Source: Thermoproteota archaeon
GTDB taxonomy: Archaea > Korarchaeota > Korarchaeia > Korarchaeales > JAOZGB01
Assembly: GCA_037917685.1 (NCBI GenBank)
Contig: JAVCBU010000006.1
Location: forward strand, 352,001 to 416,000
Length of the DNA stretch: 64,000 bases
Reading direction: 5' to 3'
The notes under the pieces are model-generated. The model saw only the letters and a list, made by a program, of their open reading frames with translations, ran no database searches and had not been told where the DNA came from. A program made the position numbers and the translations under genes. Positions 1 through 64,000 of the stretch are shown in pieces. Position 1 is the first letter of the stretch. Each line of letters begins with the position of its first letter.

Positions 1-1975
1 TCGCGATTATAGGTATAAGCTCCTCCTTAATGCCATGCATTACCCTAATTCTAAGCTTTCTTAGTTTCTCATATACATCTTTAACTCTGAAGAGCCTCGC
101 TAATTCACCCATGCTGTATAAGAGCCACTGGCATGCTTCAACTATCCTGTAAACATCTCCAGGCTGAAGACCTAGCTCCGCTTCAATCCATGCTTCGGAA
201 GCTTCCATTATCCACGCCTTCATTGTTACTGCTGCTTTCGTTCCCATCATGAATTCTTCATAATCCTCTATCTCGTCAAACTTATATGGTACATCTATAA
301 GTAAATGATCCCTGTAATCCTCCAGATATGATTCTAGCAGTTCGTCATCTCCTGACCTTAGGAATGGCTTGTCCATGTCCGGTGTTATGCAGACTGCGTG
401 TAGAAGGCTAAAATCATTAATCTTAACCTCACTGCTACGCTTCAAACACTCCCTTAAAATTATAGCCGTAGATGGGGATATATAGAGTTGTGAGGTTCTA
501 AGCCCGAACCTCGTCGGCTTAAAAATCCTATCTCCCCTTATAAAACCGTTATCTTTCAGATACTCTAAAATGTTTTCAACGTCAAACTTAACCCTGCTTA
601 ACCCCTCTTGTACAGCTAGGAGGGTGTTTTTTAATATTCTAAGGATTCCTCTTCTCCCGGTGCTCTCCAATATGCATATAAGTGAAAGTACATGGGATGG
701 TAAGACATTTGGGTTTCTAAGATTTGATTTTATAGGTTCTGGCTCACCTTTGACATAATAGTCTATGAATCTCTCCATATCCCTTTTATTTCTCGCCACG
801 ATTATTGCTTCCCCATACTCGTCATACTGGGGCCTACCAGCCCTTCCAGCCATCTGTTTATACTCCATAACTGGTATAAGACCTCCTCCTAACGCGGAGA
901 ACCTATATAGGCTGTGAATAACAACTCTACGTGCTGGCAGATTTACGCCTGCTGCGAGGGTGGGTGTGGCGCAGAGCACCTTTATAAATCCTCTTCTAAA
1001 ACCCTCTTCAACCACTTTCCTGACGCTGTATGGTATGCCAGCATGGTGGAACGCTACACCAGCGGGGATGCATGAGGCAAGTTTTTCAATAATCTCAGTG
1101 CGCGGCTGTCCTGCTCTAAGCCTTTCAGACGCGTTCCATAACCAATCATTGCTTTCAATGACCCCTAGGAGCTTTTCAGAATATTTGAACGCTGCGTTGA
1201 CCGCCATACTTCTTGTATTGTAGAATATTAGTATTTGCCCTCCTTCTTCAAGTTCGTCAAAGATCAGGTTCAAAACCGGGTCCTCTACACCATCGCTGAT
1301 TCTCTCTACTCTTCCGTCTTCAAAGTATAATTTTCCCCGATAATACACCCCCTCACGTAGAGGAACAGGTCTCCAGCTTGTGGATATATATTTGGCTTTA
1401 AGCCATTTGCTTATCTCGTCAGGGTTTCTGACAGTAGCGCTTAAAGCGATTATTCTAACATTAGGTTTCATATACATAAGTTTGGCAACTGTGAGTTCGA
1501 GTGTTGGTCCTCTCTCCCTGCTTGACACGGTGTGAACCTCGTCGAGTACCACGTCTGTGATCCTTTCAAGCCATGTAGGTTTATGCCTTATAATTGAGTC
1601 AAATTTTTCATATGTCATTATCACTATGTCCGAGTCAGAAAGTCTCGCCTCCTTCGAATCATAATCTCCTACACTCATGGCTACTCTGGCAAATTTGCCG
1701 TATCTAGACTTTAATAGCTCGTACTTTTCGGATGCTAGGGCTCTTAAAGGTACGAGGTATATACAGACGCCTCCCCTCTCTAGGACTGACTTCATGATGG
1801 AGACTTCAGCTATTAACGTTTTTCCGCTAGCAGTCGGGGTGCAAACAAGCCAGTTACCACCATCTGCAACCCCTTTGGCGAAAGCCTCCTCTTGAGGCGG
1901 GTAGAGCTCTCTTATCCCATCTTTAAGTAGGACATCTATTACTTTTCGGGGTATTTTAAGTTGGGAAATTAACAT
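1..1975 (-). CDS. hel308: Hel308/Ski2-like DEAD/DEAH-box helicase (3' end runs off the window)
   Basis: Not in the ORF track. Manual translation from ATG at 1975: MLISQLKIPRKVIDVLLKDGIRELYPPQ...CTPTASGKTLIAE (Q motif, Walker A), DEVH, ALSAT, GVAFHHAG, TPTLAAGVNLPAR, QMAGRAGRPQYD. Confidence 0.93.
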   Translation of the reverse strand, partial: MLISQLKIPRKVIDVLLKDGIRELYPPQEEAFAKGVADGGNWLVCTPTASGKTLIAEVSIMKSVLERGGVCIYLVPLRALASEKYELLKSRYGKFARVAMSVGDYDSKEARLSDSDIVIMTYEKFDSIIRHKPTWLERITDVVLDEVHTVSSRERGPTLELTVAKLMYMKPNVRIIALSATVRNPDEISKWLKAKYISTSWRPVPLREGVYYRGKLYFEDGRVERISDGVEDPVLNLIFDELEEGGQILIFYNTRSMAVNAAFKYSEKLLGVIESNDWLWNASERLRAGQPRTEIIEKLASCIPAGVAFHHAGIPYSVRKVVEEGFRRGFIKVLCATPTLAAGVNLPARRVVIHSLYRFSALGGGLIPVMEYKQMAGRAGRPQYDEYGEAIIVARNKRDMERFIDYYVKGEPEPIKSNLRNPNVLPSHVLSLICILESTGRRGILRILKNTLLAVQEGLSRVKFDVENILEYLKDNGFIRGDRIFKPTRFGLRTSQLYISPSTAIILRECLKRSSEVKINDFSLLHAVCITPDMDKPFLRSGDDELLESYLEDYRDHLLIDVPYKFDEIEDYEEFMMGTKAAVTMKAWIMEASEAWIEAELGLQPGDVYRIVEACQWLLYSMGELARLFRVKDVYEKLRKLRIRVMHGIKEELIPIIA

Positions 1976-1976
1976 G

Positions 1977-4900
1977 TTAACTCTCTTCTGCTGGTTTGAA
2001 ATACCCTGCTCTTGGCATATATAGGTTTCCGGTCTCCCTTAGCTCGTCGATAAGTTCTTTAACCATCTTTTCCGTGTATCCTATTCTCTTCACCTTCAAC
2101 TCGTCCATTACAGCTTTTATAAGCTCCCCTCTCGAGACACCCTCATCCTTTCCTTTGGAAAGCTCACGGGCCTTCTCCATTATTATATTGGATACAAGCA
2201 TCTTTGAATGTCTATGGCCGTCTAACATGTGTATATCGAAGCCCCTGATGCTCACATCATAAGCTACTGTTCTAAGCATATAATTCATAAGCTCTATGGC
2301 AGCCTCTGCATCCTCGATATCCACTGTTTCCTTGAGCAGCATTTTCGCATGTGCCTCCGCCAGCCTTATAAGAGCCTCAAGCTGCCTGGGAGTTATAGGT
2401 ATCGGAGTTTCGCCTTCATACATAGCTTCGCTCTGGGGAGTTTGCATTCTCAATGTCAGATAGTACTCTTTTATTCTCTCTACAGCCCTTCGACTGACCT
2501 TAGGCCTTATCCTCCTTGCGAATGCTATGTATTTCTTCAAGGTTTCAGAGTCCATGATAGGCTTCGCCATAGGGTTTACACCTATATGTGTGTCAACTAT
2601 GTGTTCAGCTATAGCCCTATCCCTCTCGATCTCCGGTCTGTCCTCCATAACAAAGATAAGGTCAAACCTAGAGAGTATGGTGGGCGGTAAGTTTATATTC
2701 TCAGCTACAGACTTTGTTGAAATCCACCTTCCACCCTTAGGATTGGCAGCTGCTATTATAGTTGTCCTCGCATTTAGGGTGGATATTATCCCGGCCTTAG
2801 CCACCGAAATAGTCTGTTGCTCCATAGCCTCATGTATCGCAACACGGTCGTTCTCCCCCATCTTATCAAACTCATCGATGCATGCGATTCCCCCGTCAGC
2901 TATGACAAGCGCGCCAGCCTCAAGACTCCACCCCCCTGTAAACGGGTCCCTAACAACCGCCGCCGTCAACCCCGCTGCCGTAGCTCCCTTACCTGTGGTA
3001 TACAGCCCTCTGGGTGCAAGCTGTGAGACATACTTCAGTATCTGACTGTTATGTACGAATACCCCGTTCGCTATGAAGTTGTGAGTTTTTTCAACTTGGA
3101 TATCGTAAACCCATTCATCACTGCTTTCCTCGCAGATAGACACAACTTCATCCCAGTAGATGTCTGTGTTAATTTGAGTTTCTAGCTCTTTAAGACTCCA
3201 TGGGATGTCAAACGGATTTGTAACATTTTCCTTAAGCGTTCTAACTATGCTGCGAAGGGTTTCCCTGGGGACCGGTCTCTTCCCAGATTCATATCTCTGC
3301 AGTGAAGTTTTCGGGATATTAAACTCATCCATCGAAATAGCCAAGCTTTGTCTCGCATCTCTTATTAGCCCGCCGACTCCTGGGATCACATCTCTCGGGC
3401 TGGTGTTTAGGGAAGCCCTACGGCTTATCCTTCTCAAGGTTTTAAGTCTAGCCTCGTATGCTGTGCCTACCTCTTCAATAAACTTTTTAATGTATCGTCC
3501 TCTTATCTTCAGCTTTATATAGTTTCCTTCGTCTTCAACGACAGCTATGATCCTATGCGACAGGAGAAGGTGTCTTATCTGTTCAATGAAGTCCCTGCTT
3601 GCACTAACTATGTGCATCTGGCCTCTCCTTACTGAAAGCTTTCCAGCAGCGTCGAAGAACGTCCTAAGGAAAGCTCTTGTCTCGTCGAGACTGCCGGACA
3701 TTACAAATGGTGGAACTCTCTTCTTACCCTTGTATATTCCACACTGGTCTAGTAAGACCTCTATGTCCGGACTATAAATCGATACCTCCACTTTAAGCCC
3801 TTCATAGTTACCATCGATTTTAACATTACGTAGGTTTCTTTTCGCAAGATATAAAATACTATTAACAAGGCTTTTCGGGCATGAAATCACTGCCCCCTTA
3901 AGTCCCCCCTTCTTTGACGGCTTTCCAGCCGCGATAAGATATCCAGCGATCGCTGCAAGCCCTACATTTTTACCATTTTTTCCACGGGGGATATAATAGG
4001 GTGTGGCGATAAACATCCTAGGTTTCAGCTCGGATGCTCTAATCCTTGTTATCTTACCATTTTCACAGGTGAAGAAGGGATGAGTCGGAGTTACCCTTAT
4101 GATCCTCCCAGTCTTGGTTTTTACCTTCAGAATTTTCCCGGGCGATCTTCTTTTCAACACCACAGTCGACAAGGCATCGCTAACCTTTCCCTCCGCATTC
4201 ATGGTTTTTAACATCAGTTTACCCCTGGCAGCATGACCATCATCTAGGGGTATCCTGTCCTTCGAGAGGAGATCGTTAACAATTTCGTCGACTCTCACCA
4301 GGCTTCCATCACTCATTACAATCATGGATTCTCCAGTGACACATTTAGCAGTGCCGGGATCCCCTACCAACAGTATGTTGATTTCACCCTTGACCCTTGT
4401 CCCATCTTCAAATACTTTAGCGTTTCCACCGAACAAGGCAAGGGCTATCGCCTTTTTGATGTAGCCCCAGTTATGTATTGAGGGAGCTATCGATCTAATT
4501 ATTGCCTCCTTAAGCCTTTCTCTGTCTCTAGCAAGCTCCATAAACCTTCTTTCATCCTCCTCCGTTACCTCTATTCTCTCGTATTCCCTCGTCTCATGAA
4601 TTATATTGTTAACCTTAATGTAGCTTGTATATAGTGTACCTCTTCCCCTAAATCGTTTCCCGCTTTCTCTAAGAAGGTCTAGGATTCCTATTACGGTAAC
4701 CCTGTCGCCGGGCTTAACCTCGTCAACGATGTCGTCAAGCAAGACACAGTCTACGTATCTAGGCATAGCTCCTGGAGAGAGTTCTTCAGGCTTCTCCTGA
4801 ATCCTTATTACCTGCCAGTTTACAAACTTGCTTAGGTTCTCATCAAGTTCAAACTTGTTATTGTTGCATTCGTCACATACCACTGGCTTCTTCAGCCCGG

Positions 4901-5369
4901 GGCCCGCTTGCTTCACTCGCACTACATTTCCACAATCCGGATTTGTGCATCTGAAAGCTGCTTCTTCGAGAAGCCTGAGTACAGGGGTGCATCGCGTTAC
5001 AATTCCCGAGAGACATATTAGTTTACCGGGTAAGATGAGGTTCAAATCTTTAAAGGAGTGTATCTTTGGAGGATCTACAATCCTCACATGAAACTTCTTA
5101 TTAACGGAATACTCGTAGTCTATCAGGGCAACTATCCTACTTAGAGCCTTGCTCGCTTCCTCAACGAATCTCTGAGGTTCACATATGAAAACCTCAGAAA
5201 GCTCTGGGTCATAGCTCCTAATATGCTGGTAGGATACCTCTAGGCTTCTTTTTTCATCTCTAATCATGTCTCCAACTTTCTCGAAGTATAATAGCTTTCC
5301 CTTCTCATCCCTAAATGACCTAATAAACTCTTCAAACTCACTTGATATTTGTTTGAGCGCGCTCTCCAA
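1977..5369 (-). CDS. mcm: Replicative helicase MCM, intein-containing (698 aa extein)
   Basis: Zn finger CTNPDC...CDEC, IQEKPEE, Walker A GDPGTAK/S split by the intein, IDEFDKM, AAANP, SRFDL, TPRQLEALIRLAEA, C-terminal WH. Confidence 0.97.
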   Translation of the reverse strand: MESALKQISSEFEEFIRSFRDEKGKLLYFEKVGDMIRDEKRSLEVSYQHIRSYDPELSEVFICEPQRFVEEASKALSRIVALIDYEYSVNKKFHVRIVDPPKIHSFKDLNLILPGKLICLSGIVTRCTPVLRLLEEAAFRCTNPDCGNVVRVKQAGPGLKKPVVCDECNNNKFELDENLSKFVNWQVIRIQEKPEELSPGAMPRYVDCVLLDDIVDEVKPGDRVTVIGILDLLRESGKRFRGRGTLYTSYIKVNNIIHETREYERIEVTEEDERRFMELARDRERLKEAIIRSIAPSIHNWGYIKKAIALALFGGNAKVFEDGTRVKGEINILLVGDPGTAKCVTGESMIVMSDGSLVRVDEIVNDLLSKDRIPLDDGHAARGKLMLKTMNAEGKVSDALSTVVLKRRSPGKILKVKTKTGRIIRVTPTHPFFTCENGKITRIRASELKPRMFIATPYYIPRGKNGKNVGLAAIAGYLIAAGKPSKKGGLKGAVISCPKSLVNSILYLAKRNLRNVKIDGNYEGLKVEVSIYSPDIEVLLDQCGIYKGKKRVPPFVMSGSLDETRAFLRTFFDAAGKLSVRRGQMHIVSASRDFIEQIRHLLLSHRIIAVVEDEGNYIKLKIRGRYIKKFIEEVGTAYEARLKTLRRISRRASLNTSPRDVIPGVGGLIRDARQSLAISMDEFNIPKTSLQRYESGKRPVPRETLRSIVRTLKENVTNPFDIPWSLKELETQINTDIYWDEVVSICEESSDEWVYDIQVEKTHNFIANGVFVHNSQILKYVSQLAPRGLYTTGKGATAAGLTAAVVRDPFTGGWSLEAGALVIADGGIACIDEFDKMGENDRVAIHEAMEQQTISVAKAGIISTLNARTTIIAAANPKGGRWISTKSVAENINLPPTILSRFDLIFVMEDRPEIERDRAIAEHIVDTHIGVNPMAKPIMDSETLKKYIAFARRIRPKVSRRAVERIKEYYLTLRMQTPQSEAMYEGETPIPITPRQLEALIRLAEAHAKMLLKETVDIEDAEAAIELMNYMLRTVAYDVSIRGFDIHMLDGHRHSKMLVSNIIMEKARELSKGKDEGVSRGELIKAVMDELKVKRIGYTEKMVKELIDELRETGNLYMPRAGYFKPAEES
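3048..4343 (-). mobile_element. Intein (432 aa) in the MCM Walker A, with LAGLIDADG-like homing endonuclease and XRE-type HTH
   Basis: Starts with C(VTGES) right after GDPGTAK; block B TPTHPF; block F VYDIQV; ends FVHN before S(QILKYV). Central motifs IAGYLIAAG and FLRTFFDAAG. Confidence 0.95.
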
Positions 5370-5895
5370 TAGTTTCCCTCAGGACACCCTGAACCCAGGC
5401 AGAAATTAAATCCTTTAATTTATAAAGCAATACAGCCTCCTCATCAGTAACATTTAGGCTGTCAATGTTAACATCCCCAGGTATCATAGCAAGCCTTACA
5501 ATCTTTTGAAGCCTCAAAAAAACTAATTCTTCCAAATCTCTCTTAACCTTCTTCTTCTCCTCATCTGTAAGATTTCTCGAGAGAAGTTTAACCTCCAGGT
5601 AAAAGTTCTTCGAGAGAGGGTTCAATTTTGTCCTTCCGCTGAATCTTTCCCCATCAACGTAGCTACCGAGCATTTTAAGCTCTGCCTCAGTAAGATTATA
5701 CTCGTAAACAGCCTTCCCATCGTCGACAAGCTTAAAAGCCAGCCAAAGGGGTAGAGTTACCACATCTCCCTCTCCGTACTGCTCATTGAAGATTCCACTA
5801 ACATACTTGGCCCCCTCCTCTGTCAGTCTGACCTTTACAGGTCTGAAATCTCCAAGTAAAAGCTTTAACACCTGCAACCTAAAACTATTGATCAT
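5338..5895 (-). CDS. gins23: GINS complex subunit, Gins23 type
   Basis: N-terminal B domain (GDVVTLPLWLA), LSKNFY, RLQKIVRLA, T.EE; overlaps the mcm start as in the known gins23-mcm operons. Confidence 0.85.
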   Translation of the reverse strand: MINSFRLQVLKLLLGDFRPVKVRLTEEGAKYVSGIFNEQYGEGDVVTLPLWLAFKLVDDGKAVYEYNLTEAELKMLGSYVDGERFSGRTKLNPLSKNFYLEVKLLSRNLTDEEKKKVKRDLEELVFLRLQKIVRLAMIPGDVNIDSLNVTDEEAVLLYKLKDLISAWVQGVLRETIGERAQTNIK

Positions 5896-6010
5896 GTGGC
5901 TAATAAAACTTTTTACGTCAACAATTACGATGAAGTTTTACGTGAGCATTAGCGCGCGCTTTACAGCTATCATCCTTTAGAATTTAATATTGGCTGTAGA
6001 TTAGTATAGC

Positions 6011-6325
6011 CTACCGTTGGATGTTTTGCTGGGCGTTGAACTTACGGAGTTTAAAGATTTGGTAAGGAATATTTGCCAGCAAAGCGAAAAAGAAAAATAG
6101 ACCGATGGGGTTCATTTCTAAAGCCTCTCTTATTCTAAGATGTCCTGTAAGGACAAAGCTTCTTGTAGACCCACAGAGTGGGCAGGGCTTACCTGTGATT
6201 GTTCTATAAGGACATGTTATTACTGTTATGGGAAGCTCTCCGTTATCACTGATCGGCATAAATACCCCAAAGAGTACTCCAACGAGGGAAAAAATAAGGG
6301 AGAGAGTTCTCTCCTCGTGCACCAT
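6011..6325 (-). CDS. DUF2752-type small membrane protein
   Basis: CPYRTITGKPCPLCGSTRS...A...NP motif flanked by TM segments. Confidence 0.8.
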   Translation of the reverse strand: MVHEERTLSLIFSLVGVLFGVFMPISDNGELPITVITCPYRTITGKPCPLCGSTRSFVLTGHLRIREALEMNPIGLFFFFALLANIPYQIFKLRKFNAQQNIQR

Positions 6326-6326
6326 T

Positions 6327-7250
6327 CTAGACCACTACGGTCTTCCTCTTATCGTAGTATATCATCGTTAGAACTACTGCAAGGTATGTCAGGAATAGTG
6401 CACCTATAAGGGATGAGACAACCGTCGACACAACTGGTATGATGACAATCCCCGTGAACATGAAAGCCACGATGAAGTATGCTACGAGTGGGAGGAAGAT
6501 GGCCGCGAATATCGTGAGGAAGTTATTTTTCCCAATGTTAAAACTCACACTTAGAGCTTCGATTGCATCGTGGTCGTCAATCATTATAGCCTGGGTGGTC
6601 AACGCCAGTAGAACAAATAGTATAATCCCTGGTATGACACACAGCAAAAGGCCGATGGTCACTGCAACTGCTACAACGATTCCTGCAATTACCAGGGGAA
6701 CTATCTTCCCCAGCGCCTCGGAAAACGTTAAGCTAAGGTCGATAGGCCGGCCCTGCAATCCGTGTGATACCATTGCTACCGTCCATCCTTCAAGTATCCT
6801 GTATATCAGGAATACTAGGAAAGTGTACAGTATTATGGCTGAACCTATAAAGCCGAACCCTCCTAAACCATACTGTGGTGGAGCCGGTCCAGGTCTAGGC
6901 CAGCCTGTGAGGGTCGCTCCTAAGATGGCTAGAGATATGATCGATGTTAAGATTGCAGCCGCTATGAAGGGTACGAAAACTATGTAGTTGGCGGTGCAAA
7001 AGCGGAAAGCATCACTTAGAATATCAAATACACCCCTCTCCGGCTGTGCATACACTGTTGGAGGTGGTGCGTGAGGCGGCGTGGGCGGCGGGGCTGGTGT
7101 AGGAGCTGGCGCGCCTGCCCTCTGTATCTCTGCAAGTTGAGCTTCATACTTTGCTTTTAGCTCTCTATACGTTTCAGATGATATTTTGCCTTCAATATAC
7201 GATTCCTCAAGTTTCCTTATAAGTTCCTTTAACCTTTCTTCCTCGGACAT
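6327..7250 (-). CDS. Multi-pass membrane protein with N-terminal SHOCT-like helices and Pro-rich linker
   Basis: LEESYIEGKISSETYRELK, PAPTPAPPPTPP linker, about 5-6 TM helices including GLLLCVIPGI. Confidence 0.7.
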   Translation of the reverse strand: MSEEERLKELIRKLEESYIEGKISSETYRELKAKYEAQLAEIQRAGAPAPTPAPPPTPPHAPPPTVYAQPERGVFDILSDAFRFCTANYIVFVPFIAAAILTSIISLAILGATLTGWPRPGPAPPQYGLGGFGFIGSAIILYTFLVFLIYRILEGWTVAMVSHGLQGRPIDLSLTFSEALGKIVPLVIAGIVVAVAVTIGLLLCVIPGIILFVLLALTTQAIMIDDHDAIEALSVSFNIGKNNFLTIFAAIFLPLVAYFIVAFMFTGIVIIPVVSTVVSSLIGALFLTYLAVVLTMIYYDKRKTVVV

Positions 7251-7314
7251 CGTATCTCATAATCTACCGAAATGGTACACTTTTAAAAATACTGTATCTA
7301 TGGTTCAATTATCT

Positions 7315-7584
7315 ATGAAGATAGATGAGATATTCTCAAGCAAGGGGAGAGTAACCATACTTGTCAAGTTAGCGATCAACGGCGAACTATACATTTCAGA
7401 GCTTGCGCGACACTCGAAAATAAGTGTAGAATCTGTCAGGTCGCACCTTAAAAAACTTAAGGGCCTCAAAATTGTTAGCTACAAGGTTGTGGGAAACAAA
7501 AAAGTTTACATGTTAAACAAGCAAAACCCGTATGCTAGAGAAATAGAGGACTTCATCCTCAAATGGTATAGAAGGAAAAATTGA
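7315..7584 (+). CDS. ArsR-like winged-helix transcription regulator
   Basis: IFSSKGRVTIL...GELYISELARH...VRSHLKKLK...G.KKVY; start moved to ATG 7315 to avoid overlap with the divergent gene. Confidence 0.8.
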   Translation: MKIDEIFSSKGRVTILVKLAINGELYISELARHSKISVESVRSHLKKLKGLKIVSYKVVGNKKVYMLNKQNPYAREIEDFILKWYRRKN

Positions 7585-7616
7585 TAACTTCCAAATAGTA
7601 TAACTAAACGGTAACG

Positions 7617-8267
7617 ATGATAGAATTTAAAGGAATAAAAATATACTGGCTTGGACACGCAGGCTTCAAGATTAAAAACAATCTGACAATATACACAGAT
7701 CCCTACATGATACAACCAGGCGAGACAGGAGACCTAATCCTTATAACCCATGATCACTTCGATCACCTCTCTATAGAAGACATTTCAAAAGTATCCGGCG
7801 AAGAAACAATCATCGTTGCGCCCAAACACTGTGAAAGCAAGCTTTCTGGAAAATTTCAGTCTAGAATAGTAAGCCCTGGGGATACATTAGAGGTTAAGGG
7901 AGTGAAAATAAAAGCTGTTCCGGCCTATAATGTTAACCCCGACAGGCTCGGGTTTCACCCACGTGGGAAAGGATATGTAGGCTACATCATAGGGCTAGAC
8001 GGGGTAAAAATATACCATGCCGGGGACACCGATTTCATACCTGAAATGAAGAGCATAAACGTTGACGTTGCCCTCCTACCAGTAAGTGGAACCTACGTTA
8101 TGGACTACAAGGAGGCCGCAGAAGCCGCAATGGCAATCAAACCTGAACTTGCTATTCCAATGCACTACGGAGCAATAGTAGGCGGGCTGGGAGACGCTGA
8201 AAAGTTTAAAGAGACCGTGATAAAGAAGGGTATAAGAGTTGAAATCCTAGAGAAGGAGAAACCTTGA
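7617..8267 (+). CDS. MBL-fold metal-dependent hydrolase
   Basis: WLGHAGF, THDHFDH, YHAGDT, IPMHYG. Confidence 0.92.
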   Translation: MIEFKGIKIYWLGHAGFKIKNNLTIYTDPYMIQPGETGDLILITHDHFDHLSIEDISKVSGEETIIVAPKHCESKLSGKFQSRIVSPGDTLEVKGVKIKAVPAYNVNPDRLGFHPRGKGYVGYIIGLDGVKIYHAGDTDFIPEMKSINVDVALLPVSGTYVMDYKEAAEAAMAIKPELAIPMHYGAIVGGLGDAEKFKETVIKKGIRVEILEKEKP

Positions 8268-9418
8268 AGCTTGCAGTAGTAGGAGCCGGTAATATAGGAT
8301 TTAAGCTAGCGGAAGCCGCAAGTGAGTCGGGAAAACTTGAAGTAACAGTTATAGATAAAGACGAGGGGAGACTAAAGCTCATAAAGGAAAAGCTAGGAGT
8401 TGAAACAGTTCAGCTTGACATACTCAGAAACACACCAGTGGTAGAGGCCGCCCTAAAAGGCTTCGATATCGTATGCAGCCTACTTCCCGGCGTAATAGGG
8501 GATAGGATCTGGGCTCCAGCAATAAATGCTAGAGCCAATTTAGTAGACGTTTCATTTACAAACGCCAACCCTCTCAAACTACATAAATTGGCTTTGGAGA
8601 AGAACGTAATCTTTATACCCGATTCTGGAATAGCCCCTGGCCTCAGCAATATAATCGCAGGCAGAATATACTCGTCGGATAAGCCCCGCAGGATAAAAAT
8701 TATGGTGGGAGGCATGTCCGCAGAGTACGTGAGCCCTTTAGGGCTCTCCGCGACATGGAACATCCACGATCTTATAGAGGAATACCTAAGACCAGCTAGA
8801 CTTTTGAGAAACGGTAGATTAGTTTCTGTAAACCCGTTAGACGAGATATACCTGGTTAACATTCCAGGGATAGGAGTACTTGAGGCATTCCCAACAGATG
8901 GTTTAAGGACGATGCTTAACACGTTAACAGGCCTAGAGGAACTCGTAGAATTAACCCTCCGCTACAGGGGGCATTGTGAAAAAATGAGGTTTCTTCGAGA
9001 TATAGGATTACTGTCCAATAGAGAGATTAAAGTGGGAGGTAGACATGTGAATTCAGCCTCAGTCCTAGCAGAGCTCCTAAGACTAAGCCTGCCCACCGTT
9101 AAGGATAAACTAATTATGGTAGTCCAAGCGGAAAACCATGTTAAAAGAACATTTAAGCTTGTGCATCATGGACTACGTGGGTCAGCAATGGCTGAAGCTA
9201 CAGCTTATACAGCCATGTCTGTTATTGAGGCTATAGCCGCTGGAATCGTAGATCTAAAAGGCGTAGTCCCACCCGAAGTCCTAGGTTTTAAGCAGGAGAC
9301 CTATAACTATATAATTAGGAGGCTCTCCACCAGAGGCGTAAAGGTAGAGGAGGTGGAACCTATTGATGTGCGTCTTTCTACTAGGAACCGCAGGGTCGGG
9401 GAAGTCAACAACTGTTAG
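8264..9418 (+). CDS. Saccharopine dehydrogenase / lysine 6-dehydrogenase family protein
   Basis: GAGNIG Rossmann motif, DSGIAPGLSN, LIEEY, EAFPTDGLRT, TLRYRGH. Confidence 0.85.
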   Translation: MKLAVVGAGNIGFKLAEAASESGKLEVTVIDKDEGRLKLIKEKLGVETVQLDILRNTPVVEAALKGFDIVCSLLPGVIGDRIWAPAINARANLVDVSFTNANPLKLHKLALEKNVIFIPDSGIAPGLSNIIAGRIYSSDKPRRIKIMVGGMSAEYVSPLGLSATWNIHDLIEEYLRPARLLRNGRLVSVNPLDEIYLVNIPGIGVLEAFPTDGLRTMLNTLTGLEELVELTLRYRGHCEKMRFLRDIGLLSNREIKVGGRHVNSASVLAELLRLSLPTVKDKLIMVVQAENHVKRTFKLVHHGLRGSAMAEATAYTAMSVIEAIAAGIVDLKGVVPPEVLGFKQETYNYIIRRLSTRGVKVEEVEPIDVRLSTRNRRVGEVNNC

Positions 9419-10118
9419 AGCCCTAGCCAGATACCTCGATGAGGAAGGATTTAGTTACGCCGCTGTAAACCTTGATCCCGGCGCCGAGTATCTCCCATAT
9501 AAACCCGGATATGACGTGAGAAGAAAAGTAACTGTAAGGAAGCTTATGCTTGAGAGGGGCCTCGGACCTAATAGTGCGCAGATAGAGGCCCTAAAGATAG
9601 TCTCAGACATGATATGGAGCTTCATGCCTAAAGACGAGGTGGAATACTGTTTAATAGATACTCCGGGTCAGCTTGAGATATTTGCATTCACAAGCATAGG
9701 CCCAGCTGTAACATCAGCTATAGCAGAGCATCATAGATCCGTAGCCCTATTCCTTGTAGATGCAACCCAAACAGAATCCCTAGCGGAGATGGTTTTTATG
9801 ATATCAATGGCTAAAGCAGTCGAGCTTAGGCTCGGTATTCCATCCATCCCTGTAGTAAACAAGTCGGATCTACTGAGTGATGAAGATAAAAGAAAGATAG
9901 AAATCCTACTGTCGTTCGAAACAGAAAAACTTGAGAAGCTGATAACCGAAGAAACAGCTGGGATTATAGCTGACATAGCGGTAGGCATAGCCGGAGTACT
10001 ATCCCAGTATAGGCTGGCGGCGAGGATAGTATCAATTTCAGCCTTGAACAACACGGGGATAGCCGAAGTTTTTGATCTCATAAATGAGACAGCGTGTGTA
10101 TGCGGCGATCTAACGTAA
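9363..10118 (+). CDS. GPN-loop GTPase
   Basis: GTAGSGKST, NLDPG, GLGPN, IDTPGQLE, NKSD, SAL. Confidence 0.92.
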   Translation: MMCVFLLGTAGSGKSTTVRALARYLDEEGFSYAAVNLDPGAEYLPYKPGYDVRRKVTVRKLMLERGLGPNSAQIEALKIVSDMIWSFMPKDEVEYCLIDTPGQLEIFAFTSIGPAVTSAIAEHHRSVALFLVDATQTESLAEMVFMISMAKAVELRLGIPSIPVVNKSDLLSDEDKRKIEILLSFETEKLEKLITEETAGIIADIAVGIAGVLSQYRLAARIVSISALNNTGIAEVFDLINETACVCGDLT

Positions 10119-10971
10119 AATAGACTTTTCCGACTGTTACTGGCTTGTTCAAAACATCAATCATCTTATTCCGCAGTATGTCGATCCCTATATCACTAAA
10201 GGTTACATTTATGATTTTATACCCGATATCCGGCCTGCTAGAATAGTTTAAGACTGCTATGCAGTAGCATATAGGCGTAGCCTCCCAGGAAAATCCTTCA
10301 GATTCGAAAACATAATCATATGACATGTTTAAGAATCCTAAATTAGCATTGTATGGTAGTTCAAATATCTCAAACCCGTATCTTAAAGCGAGAGACTTAT
10401 AAGTTATTCCGCAATCCGCCTCATCCCTATCAAGTTTATAGAATACCTCCATGACGCTGTTGCACTCCACAACCTTACCTAGATACTCGAAGCTTTTGTT
10501 AAATGCAAGCATTAAGAAAGCTTTAGTCCTAAGCCCCAGGATGCTACACTCCCCGGTTACAGCTGCAACCCTCGCCTCACTGAGAATTTCGATGCCTTTT
10601 CCCTTTATATCTCTCGAAACCCAGCTGGTGTTCTTATAGCATATTACTAGGCTGTCGCTGGCGAAAATAGTATAATTCCAGATAAGATTTTCTGACAGAA
10701 GCTGATCCATAACGAATCTGTCATCAAACACTATGAGATCTGGTCTTTCAAATCTAATCCTCTCCGGAAGATCGCAAATGTCAACATTCAGAATTACTAC
10801 CTTGTAGGAAGGACATAACTTAAGAAAATATCCTGTTATAAGCTCGTATGGCTCGATTAACGACTCACAGCATAATAATTTGACTGTGTAGCGTCTGTCT
10901 CTCCCCACATATACTCCTGTAAGGCTTGACACTAGGATCAGCAGGGCTATTATAATTATGTCCCTCTCCAA
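10078..10971 (-). CDS. Divergent WtpA/ModA-like tungstate/molybdate-binding protein
   Basis: N-terminal anchor; YKSLA, ELPYNANLG and PICYCIAV resemble WtpA motifs; last gene of the moa operon. Confidence 0.6.
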   Translation of the reverse strand: MERDIIIIALLILVSSLTGVYVGRDRRYTVKLLCCESLIEPYELITGYFLKLCPSYKVVILNVDICDLPERIRFERPDLIVFDDRFVMDQLLSENLIWNYTIFASDSLVICYKNTSWVSRDIKGKGIEILSEARVAAVTGECSILGLRTKAFLMLAFNKSFEYLGKVVECNSVMEVFYKLDRDEADCGITYKSLALRYGFEIFELPYNANLGFLNMSYDYVFESEGFSWEATPICYCIAVLNYSSRPDIGYKIINVTFSDIGIDILRNKMIDVLNKPVTVGKVYFTLDRRIHTLSHL

Positions 10972-10973
10972 CT

Positions 10974-11900
10974 TTAACCCTTGTAAAATGGTTCTCTTAC
11001 GCTGACAGCCTTTAAAAACACCTTTCTAATTTCAGCCTTTGGATTATCAGATTCGAAAGCGTGCATAAAATCTAAGTGGTTATCAGTCCTCATCAAGCAA
11101 GGTTTAAATTTACCATCCGATGTAACCCTCATCCTGTCACACTTCAGGCAGAATAAGCTATTATGTACTGGTGCTACTATCTCAACTATACCACCATCGT
11201 CAAGATAGTACTGCTTTCTACCATGAAGGCTCCTTTCCAAAATTTTAGCCGCTCTCTCGGCAAAGAACTTTTCAAAGTCATTTAAGCCCCTATGATACCT
11301 TGTATAGGATGATGTGCCCCCCACAGGTTCAAGTTCGATTAGCTGCAGCATAGCTGATGTACTTCTTGCGAATTCCAAGAGATTAAATACCTCATCTTCA
11401 TTAACGTCTTTGAGTAGAACCATATTTATCTTAATAGGTTTTAAACCCGCGTTCCTGGCCGCTTCGATTCCAGCGATGACCTTTGAGGGATCATAGTTTG
11501 AGCCAGTGATAAACCGATACCGTTCGGATCTAAGTGATGGGAGACTAACGTTAACCCTCTTAAGTCCGGCTTCAGCAAGCCTATAAGCATACGTCTCAAG
11601 GAGTATCCCATTTGTCGTTAGTGAAACCTCCTCTATTTCCTCAACGCTTGAGATCCCCCTAACTATTTCTACGACGTCTTTTCTAACCAGGGGTTCGCCT
11701 CCTGTAATTTTTACCTTAGATATTCCAAGTTCTGACAGAGTTTCCGTCAGAATCCTGATTTGTCTTGGCGTTAAATCATCCGTGGATGAGGGAATCCCCT
11801 CCTTATGGCAGTAAATACATGAAAGGTTACATTTCTTTGTGATCGAGATTCTAAGCCTCCTAACAGGTCTCCCATACTTGTCTCTGACAGGAAGTTTCAC
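10974..11900 (-). CDS. moaA: GTP 3',8-cyclase MoaA
   Basis: LRISITKKCNLSCIYCHKEG, TGGEPL, FCLKCDRMRVTSDGKFKPCL. Confidence 0.96.
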   Translation of the reverse strand: MKLPVRDKYGRPVRRLRISITKKCNLSCIYCHKEGIPSSTDDLTPRQIRILTETLSELGISKVKITGGEPLVRKDVVEIVRGISSVEEIEEVSLTTNGILLETYAYRLAEAGLKRVNVSLPSLRSERYRFITGSNYDPSKVIAGIEAARNAGLKPIKINMVLLKDVNEDEVFNLLEFARSTSAMLQLIELEPVGGTSSYTRYHRGLNDFEKFFAERAAKILERSLHGRKQYYLDDGGIVEIVAPVHNSLFCLKCDRMRVTSDGKFKPCLMRTDNHLDFMHAFESDNPKAEIRKVFLKAVSVREPFYKG

Positions 11901-11903
11901 AGA

Positions 11904-12422
11904 TTACTCCCTCCTTATCTCCCTAATCGCGTGCGGTGATGCCGGGATAATGAGGCTTCTAAGAGCGAGGAGAGCTCCCTCAGGCGAGCCTGGTATGCAA
12001 TAAATTATTGATTCTCCTATTATACCGGCGACGGCTTTACTCAGAATTGCTGATGCACCGATTTCTCTGTAGCTAAGCCATCTGAAAATCTCTCCAAACC
12101 CGTCTATTATCCTACTGAAGAGAGGCTTCAAGGTTTCTGTGGTTATATCGGTCTTGCTAAGCCCGGTCCCCCCGCTAAATATCACTACGTCAGCATCGGC
12201 CGCAAGGCACTTTTTCAAAGCATTAATTATCTCTTCCCTCTTATCTCCAACTATCATCTTAAGGTAAACCTTATGGCCGCTTTTCACTATCTCGCTTTTA
12301 AGCAGCTCCCCGGTAACATCCTCCACACCCCCCTTAGAACGGGATGTACTCACGATTACGATGGCGAAGTTCAGAGTTTTGGGTGCTGAACTCATGTGAA
12401 GCTCATGAGTTTTCATTCTCAC
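11904..12422 (-). CDS. moaB: Molybdopterin adenylyltransferase MoaB/MogA
   Basis: SGGTG...D.T, GFGEIFR, PGSP. Confidence 0.92.
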   Translation of the reverse strand: MRMKTHELHMSSAPKTLNFAIVIVSTSRSKGGVEDVTGELLKSEIVKSGHKVYLKMIVGDKREEIINALKKCLAADADVVIFSGGTGLSKTDITTETLKPLFSRIIDGFGEIFRWLSYREIGASAILSKAVAGIIGESIIYCIPGSPEGALLALRSLIIPASPHAIREIRRE

Positions 12423-12428
12423 CAGCCC

Positions 12429-14303
12429 CTATATAGGTTCTACTCCTGGCAACCTTTTTAGGAAGCTTCTAAATCTATTACCATTCAGAATTCTAATAAA
12501 CCTTTTAACCAGGTCAACATTAAGAAACTGATCGCTGGTGTAGAATTCGTACACGTCCCACATGAGTAAGTTAAAACTCAGATTAAAGCCTACAGCTGTA
12601 GATTCAAGACCGAAAACCACGTCAACATCCCCCGACATCAATGCCCTCAAAGCTGAAGAAGGGGTTCGGTAAACCCTAATCTTAAAGGCTGATTCCTCAA
12701 TTCCTATTTCCCCTGCTTTTCTCAATAGCATGTCATGAAGATACCGCCCCCCTCCACCGATACCAATGGTTAAGCCCTTAAGCCCTTCAAATCTTAGTTT
12801 AACCTCCTTCTTGGAAATCAAGCCGATCCTTCTTCTAAACCCTCCAACCTTAACACCAGCATACCATGCAGGCTCCCCATCTGCATGTGGATATCCTGCT
12901 ATATGAAGCCCCCCCGCCTCTAATACCTCAATAGATTCTACTCTCCCCATTCTAAGGAGTCTCGCCGGGACTCCAGAATCATATAAGAACCGGGCTATCG
13001 CCTCAATGGTTGGGCACCATGGTCCACCCATAGTTAAACCATTAAATAAGCCGCCAAACGGGGTGAACCTGACAGTTTCACCCTTCTCAACATACTCGGT
13101 CATTTCAGGGATCTCAATATACCCATCTGAGAGAGACAGGAGGCTTATGGTTCCACTGCCTCCGGGTATGGGCGTTACAATACTCTTCCCCATCGGAGAT
13201 TTTACAAGAGCCACTGGTACTATGTGTCTTCTCCCCTTTGCAGCATAAACTCTCCTTGAAAGTACCGCGTCAAAAGATCTATACTTTCCACGCTTTATCC
13301 CGGTCAATACCGACAGGAATGGAGCTACGAATCTAAGGAAAGAGATAAGGCATGAAACCGGGTATCCCGGAAGGCCAAATACAGGCTTTCCCATTACAAC
13401 TCCGAACATAAATGGCTTACCGGGTTTAGCTGCCACCCCATGTATAAGTATCTTCCCACCCAAAAGCTCGACAGCCTTATAAACCATGTCCCCAGGCCCC
13501 GCGCTGCTACTACCAGAGACTAAAACCACGTCGGTACTTCTTAGAGCCTCCACGAGTGCTTCCTTGATGTTTTCAAGCCTGTCGGGGACGACGCCGTAGG
13601 TTAAAGGCTTGCATCCGTGCTCTGTTAACATTGAGGCAATCGTGTAGGTGTTAACGTCGTAAACTTCCCCAACATGTAAGGTCTCTCCTGGAGGCTTTAG
13701 CTCTTTCCCTGTAGATATTACTCCTACAAGAGGCTTTCTATAAACCTTAACTTTTCCATAGCCGGAGGCTGCGAGCAGAGCAATGTCAGAGATTCCCAAA
13801 ACCTTGCCCTTTGGAACTATAAGGCTTCCTTTGGAGATGTCTGAGCCTGAGGGATATATATTCTCCCCCGGATTTACAGGCTTCTTAACCAAGACCTTTG
13901 AGCCAGCCCTAAAGGTGTGCTCCACCATAACTACAGAGTCAGCTCCCGGGGGAATCGCTGATCCCGTTGCCACTACTACTGCTGTTCCAGGTTTAACACT
14001 AATAGTGGGTTTTTCTCCGGGTAGAATTTCACCAATTACAGTAAGACTCACAGGGTTTAGGTCTGATGCACCATATGTATCCGCAGATATAACGGCGTAC
14101 CCGTCAAAAGCAGCCCTGTCGAATCCTGGGATATCTATCTGAGAGTAGTAGTTTTCTGCTATCCTCCTTCCATTAGCCAGTTTAATATCAACATCCTCTA
14201 TACCCGGCTGAAGGCTTTCTGCATGGCTGAGTATGATTTTCAGAGCGTCTTCAATACTCATAAGTCTTCTAAAGACTTTACCTGAGGCCGAGGAACTCGT
14301 CAA
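12429..14303 (-). CDS. moeA: Molybdopterin molybdotransferase MoeA with C-terminal PBP-like domain
   Basis: PGFDRAAFDGYAV, STGKEL, SGSSSAG, KPGKP, GLPGYP, plus a ~200 aa C-terminal PBP-type extension. Confidence 0.92.
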   Translation of the reverse strand: MTSSSASGKVFRRLMSIEDALKIILSHAESLQPGIEDVDIKLANGRRIAENYYSQIDIPGFDRAAFDGYAVISADTYGASDLNPVSLTVIGEILPGEKPTISVKPGTAVVVATGSAIPPGADSVVMVEHTFRAGSKVLVKKPVNPGENIYPSGSDISKGSLIVPKGKVLGISDIALLAASGYGKVKVYRKPLVGVISTGKELKPPGETLHVGEVYDVNTYTIASMLTEHGCKPLTYGVVPDRLENIKEALVEALRSTDVVLVSGSSSAGPGDMVYKAVELLGGKILIHGVAAKPGKPFMFGVVMGKPVFGLPGYPVSCLISFLRFVAPFLSVLTGIKRGKYRSFDAVLSRRVYAAKGRRHIVPVALVKSPMGKSIVTPIPGGSGTISLLSLSDGYIEIPEMTEYVEKGETVRFTPFGGLFNGLTMGGPWCPTIEAIARFLYDSGVPARLLRMGRVESIEVLEAGGLHIAGYPHADGEPAWYAGVKVGGFRRRIGLISKKEVKLRFEGLKGLTIGIGGGGRYLHDMLLRKAGEIGIEESAFKIRVYRTPSSALRALMSGDVDVVFGLESTAVGFNLSFNLLMWDVYEFYTSDQFLNVDLVKRFIRILNGNRFRSFLKRLPGVEPI

Positions 14304-15501
14304 TAGGTATCACCTCAACTATCTCCCCCTCAGCATATCCTTCTACGTCAGTTTCAACAATCAATACCCCATCAGCTGCTGAAACTGATGTTAGCATGTC
14401 TGACCCTGCTACAGTTATCGGGTAGGCGTCTCCACCTCTTATTTTGACTCTAACATAGCATCTCACTCCGGGCTCGCATGCTACGGGCTCAGCAAGCGTA
14501 ACTCTAAGCCTATATTTCGGCCATTTATCTCTAATCCCAAGCATACTGTATAATACCGGTATAACAAACTGGCTAAAACACATAAGTGTCGATACCGGGA
14601 AGCCCGGAAGCCCCAGATGAAGCCTCCGACCTATAATTCCGGCTAGGAGGGGCTTGCCTGGCTTTTGAGAAACACCGTGAACAACTACCCTTCCTGTTTT
14701 CTCCACAGCCTGTCTTACAAGATCCTGTTCGCCAACGGAAGTCCCGCTAAACGAGATGGAAAGGTCGTATCCATCCCTTGCTATAATCTCAGCTATTTCG
14801 TCGACGTCGTCGGGGGCTATACCAAAATCATCTACAACCCCATACCTAGACAGTATTCTTCCTACGATCCTTCTGTTGGTTTCGACGGTATAGCCTGGTT
14901 CTAAATCGCTGACAGAGTCGACTAGTTCATCTCCGATGGAGAATATAAGTATCCTAGGCTTTCTTCTAACCCTTACTGAATCAACTCCTGCCTGTAGCAT
15001 AAGGCCGTATTCGACAGGTGATATAAATTTTCCCCTCTCGATAACAGTTTCCCCTACTCTCAAAACTCTTCCTCTTCTCGATATATTTTTACCAGGCGGA
15101 GACTGCGTATATACGATGAGTTCCCCGTCCCTCTCATCAGCATACTCCACCATCACCACGGTGTCTGCCCCCCCAGGGATGACTGCTCCTGTAGCTATTT
15201 TAACAGCCTCCCCCCTCGAGATCGCTCCGTTAAACGGCTTCCCAGCCGTCGAAAAGCCGATTATTTTAAGTTTTACTGGTGAATCGTAGCTTGCCGACAT
15301 AATATCGTCTGATCTAACTGCGTATCCATCGACAGCAGATATATCCCATGGTGGTATGTCAATCCTCGACTGTACATCTTCAGCCGTCACCATCCCAAGA
15401 GACTCCTCTACGCTAACAGTCTCATCGTCTAAAAGACTGACATGCTGTAGAACCTTACTTAGAGCTACATCGTATCTCTCAAGCTTTTTGAAAGGCTTCA
15501 C
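14278..15501 (-). CDS. moeA: Molybdopterin molybdotransferase MoeA
   Basis: SAVDGYAV, IATGA, GDEL, GTSVG, KPGKP, LPGFP. Confidence 0.94.
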   Translation of the reverse strand: MKPFKKLERYDVALSKVLQHVSLLDDETVSVEESLGMVTAEDVQSRIDIPPWDISAVDGYAVRSDDIMSASYDSPVKLKIIGFSTAGKPFNGAISRGEAVKIATGAVIPGGADTVVMVEYADERDGELIVYTQSPPGKNISRRGRVLRVGETVIERGKFISPVEYGLMLQAGVDSVRVRRKPRILIFSIGDELVDSVSDLEPGYTVETNRRIVGRILSRYGVVDDFGIAPDDVDEIAEIIARDGYDLSISFSGTSVGEQDLVRQAVEKTGRVVVHGVSQKPGKPLLAGIIGRRLHLGLPGFPVSTLMCFSQFVIPVLYSMLGIRDKWPKYRLRVTLAEPVACEPGVRCYVRVKIRGGDAYPITVAGSDMLTSVSAADGVLIVETDVEGYAEGEIVEVIPIDEFLGLR

Positions 15502-15562
15502 AAGACTCTAAAACATCTTGAAACTTTAAAACAATACTTTGACTATCCATATGTGAATTTAA

Positions 15563-16018
15563 TTGCCGGTCAGAATGGTTGACATTCATGCTAAAAGGCC
15601 GATTCTAAGGATTGCAAAGGCTGAAGGGGCGATATACCTAAAACCCGAGACCATAGAGCTTATACGTAGGCGTAAAATAGAGAAGGGAGATGTTATCTCA
15701 GTGTCAACTGTCTCCGCGATAATGGCTGCGAAGAATACGCCGCAAATCCTACCCTTATGCCACCCTATCCCAATCGAAAATGTAAACGTAGAATTTGAAT
15801 TACACAAGGACAAGGTAAAGGTGATAGTAACTGTTAAGTCTACAAGCAAAACAGGAGTAGAGATGGAAGCCCTTACAGCTGTTTCAGCTGCTTTACTATG
15901 TATTTGGGATATGGTTAAAAAATACGAAAAGGACAAGCTAGGCCAGTACCCCTACACTAGAATAGAGTATATACGTGTCTTAGAGAAGATTAAAAAAGGG
16001 AGCACAGATGAAAGTTAG
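15563..16018 (+). CDS. moaC: Cyclic pyranopterin monophosphate synthase MoaC
   Basis: MVDI, KGDV, LPLCHP, TGVEMEAL, WDMVK. Confidence 0.96.
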   Translation: MPVRMVDIHAKRPILRIAKAEGAIYLKPETIELIRRRKIEKGDVISVSTVSAIMAAKNTPQILPLCHPIPIENVNVEFELHKDKVKVIVTVKSTSKTGVEMEALTAVSAALLCIWDMVKKYEKDKLGQYPYTRIEYIRVLEKIKKGSTDES

Positions 16019-16277
16019 AGTAAAGTACTATGGAATGGCCTCAGAACTTGCTGGAATAAAAGAAGAATTAATAGAGATAGATGGAAAGCCAACTCTAAGG
16101 CAGCTTATCAGCGCACTCCCGTCCAAGTCCAAAGCGAACCTAAGTAGTCTCTTAAAAGACGGAGTGCTAAGGGAGGATTTGCGAATAGCTTTAAACCACA
16201 AAATAGTGGAAGACATGGATATAGAGGTTGCTGAGGACTCTACAATCGCGTTTCTCCCTCCTTCCTCTGGTGGGTAG
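16008..16277 (+). CDS. moaD: MoaD/ThiS/SAMP ubiquitin-like sulfur carrier
   Basis: Beta-grasp size, C-terminal PPSSGG, lies between moaC and moaE. Confidence 0.92.
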   Translation: MKVRVKYYGMASELAGIKEELIEIDGKPTLRQLISALPSKSKANLSSLLKDGVLREDLRIALNHKIVEDMDIEVAEDSTIAFLPPSSGG

Positions 16278-16279
16278 AT

Positions 16280-16708
16280 ATGGAGAGGGTAGGAATATTC
16301 AGGTATGGTGAACACCCGTTAGAGAGAATACTGCAACAAGTAAGGAATCATCCTGAAAAAGACCGTGTCGGAGCCATAGTTATGTTTACAGGCGTAGTTA
16401 GGGGAATATCCTCGGAAGGAAGAGTTAGAGAACTCTCATATGAAGTCTACAGAGAAATGGTTCTTAACGTACTCAAGGAGATAAGGAAGGAAATAATCGA
16501 GAAATATGGAATAATAGACCTATGGATACACCACATCGAAGGAAGAGCTATGGTGGGTGTAGAAACCTTCTTCGTTGTTGCAATCTCTGAGCACAGGCAT
16601 GAAGCCTTTGAAGCAGTTAGAGAAGCAGTAGACAAGGTTAAAAAGGAAGCCCCTATATGGAAGAAGGAAATATTAAAGGATGGAAGAGAGTACTGGGTTC
16701 AAGAGTAA
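16280..16708 (+). CDS. moaE: Molybdopterin synthase catalytic subunit MoaE
   Basis: GAIVMFTGVVR, HRHEAF, APIWKKE. Confidence 0.95.
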   Translation: MERVGIFRYGEHPLERILQQVRNHPEKDRVGAIVMFTGVVRGISSEGRVRELSYEVYREMVLNVLKEIRKEIIEKYGIIDLWIHHIEGRAMVGVETFFVVAISEHRHEAFEAVREAVDKVKKEAPIWKKEILKDGREYWVQE

Positions 16709-16737
16709 TTTATGGCTTTATCAATTAGGAGGGCGTT

Positions 16738-17178
16738 ATGATAGTGATGGATAGCGATCTTTCAGAAAGTCTTGAAGACTATCTCGAAGCCGCCCTCATC
16801 ATTCTTCTAGAAAAGGGTAAAGTTAGGGTTAAATATCTCTCAGAACAGCTAAGGGTCTCACCAGCAAGCGTAACCGAAGCCCTAAAAAAACTTGAAAAAT
16901 TGGGCTACGTCAAATATGAAGGCCACGGCAAAATTCTACTAACATCAAGGGGCCACGACAAAGCTGAGGAGGTACTTGAGAAGCATCTAAGCCTGTTTAA
17001 TTTTCTCCATAACGTTCTAGGGGTTGATAGGGAGACCGCCGAGGTTGAGGCCTGTAAGATGGAACATATACTCTCACGTGATACACTTAATAAAATGGCT
17101 ATGTTGGGGGAGCTTGTAAGCTTGGAATCCGAAAGAGATACGGTTTTTCGGAAGAAGCTTAACAGGATCAAGGGCTAA
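16738..17178 (+). CDS. DtxR/MntR-family metal-dependent regulator
   Basis: EDYLE, SPASVTE, H...FL..VLG, AC.MEH; no C-terminal FeoA domain. Confidence 0.92.
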   Translation: MIVMDSDLSESLEDYLEAALIILLEKGKVRVKYLSEQLRVSPASVTEALKKLEKLGYVKYEGHGKILLTSRGHDKAEEVLEKHLSLFNFLHNVLGVDRETAEVEACKMEHILSRDTLNKMAMLGELVSLESERDTVFRKKLNRIKG

Positions 17179-17410
17179 AATCTTCTACTGAGACGAGAAC
17201 CCGGGAGGCGAGTCCCCTCCCGATTACAAGTCTAGAACCCTTTACCTCTATTTCGACAGGTCCCCGGAACAACGCGTTCCTAACAACTCTAATTTTCTCC
17301 CCAGGAACCAAACCCATATCGTAGAGTCTCTTAACAGCACCCCTCCCACCGCTAACCTTAACTACGACTCCTCTCATTCCTTCCTTGAGTTTCGAAAGTT
17401 GAACCATCAA
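17168..17410 (-). CDS. feoA: FeoA family protein
   Basis: RLYDMGLVPG, GP, IGRGLA. Confidence 0.92.
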   Translation of the reverse strand: MMVQLSKLKEGMRGVVVKVSGGRGAVKRLYDMGLVPGEKIRVVRNALFRGPVEIEVKGSRLVIGRGLASRVLVSVEDFSP

Positions 17411-17417
17411 GTTAATA

Positions 17418-17437
17418 TTTCTAGGCTTACCTAAAAT
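17418..17437. promoter_or_regulatory. Probable DtxR/MntR operator upstream of feoA
   Basis: Inverted repeat TAGG-CTTA-CCTA at 17422-17433 (minus strand TTTTAGGTAAGCCTAGAAA), similar to TTAGG-N4-CCTAA boxes of DtxR/SirR/MntR, ~12 nt upstream of feoA. Confidence 0.6.
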
Positions 17438-18466
17438 TTAAAACTGTCTATAAACAGCGATCTCATTAATTAATACGTCTAGGGGATTATCAAATTCTTC
17501 TAATAAACTCGAAGTGTTAATCCTGTATTGATCGGGGTCCTTAGCAACCTTAAATATCTGATCAGATATCTCAATATTATTTTTAGCAGAATATAATGGA
17601 AAACCACGTTCAGATAGGAACCTTTCGATATCTGATGGTATAGAAAATAGTATTGATGGAACACCCATTAGAGATGCCTCTCTCGCCATTAGGGACCCTC
17701 CGCTGACAACGAATGCTGCAGTCTTTAATAGGCTTAATACATCATGATCAAAGTTTACGATCTTAACCCTCCTAGCATAATTTTTCTTTATCTCGCTTTT
17801 CTGAGACTTATTTCTAACGATAGCAATAATACTACCATCCCAGCAATTCACCATCCTTTCTAGAAAGCGCAGCGATGTGGAGTTAAGACCCAATGTAGCA
17901 GCAGGCCTAAAAACAGCGTATTCTCCCGCCCTAACACCGAGCCTCCTAAGGACGCCCGACGTGTAATGATGTTTTCTAATCCACGTAACTTCAAAAGCCC
18001 CCTTGAAAAACTTTATGGCACCCATGTTCGCCCCATGTCGCAAAAGTTTACTTCTCCCGATGGCTAGGGGCGCCAATATTCTTCTGCTTAATGGTATGAT
18101 AGATTTTAATACTGTGTGGTGGGCAGAGTAGTCTGTTAAAACGATGAAAGGAATGCCAAGCATATAAGATATGGAGCAAGCCTCAGATGGAAAAGATATC
18201 AATAATTTAGGCTTCCTCCTAAGCCTCTTTATACACCTAGTTAAGGCCTGTACTCTCCTCCAGTAAGAGTCTAGCCTTCCCTCCCTACTGTAGCTTTCAA
18301 TCTTACCAGCGGACTTGTACTTTACATAGTAAAACTTGAAAATAGTTGATAATTCCCTATGCCTCTGGCACGTGACGAAAAAGTTAAACCTATCTTTAAA
18401 CTCTTCATAGACTGCAGATATAAACCTAGCATCTCTAATAGAAGTTGCATCCATCCATATTTCCAT
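17438..18466 (-). CDS. DUF354 family protein (GT-B-like)
   Basis: IWMD at the N-terminus, VFRP, GGSLMAREASLMGVPSI. Confidence 0.8.
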   Translation of the reverse strand: MEIWMDATSIRDARFISAVYEEFKDRFNFFVTCQRHRELSTIFKFYYVKYKSAGKIESYSREGRLDSYWRRVQALTRCIKRLRRKPKLLISFPSEACSISYMLGIPFIVLTDYSAHHTVLKSIIPLSRRILAPLAIGRSKLLRHGANMGAIKFFKGAFEVTWIRKHHYTSGVLRRLGVRAGEYAVFRPAATLGLNSTSLRFLERMVNCWDGSIIAIVRNKSQKSEIKKNYARRVKIVNFDHDVLSLLKTAAFVVSGGSLMAREASLMGVPSILFSIPSDIERFLSERGFPLYSAKNNIEISDQIFKVAKDPDQYRINTSSLLEEFDNPLDVLINEIAVYRQF

Positions 18467-18485
18467 GCTAGACCAGCCTCAAACT

Positions 18486-19007
18486 CTACGTTCTACCCGG
18501 TCTTAACAGCAGAATTACAGTTAAAGGAAACATTACAAGCATTAAAAGCAGATCCGTAGAGATGCTTCTAACCATACCTCCCAATAGCGAGCGTATAGCT
18601 ACCACGTTAAATTCTAACAATACTTTAAGCCCGACTCTTAACAGCTCATACATTATGACGGCTGTGAGTCCGCCAGATATAAGACCTCTATCTGTCTTTT
18701 CAGATCTAGCTGCGACATATATGTACAGTAGCGAGGCGAGGGAAACAGAGAGCACACGGGCAGTTTCATACTCTGTATATGGTGATAGTGCTATTATGGA
18801 TAATGAAAAGCCAACCGCGGCGGATAAACCCTGATCCAGATAGCATGAAACCGCCGCTGTAATAGAGAGTATTATAACTCCTACCCATCTAAATCCGATA
18901 AGGTAAATGTCAAGCTGGTTCAGCTGAATGGTGAGAATACCCATTGCAATTCCAAAGAGCAATATTATCATTGCCCACGGAATCCCTGCGACACTCTTCA
19001 TCATCAC
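18486..19007 (-). CDS. Hypothetical membrane protein
   Basis: About 5-6 hydrophobic segments; no recognised motif. Confidence 0.6.
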   Translation of the reverse strand: MMMKSVAGIPWAMIILLFGIAMGILTIQLNQLDIYLIGFRWVGVIILSITAAVSCYLDQGLSAAVGFSLSIIALSPYTEYETARVLSVSLASLLYIYVAARSEKTDRGLISGGLTAVIMYELLRVGLKVLLEFNVVAIRSLLGGMVRSISTDLLLMLVMFPLTVILLLRPGRT

Positions 19008-19056
19008 GCATGTAGCATATACTAAAATTAAAATAATTCCCCTAGAAACTTTAGGG

Positions 19057-21756
19057 ATTAATACGAGAATACCAGCGCTACTAATCCTTGTTCTAAGCTT
19101 AAGTATGTATTCAGATGTTGCTTCCCAGGCGGAGCCTTCCCTCTCGCATTATACAATCGAGGCGGCGCTTAACCCTTTGAATCACACCATAGAATGCATT
19201 ATGAGATTCAACTATTTTAACAGTGAGTCTGAGCCTATAGATGTACTTGTCTTTAACGTCTATCCAAATGCCTTTAAGCCGTCGGGATACATCGCGGTAG
19301 ACGGGGTGTACGGTGTAGGAGGCGAAAAGCTTCACTTTCAAATCGAAAAAACTGTTCTAAGCATAACCCTGCCGGGTAAAGTTAGTCCTGGTCTAAACTA
19401 CACTGTAACCTTGAACTTTAAGGTTAAGATCCCACCAAAAGATTACAGATTTGGATACTCAGCGGAGACGGATACCTATATGCTAGGGAATTGGTTTCCA
19501 ATTCTAGCTGTTTACGACAAGGACGGCTGGCACACTTACCCATACTTTCGGGATGGAGAAGCGTTCTATAGTGAGGTAGCAATATACGACGTTTCAATAA
19601 CCGTCCCAGAAGAATATGTGGTTGCAGCATCGGGATGGCTTATAGGTGAAGAAAGCACCGGTGGCTATGCCACCTATCATTTCCATGGAGAGCCTATTAG
19701 AGACTTCGCGTTCACAGCATCCAAAAACTACAAAGTAGCCGTTGAACAGACTCAAAACAACATAACGATTAAATCATACTATTACAACCAGCATGAGAGA
19801 GGAGGGAAAATAGCCCTACATGTCGCGAAGACATGCGTAGAACTATATGGTAAGCTGTTCGGCGAGTATCCCTATCCTGAGTTTACAGTCGCAGAAACCT
19901 CTCTAGGCGCCAATATTGCAGGAATGGAATATCCAACCCTAATAATGATCGACCACAGACTTTACAATACTTGGAGGAGCCTAGAGCTAGTAGTAGCCCA
20001 TGAAACAGGCCATCAATGGTGGTACGGGGTTGTTGGAAACGACCAGTACATGGAGCCGTGGCTGGACGAGGGCCTGACAAACTATTGTGAAAACTTGTTC
20101 TTCGAGTACCAGTATGGACCAGAAGAAATGCAAGCAGTAATCCAAACAACTGTGAAGATGAACTACCTATTGTACATGGATAGAGGAAGACTAGACCAGG
20201 CTGTAGCCAAGCCCTCCTACGCATTTGGCAGTCCAGAGGCATACTTCCAGATAGTATACAATAAGGGTGCATGGATAGTTGATATGCTGCGATACCACTT
20301 AGGCGATGAAAAGTTCTTTAAAGCCATGTCAACCTACTATCAAAGATACAAGTTTAAAATAGCAAGAATATCAGACTTCGTAGAAGTTTTCAACGAAGTA
20401 TCCGGCGAAGATCTCTCGTGGTTCTTCGAGCAATGGCTTTACAACAGCGGAATTCCTAAACTCGGTAGCGAATATAACGTAGATAAGGGCGAACTCGGAT
20501 ATAATGTATCCTTATCACTATTCCAACTTGGAAGCGTATTTAAACTTAAGATACCAGTCGTCATTTATACTGAGGACGGCTCCCGCTATGTCTTCCACGT
20601 ATGGCTTAACGGTTCAAGCGGTAGCTACAGTTTTATCGTAAGAGATAGGCCTACCCAGATCATCGTAGACGAAGACAACTACATACTTAAAGTGCAGGTA
20701 TTCACAAGTCTTAAGCAAGCCAGGCTACTAAAGGCTTTCGCAGTAACCCTGATAAGCCTTGTGATCCTTCTCTCCGTAAGTTCGGCCCTATGGGGATATA
20801 GCATTTACAAGAAGGGATTTGAGGAGAGAGGTAAAAGACTAAGTTTCGGCCCTAACTTTTTCACCCTATTCCCAAGAGCAGTAGCCCTGGGGCTGAGAGA
20901 AAGGCTGACAAGGCGGCCCGAAGCCTTATTGACGATTCTAACCTATACCCTTGTCTCAGGGGCGTCTGTACTTAACTATCTGCTACTTGGCAGCGGAGCT
21001 ATAACATGGTTCATGTTCGTACTTGGAGGTCTCATACTGTTAAATATGCACCTAACAATAGCCTACAGGATGAGGGGCGAAATAGCAACGTACAGTGCCC
21101 TCGGCGGCAATCCATCAAACATAGCTGGAATCTACATTAGTGGAAACTTATCGTCAGCCTTTATAGGGGGAATACTTGGAGTCCTATGGGCTATTACATC
21201 ATATACGCTTAAAATGTACTTCAGCTACATCCGAGTAGAAGAGATAGAGATGGTAAAGGGCTTGGTATACGGCCTACTCTTCTGCATTATAGTGTCCCTT
21301 ATATCTGCAATATATCCAGCGGTAAAGGTATCGCTTCTAGTTACACCTTCAATACTCAGAATATGGAAACTCCCCAGAAACAAGGTTTACATTACAAAAA
21401 CAGGTGACTACGCTGTAGAACTCAAACTACCATTCAGATTTCCAATTGAATGGTTTAAAGACCTAGTAACCTACATAAGAGAGAAGTATGATTCAAGTAT
21501 ATGGATGAGAAATCTTAGATGGAGATACACCCCAGAGGCCGCTGTTCTCTCTTTTGACAGGGACACCATAGACCTCGTGTCAGGAAGGGAGGGAACCTGT
21601 AACGTTTCGATAATAGCTAAGAGAGTCGGGGGAAGCGCCGAATGGTTTATGAGGGTATGCTCTAAGGGAACAATCTATGCTAGAAATGAGAGAATCGTTC
21701 ATCAAGTCGCAGACCTTGTAAGGAAAGACATTTTAGAATGGTTCTGTCTAAAATAA
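19057..21756 (+). CDS. M1-family Zn aminopeptidase fused to a C-terminal FtsX-like membrane domain (start uncertain)
   Basis: GMEYP, HETGHQWWY...WLDEG, VYNKGA; then TM helices with RGEIATYSALG...P and SAIYPA. The ORF-track start (18928) overlaps the divergent gene. Confidence 0.85.
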   Translation: MNTRIPALLILVLSLSMYSDVASQAEPSLSHYTIEAALNPLNHTIECIMRFNYFNSESEPIDVLVFNVYPNAFKPSGYIAVDGVYGVGGEKLHFQIEKTVLSITLPGKVSPGLNYTVTLNFKVKIPPKDYRFGYSAETDTYMLGNWFPILAVYDKDGWHTYPYFRDGEAFYSEVAIYDVSITVPEEYVVAASGWLIGEESTGGYATYHFHGEPIRDFAFTASKNYKVAVEQTQNNITIKSYYYNQHERGGKIALHVAKTCVELYGKLFGEYPYPEFTVAETSLGANIAGMEYPTLIMIDHRLYNTWRSLELVVAHETGHQWWYGVVGNDQYMEPWLDEGLTNYCENLFFEYQYGPEEMQAVIQTTVKMNYLLYMDRGRLDQAVAKPSYAFGSPEAYFQIVYNKGAWIVDMLRYHLGDEKFFKAMSTYYQRYKFKIARISDFVEVFNEVSGEDLSWFFEQWLYNSGIPKLGSEYNVDKGELGYNVSLSLFQLGSVFKLKIPVVIYTEDGSRYVFHVWLNGSSGSYSFIVRDRPTQIIVDEDNYILKVQVFTSLKQARLLKAFAVTLISLVILLSVSSALWGYSIYKKGFEERGKRLSFGPNFFTLFPRAVALGLRERLTRRPEALLTILTYTLVSGASVLNYLLLGSGAITWFMFVLGGLILLNMHLTIAYRMRGEIATYSALGGNPSNIAGIYISGNLSSAFIGGILGVLWAITSYTLKMYFSYIRVEEIEMVKGLVYGLLFCIIVSLISAIYPAVKVSLLVTPSILRIWKLPRNKVYITKTGDYAVELKLPFRFPIEWFKDLVTYIREKYDSSIWMRNLRWRYTPEAAVLSFDRDTIDLVSGREGTCNVSIIAKRVGGSAEWFMRVCSKGTIYARNERIVHQVADLVRKDILEWFCLK

Positions 21757-22055
21757 ACGTGTACCAAGTAGAAGTTATAGTTGAGAAAGTTAGGGGAAAC
21801 TGCCCCCTATACAGGCCTGGGGCCAGCTTCATAGTAGAAGGCTACTATATTAAACCCGGTAGAACGCCAATATGCATTCACGCCTTCTCAGCCATGTTAA
21901 CTCTACTATCAGCGTTCTCCCATGGTACGTCGGCCTCAGATCTGGGTATAGGTAGCGAAGAAGACGTAGGATACCTTCAATGCCCGGATCCAGGAGCCCC
22001 CTATACTAGAGGGGGAACAGTAACCTTTAAGCTAGTAAGGAGACCGAAATATTAA
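21738..22055 (+). CDS. TIGR04076-like small Cys-motif protein
   Basis: GNCPLYRPG, ICIHAF, QCPDP, GTVTF. Confidence 0.75.
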   Translation: MVLSKINVYQVEVIVEKVRGNCPLYRPGASFIVEGYYIKPGRTPICIHAFSAMLTLLSAFSHGTSASDLGIGSEEDVGYLQCPDPGAPYTRGGTVTFKLVRRPKY

Positions 22056-22083
22056 ACAACTACCCAGTAGGATATAATATCAG

Positions 22084-23058
22084 ATGCAGGAAATAGTTCA
22101 TCCAATACCAGAGCATGTTCTAAAGGTCCTTAAAAGGCAGCATTACGCTGTAGTTGGGCTTAACACAGGGGTGAAGCTGTGCGACTGGCTTAGAAAAAGC
22201 CTCCTAGACAGGGGGGTCTGCTACAAGCAGGACTTCTACGGGATCCAATCACATAGATGCCTTCAAATGTCCCCCTCTGTAATATGGTGTACTCACAGGT
22301 GCATATACTGCTGGAGAATACAGTCGGGAGACGAGCCTGAACTAAGATGGAAAGAGTACCCCTTCCCCGAAGCCTATGACGATCCAGAGTTTATAGTGGA
22401 GAACGCGGTTAAAGCTCAAAGGCAGCTTATCTCAGGGTATAAGCCGTTTGCAAATCCACGGAAGTACGTTGAAGCGTTGAACCCCAACCAGGCGGCTATA
22501 TCCCTGTCAGGCGAGCCGACGCTCTACCCGGTCCTCGGAGATCTGATACATGAATTCCACAGGAGGCATTTCACAACTTTCCTTGTAACCAATGGAACCA
22601 TGCCTGAAAGGCTTGAGTCTCTAAGCGAACTTCCAACTCAGCTCTATATAACCCTTCCAGCCCCCAGAAGAGAGGTTTATCTCAAAACCTCGAGGCCTAT
22701 AATACGTGACGGCTGGGATCGCATACAGAGAAGCCTTGAGATAATGTCAACTGTTCAGACAAGAACTGTGATAAGGATGACGCTTACAAAAGGTCTGAAT
22801 TTCAGAGAACCAGAGGGCTACGCTAAGCTAATAGAGAAAGCTAACCCCATGTTTGTCGAGCTTAAAGCAGCCATGGCCCTCGGCTATGCCAGGAAGAGGG
22901 GGATGGAGGATAGGGGGATGCTTCTCCACTGGGAAATAAGGGAGTTCGCGGAGGAGCTTTCAAAAATAATAGGATATAGGTTGGCAGGAGAGAAACTGCC
23001 TTCAAGAGTGGTTTTACTGACTAGGATTAAGGGCGACACTAAGATACCAGGATTATAG
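22084..23058 (+). CDS. taw1: 4-demethylwyosine synthase Taw1/TYW1 (radical SAM)
   Basis: VKLCDW, CYKQDFYGIQSHRCLQM, CTHRCIYCWR, AISLSGEPTLY. Confidence 0.95.
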   Translation: MQEIVHPIPEHVLKVLKRQHYAVVGLNTGVKLCDWLRKSLLDRGVCYKQDFYGIQSHRCLQMSPSVIWCTHRCIYCWRIQSGDEPELRWKEYPFPEAYDDPEFIVENAVKAQRQLISGYKPFANPRKYVEALNPNQAAISLSGEPTLYPVLGDLIHEFHRRHFTTFLVTNGTMPERLESLSELPTQLYITLPAPRREVYLKTSRPIIRDGWDRIQRSLEIMSTVQTRTVIRMTLTKGLNFREPEGYAKLIEKANPMFVELKAAMALGYARKRGMEDRGMLLHWEIREFAEELSKIIGYRLAGEKLPSRVVLLTRIKGDTKIPGL

Positions 23059-23089
23059 GTGGAGACTCAAGTCGGTCTTGCCTTATATT

Positions 23090-24421
23090 TTACTTTGAGA
23101 CTCTTTTTATCTCCTCCTCTATTATATCGAGTGCCGGGTCTATGTACTCTCTCGTTATTGAGAGTGGTGGTGCTATTCTTATTGTTGATATTCCCGCAAG
23201 TATTAAGGCAACTCCTCTCTTCCAGGATTCAATCATAACAGTTTCTGCCTCTTTCTTTGCGTACTCCTTGGTTTTCCTGTTTTTGACGAGTTCGACTCCT
23301 ATCATCAAGCCCTTGCCTCTTACATCGCCTATGATCTCATATTTTTCCATCATCTCCCTGAACCGCTTCATTATGTACTCTCCCTGCTTTGTAGCGTTTT
23401 CCATTAATTTTTCCTCTTTAATGATGGATATAACCTCTATGGCGGCTGCGCAGCTTACAGGGTTGCCGCCAAAAGTGGAAGCATGGCTTCCTCCCTCCCA
23501 GTTCATAATGTTGCTCCACGCCATCATTGCGCCTAGAGGGAGGCCGGCAGCGATGGCCTTGGCGGATGCTACGATGTGAGGTTTTACTCCCCAGTGTTCT
23601 ATTGCCCACCACTTGCCTGTTCTCCCGATTCCCGACTGAACTTCATCATCGATAAGTAGCATGTCATACTTTGATGCAAGCCTTTCAAGCTGCTTGAAAT
23701 ACCCCTCAGGCGGTACGATATAGCCTCCTTCCCCTTGTATCGGCTCAAATATTATGCCTGCAACCTCCTCCGGTGGAACGTATTTTTTCAGGGTCCAATC
23801 TTCGATGAAACCTATACAGTAAAAGCCGCATTCGGGATATTCAAGGTTAAAGGGACACCTGTAACAGTATGGATATGGGACATGAGTTACACCAGGGATT
23901 AATGGTGAGAAATGCCTCACCTGAACTGGCTTGCTGGCTGTGAAGCTTAATGCTCCGAGAGTTCTACCATGAAATGCACCTATGAAGGCTAGCATCCTAG
24001 GCCTTCTCTTATTCCATCTTGCAAGTTTGAAGGCTGCCTCAACAGCCTCAGCGCCACTATTACCGAAGTAGACCTTCCAATCACCTCCTCCGGGCGCTAT
24101 CTCAACAAGCTTCTCAGCCAGTTCTATTGATGGCTCATAGTAGAAGTCCGTGTTAGAGTAGTGAATTAGCTTCTTCGCCTGTTTTCTGATTGCACCCACA
24201 ACTCTTGGGTGCGAATGACCTACGTTCAGAACAGCTATGCCAGAGTTTAAATCTATGTACTCGTTACCGTCAACGTCCTTTACAATAACTCCCTCTCCAG
24301 TCTCAGCTACTAGGGGGTACCACCGTACGTAGGACCCGGATATAACCCTCTTATCCCGCTCTAAAAGGCTTCTAGCCTTAGGTCCGGGTGGAGTTACCAG
24401 TATCTTCGGATATCTGGTCAT
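23090..24421 (-). CDS. Class III PLP aminotransferase (4-aminobutyrate/ornithine type)
   Basis: SGAEAVE, FHGRT, EPIQGEGG, DEVQSGIGRTG, SAKAIA, STFGGNP. Confidence 0.93.
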   Translation of the reverse strand: MTRYPKILVTPPGPKARSLLERDKRVISGSYVRWYPLVAETGEGVIVKDVDGNEYIDLNSGIAVLNVGHSHPRVVGAIRKQAKKLIHYSNTDFYYEPSIELAEKLVEIAPGGGDWKVYFGNSGAEAVEAAFKLARWNKRRPRMLAFIGAFHGRTLGALSFTASKPVQVRHFSPLIPGVTHVPYPYCYRCPFNLEYPECGFYCIGFIEDWTLKKYVPPEEVAGIIFEPIQGEGGYIVPPEGYFKQLERLASKYDMLLIDDEVQSGIGRTGKWWAIEHWGVKPHIVASAKAIAAGLPLGAMMAWSNIMNWEGGSHASTFGGNPVSCAAAIEVISIIKEEKLMENATKQGEYIMKRFREMMEKYEIIGDVRGKGLMIGVELVKNRKTKEYAKKEAETVMIESWKRGVALILAGISTIRIAPPLSITREYIDPALDIIEEEIKRVSK

Positions 24422-24542
24422 CCTGTCTAATGTCCATCCTGAAACTTAAAGATTTTAACATATTGTCTACAAGTAATTCCAATAATAACCTCTGATTTTT
24501 CGCTCTTCCCGTCGGTGTTAAAGAAATTCTCCTAAGCCACTC

Positions 24543-25601
24543 TTATAGGGGAATTATGAGGGTATTCTCTTTCTTAATGTAAAGTGTGATTCTCTTCCCA
24601 AGTCCTAGCCTCACGTAGGGTGGAAGCTCTGCTATTATCCTATGACCCTCCGAGTTGCAGTAGACCCTTTGACTTTTGCCTATGAATGCTATGTGGTCTA
24701 TTACGGCGTTTATGGGGTTTACCTCGCCCTCCGGCTTTAGCGTGAAGTATTCTGGCCTCATACTTACGACGACCTTCGAGCCGACGGTTAGGTTAACATC
24801 CTCTCTTGAAGGTATGCCCTCTAGAGTTCCTATTTCAGTGTCGACTTTAACAGTTCCATTCCTACCTGTTACTTCTCCTTCGATCATTGTTGCTTGTCCT
24901 ATGAAGTCGGCCACGAATGTGTTTCTCGGTCTTTGATATATCTCTTGTGGAGTCCCTACTTGCATTATTTTCCCCTGATGCATCACTGCTATCTTGTCTG
25001 AGATGCTCATAGCCTCCTCCTGGTCGTGTGTGACGTATATCGTGGTTATCCCAAGTTCTCTCTGTATTCTTCTAAGCTCTGCCCTTGTCTCTATTCTCAG
25101 TTTAGCGTCGAGGTTGCTTAGCGGCTCGTCTAGTAGAAGGGTTTTCGGCCTGACAGCTATAGCCCTTGCAAGAGCTATCCTTTGCTGTTGGCCGCCGCTA
25201 AGCTGGCTTGGATACCTCTTCTCGAATCCTTCTAGCTTTACAAGTTTTAGAACCTCCTTTACACGCTTCTTTATCTCGTCTCTCGGTAGTTTCCTAATCT
25301 TTAATCCGTAGGCAATATTCTCTTCAACGGTCATGTGCGGCCACAACGCATAATTCTGGAAAACCATTCCAGTCTCACGTTTGAACGGGGGAATATCCGT
25401 AATATCGGCTCCATCAAAATAGATTCTACCTTCTGTTGGCATCTCAAACCCTGCTATAAGCCTTAGAGTAGTAGTTTTTCCGCAGCCGCTTGGTCCCAAA
25501 AGGGCGAAGAATAAGCCGTCATCAATGCTTAGGCTCACATGGTCGACTGCTACAACCTCGCCAAACCTTTTTGTAAGCTTCTCAAGGGTAATATTAACCA
25601 T
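24543..25601 (-). CDS. ABC transporter ATPase (FbpC/PotA-like)
   Basis: GPSGCGKTT, LSGGQQQR, LLDEP, YVTHDQEEA, TOBE domain. Confidence 0.95.
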   Translation of the reverse strand: MVNITLEKLTKRFGEVVAVDHVSLSIDDGLFFALLGPSGCGKTTTLRLIAGFEMPTEGRIYFDGADITDIPPFKRETGMVFQNYALWPHMTVEENIAYGLKIRKLPRDEIKKRVKEVLKLVKLEGFEKRYPSQLSGGQQQRIALARAIAVRPKTLLLDEPLSNLDAKLRIETRAELRRIQRELGITTIYVTHDQEEAMSISDKIAVMHQGKIMQVGTPQEIYQRPRNTFVADFIGQATMIEGEVTGRNGTVKVDTEIGTLEGIPSREDVNLTVGSKVVVSMRPEYFTLKPEGEVNPINAVIDHIAFIGKSQRVYCNSEGHRIIAELPPYVRLGLGKRITLYIKKENTLIIPL

Positions 25602-25611
25602 AGCCTCACCC

Positions 25612-27435
25612 CTATATGGTAATTAGGGCTGTCGCCCTTTGTCTGAGCAGGTATGTTGAGATTAAGATTGATGCCAGCTGAAGAAGCATAAGGATCACAC
25701 CTATAGCCGCTGTTAGGTGGGGGCCGCCTGCAAGCATGTATAAAACATCAAGCATCTTAAGTGTTATGGGGCCCTCCTCAGGCTTGGCGCTTCCTATGAC
25801 TATTCCAGTGCTTACCTCGTTCATACAATAAACGAATGATAGCATCCCACCTGCTAGGATGTTCATCCATACAAGCTTTAAGGATATGTCTAGGAAGGTT
25901 CTCGTCCTGCTGGCTCCGAGATTTAATGCTGCCTCTTCGAATTCCACATGGGTCTGCTCAAACCCCGCGAACGCTGCTCTAACTGTGAATGGAAACTTTC
26001 TGATAGTGTATGACAGTATCAACAATGGTATTGGACTTTTGAGAGGATCGAGTGGCGAGTTAAGAAATATCAGGAACAGGCCGGTTGCTATTACCACGCC
26101 TGGAATACTTATCGGAAGGGTTACAAGCGTGTCTAATGCGCTCATGCCTGGAATATGCTTTCTTGCTACAAGGTATGCGGCACTTGTCCCCAGTACTATT
26201 ATTAGGATTGTTGCAGCTGTAGAATAGGTTAGGCTGTTCGTGAACGCCCTTATGATTTCCTTGTCGGTAAATATTTCTTTAAAGTTGATAATGGTGAATT
26301 CTTCTGGTAGGAGCCTTGTACCCCAGTGCTCTGAGAAAGCAAGGAGGAATACACCTATATGAGGGAGTAGGGCGAAGAATAGTATTCCTACTAGCAGAAT
26401 GTATATTATGGCGCATTGGATTTTAGACGCCCTATTTACAACCCTTCTACCAGCTTCTCCCTTGCTGAGCATGGCGTACTTCCTCATACTAACATACTTC
26501 CGTATAATTACAAAACTAAACATTGATATCGAGAGTAGAATCGCAGCGAGCGCAGTAGCGTCAGGCCTTATAAGGCCTTTTGGAGTGAATATTTTTGTGA
26601 ATATCTGGTATGTGAGGGTTTTCTCAGCTGTTGTTCCCTGGAATATTATGGGAGTTCCAAGGTCCTCTATGCTTAGTATCAGTGTTAGTATCGCTCCAGC
26701 CTCTATTCCGGGGAGTGCAAGCGGCAGTGTTACCGTTCTAAACAAGTGAAACCCGTGGGCACCAAGATTTTTAGCCTGCTCCTCCATGGCAGGATCTATA
26801 TTCATGAATGCCGTGAAGGCATTCACGTACACAATAGGGTAGAACATCAACGTTTGGACGAACACTACAGCAGCTAAACCTTCTACTCCGATCTTGACCG
26901 GGAGAAGCCCGAGTTTCTCGTAGAATAATGTGTTTAGAAATCCATCGACATGTATCATTTTCCTAAGGCCTATGGCTCCTACGAAAGGTATTGACAACAT
27001 AGGGATCATTATGGCTATTCGGAAATATTCTTTGAGTGGAAAATCGTATCTGGAGAATATAAAGGCTAGAGTTACGCCGATTATCGTTGCAAATATCGTT
27101 GTGGAGATTCCTACGATGAGTGTGTTAGGGATAACGCCGATATCCGGTCCTGTGATTATTATTCTATTTCCTCCAGCCCTTCTATAGAAGGAAAGGGCCC
27201 TGCTGTCCAGGCTATGTGGGAAATAGAAAGCGTCGCTAAAGACTTGTTTAATCCAGAAGAATGAGAAGCTTCCTTCATGGACAAACGCGTGGTAAAGCAC
27301 GCTTACCAGAGGGATGATCATAAAAATGGTGAATATTGAGACAACTAAGACTAGCTGGGTTATTGATAAGCTGTCAAGTTCCCACTTAATCTCCCTAAGT
27401 CTAGCCCTTACATCGGCTGTTATCATCCTATCCAC
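25612..27435 (-). CDS. ABC transporter permease, duplicated domain (FbpB/ThiP/AfuB-like)
   Basis: Two EAA-type loops (EEQAKNLGA, EEAALNLGA), many TMs. Confidence 0.92.
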   Translation of the reverse strand: MDRMITADVRARLREIKWELDSLSITQLVLVVSIFTIFMIIPLVSVLYHAFVHEGSFSFFWIKQVFSDAFYFPHSLDSRALSFYRRAGGNRIIITGPDIGVIPNTLIVGISTTIFATIIGVTLAFIFSRYDFPLKEYFRIAIMIPMLSIPFVGAIGLRKMIHVDGFLNTLFYEKLGLLPVKIGVEGLAAVVFVQTLMFYPIVYVNAFTAFMNIDPAMEEQAKNLGAHGFHLFRTVTLPLALPGIEAGAILTLILSIEDLGTPIIFQGTTAEKTLTYQIFTKIFTPKGLIRPDATALAAILLSISMFSFVIIRKYVSMRKYAMLSKGEAGRRVVNRASKIQCAIIYILLVGILFFALLPHIGVFLLAFSEHWGTRLLPEEFTIINFKEIFTDKEIIRAFTNSLTYSTAATILIIVLGTSAAYLVARKHIPGMSALDTLVTLPISIPGVVIATGLFLIFLNSPLDPLKSPIPLLILSYTIRKFPFTVRAAFAGFEQTHVEFEEAALNLGASRTRTFLDISLKLVWMNILAGGMLSFVYCMNEVSTGIVIGSAKPEEGPITLKMLDVLYMLAGGPHLTAAIGVILMLLQLASILISTYLLRQRATALITI

Positions 27436-28804
27436 CGGCTATCAGCTTCTGAAGCTCGTTGTAAACCCTTTGATATTGTTCTCTAGCAGCATCTTTCCAC
27501 TTAACCATCTCCTGAGCTTGGAACTCAGAGTCCGTTCTAATCCTATCGTTTATGGACTGAGCGTACTCAACAGTCATCGTTACATTTCTACCATCCTCTG
27601 TCCACGTCACCGGAGTGCCCAGCATGTCGGCAAGCATCCAGAACTGATCTTCAGTTATTTTTCCATCCCTGTACGACTGAACCATGCTTCTCCACACATC
27701 AGAAAGCTCCGAGTGCAGGTCTGAGATCACAGCTTCGAAGTACGCCCGCATGGTAGCCTCATACGAGAGGGCGAGAGCGTCGCTGAACTCTATTCCAATA
27801 TTAGTAATCGTCAGATTATATAGTCTGTAAAGGTCAGGCCTTGCCTTCCCAGCTTCTGTTCTAAAGACCTCTCCCCTAACAGGCATCCTGTTAAGTTTAG
27901 GATTCAGCCAGTTAGCTTGACCCTCGACAGAGAGGACGTAAGCAATGAATGCCTCGGCTGCTTCCACGTGCTGGGTTCCATTGACCAGTGCTATCGGGTC
28001 TCCGTTGATGATGGTTTCTCCTTGGGGGAGTACATATTCAAGGTTGGGATCTTTGACCTGACTCGTGTAGCCATAGAAGTCTATGGCTATGGAAACTCCG
28101 ACCTCACCGGTTTCGACTGCGCTCCATGCCTCTACGCTTCCACCATACAACCTGCCGTTTGCCGCCATCCTGGTGATAAGCCTCCATCCATCCTCCCATC
28201 CAAACGCTTGGAGGATGATTTCATAGATTCTTGTATGGCTAGTTGACGTGAAAGGCTTCGCCATCGCTATTGTAGGAAAGTCCCGGAGGAAGTCGGGGGA
28301 TGCAAGATCCTCCCATGTCTGGGGTTTCTCTAACCCATACTTGTCGATGAAGTTATGGTTAACGATGAAACCGAAGGAGGAGATGGCAGATGCCACCCAT
28401 AAGACTCTTCCTTGATCATCGAATCTCTTCATCGGGCTTCCGGCGATATCATCTGGTATTGCATTAACCTCAGCCATAACTGTGCTTCCAGAGAGTGGCT
28501 GAAATAGATCTATATTTTCGTCAAACAGTGTGGGACCACCTCCCCATGCGATGTCTATCCCACCTCTTCCAATCACTGATCTCCAATACTGTGGCGGGGT
28601 GCCTATGAACTTTAGGTCGACAATATTGTACTGTTTTGCCAGATCTGTCTGCAGGAAAGCCTCCTCAAATATTAGTTGTATTGCCGTATCATGTCTGGTG
28701 ATTATGGTGAGAACCACACCTTCCTCTTTTGGCTTTCTGAAAACCATCAGCGCAGCTACAGCTATGATGACAAGGAGTATGGGGACAATAATCTTAGGCT
28801 TCAT
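27428..28804 (-). CDS. ABC transporter substrate-binding protein (Fe3+/thiamine/AfuA-like)
   Basis: N-terminal anchor, TRHD, WGGGPTLFD, P.TWEDLA, IDFYG, GDPIAL. Confidence 0.9.
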   Translation of the reverse strand: MKPKIIVPILLVIIAVAALMVFRKPKEEGVVLTIITRHDTAIQLIFEEAFLQTDLAKQYNIVDLKFIGTPPQYWRSVIGRGGIDIAWGGGPTLFDENIDLFQPLSGSTVMAEVNAIPDDIAGSPMKRFDDQGRVLWVASAISSFGFIVNHNFIDKYGLEKPQTWEDLASPDFLRDFPTIAMAKPFTSTSHTRIYEIILQAFGWEDGWRLITRMAANGRLYGGSVEAWSAVETGEVGVSIAIDFYGYTSQVKDPNLEYVLPQGETIINGDPIALVNGTQHVEAAEAFIAYVLSVEGQANWLNPKLNRMPVRGEVFRTEAGKARPDLYRLYNLTITNIGIEFSDALALSYEATMRAYFEAVISDLHSELSDVWRSMVQSYRDGKITEDQFWMLADMLGTPVTWTEDGRNVTMTVEYAQSINDRIRTDSEFQAQEMVKWKDAAREQYQRVYNELQKLIAGG

Positions 28805-28907
28805 GGGTCACCACCTAGATGAGTCTTAGTAATGTAATTAAAATTTCACCACTAGACGGTTAACACTTCGTCGTAAAGCAACACTTAAAAAGTATTGTAT
28901 ATGGTAA

Positions 28908-29933
28908 ATGATGATCAGCATGAGAGAAGTAAAAATTGCTATCCTGATATCCCTACTCCTAGTTCCATCCGCTATCGTTGCGACTAACCTCTTCGTGAGC
29001 GCAGCGACACCGGCAAAGATAGTTCTCGAAAATACTACTGGAAGGACGTGGGATGGATACCATGACCAGCTGGGCTCCCTGGTCAGCGAGCTGCAGGCTA
29101 GGGGGTACGAGGTTGTTGTGGCAACCGACGGGATAACCGCCTCCATACTGCAGGGGGCCCAGGGGCTGATCATGATAAAGCCTAAGGACCCGTCAAGACC
29201 ATACACAAGTGAGGAGATCCAGGCTATTAAGGACTGGTTCAACCAAGGAGGAAAGTTCCTATGGGTTTCAAGCGATTCAGACTACATAGAGCCATTCCTA
29301 ACCGAGACCACTTTCAAGACTGACTGGATGAACGGTATCCTTGAGGCCGTAGGGACACCGCTAAGGTTCGACTACTGCAGCGTAGAGGATCCGGTTGTAA
29401 ATGCTGGGGCTCCATACAGAGTTGTTTCGAACACTACGAACAAGGACCACCCTGACGCGGCCAAGATGACGGCTGGCGTTACAAACTACCTATTCCATGG
29501 GCCAACCGTGATATGCGGCTTCAAGGACGGCAAGCTCGTAAGGTTCGAAGAGATAGAGTCAGACGAGATATTCTGGATCTTCAAGACGAGTGAGAACGGC
29601 GTGATAGTTGACAACGACCCCGCCGTCGGGCCTAAGGCCTACGAGGTTGGGGAACAGGGAAGCTTCGTGATGATGGCCGCACACAAGTATGCTGGGCCCA
29701 ACAAGGATTGTAAGATAGTAGTTTCAGCTGAGGGGCCGTACGGAGACCACGGCTCATTCACGACATCCTACAAGGAAGTCGCGCTACAGGGGCCGACAGC
29801 AGTCCTACAGATAATTGACTGGGGTATGACTGTCGAGAAGCCGGCTGCCGCACTGCCAACAACCATGATCCTAGCAATCGTTGTAGTAATAATCATTATA
29901 ATCGTAGCAATGCTCCTGCTGAAGAAAAAATAG
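28908..29933 (+). CDS. Secreted GldG/DUF4350 (GIFT-like) domain protein with C-terminal TM anchor
   Basis: Signal peptide; EEIQAIKDWFNQGG-K-LWV-SDSDY motif; hydrophobic tail ending KKK. Confidence 0.6.
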   Translation: MMISMREVKIAILISLLLVPSAIVATNLFVSAATPAKIVLENTTGRTWDGYHDQLGSLVSELQARGYEVVVATDGITASILQGAQGLIMIKPKDPSRPYTSEEIQAIKDWFNQGGKFLWVSSDSDYIEPFLTETTFKTDWMNGILEAVGTPLRFDYCSVEDPVVNAGAPYRVVSNTTNKDHPDAAKMTAGVTNYLFHGPTVICGFKDGKLVRFEEIESDEIFWIFKTSENGVIVDNDPAVGPKAYEVGEQGSFVMMAAHKYAGPNKDCKIVVSAEGPYGDHGSFTTSYKEVALQGPTAVLQIIDWGMTVEKPAAALPTTMILAIVVVIIIIIVAMLLLKKK

Positions 29934-29952
29934 GGAGGATGAAGCGAGGCAG

Positions 29953-31650
29953 TCAGTCCCTTTTACCCCCCTTCTTTATCCATACTGCTATTGCAATTAC
30001 AGCTACGAGGACTCCTGCCACCAGTACCATCTTGTTTACTTGAATGCCGGTTTTTACCTGGATTGTTTCGACAGCTGTTTCATAGGTGTTTCCAGCCCAG
30101 TCTATGGCTGAAACCTTATATTCTATTGTTTTTACATCCTTTCCAAGCTTCACCTTGAAGTTTAGCCTTCCGCCTCCGGTTTTAACATCACTCTTCCATT
30201 CACCGTTTATTTTATAGTTTAGTCTGACTTCTTTAACTCCCCATCCCTTGTCTTCAGCGTACACGCCTACTTCGAAGATTATAGAGTCATCCTGCTTCGA
30301 CCACGTGGCTTCTTCAATGCTTACTTTAGGCCTGTCCTGGTCTTCGGAGTAGTAGCATTTAACACTGGAACTACCGCCAGGGCTTATTGTGAGTTTTAGT
30401 TCAACATATCTCACTCCTTCGTAGACGTATTCAGAGCTCTTTTCTACACCCTCCACTTTGGCTTCCAAGCCCATGTCTTTCAGTCTTATGACAGGTCTAA
30501 GCTCTATTTCCTCATTGGTGGGGTTTCCAAAGGTTGCGGTCATGGCAACCATACTTCCATCATTCGGCATCTCCATGGCTGCGAATGAGCCAACCTCGTA
30601 AGTCTCCTGGTAAGATAGAGTTTCACCTTTCACTCTTATAACCCTGTTTTCAGCCTTTCCGTCAGACGGATTTGTTGGTGAAACAGTGACGATCTCGACA
30701 ACGTTGTCGTATTTCGTAACTTTGTTCCTATGGATGTGGCCTGCCAGTATGTAAACGTTTTCCCTACTGTTGAGGATTTTTAGGAGATCATCTGTTCCGC
30801 TGGGGTCGTTCTCCTTTAGAGAGTCGATGGGGTGATGGAACAAGACGAATACATGCTTACCCTTCAGTTTAGGCAGCACTTCAGCTAGCCAGCTTCTCTG
30901 ATCTTCCCTTATAATCCCGTTGCCCGAGTTCAGTATGACAATTGATATGGGTCCCACCTCCCTATACGCTATGGCCTCCCCTTCGTATTTTATAAAGAGG
31001 TCTGGCTTGTTGTTTACAAAATCGTTGTTGCCGCATACAAGTATAGCTGGAACTTCCAGCTGCAGCAGTTCATCCATGAATGCCTGGAACTGTGTCTCAT
31101 TCCTGGTATAGTCGACCTGGTCTCCGACGAATATTGCTAGGTCTGGCCTGAAACTGTTGATGTCATCTACTACTTTCCTCAAGCCTTTAACCATTTTCCA
31201 CATATGTGGCAGTAGGCTGTAATGTACGTCACCGATAACCATTATTGTAAGTTCGTCGGTGAACCTTCTTACGACCACAGAGTGAGGCTCAACTAGCGTT
31301 TGACCGTCAGCGACGACCTCAAGGTCAAAGAGCCCGATTGCGTTATCAGGAGGCCTAACAACGAGTAATGCTTCTCCACCGGTCTTTGAAGATCTTATAA
31401 TTGTTGCTGCACCCCTCCAGGTTCTATTTCTTAGATAGACCTCCCAGCTTGAAGCTTCCAGTTCAACGGTGACGTTGAAGGCCCCTCCAGGCTCTATGAA
31501 AACTGGGGTGCCCATCCTCGGTGATTCGATTCCGCTGATCGATTTTTGATGTGTAATTGCATTAGCCCTGGTGGGTATTATTAAACATAGCAAGAGTAGT
31601 ATCGCGATTTTTCTCATATTTATCCCAGTAGGCATTATCCACACTTCCAT
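29953..31650 (-). CDS. Secreted calcineurin-like metallophosphoesterase with C-terminal TM anchor
   Basis: GDVH, GDQVD, GNND, HHP, GHIH motifs; signal peptide; Ig-like C-terminal region and TM tail. Confidence 0.85.
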   Translation of the reverse strand: MEVWIMPTGINMRKIAILLLLCLIIPTRANAITHQKSISGIESPRMGTPVFIEPGGAFNVTVELEASSWEVYLRNRTWRGAATIIRSSKTGGEALLVVRPPDNAIGLFDLEVVADGQTLVEPHSVVVRRFTDELTIMVIGDVHYSLLPHMWKMVKGLRKVVDDINSFRPDLAIFVGDQVDYTRNETQFQAFMDELLQLEVPAILVCGNNDFVNNKPDLFIKYEGEAIAYREVGPISIVILNSGNGIIREDQRSWLAEVLPKLKGKHVFVLFHHPIDSLKENDPSGTDDLLKILNSRENVYILAGHIHRNKVTKYDNVVEIVTVSPTNPSDGKAENRVIRVKGETLSYQETYEVGSFAAMEMPNDGSMVAMTATFGNPTNEEIELRPVIRLKDMGLEAKVEGVEKSSEYVYEGVRYVELKLTISPGGSSSVKCYYSEDQDRPKVSIEEATWSKQDDSIIFEVGVYAEDKGWGVKEVRLNYKINGEWKSDVKTGGGRLNFKVKLGKDVKTIEYKVSAIDWAGNTYETAVETIQVKTGIQVNKMVLVAGVLVAVIAIAVWIKKGGKRD

Positions 31651-31677
31651 TTAAAATCATAGGCGGTGAGGACACTA

Positions 31678-32235
31678 TTAAACGAGTCTTTTAAATGCTT
31701 CGATCTCTTCAACGAGGGGCTTCGGCGGCCTAACGCCTCTCTGCCACTGATATATCCCTCTGTATGGTTTTTCGACCTTGTTTAGGCATTTAAGAAAGAT
31801 TACATGGAGGAATCTTATCCCAGGGTAGACCTTTACAGGGAAGTCGTGTGTCCAGTAGACCTCTATGGTGAGCTGGCCTTTGAAGCCTGCGTCAACATAG
31901 GTTGTCGGGGAGGTGAAGCCGAGCCTTGCGATAGTGGAGCGTAGTCCGCATATCGCCATAAGGTCGTCCGGCATCTCCACAACCTCTATCGTTGTAAATA
32001 GTGCTGACGTCTTGGGAGGAATCGTAACACCGTTCTCAGGCCTTTCAATCTTGAACCAGTCCCTAGGGTCGTGCTTTGCAAGGTCAAGCATTCCCCTATC
32101 CGTTCTTGGCAGTCCTATCTCTTCTGCGAGGTGAAGGTCTACACCATTCTGCTGGATAGTGTCATCGTAGAGGGGCTCTATTCTAAGTCTTCCCTCCCTA
32201 ACATAGGTTTTAAGATCGAAATCACTAAGTATCAA
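31678..32235 (-). CDS. dcd: dCTP deaminase
   Basis: MILSD, NGVDL, RSTIARLG, VDAGFKGQLTIE, G.YQ.Q.GV. Confidence 0.92.
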   Translation of the reverse strand: MILSDFDLKTYVREGRLRIEPLYDDTIQQNGVDLHLAEEIGLPRTDRGMLDLAKHDPRDWFKIERPENGVTIPPKTSALFTTIEVVEMPDDLMAICGLRSTIARLGFTSPTTYVDAGFKGQLTIEVYWTHDFPVKVYPGIRFLHVIFLKCLNKVEKPYRGIYQWQRGVRPPKPLVEEIEAFKRLV

Positions 32236-32239
32236 ATCG

Positions 32240-32884
32240 CTATATCACCTCCGTTTTAGACTCGGTTTCTGACGTAAACTCGTCAATAATGGTTGGAACA
32301 AAGGGCTTTACAAGGTTTAGCATTCTCTTAGCGACCTCCCGGATCTCCCATTGGGCTTCAGGGCCAAGTCTCAGCCTAAAGAAGTGTAGGAGCTCACGCA
32401 GGTTCATGGTGACAACTATCCCCGTCTCGGATGCCTGCGGCAGGACGAACCTCGCATCTTCAAGTGGGATGCCTAGGCTCAAAAGCCGCTTATACGTGTT
32501 AACACAGTGTTCTATGGATCTCTTAAATATTTTAGATGCCTCTGGGCAGGCCATTATTTTTCCTGGTGTCACGAAGCTGTCTATAGGGGTATGCCTCTGG
32601 CTTCTCTGGCTGTAGCTAGCGATCCTGTGGCGGACTAGCTGGTGGCTGCATGCACGGCTAATGCCTTCAATCCAGAAGGTGAACACTACGTGTTCAAAAA
32701 CGCTGTGATGCCCGGCTCTATAAAGTCCTCTGACAAGCCGCTCAACATCGCTCTCTCCAAGCTGGTTATATACTTCTCTTAGACTACTGTTGGATCTACA
32801 GACCCTAGCACAGGCCGCAATAAACCTTTCAAGCTTTACATCTTTAAACGGGTTTGAAACAGACACTAACTCTACTCTCAACAC
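32240..32884 (-). CDS. thyX: FAD-dependent thymidylate synthase ThyX
   Basis: GHHSVFEH, RHRIASYSQRSQR, EDARFVLP, AQWEIR. Confidence 0.96.
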   Translation of the reverse strand: MLRVELVSVSNPFKDVKLERFIAACARVCRSNSSLREVYNQLGESDVERLVRGLYRAGHHSVFEHVVFTFWIEGISRACSHQLVRHRIASYSQRSQRHTPIDSFVTPGKIMACPEASKIFKRSIEHCVNTYKRLLSLGIPLEDARFVLPQASETGIVVTMNLRELLHFFRLRLGPEAQWEIREVAKRMLNLVKPFVPTIIDEFTSETESKTEVI

Positions 32885-33057
32885 TAAACCATAGAACGTA
32901 CTGTAAACATAAAATGTATTATCATGCTCCAGTGGCTCAAAACATTAATGTTTATTCTTAACATTTCTATACATATTCAAAAACATACTTAGGTAAAACC
33001 AGGTTTGGCTGTAATTCTTTAAAACCATTCGTCCCATTGATACCATGGGTGCGTTGT

Positions 33058-33333
33058 ATGCTTTCGAAAATACCCATAAACATAGAATTAGTCTCCAAAG
33101 ATAGGATAGACATGGAGATTCTCAGGGTAGGTTTAATAGCCGAGCTTGACGCGATCAACCTATACGAGCAGCTTGCTGCCGTAACCGAAAATGATAAGAT
33201 AAAAGCCGTTCTTTTAGACATTGCAAAAGAGGAAAAAACTCATGTTGGAGAATTCCTAGCCCTACTGTTAACCATGGATCAGGAGCAGAAGGAGGAACTT
33301 GAGGAAGGTAGAAAGGAAGTAGAAGAGCTATGA
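33058..33333 (+). CDS. Encapsulin-cargo-type ferritin-like protein (Flp/EncFtn)
   Basis: AELDAINLYEQ...DIAKEEKTHVGEF ferroxidase pattern. Confidence 0.88.
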   Translation: MLSKIPINIELVSKDRIDMEILRVGLIAELDAINLYEQLAAVTENDKIKAVLLDIAKEEKTHVGEFLALLLTMDQEQKEELEEGRKEVEEL

Positions 33334-33388
33334 AAATTTTGGGCTAAGATTTACAATAGGTTTATTTTCAAGGTATGTCATTGATAGT

Positions 33389-33460
33389 ATGGATGATGAG
33401 GTCACTCCAGTGTGAAGGGTAGGGGACGCCCTAATGATCGCCCCTGAGGTATCTGACCAT
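33389..33460 (+). ncRNA. C/D box guide sRNA
   Basis: Terminal stem ATGG/CCAT; C box ATGATGA 33393-99; 12-nt guide; D' GTGA; hairpin spacer; C' ATGATCG; 12-nt guide; D CTGA 33453-56; intergenic. Confidence 0.82.
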
Positions 33461-33463
33461 CTG

Positions 33464-34855
33464 CTAATCCTGAGTTGACAACGCCCTTGAACACCTATAC
33501 ATGTAGTCCGCGACTTTAACAGCCTCCTCTGGAGTGGTATAAACGGGTATCCCTTGTTTTTCAAGCTCTTTAGACATCATCCTGCTGTACGGCCCCCCGG
33601 CAGCGCAGCAGATTATGGGCTTCCCTCTCCAATTGTACTCAGCTAAGACGTCTACTATTCCTTTATCCAGTGGTGTGTCTTGGAACACAAAGATGGGCAT
33701 CACAATGTCAACACTATCATCTTCTATTAAAGCCTCTATGGCCAGTCTATAATCTCTACTCGTAGCACTTCCCGTAAGGTCTATGGGGTTCTTGTCGATG
33801 ATGTATGCAGGCGGGTATTTATCTCTCAGCTTCATAACTGTTTCTCTCGAAGGTTTACCCGGCTTTATTGTTAGATCCCGCATCTTGTCTATGGCCATCA
33901 CTGCCGGTCCAGCTCCATTTGTGACCATAACCAGCCTATTGCCCTTTGGTAGAGGCTGCCACTCTAAGGCTTTAGCGGTGTTAAAAAGGTCTCTTATGTC
34001 TTCTACCAGAACAGCCCCGGCCTGTAGGGCTGCCGCCTTGAAAATCATGTATGAACCGGCCAGCCCTCCTGTATGCGACTTAGCTGCTTTAACCCCCTCT
34101 TCTGTTCTTCCGGACTTGAGTAGTAGAACAGGCTTTCTACCTGTGGTTTTCCGGAGCGTGTTATAAAATCGTCTGCCATCTCTAACGCTTTCGATGTAGG
34201 CAAGGATGATCCTGGTTTTTTCATCCTCCGCCAAGTATTCTATAAGCTCTGATTCTGTTACATCCACCATATTTCCATAGCTGATCATTTTGGACATACC
34301 TATACCTGCTTCTGCCAGCCATTCTACAATTGTTAATGCAAAAGTTCCTGATTGTGCTATGAATGCGACGTCTCCAGGCTTCGGTCTAAGGCATCTCTCC
34401 CTAGAATGGAAGAGTGTGTCAACGCCTGTTTCAGGACATAGTATTCCAATGCAGTTCGGGCCAATAGCTCTCATCCCGTATTTTCCACATATTTCACCTA
34501 TTTGCTTCTCATACTTCTCTCCTTCACCGCCTAACTCCTTAAACCCTCCAGAGATTATGACTACAGCTTTCACTCCCTTTCTTCCACATTCTTCCATTAC
34601 CATTGGCACATGAGATGCTCGTATAGCAATTACAGCCATCTCTACATCTTCGTCGATATCGGATATCGTCTTGTAGCATTTAAGTCCAAGAATCATGTCG
34701 GCTGTAGGGTTGACAGGGTATACTTTCCCCTTGTATCCGGATGAAATAAGGCTTGCCAGAATTTCATATCCTATTTTACCCTTTCTACGTGAAGCTCCAA
34801 CTACCGCTATTGAGCTAGGTTTAAAGAAGCTGTCTAACATATCATTGCCTACCAT
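33464..34855 (-). CDS. acdA: Acetate/acyl-CoA ligase (ADP-forming), alpha subunit
   Basis: AVVGAS, IGPNC, QSG, AAKSHTG (phospho-His), NPIDL. Confidence 0.9.
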   Translation of the reverse strand: MVGNDMLDSFFKPSSIAVVGASRRKGKIGYEILASLISSGYKGKVYPVNPTADMILGLKCYKTISDIDEDVEMAVIAIRASHVPMVMEECGRKGVKAVVIISGGFKELGGEGEKYEKQIGEICGKYGMRAIGPNCIGILCPETGVDTLFHSRERCLRPKPGDVAFIAQSGTFALTIVEWLAEAGIGMSKMISYGNMVDVTESELIEYLAEDEKTRIILAYIESVRDGRRFYNTLRKTTGRKPVLLLKSGRTEEGVKAAKSHTGGLAGSYMIFKAAALQAGAVLVEDIRDLFNTAKALEWQPLPKGNRLVMVTNGAGPAVMAIDKMRDLTIKPGKPSRETVMKLRDKYPPAYIIDKNPIDLTGSATSRDYRLAIEALIEDDSVDIVMPIFVFQDTPLDKGIVDVLAEYNWRGKPIICCAAGGPYSRMMSKELEKQGIPVYTTPEEAVKVADYMYRCSRALSTQD

Positions 34856-34893
34856 CCTATCCTTTTATTTATGGTTTGTTAAATACTTCGGTG

Positions 34894-36477
34894 ATGGTCA
34901 GGTTTTGGATAGATGATATAGCATACAAAGTTGTGGAGAGAGAATCGAAGCTGAAAAGAAGCCTGCATATTCTAAGGGTTGAAGCGGGAATCGGTGCGAG
35001 TGGAATACCACATATAGGCTCTGTTGGAGATGCCATAAGGGCTTTTGGGGTTAAACTCGGCTTGGAAGATCTTGGTTGTAGGTCTGAGCTTATAGCCTAC
35101 AGCGATGACCGGGATGGGTTAAGGAAGGTACCTGCGGGGATGCCTTCATGGCTTAAAGATCACCTGGGTAAACCAGTAACAGACATCCCAGACCCGTTTA
35201 AATGTCATAAAAGCTACGGCGAGCATATGAGCAGCCTACTCATCGACGCATTAGACCGTTTGGGCGTTGAATATAAATTTATCAGCGGAACTGAGGCTTA
35301 CAAGTCAGGCCTCCTTGACAAGCAGATTCATAAAATCCTAGTTAACCATAAAAAGGTCATGGGAATCGTTAGGGGGATGGTCGGATCAAGCAAGCCTGAA
35401 GACTGGATACCATACTGGCCTGTCTGCGAAAACTGTGGGAGAATCTATACTACTCATGCTTATAAGCTTCTCCCGGAAGAGAGAAAAGTACTTTACAGGT
35501 GTGAATGGAGCTTTAAGAATGTTGAGGGCTGCGGATACGAGGGGGAGGCGAAATACGTACATGGGAATGGAAAGCTGCCATGGAAGGGTGAGTTCGCTGC
35601 GAGATGGGCTGCCCTTGGTATAGTGTTTGAGGCCAGGGGGAAAGACATAGATGAATCCTTCAAGGTTAATATGAGAATATGTCGGGAAGTACTGGGTTTT
35701 GAACCTCCACTATCTATTCTTTACGAAGTCTTTCTTGACAAGTCTGGAAGGAAAATATCAAAATCTAGAGGTGAGGTGTTTACACCTCAAGATTGGCTTG
35801 AATACGCACCACCTGAAACCCTTAGATATCTCATGTATAAGAGGTTCCAGGGAACAAGAACTCTCTCAATAGAAGACGTTCCATACTATATAATAGAACT
35901 GGAAGACATGCTTAGAAAGTATTGGGCTCTAGAATCGATAAAAAATGAACGTGAAAAAGTAAATACCAAAAGAATAATGGAATATACCTTTAACCTGAGA
36001 GAAGTCCCGAAGCCTAGTCCTGTAAGCTTCTCTACAGTTCTTAACGTGATAAGAATGATGCCATGGAGCCTTGTAGGTGAAGAAACCCTTAAGAGAGAAG
36101 TTGCAAGGATCCTGTCTAAATACTATTCAGTGCCATTAGATCAGGTTCTCAGCGACGCATACATATCAAGAATGATCGACTATGCAAAGAATTATTTCTT
36201 AAAGGTTGAAAGAGGTGTCATAGAGAAGGTAAAGCTTGAACCATCGATTGAAAACGCCGTAAAAATTTTCGTGGAGAAGCTTAGCCCAGATATAGATGGC
36301 GAGAAAATACAAGACCTTATATTCCATGTGGCCCGGGAAAGCGGGGTTAAACCAGCAGAAATGTTTAGAGCACTGTACATTCTGATAACAGGCAGGGATA
36401 AGGGACCTAGGCTAGGCCCGTTAATATCTGGAATCGGGGTTAACCTCATCAAAGACCTCATTTTAAAGAAGATTTGA
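34894..36477 (+). CDS. lysS: Class I lysyl-tRNA synthetase
   Basis: ASGIPHIG, DGLRKVP, CENCG, GKLPWK, KISKSRG, GPRLG. Confidence 0.95.
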   Translation: MVRFWIDDIAYKVVERESKLKRSLHILRVEAGIGASGIPHIGSVGDAIRAFGVKLGLEDLGCRSELIAYSDDRDGLRKVPAGMPSWLKDHLGKPVTDIPDPFKCHKSYGEHMSSLLIDALDRLGVEYKFISGTEAYKSGLLDKQIHKILVNHKKVMGIVRGMVGSSKPEDWIPYWPVCENCGRIYTTHAYKLLPEERKVLYRCEWSFKNVEGCGYEGEAKYVHGNGKLPWKGEFAARWAALGIVFEARGKDIDESFKVNMRICREVLGFEPPLSILYEVFLDKSGRKISKSRGEVFTPQDWLEYAPPETLRYLMYKRFQGTRTLSIEDVPYYIIELEDMLRKYWALESIKNEREKVNTKRIMEYTFNLREVPKPSPVSFSTVLNVIRMMPWSLVGEETLKREVARILSKYYSVPLDQVLSDAYISRMIDYAKNYFLKVERGVIEKVKLEPSIENAVKIFVEKLSPDIDGEKIQDLIFHVARESGVKPAEMFRALYILITGRDKGPRLGPLISGIGVNLIKDLILKKI

Positions 36478-36547
36478 CCATCCCAACCATAACACGCTAG
36501 GAACTTATTTAACGAAAAATGGATTACAATTCCATGACGGGGTTTAC

Positions 36548-37057
36548 TTGGAAGAAGATAGCGTTAAGAAGATAATTTACGCTAGGAAAAAGCTTAAAAT
36601 AAAGATCAGAAAGCTTGAGAAGGAGCTATTCTTCTATAGAAGACTTCTTGACCTGGTTGACAGTCTTATAATAGATAAGACAATAGTTTCAGCCGAAAGC
36701 CTGCTCAAACAAGTATCAAAACCAATTATTTTGACGTCAAAATCAGGTGTTAAACTTGGAACTATAGAAAAATACGAGGACAGAGCCGTCTTCAAACCAG
36801 CTACAGACATAAAAATTCGGGTGGATAAGCCGCCCTTCTCAACATATTTTATAAAGAGAGTATTAACTGGTTGGAAAATAGTCGATGATCAGCAGGTTAG
36901 ATCTGGAGCTTTATCTCCAGACAAGATGTTCGACTATGAAATCATAGAGGAGGACAACATACTTAAGCAGCTCATATTCAAGAATCCGAGAGAGAAGCTT
37001 CCTAGACTGATGAAGCAACTGAGATGGACCATAGAGAAACAGCTGAAAATAGAATAG
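36548..37057 (+). CDS. Hypothetical protein with N-terminal coiled coil
   Basis: 169 aa ORF filling the gap between lysS and the AMMECR1 gene; PPF and RWT.EK motifs; no function recognised. Confidence 0.7.
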   Translation: MEEDSVKKIIYARKKLKIKIRKLEKELFFYRRLLDLVDSLIIDKTIVSAESLLKQVSKPIILTSKSGVKLGTIEKYEDRAVFKPATDIKIRVDKPPFSTYFIKRVLTGWKIVDDQQVRSGALSPDKMFDYEIIEEDNILKQLIFKNPREKLPRLMKQLRWTIEKQLKIE

Positions 37058-37058
37058 G

Positions 37059-37661
37059 CTAGTGCATTACAATTTCTCCCTCAGGCTCTACCTCCTCAAA
37101 TATCTGAGCCTGAAATCTGTAAACTTTCGTTTCCATATCCATCCAGGCATTAGGTGGGAGGCCTGCCTTTAGACATGTATGAGATAAGAAAGATTTGACA
37201 TCCCAGCCGAACTCGCTGCATACCTGGGGAAGTAAGACACCTTTGTAAAATCCTCTCTCAACGATTAAACCGTCCCTACCGCATTTTATAATATTAAGGT
37301 AATCCGACGGCTTATTAACCGTCACAAGCTTAGGTACGGTAAGCACGCTAACCTCAATCTTAAGTCCTGGAAGTTCTCTTCTTGTTACAGGTGGAAACCT
37401 TGGGTCCTCAAATGCTGCTGATGCAGCAGCCCTGATAGTGGCCTCTAATAGAGGGTATAGCGGGTATATGAATCCTATGCACCCTCTAAGTCTATCATCG
37501 GATGCTCTTTTCAACGTAACGAATACACCTCTCCTCTCCTTAAGCCTCTCACTTCTAACCTCCGGTGTTTCCGGGAGAAAACCGGTTTCGAGTCTGTGCT
37601 TAATAGTTTTCCTTGCCAATCCTACCAGGAATCTACCTTCCTGAAGGGTGAGTTTCTCCAT
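37059..37661 (-). CDS. AMMECR1 / TIGR00296 family protein
   Basis: GVFVTL, LRGCIG, DPRFPP, EVSVLT, LLPQV, CLKAGL. Confidence 0.93.
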   Translation of the reverse strand: MEKLTLQEGRFLVGLARKTIKHRLETGFLPETPEVRSERLKERRGVFVTLKRASDDRLRGCIGFIYPLYPLLEATIRAAASAAFEDPRFPPVTRRELPGLKIEVSVLTVPKLVTVNKPSDYLNIIKCGRDGLIVERGFYKGVLLPQVCSEFGWDVKSFLSHTCLKAGLPPNAWMDMETKVYRFQAQIFEEVEPEGEIVMH

Positions 37662-37669
37662 ATGTTCGC

Positions 37670-38248
37670 CTACTCGTATATTAACATATCATTCTCGGCT
37701 AGAATATCCCTCAACTTATATACAGCTTTAACTACATCCTCCTCTTTCTTCGCTCCTGTGCACACGAGACTTCCTGATGCGAAAATCAGGAAAACGACTT
37801 TCGGATCGCTCATCCTATATATAAGACCTGGAAACTGTTCGGGCTCATATAACGTGTTAGGCAGCTCAGAAGCCACCTTTTCGATGTCTACCTTGGCGAA
37901 TATCTTTGCCGAGGCCACTATGTTCTCAGCCTTGACCAAGGGGATTCCGCTTACCTCTATTCCGTAGTCTTGCATCTCCCTTAAGGCTTTATTCACCGCC
38001 TCGTTGGCCTCGCCAATAGATTTAGTTCCAGTACATACAAATCTTCCACTACTGAATACTAGTAGTGCGGCTTTGGGATTTCTAGTCTTGTAAATCAACC
38101 CGGGGAACCGCTCAGGCTCATATCTTGTGTGAGGAATCTTCTTCGAAATCTCCATTAAATCGAGCTTCTGATTGATACTAGCAGAAGCCACAACATTCTG
38201 TATAGTTATTTCAGGTTCCCTCTTGAATTTCGGCTTCTTACTCAACAT
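37670..38248 (-). CDS. tbp: TATA-box-binding protein
   Basis: Two repeats of NVVAS...YEPE.FPGLIY...F.SG..VCTG. Confidence 0.97.
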   Translation of the reverse strand: MLSKKPKFKREPEITIQNVVASASINQKLDLMEISKKIPHTRYEPERFPGLIYKTRNPKAALLVFSSGRFVCTGTKSIGEANEAVNKALREMQDYGIEVSGIPLVKAENIVASAKIFAKVDIEKVASELPNTLYEPEQFPGLIYRMSDPKVVFLIFASGSLVCTGAKKEEDVVKAVYKLRDILAENDMLIYE

Positions 38249-38293
38249 TAACCACCAATCGCTAATGGGTATTCTAACCTAACTTATAAACAT

Positions 38294-38872
38294 TTAAAAA
38301 TTATACCCAGCGGAGCTGGGTTCCACAATATCCTCTGATGCCTCTTCACTTTCAATTTTTTCCTCCTTCTCATGATCCTCCTTGCCTGCCCTATATATGT
38401 CAACAGCTATTAGTATGCCCAAAACACCTATAAGGATTATTTTCCCCTTTAAGGTTTGAAATGGCCAGAAAACGTATCCCAACATGGGAATCCTATATTT
38501 AACCCTTCCATATATGTCATCAGGGGTTCTATACCCTATGTCAGGCCTTGAATTAGCGTCCCCCTTCGTTTTAAACCTGTACACACCGCCTGGTTCGACC
38601 TCGATCTCCACGATCCTGTGGACAATAGGGTATCTGGAGTACGGCGTGGTAAAAACGATTATGTCCCCAACCCTTAGCTCTTCCGGCTCGACATGCTCTA
38701 CTACGAGCAGGTCGCCGACTGTAAGGTTGGGCTTCATCGATCCGGATGTTACTATGGAGAGGGGAGTTTCCACCCCGAAAACAAGGGATAACCCCTTATT
38801 CACCCCAAAATAGAGTATGACGGCCATTATTGCAAGGGTGATTAGCTCTTTTTTAGCCTCCTTAGACTCCAT
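38294..38872 (-). CDS. sec11: Signal peptidase I (Sec11-type)
   Basis: SGSMKP, GD, IVHR, TKGDAN. Confidence 0.93.
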   Translation of the reverse strand: MESKEAKKELITLAIMAVILYFGVNKGLSLVFGVETPLSIVTSGSMKPNLTVGDLLVVEHVEPEELRVGDIIVFTTPYSRYPIVHRIVEIEVEPGGVYRFKTKGDANSRPDIGYRTPDDIYGRVKYRIPMLGYVFWPFQTLKGKIILIGVLGILIAVDIYRAGKEDHEKEEKIESEEASEDIVEPSSAGYNF

Positions 38873-38873
38873 T

Positions 38874-39020
38874 TTACACCGCCTTCACATATTTCACTAT
38901 TTCAGGTCTTACTTTAACGGCACACTTGTACCCGCAGTTCGGGCATACAATTATCCTACTATACTCCGAGATTTCCTCGGGATCGTATTCGTATCCGCAT
39001 TTGAGGCATTTATAAATCAT
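38874..39020 (-). CDS. rpoP: DNA-directed RNA polymerase subunit P (Rpo12)
   Basis: 48 aa, below the track cutoff: MIYKCLKCGYEYDPEEISEYSRIIVCPNCGYKCAVKVRPEIVKYVKAV; GGTGA RBS; stop codon abuts the sec11 start. Confidence 0.88.
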   Translation of the reverse strand: MIYKCLKCGYEYDPEEISEYSRIIVCPNCGYKCAVKVRPEIVKYVKAV

Positions 39021-39049
39021 ATCACCCACCAGTAGTACATAAATAGGGA

Positions 39050-40270
39050 TCAGCCACTTAATAAATCCTCTGATATTATTCTTCCCGGTGGGATTGTCGT
39101 CCCTGCTGATATCCTTATTCCGGGGTATATGGCGACGTTTCCGGTTATCAGCGCTTTGTCTCCTATAAAAGCACCAAGCTTTGCAAGGCCGCTGTCGACC
39201 ATTCTTCCTTTAACCTTCATTTTCACGGTTGAACCGTCCATGTTCCTGTTAATGGTCATAGTTCCTGGCCCGATATCAGCGGATTCCCCTATCACAGTGT
39301 CTCCTATATAGCTTAGCCTACCTATTTTAACATGACTGTAGACCACGGAGTTTTTAACCTCAACACCGAACCCTATGATAGTGTTTTTTCCAATATAAGT
39401 GTTATCTCTGATGAGTGTATTGTTTCCTATATAGGCTCCAGAGTCTATGAAGCAAGGTCCTTTAATTACTGAGCCTGATCTGACGTGAACCCCTGCGGCT
39501 ATCTTTACAGGGCCCTCTATCCTAGTATTTTCCTCTATTACAGCATCTACAGATATTATCTTCTCTTTGATCTTTGACAGGAGTAGCCTATTAGCCTTTA
39601 GAATACTCCAGGGCTTGTCTAGGTGAACCCATTCTTTCTCCCATATTGCGGCTTGAACATGAAGCTCTCTGGTAGCCTTATTTAAACACTCCTCAAGGGT
39701 TGAGCCTTCCTTAAGCCCTGATATGATCGAACTATGTAATATATATAGTCCAGCTATCACGTAGTTTCCCATCTCCTCTTCTCCCCTTGGCTTTTCGCGT
39801 ATCTCAACCACCCGGCCAGAGGAGTCTAGAACTGTTAGACCCAGTTCTCTTACCTCACCGCTTAGTGTTACCATTATTGTAGCGTCAGCTGCAGTATTTT
39901 CATGGGTGTTTAAAAGTCTAGACACATGCCCAGGCTCCACTAAAACGTCTCCGTAAACCACTACGATTTCATCCTCTCCACCGAGACAGTCGTAAGCCCT
40001 TAGTATGGCGTCTTCCACCCCTATCGGCCTCTCCTGCCTAGCATATTCAAGTGTAACACCTAGGGATCTCCCAATCCCGAAATATCTTTCTATCTGCTCT
40101 CCCTTAGATCCTGTTACGATACATATATCTTTAATCCCGTTATCCCTTAGGGACTCGATGGCATATTGTAGCACGGGCTTACCTAAAACCTCTATCATAG
40201 ATGTTGGCCTCGTATCTGTCAGAGGTCTAAGGCCTTCACCCCTTCCGCCTGTAAGTATACATGCCTTCAA
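39050..40270 (-). CDS. glmU: Bifunctional sugar-1-phosphate nucleotidylyltransferase/acetyltransferase (GlmU-like)
   Basis: GGRGEGLRPLT, EKP, hexapeptide left-handed beta-helix; adjacent to glmS. Confidence 0.85.
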   Translation of the reverse strand: MKACILTGGRGEGLRPLTDTRPTSMIEVLGKPVLQYAIESLRDNGIKDICIVTGSKGEQIERYFGIGRSLGVTLEYARQERPIGVEDAILRAYDCLGGEDEIVVVYGDVLVEPGHVSRLLNTHENTAADATIMVTLSGEVRELGLTVLDSSGRVVEIREKPRGEEEMGNYVIAGLYILHSSIISGLKEGSTLEECLNKATRELHVQAAIWEKEWVHLDKPWSILKANRLLLSKIKEKIISVDAVIEENTRIEGPVKIAAGVHVRSGSVIKGPCFIDSGAYIGNNTLIRDNTYIGKNTIIGFGVEVKNSVVYSHVKIGRLSYIGDTVIGESADIGPGTMTINRNMDGSTVKMKVKGRMVDSGLAKLGAFIGDKALITGNVAIYPGIRISAGTTIPPGRIISEDLLSG

Positions 40271-40271
40271 C

Positions 40272-42080
40272 CTACTCCACCGTCACACTTTTTGCAAGGT
40301 TTCTAGGCTTGTCGGGATCGTAACCTCTTCTAACAGCAGTATAGTACGCTAAAAACTGTAAAGGTATCACGTAGGGAATGGGGGATAAGATGTTTGAATA
40401 TCCCTTAGGCATGGGTATAGACCTATCTGAGAGCTTTTTAACTTCGCTGTCGCCATCTTCGTGAACCGCTATTACCCTTGCACCCCTAGCCCTCATTTCC
40501 ATAATATTACCTACGATTTTCTCGCGGCTTTCATCATTTGGAGCTATGAAAATTACTGGAAAACCATTTTCAACCAGCGAAATGGGGCCGTGTTTAGATT
40601 CGCCAGCGGGGTATCCTTCAGCGTGTATGTACGATATCTCCTTCAGCTTGAGAGCCCCCTCTAGGGCGGTGGCAAGACTTATGCCTCTTCCTAGGAAGTA
40701 GCAGCTGTTTACCTTGTGGATGACTTCCGCCTCCCCTTTGGCTATTGGCTCAACTCTCTTCGTAATATAGCCTAGTACGTCCGGGAGTTTCTTAAGCTTC
40801 TCAAGTAGGTCCTTACTTTCATAGCCGTTTTTTACAGCTAGTGAGTGTGCTATGCAGGCCAGCACTGTAAGCTGCCCGGTGAATGTTTTGGTAGCTGCCA
40901 CACCTATCTCCGGGCCGGCCCTGATATATATCACGTGGTCTGACTCCCTAGCAATAGTACTTCCTACGATATTTACAATCGCCAGCGTCTTTGAACCATA
41001 TTCCCTTGCAAACCTCAAACTTTTGATAGTGTCCATCGTTTCACCGCTCTGGGAGATAAATATTGTCAGTGTATCTTCGTCCAGTATTGGGTTGGAATAC
41101 TGGAACTCCGAAGCTATATATGTAAATACTGGCTTCTTAGAGTACCTTGTGATCATGTACTGACCTGCCAGTCCAGCATGGTAGGAGGTGCCAGCTGCGA
41201 CGATATAGATTATTTTGGAATCCATGATAAGTTTTGCAGCTTTACCCGCTTCCTTGATTGATGTCAGCGCGTTCTTAACAACCATGGGTTGCTCATGTAT
41301 TTCCTTAAGCATAAAGTGTGGGAACCCTCCCTTTTGGGCCATCTCAGCCTTCCATGAAACTGTAATAGGTTTCTTATCAACATGCTCGCCTGAAAGCGAG
41401 TTTATAACTTCTACTCCGTCAGGCTTCAATATTGCAAGCTCGTAGTCCCTTAGGATTATCACCTTATTAGTGTGCTCTAGAAACGCTGGAATATCGGAGG
41501 CGCAGAAAAGACCTCTTTCAGCTATGCCAATTACAAGCGGGCTGTCCTTCCTAACAGCGTATACCTTTAGCGGATCCTCAGTGTACAATGCTGCTATTGC
41601 GAAGGTTCCCTTTAACCTTCTAATGGCCTTCATAAGAGCGTTCTTAAAATCTAAGCCTTCCTTCAGGTTCTCCTCAATAAGGTGGGGGATAACCTCCGTA
41701 TCAGTTTCAGAGACGAATTTATGCCCTAAACTTGAAAGTTCGGCTTTTAACTCCATAAAGTTCTCTATTATCCCATTATGGACTATAGCTATTCTCCCTG
41801 TGCAGTCTATGTGAGGATGTGCATTTTCAGCAGAAGGAATTCCATGAGTCGCCCACCTAGTATGTCCGATCCCCACCCGGCCGGGCGCTCCCCTCAAGTT
41901 TAAATGCCGGTCGATATCGTCAAGCTTACCCTTATTCTTCCTCACTATTATTGAGCCGTTATGGATCGTTGCAATTCCAGCGGAGTCATAGCCACGGTAT
42001 TCCAAGGATTTAAGAGCCCTATAGATTATACTTGAAACATTTTCGCCTTTAAGTAGTAGGCATCCAACAATCCCGCACAA
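40272..42080 (-). CDS. glmS: Glutamine--fructose-6-phosphate aminotransferase
   Basis: TTG at 42080 gives M-CGIVG (N-terminal nucleophile Cys); EYRGYDS, GHTRWATHG, SQSGET, PRNLAKSVTVE. Confidence 0.97.
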   Translation of the reverse strand: MCGIVGCLLLKGENVSSIIYRALKSLEYRGYDSAGIATIHNGSIIVRKNKGKLDDIDRHLNLRGAPGRVGIGHTRWATHGIPSAENAHPHIDCTGRIAIVHNGIIENFMELKAELSSLGHKFVSETDTEVIPHLIEENLKEGLDFKNALMKAIRRLKGTFAIAALYTEDPLKVYAVRKDSPLVIGIAERGLFCASDIPAFLEHTNKVIILRDYELAILKPDGVEVINSLSGEHVDKKPITVSWKAEMAQKGGFPHFMLKEIHEQPMVVKNALTSIKEAGKAAKLIMDSKIIYIVAAGTSYHAGLAGQYMITRYSKKPVFTYIASEFQYSNPILDEDTLTIFISQSGETMDTIKSLRFAREYGSKTLAIVNIVGSTIARESDHVIYIRAGPEIGVAATKTFTGQLTVLACIAHSLAVKNGYESKDLLEKLKKLPDVLGYITKRVEPIAKGEAEVIHKVNSCYFLGRGISLATALEGALKLKEISYIHAEGYPAGESKHGPISLVENGFPVIFIAPNDESREKIVGNIMEMRARGARVIAVHEDGDSEVKKLSDRSIPMPKGYSNILSPIPYVIPLQFLAYYTAVRRGYDPDKPRNLAKSVTVE

Positions 42081-42246
42081 AGCCCTCAACATTTACAACG
42101 CATATCCCCGTTTTAAGGGTTTCCGATGAAATCGTAGAAAGAGTCTTAAACGATTGTTTAACAAAAACCTTTCGAATTACCACTTTTAACAGTTAGACAG
42201 TATGCACGGTGGTTTCAGTTTAAAAAATATCGGATTATGTTATGAC

Positions 42247-43596
42247 ATGGTTAAGTTGAGCGGAACAGATAAAATAAGCATCAAAGAGAGAAAGGAAACA
42301 TTCAAAGAAGTATACTTGGGATTCGAAGTTGAACAGGCGGAAGCTGAATCTAAAAGGTGTCTCCAATGCCCTAAACCGTCATGTATAGCAGGCTGCCCAG
42401 CCTATGTAGACGTTAAAGGCTTCATAGAAAAGCTGAGGGAAGGAGACCTTCAAGCATCGATAAATGCGATTATGAAAACGAATCTCTTCCCAGGCGTAAC
42501 TGCAAGAGTCTGCCAGGTAGAGAAACAATGCGAAAATTCATGCGTTCTCGCAAAAACATGTAACCCAATCAGGATAGGAGCCCTCCAAAGGTACGTGGCC
42601 GATCAAACACTGCTAAAAGGTACGGTAAAACCGGAGTCTAAGCCTCCCAACGGCTACAAGGTGGCTGTGATAGGCGCAGGCCCAGCAGGTCTTAACGCTG
42701 CTGGAATACTTGCAAGAGAGGGCTTCCATGTCGATGTCTTCGACGATATGCCCTTGCCAGGTGGAGCTCTCGTATACCATATCCCACGTTTTAGACTGCC
42801 TATCGACGTTGTAAACTCGGAAATATCATATATAAAGGGCCTAGGCGTAGAACTCCACCAGGAGATTAGGATACCTCCGGAAACAGCTGCTAAACTTTTA
42901 GATTCATATGACAGGCTTATAATTGCAACAGGGGCATGGAAGCCAACCATACCGAACGTTCCTGGGGTTGAGCTAGACGGGATATACGCTGCCCTGCACT
43001 TTCTTATAGCTGTAAACACGGATAGCGTTGGAGAAAAATGCCCACAAATAGAGAAAGGAGCTAAAGTGTTAGTAATAGGCGGTGGTGAGGTGGCAATAGA
43101 CTCCGCTAGGACGGCTCTGCGACTAGGATGCGAGCCCACAATAGTCTATAGGAGGTCTGTTGCTGAAATGCCCTGTCTTAAAAGAGACAGATTAGACGCT
43201 GAGGAGGAGGGTGTAAAGATAATATACCTAGCCTCACCATTATCATTCCATGGTAAGGGCAAGGTTGAAAAGGCGGTTTTCCAGCGGATGAAGCTTGGAG
43301 AGCCGGACGAGTCCGGTAGGAGGAGGCCAATACCGATTCCAGGGGAGACTATTGAGTTAGATGCGGACGCTATTCTTCTAGCAATAGGGCAGAAAGCAGA
43401 TGCGGAGTTCCTTGCGAAAATGGGTTTAGAGACTACAAGCTGGGGGACTGCTGTAGTTAACCCGGACACAATGCAGACGTCTAATCCAAAAATATACGCG
43501 GCTGGAGATGTGGTAAACGGGCCGTCAACCGTCGCCAAGGCTGTCGGAGATGGCTATGTAGCCGCGCAGCATATTATAAAAACCCTTTTAAGATAG
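42247..43596 (+). CDS. GltD/SudA/NfnB-like FAD- and Fe-S-dependent NAD(P) oxidoreductase
   Basis: RCLQC...C...CP, RVC...QCE..C, GAGPAG, IGGGEVAID, YRR, AAGD. Confidence 0.9.
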   Translation: MVKLSGTDKISIKERKETFKEVYLGFEVEQAEAESKRCLQCPKPSCIAGCPAYVDVKGFIEKLREGDLQASINAIMKTNLFPGVTARVCQVEKQCENSCVLAKTCNPIRIGALQRYVADQTLLKGTVKPESKPPNGYKVAVIGAGPAGLNAAGILAREGFHVDVFDDMPLPGGALVYHIPRFRLPIDVVNSEISYIKGLGVELHQEIRIPPETAAKLLDSYDRLIIATGAWKPTIPNVPGVELDGIYAALHFLIAVNTDSVGEKCPQIEKGAKVLVIGGGEVAIDSARTALRLGCEPTIVYRRSVAEMPCLKRDRLDAEEEGVKIIYLASPLSFHGKGKVEKAVFQRMKLGEPDESGRRRPIPIPGETIELDADAILLAIGQKADAEFLAKMGLETTSWGTAVVNPDTMQTSNPKIYAAGDVVNGPSTVAKAVGDGYVAAQHIIKTLLR

Positions 43597-43617
43597 CGTC
43601 AGGTATAGGCAAACAAT

Positions 43618-44769
43618 ATGCCTGAATGGGATGTAATCATAGTGGGTGCAGGCACCGCAGGCCTCTCAGCAGCTAGATGGTGCGCCAGCGAAGGCTTGAA
43701 AACGCTGATTTTCGAAGCAAAGGGGGAGATTAAAGCTTGGAAGCCATGCGGGGAGGGCATCAGCAGGGAGACACTGAAGACAGCTGATATAGACCCGTCG
43801 CCGGACTTCATAGCCAACGAGCTTGGAATGAAGGTATACGCGCCAAATGGTAGCTATGTCGACCTTGGACAGACTGGCTACGCGATAAACAAGGACATGT
43901 TCCTCCATAGGCTGGCTGTTGCTGCGGCAGAGCAGGGGGCAGAATTCAAAATGTTTGAACCCGTCAAGACTGTCATAAGAGAAGATGGGAAAATGATTGT
44001 TAAAACTACAAGGGGAACATACGACGCCCTGCTGGTTATAGGAGCCGATGGGATAGGCCCCAACTCAACAGTAGCAAGATCTCTGGGAATGAACAACAAG
44101 GTTGAAATAATCCCATGTGTGCAATATAAAATGGCCTGTTGCAACATAGAGGATGAAAATGGCAGAATCTACCTTGGTAGATTGGTTGCTCCACTAGGCT
44201 ACGCTTGGATATTTCCTAAGGGTGGCGGGGTGGCTAACGTAGGCCTCGGCGTAAGGGGAGAGCCTGCTATGCCCTACCTGCAAAGATTTGTCAATTCTCA
44301 CAGGGAAATCTTCAGAAACGCTAAGATAATAGGATTCGGCTCAGCCCCGGTGCCGATAGGTGGGCTAGCTAAGGAAATAACTGGAGATGGGGTTATCCTA
44401 ATAGGAGATGCGGCAGGAACAGTGATACCGTTTACAGGTGCAGGGATACACTCATCGATAGCAGCGGGCAAAATAGCATCTAAAATAGTTGCAGAGGCTG
44501 TCTCCCAGGAGGATAGCTCAAAGGCCATACTACAAAAGTTTGAGGAAGAATACGATAAGTACTGGGGGAAGAGAATAAGAAGCAGTCTAAAGGCAATGCG
44601 GGTGTTTGAGAAGCTTAGCGACGAAGATCTCAACATGCTGGCGGACATACTGACAGCTGAAGATATAGTAAACCTTGCAAATGGAGTGAACATACTTAAA
44701 ACAGCTACCAAACTGTTAAAACACCCGGTTTTAGCCGCTAAACTGGCTAGACCCCTACTTGGGAAATGA
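43618..44769 (+). CDS. Geranylgeranyl reductase family flavoprotein
   Basis: GAGTAG, KPCGEG, GADG, PLGYAWIFP, GDAAG. Confidence 0.9.
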   Translation: MPEWDVIIVGAGTAGLSAARWCASEGLKTLIFEAKGEIKAWKPCGEGISRETLKTADIDPSPDFIANELGMKVYAPNGSYVDLGQTGYAINKDMFLHRLAVAAAEQGAEFKMFEPVKTVIREDGKMIVKTTRGTYDALLVIGADGIGPNSTVARSLGMNNKVEIIPCVQYKMACCNIEDENGRIYLGRLVAPLGYAWIFPKGGGVANVGLGVRGEPAMPYLQRFVNSHREIFRNAKIIGFGSAPVPIGGLAKEITGDGVILIGDAAGTVIPFTGAGIHSSIAAGKIASKIVAEAVSQEDSSKAILQKFEEEYDKYWGKRIRSSLKAMRVFEKLSDEDLNMLADILTAEDIVNLANGVNILKTATKLLKHPVLAAKLARPLLGK

Positions 44770-45497
44770 AGCTTAAAATAGGATGCTGCGGGTTCATAAA
44801 GTCTAGAAAGAAGTACTATGAAGACTTCAATCTCGTAGAAATACAAAGAACATTCTACAAGCTTCCAATGGTCAAGACAGCCGCTAAATGGAGAGCTGAA
44901 GCCCCGGAAAACTTCGAGTTCACAATGAAGGCATGGCAACTAATTACCCACCCATATACAAGCCCTACATGGAGGAAAGCCGGGGTAAAAGTTGAAGACA
45001 AATTGAAAGACAGGTATGGCCATCTCCAACCGACAGAGGAAAACCTTGAAGCCTGGGCGAAGACCGTAGAAATAGCCGATTCACTTCAAGCCAGGATAAT
45101 AGTCATCCAATGCCCACCATCCTTCAAGGCTACAGAAGAGAATATAAACAATGCCCAAATATTCTTGAAAGAGGCATCCATGTCAAGATACACTATAGGT
45201 CTAGAGCTAAGACACAAGTCATGGACCCCCGACAAGACACGTAAACTCATAGAACTACCAGGCGTGATCCACGTGACAGACCTACTTAAAGAGAAACCTG
45301 TAATTGTTAAGGATACCGTTTACACCAGGCTACACGGACTAAACGGTATAAACTACCGTTACAAGTACACGGATCGAGACCTTAAGAAACTGCTGGAAAT
45401 TATAAACACACTTAAAGGCTCCAATGAAGCCTACATACTGTTTAACAATGGCTACAACGCTTATGAAGATGCAAAAAGACTTATAAAAATGTTATAA
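44766..45497 (+). CDS. DUF72 family protein
   Basis: IGCCGF, VEIQRTFY, KAWQLITH, QCPPSF, RLHG, FNN. Confidence 0.9.
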   Translation: MKLKIGCCGFIKSRKKYYEDFNLVEIQRTFYKLPMVKTAAKWRAEAPENFEFTMKAWQLITHPYTSPTWRKAGVKVEDKLKDRYGHLQPTEENLEAWAKTVEIADSLQARIIVIQCPPSFKATEENINNAQIFLKEASMSRYTIGLELRHKSWTPDKTRKLIELPGVIHVTDLLKEKPVIVKDTVYTRLHGLNGINYRYKYTDRDLKKLLEIINTLKGSNEAYILFNNGYNAYEDAKRLIKML

Positions 45498-46016
45498 GAG
45501 AATCCTACTAACCTCCAACGTCTCACTATCCAGCAGAGCAACAGTACTATTCCCGCTAAGATATCCACATGCTTCACCAGGGTTCAAAATAATATATTCA
45601 CCCCTCTTCTCAAACCTGAACCTATGCGTGTGCCCGTAAATCACGTTTAAATTCATCGTTCTAGTCAGTGCATCAGCAAGCTTCTCTGTGAAGTCAATAG
45701 AGCTAAAACCATGAAACATAATGAAACCTCTTCCATCAATTTCAAACCTATAAAAGCCCTCATGAACCTCAAACCCGAGTTCAGATGCGATTTTCGCAAG
45801 TAAAGGCTTATCACCGTCGTTGTTGCCATATACGCCTACAAGCTTACATTTCAAACCTGAGAAGACCCTCAACGAGAAAGGAGCAATGAAATCCCCGCAG
45901 TGGACGACAAGGCCGACTCTCTCCATATTAAAATACTCAACAGCCTTCCTCACAGCCGAAATTGAGTCATGAGTATCTGAAACCACACCTACAAGCATAA
46001 CACTCCTAAACGCCAT
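45492..46016 (-). CDS. YfcE/MJ0936-family metallophosphoesterase
   Basis: SDTHD, HCGD, GNND, FHG, GHTH, NPGE. Confidence 0.92.
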   Translation of the reverse strand: MAFRSVMLVGVVSDTHDSISAVRKAVEYFNMERVGLVVHCGDFIAPFSLRVFSGLKCKLVGVYGNNDGDKPLLAKIASELGFEVHEGFYRFEIDGRGFIMFHGFSSIDFTEKLADALTRTMNLNVIYGHTHRFRFEKRGEYIILNPGEACGYLSGNSTVALLDSETLEVSRILL

Positions 46017-46086
46017 ATAATTTTAAAACTTAAAGCACAAGAATAACCACCTTTAAAAGCATTATCCAACATAATGTACTATTTGG

Positions 46087-47736
46087 ATGATGATGAAAGG
46101 GAAAATACCCATATACATAATATTGCTGCTTATGCTGGCACCTTCGATTCCAAGCATCACCGCATATACTAAAGATACTTACGAGATAACACTGACGTTC
46201 ACAAGCTCATTCCCCAAGTCAACATTCAGGGAAGGGTTGAAGCTATGCCTCTGGATGCCGCCTACAAGGATTTATAAGTTCGGCTTTACAAAAAACCAGC
46301 CGTACCAGACAGCCGAGGTAATTTCGATAATCGATGCCAACTCAGGAAATAACGTTAACCCAGACCAGGTGCTACAAACACCCGAAGGTAACACACTGCT
46401 AGTCTTTGAAACCAGCAAGCTTCAAGCAGAAGACACCGGAGGAACCTATAACTACCGGCTGATCCTAACCCTGAAAATAACGCTAACATACTTTAAAGAA
46501 ACAATATCCCAGTCGAACTCTGGAACCATAAATGACATCCCTAAGGAGCTGAAACTAAAATACTGCATCCCAGAGAAATACTGGGAAACACAAAACCAGG
46601 AGTTAATAGATCTAGCAAACAGTCTGACAGATTCAAACAATGTATACGTAATTGTTAAATCTATCTATGACTACGTAACCGGGTTAACATACGACCTCTC
46701 TGTTCTAAGAACTGGGAGGAGCGCATACAAATGCTACCAAACCGGGAGAGGCGTATGCCAGGACTTCTCAGACCTAATGGTTACCCTGTGCAGGATAAGA
46801 GGGGTGCCCGCCAGGCTTGTGGTGGGAGCAGCCTATATATCTGGAATGAGGAACTTGGAAGAAGGGTTGCATGCATGGGTTGAAGCCTACATACCGCCCT
46901 GGGGATGGATAGTTATGGACCCCACAAACTGGTTCATGGAAAGAGGTGGATACTTCGGACTGCTAAGCGAGAGGCTGCCATTAATCTCATGGATAGTTGT
47001 CGAACACGGGCTAATAGGATATGACCCTGATGATATGAGAGGGAGATCCCCGATGTTCGGGTTTTTCGCTCCAAGATTCGACCAGGGATCAGTAAGTGTT
47101 GATGGTGCGATACAGCCCGCCTCAGGAGAAGCCGTAAACAATCTCAACCCTAAAACCGGGACGAGTAGCATTGTAGCCTTCCTAACACTATATCTCCACC
47201 ATAGGGATATAGAAGCAGTATACGGGAACGAGGTAGATAGAAGCATGTGCTATAAGTATTACAAGTTCATAACCGACAGATCTGTCGACTATAACAGCCA
47301 GAGACGATTCCAAGAGGCAATAATACTGGGCGGAGAAATAGCCAACCCAGAGATGAAGCCTCTTAATGACGATATGAGGATGAAGAGAGTCTACGAATTC
47401 TCCTACACCTATACTCCAATAACAACTTTGTGGTACTATGTTTACAGCAAAAGATCGAATCTAACTGTGACAGGAGAAGACTATGGAGTAAGAGATTACG
47501 GAGTAATATTCACAACTCGGAAGTTCGAGACAGTTGGTGGTGTAAGCCTGTACCGGGACGTGCTAGCGGTTCAGGGGCTCACCATGTATGGCACATGGGC
47601 GTGCTGGGTCTTCCTCCAGGAATACGTCTATACCGAGATAAGCGAGGCATCCGATTTCATAGTGATCTCATGGGAGGACTCTAATGGCAACGGAGTGGTA
47701 GAATACGAGGAGATCGATGTAGTGGCAACGGGATGA
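46087..47736 (+). CDS. Secreted transglutaminase-like protein with S-layer-like C-terminal domain
   Basis: Signal peptide; triad GVCQD / HAW / MDPT; C-terminal IILGG..ANP and WEDSNGNG. Confidence 0.85.
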   Translation: MMMKGKIPIYIILLLMLAPSIPSITAYTKDTYEITLTFTSSFPKSTFREGLKLCLWMPPTRIYKFGFTKNQPYQTAEVISIIDANSGNNVNPDQVLQTPEGNTLLVFETSKLQAEDTGGTYNYRLILTLKITLTYFKETISQSNSGTINDIPKELKLKYCIPEKYWETQNQELIDLANSLTDSNNVYVIVKSIYDYVTGLTYDLSVLRTGRSAYKCYQTGRGVCQDFSDLMVTLCRIRGVPARLVVGAAYISGMRNLEEGLHAWVEAYIPPWGWIVMDPTNWFMERGGYFGLLSERLPLISWIVVEHGLIGYDPDDMRGRSPMFGFFAPRFDQGSVSVDGAIQPASGEAVNNLNPKTGTSSIVAFLTLYLHHRDIEAVYGNEVDRSMCYKYYKFITDRSVDYNSQRRFQEAIILGGEIANPEMKPLNDDMRMKRVYEFSYTYTPITTLWYYVYSKRSNLTVTGEDYGVRDYGVIFTTRKFETVGGVSLYRDVLAVQGLTMYGTWACWVFLQEYVYTEISEASDFIVISWEDSNGNGVVEYEEIDVVATG

Positions 47737-47738
47737 TG

Positions 47739-48176
47739 CTACTTCACCTCTATTTTCACTCCTTTTATTGCTCTTGGAAGCCTAACCTCTAATACTCCAT
47801 TCCTGAATCTCGCCCTGGCATTTTCAGGCTCCACCTGTACCGGAAGCCTCACCCTTGTATGAAACTCTCTGAACGACTTCTCCTCGCTACTCAAGCCCCA
47901 CCTACGTAGTCTAAACTCTCTCGACGATTTCGCTCTAACCTCAAGGGTATCCTTTGTCGCTGTGAGACTGATGTTCTCCTTCTCAACCCCAGGAAGGTCT
48001 ATTGTGACTATCACCTCGGAGTCTGTGACTGTGAGGTCGCACAAGGGCTCTAAACATCCAGTTGATAACTCCTTCTCTGCAACGCGGCGTATGGACTCCT
48101 CTATCTCTTGGAATTCCCTCTGAACACGCCTTAAAACCTTTAGAAACTCGTCTTCAATCCAACTCATACTTCTCAC
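47739..48176 (-). CDS. Small heat-shock protein (Hsp20)
   Basis: EPL.D, DLPGV, A.FRNGVLEV.LP, C-terminal I-X-V. Confidence 0.93.
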   Translation of the reverse strand: MRSMSWIEDEFLKVLRRVQREFQEIEESIRRVAEKELSTGCLEPLCDLTVTDSEVIVTIDLPGVEKENISLTATKDTLEVRAKSSREFRLRRWGLSSEEKSFREFHTRVRLPVQVEPENARARFRNGVLEVRLPRAIKGVKIEVK

Positions 48177-48913
48177 CCAATATAAGCTGGTAAACCTGTC
48201 TCCTTAACAGGCGTCATGGCGGCAGTTGATCTCATAAGCTCCTTAAGCTTAACCTTTATCTCGTCAGCCTCACGGAACAGCTGTTCGGTGTCTATCTCAA
48301 AGCCGAAGAGGCTTTCAAAGGCTTCAAGTATGGCGCCCGCAGCCCCAGGATCCGGATAATTTCCGAAGGACTGTGCAAGCAGGCTTACAGCTGGAATACC
48401 ATAGTCAAGCGAATCCCTTAGAATTAGAGCCTTAATGCCAGTAATGAATCCCTCCCTCATAACTTTTATCTTACTCTTCTCGAGAACCTCCCTGTACTCC
48501 CTTGAATTGCTGACCCCGAAAATGCTGAGCTGTTCAGCCTCTATCCTTTTAGGATCAGCAAAGCCGTCGAAGGATACTATGACCTTAACCCTTTTTTCAG
48601 AGAACCATTTCAACAATGATTTAATAAGCGGCTCAAAGGTGACAGCAGGTAGAGGTATCTCGGAGATAACGGCGATCAAATCCTCTTTTGCATAGATTCT
48701 TACGGGCTTGTAAACCTCACCCCTATGTAACGCCACAAACGGCGGAAACATCGGTGACTCTATGGATGCTATATGCTTAAGTCCAAGTTTAGTAATCATG
48801 TAGCTTGCAGCTATTGCCCCGACGAGCCCCGCACCCGGGAAGCCTTCCACAGCTATTGGCTCCTTAAACTCTATCATCTCCAGGTCTCTTATCCTAACAG
48901 AATCTGAATCCAT
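48173..48913 (-). CDS. PAC2-family proteasome assembly chaperone
   Basis: EGFPGAGLVGAIA, P.RIY, YPDPGAA; start placed at ATG 48913 (track start 48979). Confidence 0.88.
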   Translation of the reverse strand: MDSDSVRIRDLEMIEFKEPIAVEGFPGAGLVGAIAASYMITKLGLKHIASIESPMFPPFVALHRGEVYKPVRIYAKEDLIAVISEIPLPAVTFEPLIKSLLKWFSEKRVKVIVSFDGFADPKRIEAEQLSIFGVSNSREYREVLEKSKIKVMREGFITGIKALILRDSLDYGIPAVSLLAQSFGNYPDPGAAGAILEAFESLFGFEIDTEQLFREADEIKVKLKELMRSTAAMTPVKETGLPAYIG

Positions 48914-48956
48914 CACATAATATTCAATGGTAACATCAATATAAACACTTTCAACC

Positions 48957-50168
48957 CTAGCCTCCTCTCTGCCATACACTGTATCGTTTTATGATAAACC
49001 AGCCTGCCAGAAAAGCGGCTATCAAGAAGGCCACTAATGCAACCCTAAAGGGTGGCACCCTATCCCTAAGGGATGGTTCTACTATGATGTCTACCTCATC
49101 CTCGACGTACTTGGGTACAGGAATGTTCTCCATGAAGTAAGTTACACGTGCAAACACGCTTCCCCTCTCCCCTGTCTCCACCCTAAGCCTAATGGTGAAA
49201 GATTCTTCGCTTAGAGGCTCAATCGTTCCCAACTTGAAATAGGAGCTCTCCCTCCCAACCTTGACATATACTGTGGCATTTATAGCAGGATACTCAGCCT
49301 TGTTGAATACTGAAAGCGTGATATTAATCTCAGTATGGTTCTTCACGGTTAAAGGTGCATATATGGCTACTTCAAGCTGTGGCGATTTCTCTACGATGAA
49401 TGTTGGGGTATACCTGTAGATAAAGGTTCTATTATCTACATTAAAGCTTATCGTGACATATACCCTGTGAATGCCTCCCTCCACATTTCTCGGCACCGTA
49501 AACTCTTTAGAGTAGGAGAACCTCTCACCGTAGAAAAGTATACTACGGTTCTTAATAATAGTCTCGCGCGTGCGTGCGATAGGAATCGTAATGTTAACCC
49601 TGAAGTCTACAAGATCCTTCTTTGGCTGGGGAAACTCATCATTAATAACCACTACCTTCAATCTCACCTTGTCACCTGGTGCTACAATATTGGGGGCCAG
49701 CTCTACAGAGTGCCACACCGAGTAGGGCTTAATCTTTACCTGCTGGCTCTTCTCAAACTCTACCAGGACTACATCCCCCTCAGGTGTCCTCTCCGCCCCC
49801 CTACCACTTATAGTTACCGTGTATGTTCCCCCTGTGGCATTAATAGGTACGGAAACCCTAACCTTAAGGGTAAACTGGTCGACACCTATTACGGGGTAGA
49901 AGTACCACTTTTCAGTAGCATCTTCATACACAAGATGCTCAGCCAGCCAGCTGGGTGGTTGGAGAAACTTCGGAAGCTTCAAAGTAATATTCATGGATTC
50001 AAGCGTCCTTGGGCAGTCTCCCTTCGTTATGTTCAGGATTATAAGGAAATACCCCCCTGCAATAACCTCCGTAGGATAGAATTCCACATTCCAGTAGTGA
50101 GTAGGCTCTAAAACTGGAGTAACAGCTGGTATTAGGATAAAGCATAATATTATGCCTATCTCCTTCAC
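48957..50168 (-). CDS. Secreted Ig-like (CARDB/NEW3-like) repeat protein with C-terminal TM anchor
   Basis: Signal peptide, about three beta-sandwich repeats (VP.NA..G.Y), C-terminal TM. Confidence 0.7.
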   Translation of the reverse strand: MKEIGIILCFILIPAVTPVLEPTHYWNVEFYPTEVIAGGYFLIILNITKGDCPRTLESMNITLKLPKFLQPPSWLAEHLVYEDATEKWYFYPVIGVDQFTLKVRVSVPINATGGTYTVTISGRGAERTPEGDVVLVEFEKSQQVKIKPYSVWHSVELAPNIVAPGDKVRLKVVVINDEFPQPKKDLVDFRVNITIPIARTRETIIKNRSILFYGERFSYSKEFTVPRNVEGGIHRVYVTISFNVDNRTFIYRYTPTFIVEKSPQLEVAIYAPLTVKNHTEINITLSVFNKAEYPAINATVYVKVGRESSYFKLGTIEPLSEESFTIRLRVETGERGSVFARVTYFMENIPVPKYVEDEVDIIVEPSLRDRVPPFRVALVAFLIAAFLAGWFIIKRYSVWQRGG

Positions 50169-50340
50169 AGTTCCTTAACCTCAAGCTTTTAATTTTAATT
50201 TACGGTATAAACATGAAAATTAGAATAGGCCTTTAAGTAATTTTCCTAGAATCATGTCTGCATCTTTATGTCAAGCTTTATAAGCATTAGCATTAATAAT
50301 TAACATTAATATTTGTAAGACAGCTATTTGAGACAGCCAG

Positions 50341-51081
50341 GTGTCTATCATGGACGCAATTGTGGTTGAAGGCTTGACTAAGAGGTTCAACGGTTTCACA
50401 GCCGTTGATCATATAAACTTCACCGTCAAAAAGGGGATAATATACGGGTTTCTCGGGCCTAATGGGGCCGGAAAGACAACTACTTTAAGAATGCTTTCAA
50501 CTGTGCTTAAACCAACAAGCGGAACTGCTAAGATCCTCGGATACGACATAGTCAAGCAAAAGGAAAAGGTGAGAGAGGTAATAGGACTAGTTCCCGAAGA
50601 GACAGGCGTGTATGACCGGCTTACACCAGTGGAGAATCTCCTATTCTACGGGAAGATCCGAGGACTACAGGAGGGAAAGCTCAGGGACAGGATAAAAGAT
50701 CTACTTGAAAGACTATCCCTATGGGAGAAGAGGAACGAGCTGGCAGGTAAGCTTTCAAAGGGGATGAAGAGAAAGCTTGCGTTTGCAAGGGCAATAATCC
50801 ACAATCCCCCTGTCCTATTCCTAGATGAGCCGACCCTAGGTGTTGATGTGATGAGCGCAAGAGAGATAAGAGAGATGGTGAAAGAGATGGTGAGAGAAGG
50901 TAGGACAGTGGTTTTGTCAAGCCACAACCTTTGGGAAGTACAGAACTTGTGTAGCGAACTATCCATAATAAACAAGGGCAAAATAATATACTCTGGGAGT
51001 ATAGAGAACCTAGAGGGATTATCTAAGAGTAAAGAGCTTGAGGAATTATTTGTGAGGCTTATAAGAGGTGAAGTGGCATGA
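50341..51081 (+). CDS. ABC exporter ATPase (NatA-like)
   Basis: GPNGAGKTT, LSKGMKRK, LDEPT, SSH. Confidence 0.93.
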   Translation: MSIMDAIVVEGLTKRFNGFTAVDHINFTVKKGIIYGFLGPNGAGKTTTLRMLSTVLKPTSGTAKILGYDIVKQKEKVREVIGLVPEETGVYDRLTPVENLLFYGKIRGLQEGKLRDRIKDLLERLSLWEKRNELAGKLSKGMKRKLAFARAIIHNPPVLFLDEPTLGVDVMSAREIREMVKEMVREGRTVVLSSHNLWEVQNLCSELSIINKGKIIYSGSIENLEGLSKSKELEELFVRLIRGEVA

Positions 51082-52319
51082 GGAGGAAGAGGATGATAAC
51101 AGCTTTTATCGGGGAACTCGGGTTCAAGCTTCCGGACAACAAGCTCCTAATAATAGTATGGAGGGAGCTCCTAGACGCCCTTAGAGATAGAAGAACTATA
51201 ATAGCTGCATTCATACTTCCAATCATAACCATACCAGTCTTTATGAACCTACCCCTGTTTTTCATGTCACCAACAAGAAACCCGGCGAGGACTGGTATAG
51301 TTAACCTAGATCCACAGGCCAGCTTTCTAGTTGAAGCGCTAAACGAAACCCTAACCCTAACAGTATTCAACGTGGATCCGAAATCAAATCATACAGCACT
51401 AGTCCAGGAGAACATTTATGACCTAATAGTGATTATACCAGAAGGCTTTACCCACAAGATTACGGGCGGGGAATCTGTAAACCTAACAGTTATCTACGAC
51501 CCCTCAAGCATGGTGTCAGAGACAGGTAGAACAACAGTCACAGTGATAGTAAACGAGATATCCAAGTCTATAACGTATCAGAGGCTATCCAAGCTTAACA
51601 TTTCCAGGGAGATCATAGAACCCATAAAAATATCAAGCATAACAGTCAGGAAAGTAGGATTCGGCGAGGTTATGGCTTCAATAATGCTCCCAATATTCGT
51701 TGCGGTTTTCTCTGTAGCTGGAGCCGCAAGCTTCGTATTCGACTCTACAGCCGGTGAAAAGGAGCGGAGAACACTTGAAGTCCTCATCTCAAGCCCCACA
51801 CCAAGCAGAACGCTAATAGCGGGGAAGTATCTTAGTGCAACTCTAATAACACTGATAATAGGGATCCTAACAGCATTAAGCCTGATACTAAGTATGCAGA
51901 TACAAATAAGCCTCTTCCAAACAGGCGAGGCTTCAGCAGCATTTCTCAAGTTCTCACCCAGCCTTGTAGCAGGGCTACTAGCATCGGTAGTCATCGGGGG
52001 ACTAACAGGAAACGCCCTCACCATGGCCCTCGGCGTGTTCGCGAAGAGCTTCAGGGAGGCCCAGCAATACTTCGGCGCGTTGAACACAATAATAATGGTG
52101 CCAGCAATAATAGTAGCGTATCTACCCCCAAGAATGCTCAACTTCACCCTATACCTACCTATAGCCTCCCTTGTGGCTATACTAAGGAAAATAATAGTTA
52201 AAACAGCCACCATACCCAACATAGTGGTGGCATACGGGGTTTCAATCATCTACCTGGTAATCTTCATTTGGACAGCGGTGAAGCTATTCAGAAGCGAAAG
52301 GGTGCTCTTCCGAGTATAA
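51078..52319 (+). CDS. ABC exporter permease (NatB-like)
   Basis: ELLDALRDRRT, AGEKERRTLE, GKY, AKSFREAQ. Confidence 0.9.
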   Translation: MRRKRMITAFIGELGFKLPDNKLLIIVWRELLDALRDRRTIIAAFILPIITIPVFMNLPLFFMSPTRNPARTGIVNLDPQASFLVEALNETLTLTVFNVDPKSNHTALVQENIYDLIVIIPEGFTHKITGGESVNLTVIYDPSSMVSETGRTTVTVIVNEISKSITYQRLSKLNISREIIEPIKISSITVRKVGFGEVMASIMLPIFVAVFSVAGAASFVFDSTAGEKERRTLEVLISSPTPSRTLIAGKYLSATLITLIIGILTALSLILSMQIQISLFQTGEASAAFLKFSPSLVAGLLASVVIGGLTGNALTMALGVFAKSFREAQQYFGALNTIIMVPAIIVAYLPPRMLNFTLYLPIASLVAILRKIIVKTATIPNIVVAYGVSIIYLVIFIWTAVKLFRSERVLFRV

Positions 52320-52350
52320 ATTTAAGAGGATAGTAGAGGATAGACAGATT

Positions 52351-53019
52351 ATGAGAGTTACCTACCTTGGCCATGCAGCCTTTAAAGTAGTGTTAAACGG
52401 TAAAACCCTCCTATTTGACCCATGGCTTACGGGAAACCCGGCCGCCCCCCTGAAGGTTGAAGACGTAAAGGAGGCTGACTACATATTTGTAAGCCATGAT
52501 CACGGAGACCACGGGTTAGAGGATGCTGTAAAGATTTCCAAGAAGACGGGAGCACCCATAGTAGCGATCTTCGAGGTTGCAAATAAAGCGTCCGGTATGG
52601 GTGCCAAAACCGTTGACGGAAACATAGGAGGGCCTATAAGGATAGACGGACTCAAAGTTGTAATAACAGAGGCTGTGCACTCCTCAGCAAGCGGGTCGCC
52701 AACCGGCTTTGTTGTGAAAGCCGGGGGCGAAGCACTATACCATGCGGGAGACACAGGCCTGTTCTCAGGTATGGAGCTCATAGGAAGACTTTACGAGTTA
52801 AAGGTAGCACTACTACCCATAGGAGGACACTACACCATGGGTCCCAGAGAAGCCGCTATAGCAGCAAGCCTACTTAGGCCGGAGTACGTGGTGCCTATGC
52901 ACTACGCAACTTTCCCGGTTCTATGGGGAACCCCAGAGATATTCAAGGAGGAGCTTGAAAAAACGTATCCCAAGGCTAAGCTGGTGGTTCTCAAGCCAGG
53001 CGAGACAGCTGAGATATAG
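52351..53019 (+). CDS. UPF0173 MBL-fold metal-dependent hydrolase
   Basis: LGHAAF, DPWL, SHDHGDH, HSS, YHAGDT, PMHY. Confidence 0.92.
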   Translation: MRVTYLGHAAFKVVLNGKTLLFDPWLTGNPAAPLKVEDVKEADYIFVSHDHGDHGLEDAVKISKKTGAPIVAIFEVANKASGMGAKTVDGNIGGPIRIDGLKVVITEAVHSSASGSPTGFVVKAGGEALYHAGDTGLFSGMELIGRLYELKVALLPIGGHYTMGPREAAIAASLLRPEYVVPMHYATFPVLWGTPEIFKEELEKTYPKAKLVVLKPGETAEI

Positions 53020-53056
53020 CTCGATAAGAATATAAGCAGGATAGGAGTAGGTATAG

Positions 53057-53111
53057 TGGGATGATGAATCGGAAGATCCCGATCAATGACGAATTTGCCG
53101 ATTTCTGACCA
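53057..53111 (+). ncRNA. C/D box guide sRNA
   Basis: C ATGATGA 53061-67, D' CCGA 53079-82, C' ATGACGA 53086-92, D CTGA 53105-08, short GG/CC terminal stem; intergenic. Confidence 0.87.
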
Positions 53112-53259
53112 TCATTAGCCATTCACATTTAGACAGGGTAATAACCCGCTTATACCAGCCTTAAGCATGTTATAAAGCTGGAAATCAGGTCTGAAGGTTC
53201 TCCCACCAATAGATACTTTTATTTTTATCCCAGCTCTAAACTATTGGGTGAAGCGTTAG

Positions 53260-54555
53260 GTGGTTATTGTTAAGCAAACCTTCAGAGAGGCCGCCTACGA
53301 CTTTTCCACGTGGACCGGGTTCATACCCGAGTCTGAGATTAGGCGGCTCCTCCGATACCAGGTAAAATACTATTTTGGCGGCGGTAAACCTGGTATTGTT
53401 CCGGTTGAAGCTTTCGCCAAGATTTTAAAAGAACTGTCTGAGAGGCAGCTTAAAGACGTGGCTCAAGGGAATACTTTGAAAGTTGTAAACGAATACAACT
53501 ACGGCCCAACCCAGGGTATTCAAGGCTTCAGAGAGGTCCTCGCAAGAAGGCTGAGACGTGTCGATAACCTTGACATCACGGCTGACGACATCCTAGTAAC
53601 CACAGGCTCACAGCAGTGCCTATACGCTATCCTAGACGTGCTAATAGACCCGGGAGACGTCATCATCACCACCGCACCTGTCTACCTAGGTTTTGTCACG
53701 CCCGCCGAGAAGCTAGGCGCACAGGTAATTTGCGTGCCAACCGATCTAGAGGGTATAATCCCTGAGTATGTGGAGGAAGCGATTCTCAAATCTATCAGAG
53801 ACTTCGCTAAGAAGCCCGAAATAATATATGTCGTTCCGGACTCGGACAATCCTAAGGGCACAACCATGCCCTATAAAAGGCGTGAAACACTATTCGAGAT
53901 AGCAGAGGAATATAACATCCTAATAATAGAAGACGCAGCCTACAGGGAAATACAGTTCGCTGAGCTGAAGCTTCCAGCGATAAAGACATTCGACGAGTAC
54001 AATACTAGGGTTGCATATCTAAGGACAACGTCTAAGGAGGCTGCAGTCTTCAGGGTAGGATACTCGGTAATGCCCAAGAAGCTCATGGAACAAGTCGTCA
54101 AGGACAAAGGGTTCCTGGACCTTTGCACAGCAACCATTGTTCAGGAAATTCTGTCGATATACTACGAAAAATACATAGACAAGGTTCTGCCAGAGATAGT
54201 CAGGGGTTACAAGGAGAGGAGAGACGATATGGTAAAGACTATAGATGAATACTTCCCAGCAGGCCTTAGAACAGACCCTACAGGAGGTTTCTTCGTATGG
54301 TGGGAGTCTGAAAACGACGGATTCGACTCCAAAAAGTTCCTGGAGCGTGTAGCAATTCCAAATGATATTTTGTACGTGCCGGGGCACGCGTTCTACCCGT
54401 TGAGAGGGCTGTTCTACAATCCGTCTAACAGGGAGTTCACAAGGCTTAACGTGCCGCGGAATGCCATGAGGATAAACTATAGCTTCCCCACTCCACAACT
54501 TATTAGAGAGGGGATATCAAGACTGGGTAGCCTGTTAAAGAAGGAGCTGGGATGA
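53260..54555 (+). CDS. Class I/II PLP aminotransferase (ARO8/LysN-like)
   Basis: YGPTQG, TGSQ, NPKG, IEDAAY, TTSK...RVG, GGFF. Confidence 0.9.
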   Translation: MVIVKQTFREAAYDFSTWTGFIPESEIRRLLRYQVKYYFGGGKPGIVPVEAFAKILKELSERQLKDVAQGNTLKVVNEYNYGPTQGIQGFREVLARRLRRVDNLDITADDILVTTGSQQCLYAILDVLIDPGDVIITTAPVYLGFVTPAEKLGAQVICVPTDLEGIIPEYVEEAILKSIRDFAKKPEIIYVVPDSDNPKGTTMPYKRRETLFEIAEEYNILIIEDAAYREIQFAELKLPAIKTFDEYNTRVAYLRTTSKEAAVFRVGYSVMPKKLMEQVVKDKGFLDLCTATIVQEILSIYYEKYIDKVLPEIVRGYKERRDDMVKTIDEYFPAGLRTDPTGGFFVWWESENDGFDSKKFLERVAIPNDILYVPGHAFYPLRGLFYNPSNREFTRLNVPRNAMRINYSFPTPQLIREGISRLGSLLKKELG

Positions 54556-54715
54556 AATACTGGTGTAAGCCCAAGCTTTATTACTTACAGTCCACGATTG
54601 AAGGCTGCATTCAAGAGCTCGGGTTCCCCCTTGGATTTGCTGCTACACGTGCATTCGATGTGAGAGGGACGAAATGGTTTAGCTTTATCTTAAAACGAAG
54701 TGTCCATATAATGTA

Positions 54716-55444
54716 ATGCTTGAGATTGAAGATCTCTGGGTATCAGTTGGGAACAGAACAGTTCTGAGGGGTGTAAATCTCTCTATTCCCAAGGGCGAAG
54801 TTCACGTGTTGTTCGGTCCAAACGGCTCCGGGAAATCAACCCTGATTTACTCAGTGCTTGGTTTTAAAGGCTATAATGTTGTGAGGGGTCGTATATCCTT
54901 TAAAGGGGTAGACATCACCAACATGCCTATAAATGAAAGGGTAAAGCTTGGCCTAGGCGTAGCGTTCCAGAAGCCCCCCGTTATGAAGGGTGTCAAACTC
55001 ATCGACGTTTTAAATGCGGTTGGGAAAACCTTTAACAGGAAGATAGACGTTAACAAAATACTGAAAGACGTAGAGCTCGATAAAGGCTTCCTTAAGAGAG
55101 ATCTTAACAGGGGGTTCTCAGGTGGCGAGTCTAAGAAGGCTGAGGTAGTCCAGCTTCTAGCAATGAACCCTGACTTCCTGATTCTGGACGAGCCGGACTC
55201 CGGGGTAGACGTTGAAAACGTAGAGAGGCTTGGAAGAATCTTAAACAGGCAGCTCAGGGGTAAATCAGGGCTAATAATAACCCATCAAGGCTTCATCCTG
55301 AAATACATTGATGTAGACCTTGCCCATGTCATGATAGACGGGGAGATCGTATGTAGCGGAGACCCAGACAGAACCCTTAGCCAGATACTAAGCATGGGAT
55401 ATGGATGGTGTGAGAAATGCAAAGGTCTAAGGAGGAAGTTATGA
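54716..55444 (+). CDS. sufC: Fe-S assembly ATPase SufC (SmsC-type)
   Basis: GPNGSGKST, AFQ.P, GFSGGE, LDEPDSGVD, ITH, C-terminal CEKC. Confidence 0.93.
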   Translation: MLEIEDLWVSVGNRTVLRGVNLSIPKGEVHVLFGPNGSGKSTLIYSVLGFKGYNVVRGRISFKGVDITNMPINERVKLGLGVAFQKPPVMKGVKLIDVLNAVGKTFNRKIDVNKILKDVELDKGFLKRDLNRGFSGGESKKAEVVQLLAMNPDFLILDEPDSGVDVENVERLGRILNRQLRGKSGLIITHQGFILKYIDVDLAHVMIDGEIVCSGDPDRTLSQILSMGYGWCEKCKGLRRKL

Positions 55445-56619
55445 AGGCATTAAGCATACCATCAAGGTATGGTCCAGACATAGACGTCAACATGTACAGC
55501 CCTTCAAGAAGCAGCTATGCATCAGTAACTGAGGAAATGACCCTCAGGGCCCTCGACGTTGGTGTAACAGCTGAGGGGCGCGCTGGCACCTACTTCCAGG
55601 TTGACAGCTCCACCGTAAAGGAATCTGTTGAAGAGATGTACCATGGCAAAGTAGAGATATCAAGTATCAAAGAAGCTCTTAGAAACCATACTTGGCTTAA
55701 AGAATACTACTGGAAGGCAGTAGACCCAGCAGCCGATAAGTATACAGCTACAGCATACTTTGAGGGGGTGCTAGGGTACTTCATAAGGATAAGAGAGGGA
55801 GAAAAGGTGGATCTACCGGTTCAATCATGCCTATACATGGCATCCCAGGGGGGAAGACAGGTAGTACACAACATCATAGTAGCCGAGCCGGGCTCGGAGG
55901 CACACCTGATAACAGGCTGCGTAACAGGCAAACAGGTGGATACCGGGCTCCATATAGGCGTATCAGAGTTCTACGTTGGGAGAGATGCCCACCTAACGTT
56001 CACCATGTTCCACGACTGGGGCCGAAACCTCCACGTGAGACCAAGAACCGGGATCATACTTGAAAATGGGGCGAGCTTCACCAGTAACTACATACTCCTC
56101 AGACCTGTAGGCAGCGTCCAGACATACCCCTACGCATTTTGCAGTGGAGACTCATGTGCTGTAAGGTTCACATCGCTAATCTACGGAGCCTCATCATCAA
56201 TCATAGATGTCGGGGCAAAGGCGATCCTTAAAGGCGAAGACTCGAAGGCTGAGATAATTTCAAGAGTAATAGCAACAGAACATTCCAAGATATACGCCAG
56301 AGGGTTACTGAAAGGCTTAAACAAATCTTCAAGAGGGCATCTCGAATGTTCAGGCCTACTTCTATCGGAGAATGCCGAGATACACGCTATTCCGGAGCTG
56401 CAGGGCATAGCGATGGGCGCGAACCTGACACACGAGGCAGCCATCGGAAAAATAGCCGAGGAGGAGATACAGTACCTTATGGCCCGGGGTCTAAGCGAGG
56501 AGGAGGCAACGAGCCTTCTAATAAGAGGTTTCATGGATGTGGAAATCCTCGGACTACCACCACACCTCACAAGGCAGGTAGACCTGATGATTAGCAAAGT
56601 TTTAAAGGGAGCATTCTAG
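55417..56619 (+). CDS. sufB: Fe-S scaffold SufB/SufD family (SmsB-type)
   Basis: Q.VHNIIVAE, ITGC, GHLECSGL, IPEL, LTHEAAIG, YLMARG. Confidence 0.92.
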   Translation: MQRSKEEVMKALSIPSRYGPDIDVNMYSPSRSSYASVTEEMTLRALDVGVTAEGRAGTYFQVDSSTVKESVEEMYHGKVEISSIKEALRNHTWLKEYYWKAVDPAADKYTATAYFEGVLGYFIRIREGEKVDLPVQSCLYMASQGGRQVVHNIIVAEPGSEAHLITGCVTGKQVDTGLHIGVSEFYVGRDAHLTFTMFHDWGRNLHVRPRTGIILENGASFTSNYILLRPVGSVQTYPYAFCSGDSCAVRFTSLIYGASSSIIDVGAKAILKGEDSKAEIISRVIATEHSKIYARGLLKGLNKSSRGHLECSGLLLSENAEIHAIPELQGIAMGANLTHEAAIGKIAEEEIQYLMARGLSEEEATSLLIRGFMDVEILGLPPHLTRQVDLMISKVLKGAF

Positions 56620-57296
56620 CCTTGCCCTCCTAAAGCCTCTTCATACGCGCATAGAAGCTTACATAGCACCACCCAGGCGTCTAGGGGCCTCTCGTACACT
56701 GAAACTTTGTAGTCAGCTCTATCCAGAACCCTTTCAGGTAGTTCACCGTGGGGAAACGCGCCGACTACTACTAGGGGGTTTTTAACCTGGCTGAACAGTT
56801 GCCTAAGCTTTCCAGGTGGGTAGTAGTCCCCCTTCTCGGTGAAAGCTATAACTTCGTACCCTGGAAACCTGTCGAAAACATCCGATATTTCGCCTTTCTC
56901 CGCCTCCATCAGCGGCTCCCCAGTCGGCGGTACCCTCCCCAGTCTAAGGAGCTGGCTCATGAGCCCCTTAAACCTTTCATAGTGTCTAGGGAGCCTAACG
57001 TTATCGCCGATCCTTATGATTATGTCCCTGCAGGTGTGCACTATTATCCTAAGCTTCCCCTCCCTGTACAGCGGAGAGCCTGTCAAGGTTAGAAGGCAGA
57101 AATGGACGATGTCAGGTCTACCTCTCCGCCTCCAGCCCTTAAGAGTCTTCATCGCTGTGTGATGCAGGGAATCATCAAGGATAATATTGAGGGGAGATGT
57201 ACCCCTGCGCCTTGCATGCCGCACTATTATCGGGTGATAAGCTATCTTCACTGGGACTGTTTCAAGTGAGGCATCGGCAAGTACAACTGTAAGCAT
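56616..57296 (-). CDS. nep1: rRNA pseudouridine N1-methyltransferase Nep1/EMG1
   Basis: LETVP, ILD.S.H, GRPDIVH, RLPR.Y.RF.GLM.QL, GAFPHG. Confidence 0.94.
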   Translation of the reverse strand: MLTVVLADASLETVPVKIAYHPIIVRHARRRGTSPLNIILDDSLHHTAMKTLKGWRRRGRPDIVHFCLLTLTGSPLYREGKLRIIVHTCRDIIIRIGDNVRLPRHYERFKGLMSQLLRLGRVPPTGEPLMEAEKGEISDVFDRFPGYEVIAFTEKGDYYPPGKLRQLFSQVKNPLVVVGAFPHGELPERVLDRADYKVSVYERPLDAWVVLCKLLCAYEEALGGQG

Positions 57297-57298
57297 TG

Positions 57299-58618
57299 CT
57301 ATCTTATCCTAATATACTCGTAAGCCTTTTTCGACGGTTCAAAGCAGTACTTAACCTCCTGGAAGTCCCTTCTAAACTCCCTGACATCATCCGCAACCTT
57401 CCCGGGATCCTCCTTGTCGATGATAACTCTCTTGATGAAGCTGGCTACATCCTTCATATCCTCCTCTCTCATGCCTAGCCTTGTGATCTCCGAGGTTCCA
57501 AGCCTTATGCCTCCAGGCTTTCTAAAGTCCCTCCCCATCTTTATGTCCCATGGAAGCAGGTTTCTATTTACGATTATCCCAGCATCCTCCAAGGCCTTCT
57601 CAGCCCATGCACCATCACCGTACTCGGAGATGTCCACTAGGATTGTATGGCTCTCCGTGAAGCCTCTATCCGCTGCTACAACCTTAAACCCTATGTCATA
57701 TAGCGCCTGGCCCAAGGCCTTAGCATTCTTTATAACCTGCCCCGCATACTCCCTGCCAAACTCCAGGAACTCCGCCGCCGCCACCGCCAAGGCTGCAACG
57801 TTATGCAGATGGTGGTTACTTGTAACCCCCGGGAACACAGCCTTCTTAATCTTCTCCATATGCTCATCATTATCTGTTATAATCCCACCATGCTGCGGCC
57901 CGAACAGTGTCTTATGCGTGGAAAAGGACACAGTGTCAGCCCCCTCCTTAAGCGGGTCTTGGAAGTAGCCTGCAGCTATAAGTCCTGCGACATGTGCAGC
58001 GTCATAGTTCACAATAGCCCCAACCTCCCTGGCAGCCTCAGATATTTCCCTAACTGGATCCGGGAATAGGAACACGCTCGCGCCAAGCATTATAAGCTTT
58101 GGCTTATACTTCCTGATCCTCTCAACAGTTCTGTCAACGTCAACCTCCATCTTTTCATAGTCAACCGCAAGGTACTCCACGTTTAGCCCGTGAACAGCAC
58201 CAGCAGTCCCTCCAATGTGGGTTCCCTTCTTCCCTATAAGAGGGCCCATGCTGATATGGCCGCCTGAAACTATGCTTCTAGCCATCATCGTGTCTCCAGG
58301 CTTTGTGAAAGCGGTATATATGGCAAGGTTAGCCACAACGCCCGATACAGGCCTAACATCCGCGTGCTTGCATCTGAAAAGCTTTTTCACAAGCTCTATA
58401 CATAGAAGTTCAACCTGGTCTATGTACCTGCAGCCGGCGTAAACCCTTTCGCCAGGCCATCCCTCAGCATACCTGTGGCTGAAATCACATACCTCAGCCT
58501 CCTTAACAGCCGGGGAGACAATATTCTCCGAAGCTATTAGGGGAATGGCGCCCTCAAACCACCTGTGATGCTCCTCAAGAAGGCTGAAAACCTTATCATA
58601 GTAATCCCTACCGCTCAC
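57299..58618 (-). CDS. glyA: Serine hydroxymethyltransferase
   Basis: LIASEN, RYAEG, SG..AN, GGHIS, DAAH, STHKT..GP, GIRLGT. Confidence 0.96.
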   Translation of the reverse strand: MSGRDYYDKVFSLLEEHHRWFEGAIPLIASENIVSPAVKEAEVCDFSHRYAEGWPGERVYAGCRYIDQVELLCIELVKKLFRCKHADVRPVSGVVANLAIYTAFTKPGDTMMARSIVSGGHISMGPLIGKKGTHIGGTAGAVHGLNVEYLAVDYEKMEVDVDRTVERIRKYKPKLIMLGASVFLFPDPVREISEAAREVGAIVNYDAAHVAGLIAAGYFQDPLKEGADTVSFSTHKTLFGPQHGGIITDNDEHMEKIKKAVFPGVTSNHHLHNVAALAVAAAEFLEFGREYAGQVIKNAKALGQALYDIGFKVVAADRGFTESHTILVDISEYGDGAWAEKALEDAGIIVNRNLLPWDIKMGRDFRKPGGIRLGTSEITRLGMREEDMKDVASFIKRVIIDKEDPGKVADDVREFRRDFQEVKYCFEPSKKAYEYIRIR

Positions 58619-59163
58619 CCCTCCTCCACCTCACCATGCCTATAGGGCTCACCAACTATTAAGCAGTAGGGGTCACCCTTAGCGATACACTTAGGCTCCC
58701 TAGCTACAATCCTAACATCCAGCCCTGACGTGTCAGCGATAAACTGGAGTATGCCAGCGATACCACCACGCCAAGAGTGGCATACAGACCTTTCAGCTTC
58801 CTTCCACTCCTCCGCTATCGAAGCGTCGATCCTAACCTCAGCTCTTGGAGTGTCTGGGTCGAAGCTCACAATCTTAAAGCTTCCCCACCCCCTCAACGAG
58901 GCATCATGCAGGTACTTCTTCAGGATATCTCCGCCCTTAACCTTGAATATATCTGACTGGTGCTGCGCAAACATATACCCGCTCTTAAAGCCAGCCCTGT
59001 ACATCACGGTCCTAGCAGCGTTAACCCCTAAAACCTCCTCGACACTCTGCTGTATGAAAGCTATATAGTTCCTAGTAGTCAATATCATAGGATAACCGTC
59101 TAAAACAAGCCTCCCATCCTCGTCGATCTTCAGCCGTAGGAGAAGATCTTTAAGCTCATCCAT
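58615..59163 (-). CDS. Stand-alone V4R (4-vinyl reductase) domain protein
   Basis: GWG, CH...G..AG, E..CIAKGDPYC Zn-ligand pattern; GGTGA RBS before ATG 59163. Confidence 0.88.
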   Translation of the reverse strand: MDELKDLLLRLKIDEDGRLVLDGYPMILTTRNYIAFIQQSVEEVLGVNAARTVMYRAGFKSGYMFAQHQSDIFKVKGGDILKKYLHDASLRGWGSFKIVSFDPDTPRAEVRIDASIAEEWKEAERSVCHSWRGGIAGILQFIADTSGLDVRIVAREPKCIAKGDPYCLIVGEPYRHGEVEEG

Positions 59164-59167
59164 AACA

Positions 59168-59515
59168 TCACCTATAAAGCTCAAGTGCAAGCTTCTTGAC
59201 AGCCATCACTGTGAGAGAAGGCTTCTCCCTGGTCAATGCAACTATAGCCCTTTCATCTCCCGCACTCGAAACGACAATGGTCCCCTCAGCACCCTCAACC
59301 ACGGCAGCCATAGTTCTACCCATCTTTAACATGTTAGAAAGCTTAATAGCCACACTCAAAAACGCTGAACCCGTGGAAACCACGTCGTCAACTGAGACAT
59401 CCTCCGGAAGCCCCCCGGCCAAAATCATACCGTCAGGCTCCACCACTGCTACGTACTCAACCCATGGATACGACTTTTTAAACTCTCTAATAAAATATTC
59501 AAAGTCACCTTTCAA
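59168..59515 (-). CDS. Roadblock/LC7 (MglB-like) domain protein
   Basis: VAVVEPDGMILA, helix, G, VVEG..G.IVV..AG pattern; 115 aa. Confidence 0.85.
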   Translation of the reverse strand: MKGDFEYFIREFKKSYPWVEYVAVVEPDGMILAGGLPEDVSVDDVVSTGSAFLSVAIKLSNMLKMGRTMAAVVEGAEGTIVVSSAGDERAIVALTREKPSLTVMAVKKLALELYR

Positions 59516-59567
59516 CCGTTAAGCCACCCCATCAAACCACTATTTTAAAGATTAAAAAGTTTGAACC

Positions 59568-60023
59568 CTACAACTGAAGCAACCTAGCCCTCAAACTCCT
59601 TGTCAAAGAATACCTCCTCTCCCTCTCCCCACCCCCAACCTCCTCAACAATACCCTCAGACCTCAGATACTCTAGCCTCCTCGAAATAACACCCCTAGAA
59701 GCCTTCCCCCTCCTCCGTCTAACCTCCTCAGTTATCTGCGAAATATTAAGAGAGCCCTTCTCAGCGAGCACCTCAACAATATGCATAGAAATATCATCAC
59801 CAGCAATCTGAGGAAGAGACTTCAGCCTCGAAAGCTCCTCCACAAACCAGACATACCTAGAATAAAACCTGACAAGTCTCCTAACCAGGAAGAGAAGATC
59901 CGCAACATCCTGGTCCTGCCTCCCCTCCCTGACAACCCGCTCAAGAGACTCAAGCCTCCCGGCAATCCTCTCAAGCTTCTCCTCAATCTTCCTCAGCCTT
60001 GAAGCCAAATCCTCGTCTCCCAA
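59568..60023 (-). CDS. Winged-helix DNA-binding protein with N-terminal coiled coil
   Basis: Coiled coil LRKIEEKLERI..RLESLE; wHTH IVEVL...LNISQITEEVR...ASR..ISRRL..L..EGIV. Confidence 0.75.
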   Translation of the reverse strand: MGDEDLASRLRKIEEKLERIAGRLESLERVVREGRQDQDVADLLFLVRRLVRFYSRYVWFVEELSRLKSLPQIAGDDISMHIVEVLAEKGSLNISQITEEVRRRRGKASRGVISRRLEYLRSEGIVEEVGGGERERRYSLTRSLRARLLQL

Positions 60024-60324
60024 GACCGATCAACCTAAGGAAATCCCTAAAACCCACCGGAGGATAAACACACAGCGAAACATCATCAACAAACCACCCA
60101 GGAAGCCCATACCTCCTTATCTCCCTCCTAAACACCCACCTAGCCCTCCAAGCAGCAAACCTCAGCCGAATGTACAACCATAGAAGCCCCGTAGCCAACC
60201 TAACAGACAGCCAAAGCCCAACAACGAAGGCCCACAGGAGAACCAGAGCATCCCTAATCCTCGCCAGCCTCCCTCTCCTCTTCCCCGATATCCCAACGCC
60301 TAGACCAAGCCTTCCTAGACTCAA
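59983..60324 (-). CDS. Hypothetical basic/amphipathic small protein (start uncertain)
   Basis: Hydrophobic N-terminal half, then WRARWVFRREIRRYGLP; overlaps both neighbours like an operon gene. Confidence 0.55.
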   Translation of the reverse strand: MSLGRLGLGVGISGKRRGRLARIRDALVLLWAFVVGLWLSVRLATGLLWLYIRLRFAAWRARWVFRREIRRYGLPGWFVDDVSLCVYPPVGFRDFLRLIGLGRRGFGFKAEED

Positions 60325-60637
60325 AACCCTTCATACTAACAATCTCCTCCAGCACACTCTGAAATATCGTCCTAACATCAATGACCTGCGACTTAGCAAT
60401 CTCCAATGCCTCCTCCTCAGGAATCCCAGCCTGCACAAGCTCCTTGTAGCTCTCACCTATAGCCCTAGCTCTCTCACGAGCAGCCTCAGGAGACAAGAAA
60501 ACATTGAGAAATTCAAGCAACGGCTGAAAAACCTCTCTCATCAGCCCAGGAACCTCCCTCCTGATAACCTCCATAAACTCCTTAAACTCCTCGATATCCT
60601 CCCTCCTTTTTCTAGCTTTCAGAACATCCTCACCCAT
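60254..60637 (-). CDS. Hypothetical acidic alpha-helical protein
   Basis: 127 aa; VPGL and YKELVQAGIPEEEALEI motifs. Confidence 0.7.
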   Translation of the reverse strand: MGEDVLKARKRREDIEEFKEFMEVIRREVPGLMREVFQPLLEFLNVFLSPEAARERARAIGESYKELVQAGIPEEEALEIAKSQVIDVRTIFQSVLEEIVSMKGFESRKAWSRRWDIGEEEREAGED

Positions 60638-60824
60638 AACACATCACTAGCAACACAATCGCCCACTACATAAAAATAAAATGCAAAAAACAGCTCAAAA
60701 AATGAACAACCCAGCCCCCAAGAAAACTACCACCCAACAACACTACAAAACCCTCAACCCATTCGTACAGAAACCCCTAACCCCCAACCTTCGTACCTAC
60801 ATTAAATATAACATATACTTACTA

Positions 60825-62300
60825 CTATCTTCTTCTAAGCCTCGGGTTTACGATTTCATCGATGGCATACCCTATCAACACGAACGACAGAGAAAGCAAC
60901 GAGATGCAGATTCCAGGCGGTAAAACCCACCACCAGTCCTTGTAAGCCCCCCAATACTGCACATCATGGAGCATCATCCCCCAGGTCATCGTATTTGGGT
61001 CCCCGAGCCCTAACCAGCTTAGTGCTGCCTCTACTGTGATTATTGTGGGTACTGTGAGGGCGAGATTTACGTAGACAAGTGACAAGACGTTTGGTAGGAG
61101 GTGTCTGATAATTATGTGCCCTGCTCCCGCGCCTGCGGCTCTCGCCGCTTCTACGAATGCTCTTTCTTTGAGGCTTAGGACCTGTGATCTTATTATTCTT
61201 GAGAAGGACATCCAGCCGAGGAGTCCGAGGAGTATTACGAGGTTCCATATGGATGATCCTAGTACTGCTATTAGGACTAGGACTAGGGGTAGGAAGGGTA
61301 TGACTAGGAGCATGTCTGCGAATCTCATTAGGATTTCGTCTACCATTCCTCCGAGGTATCCTGATACTAGGCCTACTATTAGCCCTATTACTACTCCTAC
61401 GAATGCTGCCATTAGTCCTACGAATAGGGATATTCTGCTTCCCCATATTAGCTGTGAGAATATGTCTCTTCCGAAGTGGTCTGTGCCTAGTAGTCCGAAG
61501 GCTGTTCCGTATAGTTTTATGTCGTAGTCGTCGATGTACAGGTTGAAGTTGTTGTAGTCTTCTGGGTATAGTTGTGCTTCTATTCCTATCTTGTACTTGC
61601 CGGGGTTGTTGAATATTACTTGCGATGGGTCTATTAGGACGTCTTTGAATACTTTGATCTTCATCTGGCTTGACCACGAGTCTGCGTGTTTGAATTCAGC
61701 CCATTCTTTTCGTGGGGTTATTCCTTCCTCCCAGATGTAGAATTTTTCTCCATCATTGAGTCTTTCTATGAAGACTTTGACGGTTATTCTTCCGCCTTCC
61801 GCCTTGAGCTTTGCAGCTAGGTATATCTTGAATCTTGCGGGGTATCCCGAGTATGGGTAGTCTATCTCCTTGTACACTGTAACTGTTGGTTTTTCATTAC
61901 TTGTTCCTATTTTTGTGAATTTTATGATCATGCATCCCGGGATTGTTTCGTTTCCGTAGCCCTTTTCCTTGGCCCATTCTACGAGTGTCTCCCATCCTGG
62001 GGTGGAGGTTTCTACCGTCCATTCCCTTGTGGATTCGGGGTTGCAGAAGTCTGGATCTTCTACTGGGAAGATGTTTAGGCTGTAGTTTGCCCCGGATAGT
62101 TTGACAAGCCATACTGGTTTCGCCCTTGTCCCGGCAAGTGTTTTGTCTTTTAGTGGGTCGTATGGGGCTATGTAGGGGGCTAGAATTGCTATTAGTATGA
62201 ATACGATTAGTATTCCGAGACCTATTATTCCTTTTCTGCTTCTCCGGTATATTGACCAGAAGTTTTTGGCTCTTTTCATCATGATTTCGTATTTTATCAT
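60825..62300 (-). CDS. dppC: Oligopeptide/dipeptide ABC permease (DppC/OppC) with large extracellular insert
   Basis: LGTDHFGRD, G.R.SL, FVEAARAAGA, EAALS.LGLG, TWG; start at ATG 62300 after a GGTGAAGG RBS. Confidence 0.92.
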   Translation of the reverse strand: MIKYEIMMKRAKNFWSIYRRSRKGIIGLGILIVFILIAILAPYIAPYDPLKDKTLAGTRAKPVWLVKLSGANYSLNIFPVEDPDFCNPESTREWTVETSTPGWETLVEWAKEKGYGNETIPGCMIIKFTKIGTSNEKPTVTVYKEIDYPYSGYPARFKIYLAAKLKAEGGRITVKVFIERLNDGEKFYIWEEGITPRKEWAEFKHADSWSSQMKIKVFKDVLIDPSQVIFNNPGKYKIGIEAQLYPEDYNNFNLYIDDYDIKLYGTAFGLLGTDHFGRDIFSQLIWGSRISLFVGLMAAFVGVVIGLIVGLVSGYLGGMVDEILMRFADMLLVIPFLPLVLVLIAVLGSSIWNLVILLGLLGWMSFSRIIRSQVLSLKERAFVEAARAAGAGAGHIIIRHLLPNVLSLVYVNLALTVPTIITVEAALSWLGLGDPNTMTWGMMLHDVQYWGAYKDWWWVLPPGICISLLSLSFVLIGYAIDEIVNPRLRRR

Positions 62301-62314
62301 TTCCTTCACCTCTT

Positions 62315-63307
62315 CTACTCGTATTTTACTCTTGGGTCTATTACGCCATAGAGTAGGTCTGCTATGAAGTTTGCTATTATTACTGCGAGGCATGAGATGT
62401 AGAAAGTTGCCATTAGGACTGGGTAGTCTCTGAATGTTATTCCCTGGTAGATGTAGGTTCCTATGCCTCTCCATGAGAATACTGTTTCGGTTAGGATTGC
62501 TCCTTGGAGTATGAACGCAAATGATAGCGTCGCATTTGTTACGAGTGGAAGCATGGCGTTTCTAAGGGAGTGTTTGAAAAGTACCACTTTCTCTGATAGT
62601 CCTTTCGCTCTCGCTGTTACTATGTAGTCTTCTGTTAGAGTTTCGAGTACGGTGCTTCTTACGAGAAGGACGTAGCCGCCTAGGGTTACTAGGAAGAGGG
62701 TTACCCCTGGTAGGACCATATGCCATAGTAGGTCTAAGATTTTTGCCAGGGGCTCTGTGGGGGCTGGCCTGCTCATTGTTCCTGCTAGTGGGAAGTATAT
62801 TTTGCCCCCTGTCCATTCCCTAAGCCAGTAGCCGAAGATCATTAGGAATACCATTCCGATCCAGAATGTCGGGAGGGCATAGGCGAATAGGGATGATATC
62901 GTGGCCGTTAGGTCGCTTATTTCTCCTCTTCTTGAGGCTGCTCTTACGCCTAGGATGACTCCGATTAGGATGGCGAAGAGGGTTGATACTCCTAGGAGGA
63001 GTAGGGTGTTCGGGAGTCTTTCAAGGATCTCGTCTTTTACGGAGTTTCTCGTGTAGAAGGAGTAACCGAAGTTCCATGTAAGCATGTTAACCATGTAGCG
63101 CTTGTACCTGACCCACATGCTTTCACGGAGCCCGAACTGTTCGATTAGGACTTCAACTTGTTCGGGCTTAAGCCTGTATGTGGACGCTAGGATTGAAACG
63201 GGGTCTGCAGGCATGGCCATGAAGATTATGAAGTTAAGTGTCATGGCGAAGAATAGCAGTATTACCATGTAGATTGTTCTACGGAGTATATATGTTTTCA
63301 AGCCCAT
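62315..63307 (-). CDS. dppB: Oligopeptide/dipeptide ABC permease (DppB/OppB)
   Basis: RLPNTL, PTFW, DYIVTARAKGL, H..RNA, ETVFSW.GIG, DYPV, DPR. Confidence 0.94.
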   Translation of the reverse strand: MGLKTYILRRTIYMVILLFFAMTLNFIIFMAMPADPVSILASTYRLKPEQVEVLIEQFGLRESMWVRYKRYMVNMLTWNFGYSFYTRNSVKDEILERLPNTLLLLGVSTLFAILIGVILGVRAASRRGEISDLTATISSLFAYALPTFWIGMVFLMIFGYWLREWTGGKIYFPLAGTMSRPAPTEPLAKILDLLWHMVLPGVTLFLVTLGGYVLLVRSTVLETLTEDYIVTARAKGLSEKVVLFKHSLRNAMLPLVTNATLSFAFILQGAILTETVFSWRGIGTYIYQGITFRDYPVLMATFYISCLAVIIANFIADLLYGVIDPRVKYE

Positions 63308-63561
63308 CTTTTCATCAAGGGTTAAATGGTGATCCAAGAGGATATAAAGGTTAGTCTTAACTGTTTCGATGTATACCCTGAAATCGAGCCTTTATACTTC
63401 TCCGCTGGCTCATCTTTTCAGTTTTAATAGTTCTATAGGGGTTTCTGCGGTTTAAAACTTTTAATAGCCTGTGAGAATTAGTTTTCTGATACTGGGTTAA
63501 TGGTTTAAGATGGTTTGAAAGTTTAGGGGGTTCAGGTTAATAAAAAAGGGGTGGGTTAGGC

Positions 63562-64000
63562 TTACTCCTTCTTCTTACGTGTTAGTACGAAGCCTACGCC
63601 GACGACTACTATGATCAGTACTACTACGCCTAGTGCTAGTGCCATTGGGAACTTCTTGGCGACAGTCATGGCTCCTGTTGTCTCTGCGCTGTAGGTTCCG
63701 GTTGGGTTGGTGTACGTGGCTGTAACTCTTACTGTGTAGTCTCCCGGCTCAGATGGCGCTGTTACTGTTCCCTCGTATGTCCCGCCTGACGTATGGGTTA
63801 GGGTTGCTGTTGAGACTACTGCGCCGTCCTTCAGTATCTCAGCTTTAACTGTGGCGTTTGTCACGGCTGCGCCTGTGTAATCCTTAACCGTTACTGATAC
63901 TGTTCCGGTCTCTCCAGCCTTTAGTGTGCCTGGTGTTGTTAAGGCTTCAAGTGTTATGCTCTTTCCTGGGTGTCTCCTGAAGTAGTTTCCGTTGGCCTCG
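63562..64000 (-). CDS. C-terminal part of a membrane-anchored surface protein, probably the peptide ABC substrate-binding protein (5' end off window)
   Basis: Frame is open to the window edge (EANGNYFRRHPGK...), then an Ig-like domain and TM tail ending RKKKE; lies upstream of dppB. Confidence 0.7.
   Translation of the reverse strand, partial: EANGNYFRRHPGKSITLEALTTPGTLKAGETGTVSVTVKDYTGAAVTNATVKAEILKDGAVVSTATLTHTSGGTYEGTVTAPSEPGDYTVRVTATYTNPTGTYSAETTGAMTVAKKFPMALALGVVVLIIVVVGVGFVLTRKKKE

What the first reader, a model, noticed from the sequence alone, without database searches (positions are those of the whole stretch)
57300..64000. Extreme strand-composition switch at ~61.0 kb inside an intact gene: candidate origin-like boundary
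Seen: all genes from 56.6 to 64 kb are on the minus strand, yet their synonymous positions flip. Left of ~61.0 kb the + strand is C/A-rich and very G-poor at 59.5-60.8 kb, so codons end in G/T. Right of it the + strand is G/T-rich and codons end in A/C (ACA, GTA, GCA, CTA). The flip lies within the last ~60-70 codons of dppC (...GCA GCA CTA AGC TGG TTA GGG...GTG CAG TAT...GTT...TCG TTG CTT TCT), whose frame is intact, so gene orientation, an inversion or a foreign insertion do not explain it. Established: a C-rich to G-rich switch on the + strand is the polarity typical of a replication origin. Inference: a strand-specific mutational boundary, possibly an origin with no neighbouring cdc6/orc1 and no clear ORB, ~200 bp from the A-rich intergenic region 60638-60824.
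Basis: partly seen in the sequence, partly recalled or inferred. Interest (0 to 1): 0.7.

Follow-up and report, generated by a model that had tools for sequence, protein, structure and literature searches.

The report
Origin-like mutation cusp inside dppC
Around 61.0 kb the silent codon positions on the two sides have been pushed to opposite base compositions by a strand-specific mutation process that starts at this point and fades within a few kilobases; it is one of about fourteen such points in this archaeal genome, behaves like a small local start site of DNA synthesis rather than the main replication origin, and I found no published description of the pattern.

Summary
In dppC, 71 of 425 upstream codons end in G/T against 39 of the last 65 (Fisher p 1e-12). 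The + strand keto skew (G+T minus A+C) falls gradually to -0.43, jumps at about 61.0 kb, then decays from +0.27 to zero over 6 kb.

The join is not an assembly artefact. Contigs from two sequencing runs bridge it, and a metagenome contig from a different organism (82-90% identical) shows the same intragenic switch, more weakly.

It is not unique. The genome has 14 upward jumps of this kind and 1 downward. A complete genome of the same order has none. At other sites the skew ignores gene orientation. One site coincides with the only ORB-like inverted repeat, 5.4 kb from orc1/cdc6.

This site has no ORB repeats, no initiator gene nearby and no long-range sign change. I read it as a local, two-sided, origin-polarity mutation gradient with a C>T and A>G signature on the outward-running strand. 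A fixed site of bidirectional DNA synthesis is the likeliest cause; a replichore-defining origin is unlikely.

Earlier notes of this scan describe similar sawtooth patterns on other archaeal DNA, anchored on GGCC. That anchor fails here. Four literature searches found no description of the pattern.

The parts
56616..57296 (-). EMG1/Nep1 methyltransferase gene; far end of the left tail (coding keto3 +0.06)
   Evidence: Pfam PF03587, E 4e-57; third positions
57299..58618 (-). Serine hydroxymethyltransferase gene; left tail (coding keto3 +0.23)
   Evidence: Pfam PF00464, E 1e-79
58615..59190 (-). DUF5943/V4R-type protein gene; left tail (keto3 +0.32)
59168..59515 (-). Roadblock/LC7 protein gene; left tail (keto3 +0.43)
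59568..60023 (-). Small winged-helix (ArsR/Csa3-like HTH) protein gene; keto3 +0.78, with 89% of third positions G or T
   Evidence: weak HTH hits only; conserved in L019
59983..60324 (-). 113-codon ORF with no family; protein rich in G, L, V, R, F and W (residues with G/T-rich codons); keto3 +0.63
   Evidence: an ORF of 101 codons at the same place in L019
60254..60637 (-). 127-codon ORF with no family; first gene left of the switch; keto3 +0.70 (four-fold sites: T .66, G .25)
   Evidence: conserved in L019
60638..60824 (.). Intergenic spacer. It is A/C-rich on the + strand, so almost C-free with G and T runs on the minus strand. It is part of the left tail, not a separate AT-rich unwinding element.
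   Evidence: no direct repeats; L019 has about 1 kb of extra DNA here
60828..61022 (-). Last 65 codons of dppC, already on the G/T-rich side (39 of 65 codons end in G/T)
61000..61140 (.). Switch zone (centre of the cusp). The sign change lies at 61,000-61,040. A GC-rich stretch with a CGCGC word lies at about 61,129.
61023..62297 (-). dppC codons 1-425 (OppC_N plus BPD_transp_1 permease); right tail (71 of 425 codons end in G/T, keto3 -0.67)
   Evidence: Pfam
62318..63337 (-). dppB permease gene; right tail (keto3 -0.52)
   Evidence: Pfam
63562..64000 (-). 3' end of the substrate-binding protein gene. It runs on to C6:417,625 outside the window (keto3 -0.31). The right tail ends near the operon's 5' end at C6:419.8 kb.

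Best explanation
About 61.0 kb is the centre of a local, two-sided mutational gradient, which I call a cusp. On each side, the strand that runs 5' to 3' away from the centre has gained T and G at the expense of C and A at silent sites. That strand is the minus strand to the left and the plus strand to the right. The effect is strongest next to the centre and fades over 4-6 kb.

Shown here:
- the gradient and its sharp centre inside dppC;
- the transition signature (C>T, then A>G, on the outward strand);
- its recurrence at about 14 sites with one polarity;
- its independence from gene orientation at other sites;
- its presence at the ORB-type candidate origin;
- its different strength in two sister lineages.

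Inferred mechanism: at these fixed sites DNA synthesis starts in both directions. For the first kilobases the strand that serves as lagging-strand template is left single-stranded, or is copied with low fidelity, for much longer than at an established fork. Deamination-type changes then pile up on it. A very long first lagging-strand fragment would give exactly a gradient that is maximal at the start site and falls to zero at its far end.

This particular site is a secondary or non-canonical initiation site. It is not the origin that sets the replichores.
For: (1) Shape. Keto skew goes from -0.05 at C6:409 kb to -0.43 at 412 kb, jumps to +0.1 to +0.27 at 413-414 kb, and is back to 0 by 419 kb. 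Four-fold sites on the G/T-rich strand have the same make-up on both sides, T about .45-.66, G .25-.38, C .07-.11, A .02-.10.

(2) Polarity. There are 14 upward and 1 downward jumps with |D| >= 0.3 (binomial p 0.001). A complete genome of the same order has 0 up and 0 down at >= 0.25. It has 0 of 1,417 ORFs with |keto3| > 0.4, against 37 of 1,547 here.

(3) Orientation independence.
- PHO4 transporter (+ strand, coding keto3 +0.61) lies next to the NrdG, NrdD and acetyl-CoA synthetase genes (- strand, -0.51 to -0.60).
- T2SSF (+ strand, -0.41) lies next to a ParA/MinD-like gene (- strand, +0.71).
- Within 3 kb of the 14 sites, 24 of 33 ORFs pointing away and 32 of 36 pointing towards the centre carry the positional sign. 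Left-side means are -0.20 and -0.19.

(4) Origin control. The cusp at C6:133.1-133.3 kb sits on the only exact inverted pair of an ORB-like 11-mer. The pair flanks 99 AT-rich nt, 5.4 kb from an Orc1/Cdc6 gene. That site also shows a 30-40 kb sign change.

(5) In situ evolution. Against the syntenic relative L019, transitions are lopsided only near the centre (p values).
- dpp side, window 61-63 kb: own A/C versus relative G/T 183, against 41 the other way (p 1e-22).
- Tail side, window 59-61 kb: own G/T 113 against 56 (p 1e-5).
The dppC skew grows across lineages: L020 -0.11, L019 -0.23, own -0.67.

(6) Signature. Per-site differences on the outward strand are C>T .22, A>G .13, G>A .05 and T>C .04-.05. 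They are the same on both sides and show no strong neighbour context. The same pair of biases (A>G over T>C, C>T over G>A on the top strand right of oriC) is reported for mismatch-repair-deficient bacteria (PMC11109965, passages read).

(7) Genes assumed to be highly expressed are not skewed. Thermosome, EF-1alpha, EF-2 and L2 have keto3 -0.22 to 0.00.
Against: - There are no ORB-like or other repeats at the centre.
- No gene or DNA motif is shared among the 14 centres.
- There is no initiator gene nearby.
- The centre lies in coding DNA.
- There is no long-range sign change. The skew is -0.05 at 390-410 kb and again -0.05 to -0.14 at 420-428 kb.
- Genes to the right of this and several other centres point towards the centre. 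They would meet an outgoing fork head-on.
- Ordinary forks leave only about 0.03-0.05 of skew in this genome, so a special mutagenic mode has to be assumed.
- Tails end near the ends of transcription units at several sites, which hints that transcription plays some part.
- At this locus itself all genes lie on one strand, so orientation independence is shown only at other sites.
- No replication data exist.
Confidence: 0.42

Rival explanations
1. This is a classical Orc1/Cdc6-dependent chromosomal replication origin that fires once per cycle and sets replichores.
For: The polarity and local shape are the same as at the ORB-bearing candidate origin at C6:133.2 kb. The local amplitude is equal or greater.
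Against: There are no ORB-type repeats and no AT-rich unwinding tract; GC is 0.44-0.48 at 60.6-61.2 kb. The nearest Cdc6_C hit is 286 kb away. The background skew has the same sign on both flanks. Fourteen such sites in 1.8 Mb compares with at most four mapped origins in any archaeon, according to the review PMC4010727 (passages read).
Confidence: 0.1
2. The cause is divergent transcription or R-loops. A strong bidirectional promoter exposes the non-template strand on both sides, as at mammalian transcription start sites.
For: The polarity fits. The left tail is a minus-strand transcription unit that starts 370 nt from the centre. Tails stop near unit ends. Genome-wide, coding keto3 falls from the first to the last third of genes: difference 0.052 in 743 genes, positive in 60%, p 9e-17. 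The control genome shows no such fall. Upward jumps favour intergenic, TATA-like words.
Against: The switch lies inside dppC, about 200 nt upstream of its stop codon. At C6:326.1 kb it lies inside a pilin gene, and at C9:27.0 kb inside a cas2-like ORF. The right tails would need 6-12 kb antisense RNAs through T-rich DNA. Genes expected to be highly expressed are unskewed. Convergent gene pairs with gaps of 150 nt or more jump upward as much as divergent ones, +0.042 in 97 pairs against +0.057 in 104. Genes pointing towards the centre fit as well as genes pointing away. The within-gene decline follows from any sawtooth with jumps between genes, so it does not discriminate.
Confidence: 0.15
3. 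This is a recurrent break or nick at a fixed site, for example self-cutting by a site-specific, restriction-like or mismatch nuclease. It is repaired by resection and copy synthesis that is mutagenic over a few kilobases.
For: The process is local, decays with distance and ignores genes. Earlier scan notes on other genomes tie such switches to a 4-base palindrome. Here a CGCGC or GCGCG word lies within 120 nt of 6 of 14 centres, against 4.7% of random places. NucS/EndoMS, which cuts both strands at G/T-type mismatches (PMC11109965, passages read), was found in this genome but not in three cusp-free or unscanned relatives. L019 carries extra DNA with a weak Hjc-like ORF exactly at the centre.
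Against: If the damage is deamination of resected 3' tails, the polarity should be the reverse of what is seen. This is inference from the geometry of resection. The CGCGC link is post hoc. It is absent at the two other strongest sites. The 306 of 317 CGCGC or GCGCG sites left after dropping those with a strong jump show no sawtooth. Divergence near the centre is not raised: 0.12-0.17 differences per site against 0.09-0.23 elsewhere.
Confidence: 0.15
4. This is a mosaic made by horizontal transfer or recombination between differently composed DNAs, or an assembly chimera.
For: There is a sharp composition change inside a conserved gene, in a genome assembled from a metagenome.
Against: The region is bridged by single contigs in two runs. 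The same junction and the same gene order over 21 kb occur in a different organism's contig. The tails are gradual. There are 14 upward and 1 downward jumps. Substitutions are lopsided in situ. The only paralogue of dppC in the genome is 36% identical.
Confidence: 0.03

Closest known systems
Archaeal Orc1/Cdc6-type origins (an AT-rich unwinding tract flanked by ORB repeats, next to an initiator gene; review PMC4010727, passages read)
   Same: The switch has the sign seen at this genome's own ORB-like site at C6:133.2 kb, and the same local cusp shape.
   Different: This site has no ORB repeats, no AT-rich tract, no neighbouring initiator gene and no replichore-scale sign change, and it lies in coding DNA.
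Replication-associated strand asymmetry with upward skew jumps at origins (bacterial oriC; sawtooth 'N-domains' of the human genome, recalled). Also the leading/lagging transition bias of mismatch-repair-deficient bacteria (PMC11109965, passages read).
   Same: There is an abrupt upward jump with a gradual decline. C>T and A>G are in excess on the strand that runs away from the start point. The skew is independent of gene orientation.
   Different: The range here is 1-12 kb, not a replichore or 100 kb to Mb. The amplitude is near saturation at silent sites (up to 89% G/T). There are about 14 sites in 1.8 Mb. The rest of the genome is almost unskewed.
Deamination gradients of vertebrate mitochondrial DNA (recalled; also named in an earlier scan note)
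   Same: C>T and A>G occur on one strand, with a strength that grades with position, as expected from time spent single-stranded.
   Different: Here the gradient is two-sided and chromosomal, with many centres. The replication mode is unknown.
Strand asymmetry centred on transcription start sites in mammals, plants and fungi (recalled, not read here)
   Same: The cusp is local and kilobase-scale, with opposite signs on the two sides.
   Different: The centres here lie inside genes or between convergent genes. Genes expected to be highly expressed lack the skew.
Keto-skew sawtooth or mosaic anchored on GGCC in other archaeal contigs
   Same: Silent sites flip between A/C and G/T regardless of genes, with sharp A/C-to-G/T switches and gradual returns.
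   Different: GGCC is neither depleted (observed/expected 1.12) nor linked to jumps here (mean D -0.004 over 5,079 sites). The patches here are fewer and longer.

Membership tests
Archaeal Orc1/Cdc6-type oriC | Conserved repeats (ORB) flanking the unwinding region | tested here: not met
   Window 60,500-61,300 has 0 direct-repeat families and only three weak inverted pairs, 74-75% complementary. The ORB-like 11-mer of C6:133.2 kb has no copy within 1.5 kb of the centre.
Archaeal Orc1/Cdc6-type oriC | AT-rich unwinding element | tested here: not met
   GC is 0.44-0.48 in 400-nt windows at 60.6-61.2 kb, against 0.43-0.47 for the contig. The spacer is strand-skewed, not AT-rich.
Archaeal Orc1/Cdc6-type oriC | Adjacent initiator gene (cdc6/orc1 or whiP) | tested here: not met
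   There are two Cdc6_C hits in the genome, at C6:126.5-127.8 kb and C1:427.6-428.8 kb. A small wHTH gene lies 1 kb away, but it has only weak ArsR/Csa3-type hits.
Archaeal Orc1/Cdc6-type oriC | Replication actually starts there (marker frequency, 2D gels, nascent strands) | not testable with these tools
   Only contigs with one depth figure each were available.
Replication-associated strand asymmetry | Strand-specific and independent of transcription direction | tested here: met
   This holds at other cusps: PHO4 against NrdD, T2SSF against ParA-like. ORFs pointing away and towards the centre fit alike. At this locus all genes share one strand.
Replication-associated strand asymmetry | The sign persists over the replichore | tested here: not met
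   The tails vanish after 4-6 kb, and the background sign is the same on both flanks.
Transcription-start-centred asymmetry | The switch coincides with a transcription start and scales with expression | tested here: not met
   The switch is inside dppC, about 200 nt before its stop codon. Thermosome, EF-1alpha, EF-2 and L2 have keto3 -0.22 to 0.00. No RNA data exist, so starts are inferred.
Single-strand deamination gradient (mitochondrial type) | Excess C>T and A>G on one strand, graded with position | tested here: met
   Rates are C>T .22, A>G .13, G>A .05 and T>C .04-.05 on the outward strand of both sides. The gradient is seen. Direction rests on an unpolarised pair plus a small outgroup sample.
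GGCC-anchored sawtooth (earlier scan notes) | A/C-to-G/T switches sit on GGCC | tested here: not met
   The nearest GGCC to this centre is 355 nt away. The median distance from a random place is 128 nt.

The most novel reading that the evidence does not exclude
This archaeon's chromosome carries a dozen or more fixed sites at which DNA synthesis starts in both directions. Many of these lie outside any Orc1/ORB module, and some lie inside genes. Each start leaves kilobases of displaced strand single-stranded, so the initiation map is written into the silent sites. The site at 61.0 kb would then be about as active as the canonical origin. That would be a dispersed, eukaryote-like or recombination/R-loop-primed initiation landscape in an archaeon, readable from sequence alone.
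Probability: 0.25. Interest if true: 0.9.

Novelty: new variant of a known kind. Interest (0 to 1): 0.7.

Why it matters
If the cusps mark initiation sites, sequence alone would give a map of where DNA synthesis starts in an uncultured archaeon. That map would include non-canonical sites. It bears on the open question of how archaea that can do without origins start replication.

Whatever the mechanism, the mutational force is local, strong enough to fix about 90% of silent sites, and shifts the amino-acid make-up of small proteins. That matters for three kinds of analysis that assume one composition per genome:
- codon-usage work;
- detection of horizontal transfer;
- gene finding, since long shadow ORFs appear in the skewed DNA.

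The contrast between sister lineages (own, L019, L020) gives a natural experiment for dating the process.

Tried and rejected
- **GGCC as anchor** (lead from earlier notes): no link.
- **All 5- to 7-mers against jump size:** only AT-rich words and CGCGCG stand out. After dropping sites with a strong jump, the remaining 306 of 317 CGCGC or GCGCG sites show no sawtooth.
- **tRNA genes at the centres:** the nearest is 2.8 kb from any centre, and most are more than 100 kb away (29 tRNAs found).
- **Known RNA families at 58-64 kb:** one chance-level hit only.
- **The bacterial sigma-70 and terminator scan** is not informative for an archaeon.
- **Shared genes or DNA among the 14 centres:** none, except one pair of CARDB-like surface-protein genes.
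- **Same-genus genome G001:** no match to this region. In 281 kb of its roughly 500 kb there are no jumps >= 0.3, where about 2 would be expected, so this is inconclusive.
- **Coverage peak:** the runs found are stored as contigs with one depth figure each, so no marker-frequency reading is possible.
- **Loss of deamination repair as a cause:** UDG and endonuclease V are present here as in the relatives.
- **Polarising changes with L020:** only 49 informative sites, of which 17 are unresolved. This is weak.
- **ORB word near orc1 in G004:** a single copy about 4 kb from the gene, with no inverted pair. I did not pursue G004's own skew pattern.
- **Literature:** four searches found nothing that describes kilobase-scale keto-skew cusps in archaea. 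Supplements were not seen.

Full report
**1.

The window is G000:C6:352,001-416,000 of a 1.81 Mb, 22-contig archaeal assembly. From 56.6 kb to the window end, every ORF with family support is on the minus strand. In order these are EMG1/Nep1, SHMT, a V4R-type protein, Roadblock/LC7, a small wHTH protein, two ORFs without a family, then dppC and dppB. The operon continues outside the window with the binding-protein gene and two ATPase genes.

The + strand keto skew (G+T minus A+C) changes as follows:
- It falls from about -0.05 at C6:409 kb to -0.43 at 412 kb.
- It crosses zero at about C6:413.0 kb (window 61.0 kb).
- It reaches +0.27 at 413.8 kb and is back at zero by 419 kb.

At third codon positions the contrast is far stronger:
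- dppC codons 1-425 have A .49, C .35, G .13, T .04.
- The last 65 codons have 39 ending in G or T.
- The three downstream genes have 81-89% G/T.

Within dppC the difference is 71 of 425 against 39 of 65, p = 1.2e-12. The sign change falls at window 61,000-61,040.

**2. It is not an artefact or a mosaic**

One 9,975-nt contig in each of two public runs covers 58,500-62,212 without a difference. Both runs may be the source, so this only excludes an error of this particular assembly.

Independent support comes from a metagenome contig, L019. It is 82-90% identical in DNA and syntenic over 21 kb. Its dppC has the same G/T-ending 3' codons.

The tails are gradual, not block-like. The only paralogue of dppC in the genome is 36% identical.

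**3. It is one of many, all with one polarity**

I scanned the genome with 1200-nt arms for jumps with |D| >= 0.3. There are 14 upward (A/C to G/T) jumps and 1 downward.

The strongest are C6:326.1 kb (+0.61), this one (+0.57), C6:133.1 kb (+0.55), C9:5.3 kb and C14:253.3 kb. Their profiles have the same shape: a gradual approach, an abrupt jump and a gradual return. The tails are 1-12 kb long and sometimes one-sided.

Controls:
- A complete 1.59 Mb genome of the same order (G004) has no jump >= 0.25 in either direction. None of its 1,417 ORFs has |keto3| > 0.4, against 37 of 1,547 here.
- In 281 kb of the only same-genus genome, nothing reaches 0.3. That amount of sequence is too little to decide.

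**4. The skew belongs to the DNA strand, not to the genes**

Right of C6:133 kb, a PHO4 transporter gene on the + strand has coding keto3 +0.61. Its neighbours on the - strand (NrdG, NrdD, acetyl-CoA synthetase) have -0.51 to -0.60.

Left of C6:326 kb, T2SSF (+ strand) has -0.41 and a ParA/MinD-like gene (- strand) has +0.71.

I then took the 69 ORFs within 3 kb of the 14 centres. Of those pointing away, 24 of 33 carry the sign expected from position alone. Of those pointing towards the centre, 32 of 36 do. The left-side means are equal. The sites were chosen by the jump itself, so only the equality between the two classes is informative.

Switches also fall inside other genes. The C6:326.1 kb switch lies in a UpsA-like pilin gene. 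The C9:27.0 kb switch lies in an ORF that I read as cas2 from its translation; that reading is my own and comes from no family search.

**5. Link to replication**

Cdc6_C hits lie at C6:126.5-127.8 kb and C1:427.6-428.8 kb.

At C6:133,207-133,353 lies the only exact inverted pair of an ORB-like word, with C-runs beside it, flanking 99 AT-rich nt. Four copies of a second 12-nt word lie around it, two in each orientation. The likeness to ORBs is recalled, not tested against a model.

This is the best candidate for the canonical origin. It carries a cusp and also a 30-40 kb sign change. The 10-kb means are -0.06 to -0.00 on its left and +0.15, +0.06, +0.05 on its right.

The second cdc6 gene has no cusp.

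The cusp at 61.0 kb has none of these marks. The skew is -0.05 at 390-410 kb and again -0.05 to -0.14 at 420-428 kb.

**6. The process is still at work, or was recently**

I compared own DNA with L019 in 1-kb bins.
- Window 62-63 kb: own A/C where L019 has G/T, 102 against 20 the other way.
- Window 61-62 kb: 81 against 21.
- Window 60-61 kb: the reverse direction, own G/T 53 against 31.
- Window 59-60 kb: own G/T 60 against 25.
- Further out the counts are mostly near parity. Some bins are not: 48:19 at 63-64 kb, 64:37 at 66-67 kb, 49:82 at 54-55 kb and 73:45 at 53-54 kb.

Total divergence near the centre (0.12-0.17 per site) is within the range elsewhere (0.09-0.23).

dppC keto3 before and after the switch is:
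- own: -0.67 and +0.20;
- L019: -0.23 and +0.14;
- the more distant L020: -0.11 and +0.02.

With L020 as outgroup, 49 sites differ between own and L019 before the switch. Sixteen changed in own, 10 of them G>A or T>C. Sixteen changed in L019, 8 of them A>G or C>T. Seventeen are unresolved. The sample is small.

L019 also has about 1 kb of extra, unskewed, low-GC DNA between the dppC stop codon and the G/T-rich tail. It holds a weak Hjc-like ORF (E 0.004, below the family cut-off).

**7. Signature**

On the outward-running strand, per-site differences are C>T .218 and .216, A>G .131 and .134, G>A .048 and .048, and T>C .038 and .053 (dpp side and tail side).

The neighbour context is weak. C>T is somewhat higher before G (.34 and .30, against about .2). 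This is the deamination pair of changes.

It is also the pair that exceeds its complement on the top strand to the right of oriC in mismatch-repair-deficient bacteria (PMC11109965, passages read).

**8. Weighing mechanisms**

*Transcription.* It fits the polarity, the position of the left tail, and the fact that tails end near unit ends. It fails in four respects:
- the centres lie inside genes;
- the right tails would need 6-12 kb antisense RNAs;
- genes assumed to be highly expressed are unskewed;
- convergent gene pairs with gaps of 150 nt or more jump upward about as much as divergent ones.

Coding keto3 also falls from 5' to 3' across genes genome-wide. The difference is 0.052 in 743 genes, p 9e-17. 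The slope is negative in 68% of 166 operon-like runs. The control genome shows neither. This decline is real, but any sawtooth with jumps between genes would produce it.

*Break repair with resection.* By the geometry of resection it predicts the opposite sign, if exposed 3' tails are what gets deaminated.

*Bidirectional synthesis from the centre.* This fits the sign, the signature and the origin control. The lagging-strand template would be exposed, or badly copied, for the first kilobases. It needs an unproven assumption, namely that young forks are far more asymmetric than established ones. It also leaves unexplained what defines the site.

I therefore favour a local, origin-like initiation site (0.42) over a classical origin (0.10), transcription or R-loops (0.15), break repair (0.15) and mosaic or chimera (0.03).

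**9. Relation to what is known**

The review PMC4010727 (passages read) defines archaeal origins by three features: an AT-rich region, flanking ORBs and a neighbouring initiator gene. It reports at most four mapped origins in one archaeon. This site fails all three sequence criteria.

The closest analogues are skew jumps at origins, mitochondrial deamination gradients and start-site asymmetries in eukaryotes. The last two are recalled, not read.

Four full-text searches gave no description of kilobase-scale, near-saturating keto-skew cusps in an archaeal chromosome.

Earlier notes of this scan report similar patterns on other archaeal DNA, anchored on GGCC or on tRNA-Lys genes. Neither anchor holds here.

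Noticed in passing
G000:C6:132,750-133,360 (outside the window; locus L014 6,750-7,360): Candidate canonical origin. It has an exact inverted pair of an ORB-like 11-mer with C-runs, flanking 99 AT-rich nt. Four to five copies of a 12-nt word lie around it, in both orientations. It is 5.4 kb from orc1/cdc6. An archaeal histone-like ORF (my reading of the translation) lies between the orc1 gene and this site.
   Followed up: partly
G000:C1:170,638-171,585: A NucS/EndoMS gene (NucS_C, E 6e-33) is present in this genome. It was not found in G004, G006 or G014, or in the incomplete G001. The enzyme cuts G/T-type but not A/C-type mismatches (PMC11109965), which could turn any strand difference in fidelity into keto skew. 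The gene itself is skewed (keto3 +0.46).
   Followed up: partly
window about 61,129, and five other cusp centres (C14:253,444; C14:273,342; C9:26,859; C11:3,881; C1:123,673): A CGCGC or GCGCG word lies within 120 nt of 6 of 14 centres, against 4.7% of random places. CGCG and GCGC are rare in this genome (observed/expected 0.29 and 0.40). The finding is post hoc, it is absent at two of the three strongest sites, and the bulk of such words show no sawtooth.
   Followed up: yes
L019:11,480-12,500: The close relative has about 1 kb of extra, low-GC, unskewed DNA exactly between the dppC stop codon and the G/T-rich tail. It holds a 112-codon ORF with a weak Hjc (Holliday-junction resolvase) hit, and a 90-codon ORF. 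On the dppC side, the skew is much weaker in that lineage.
   Followed up: partly
G000:C6:325,904-326,341 (L013 7,907-8,341): A UpsA-like type IV pilin gene holds the strongest switch of the genome in its middle. A perfect 18-nt inverted repeat with a 15-nt spacer lies 500 nt away, at C6:326,615-326,665.
   Followed up: partly
window 59,983-60,637 and 60,170-60,673: The two small ORFs next to the centre encode proteins made largely of residues with G/T-rich codons (G, V, L, F, W, R, E). A 167-codon shadow ORF opens on the opposite strand. Gene callers could be misled in such DNA.
   Followed up: no
window 60,828-62,297: This dppC is a long form of 490 residues, with about 230 residues between the OppC_N helix and the permease domain. 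Among relatives, both about 300-residue and about 480-residue forms occur.
   Followed up: no
window 62,183-62,285: The contigs of both public runs break here, and short pieces end in library-adapter-like letters. This is a technical feature of those assemblies and has no bearing on the switch at 61.0 kb.
   Followed up: no
G000:C6:424,550-428,298 (outside the window): There is a near-duplicate of a three-gene stretch: part of an ATPase-like ORF plus two small ORFs, repeated about 1.85 kb apart at the contig end. The + strand skew falls to -0.14 there, as on the approach to another cusp.
   Followed up: no
G000:C11:3,990-4,080: Tandem copies of a unit of about 43 nt begin right at one of the weaker cusp centres.
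   Followed up: no
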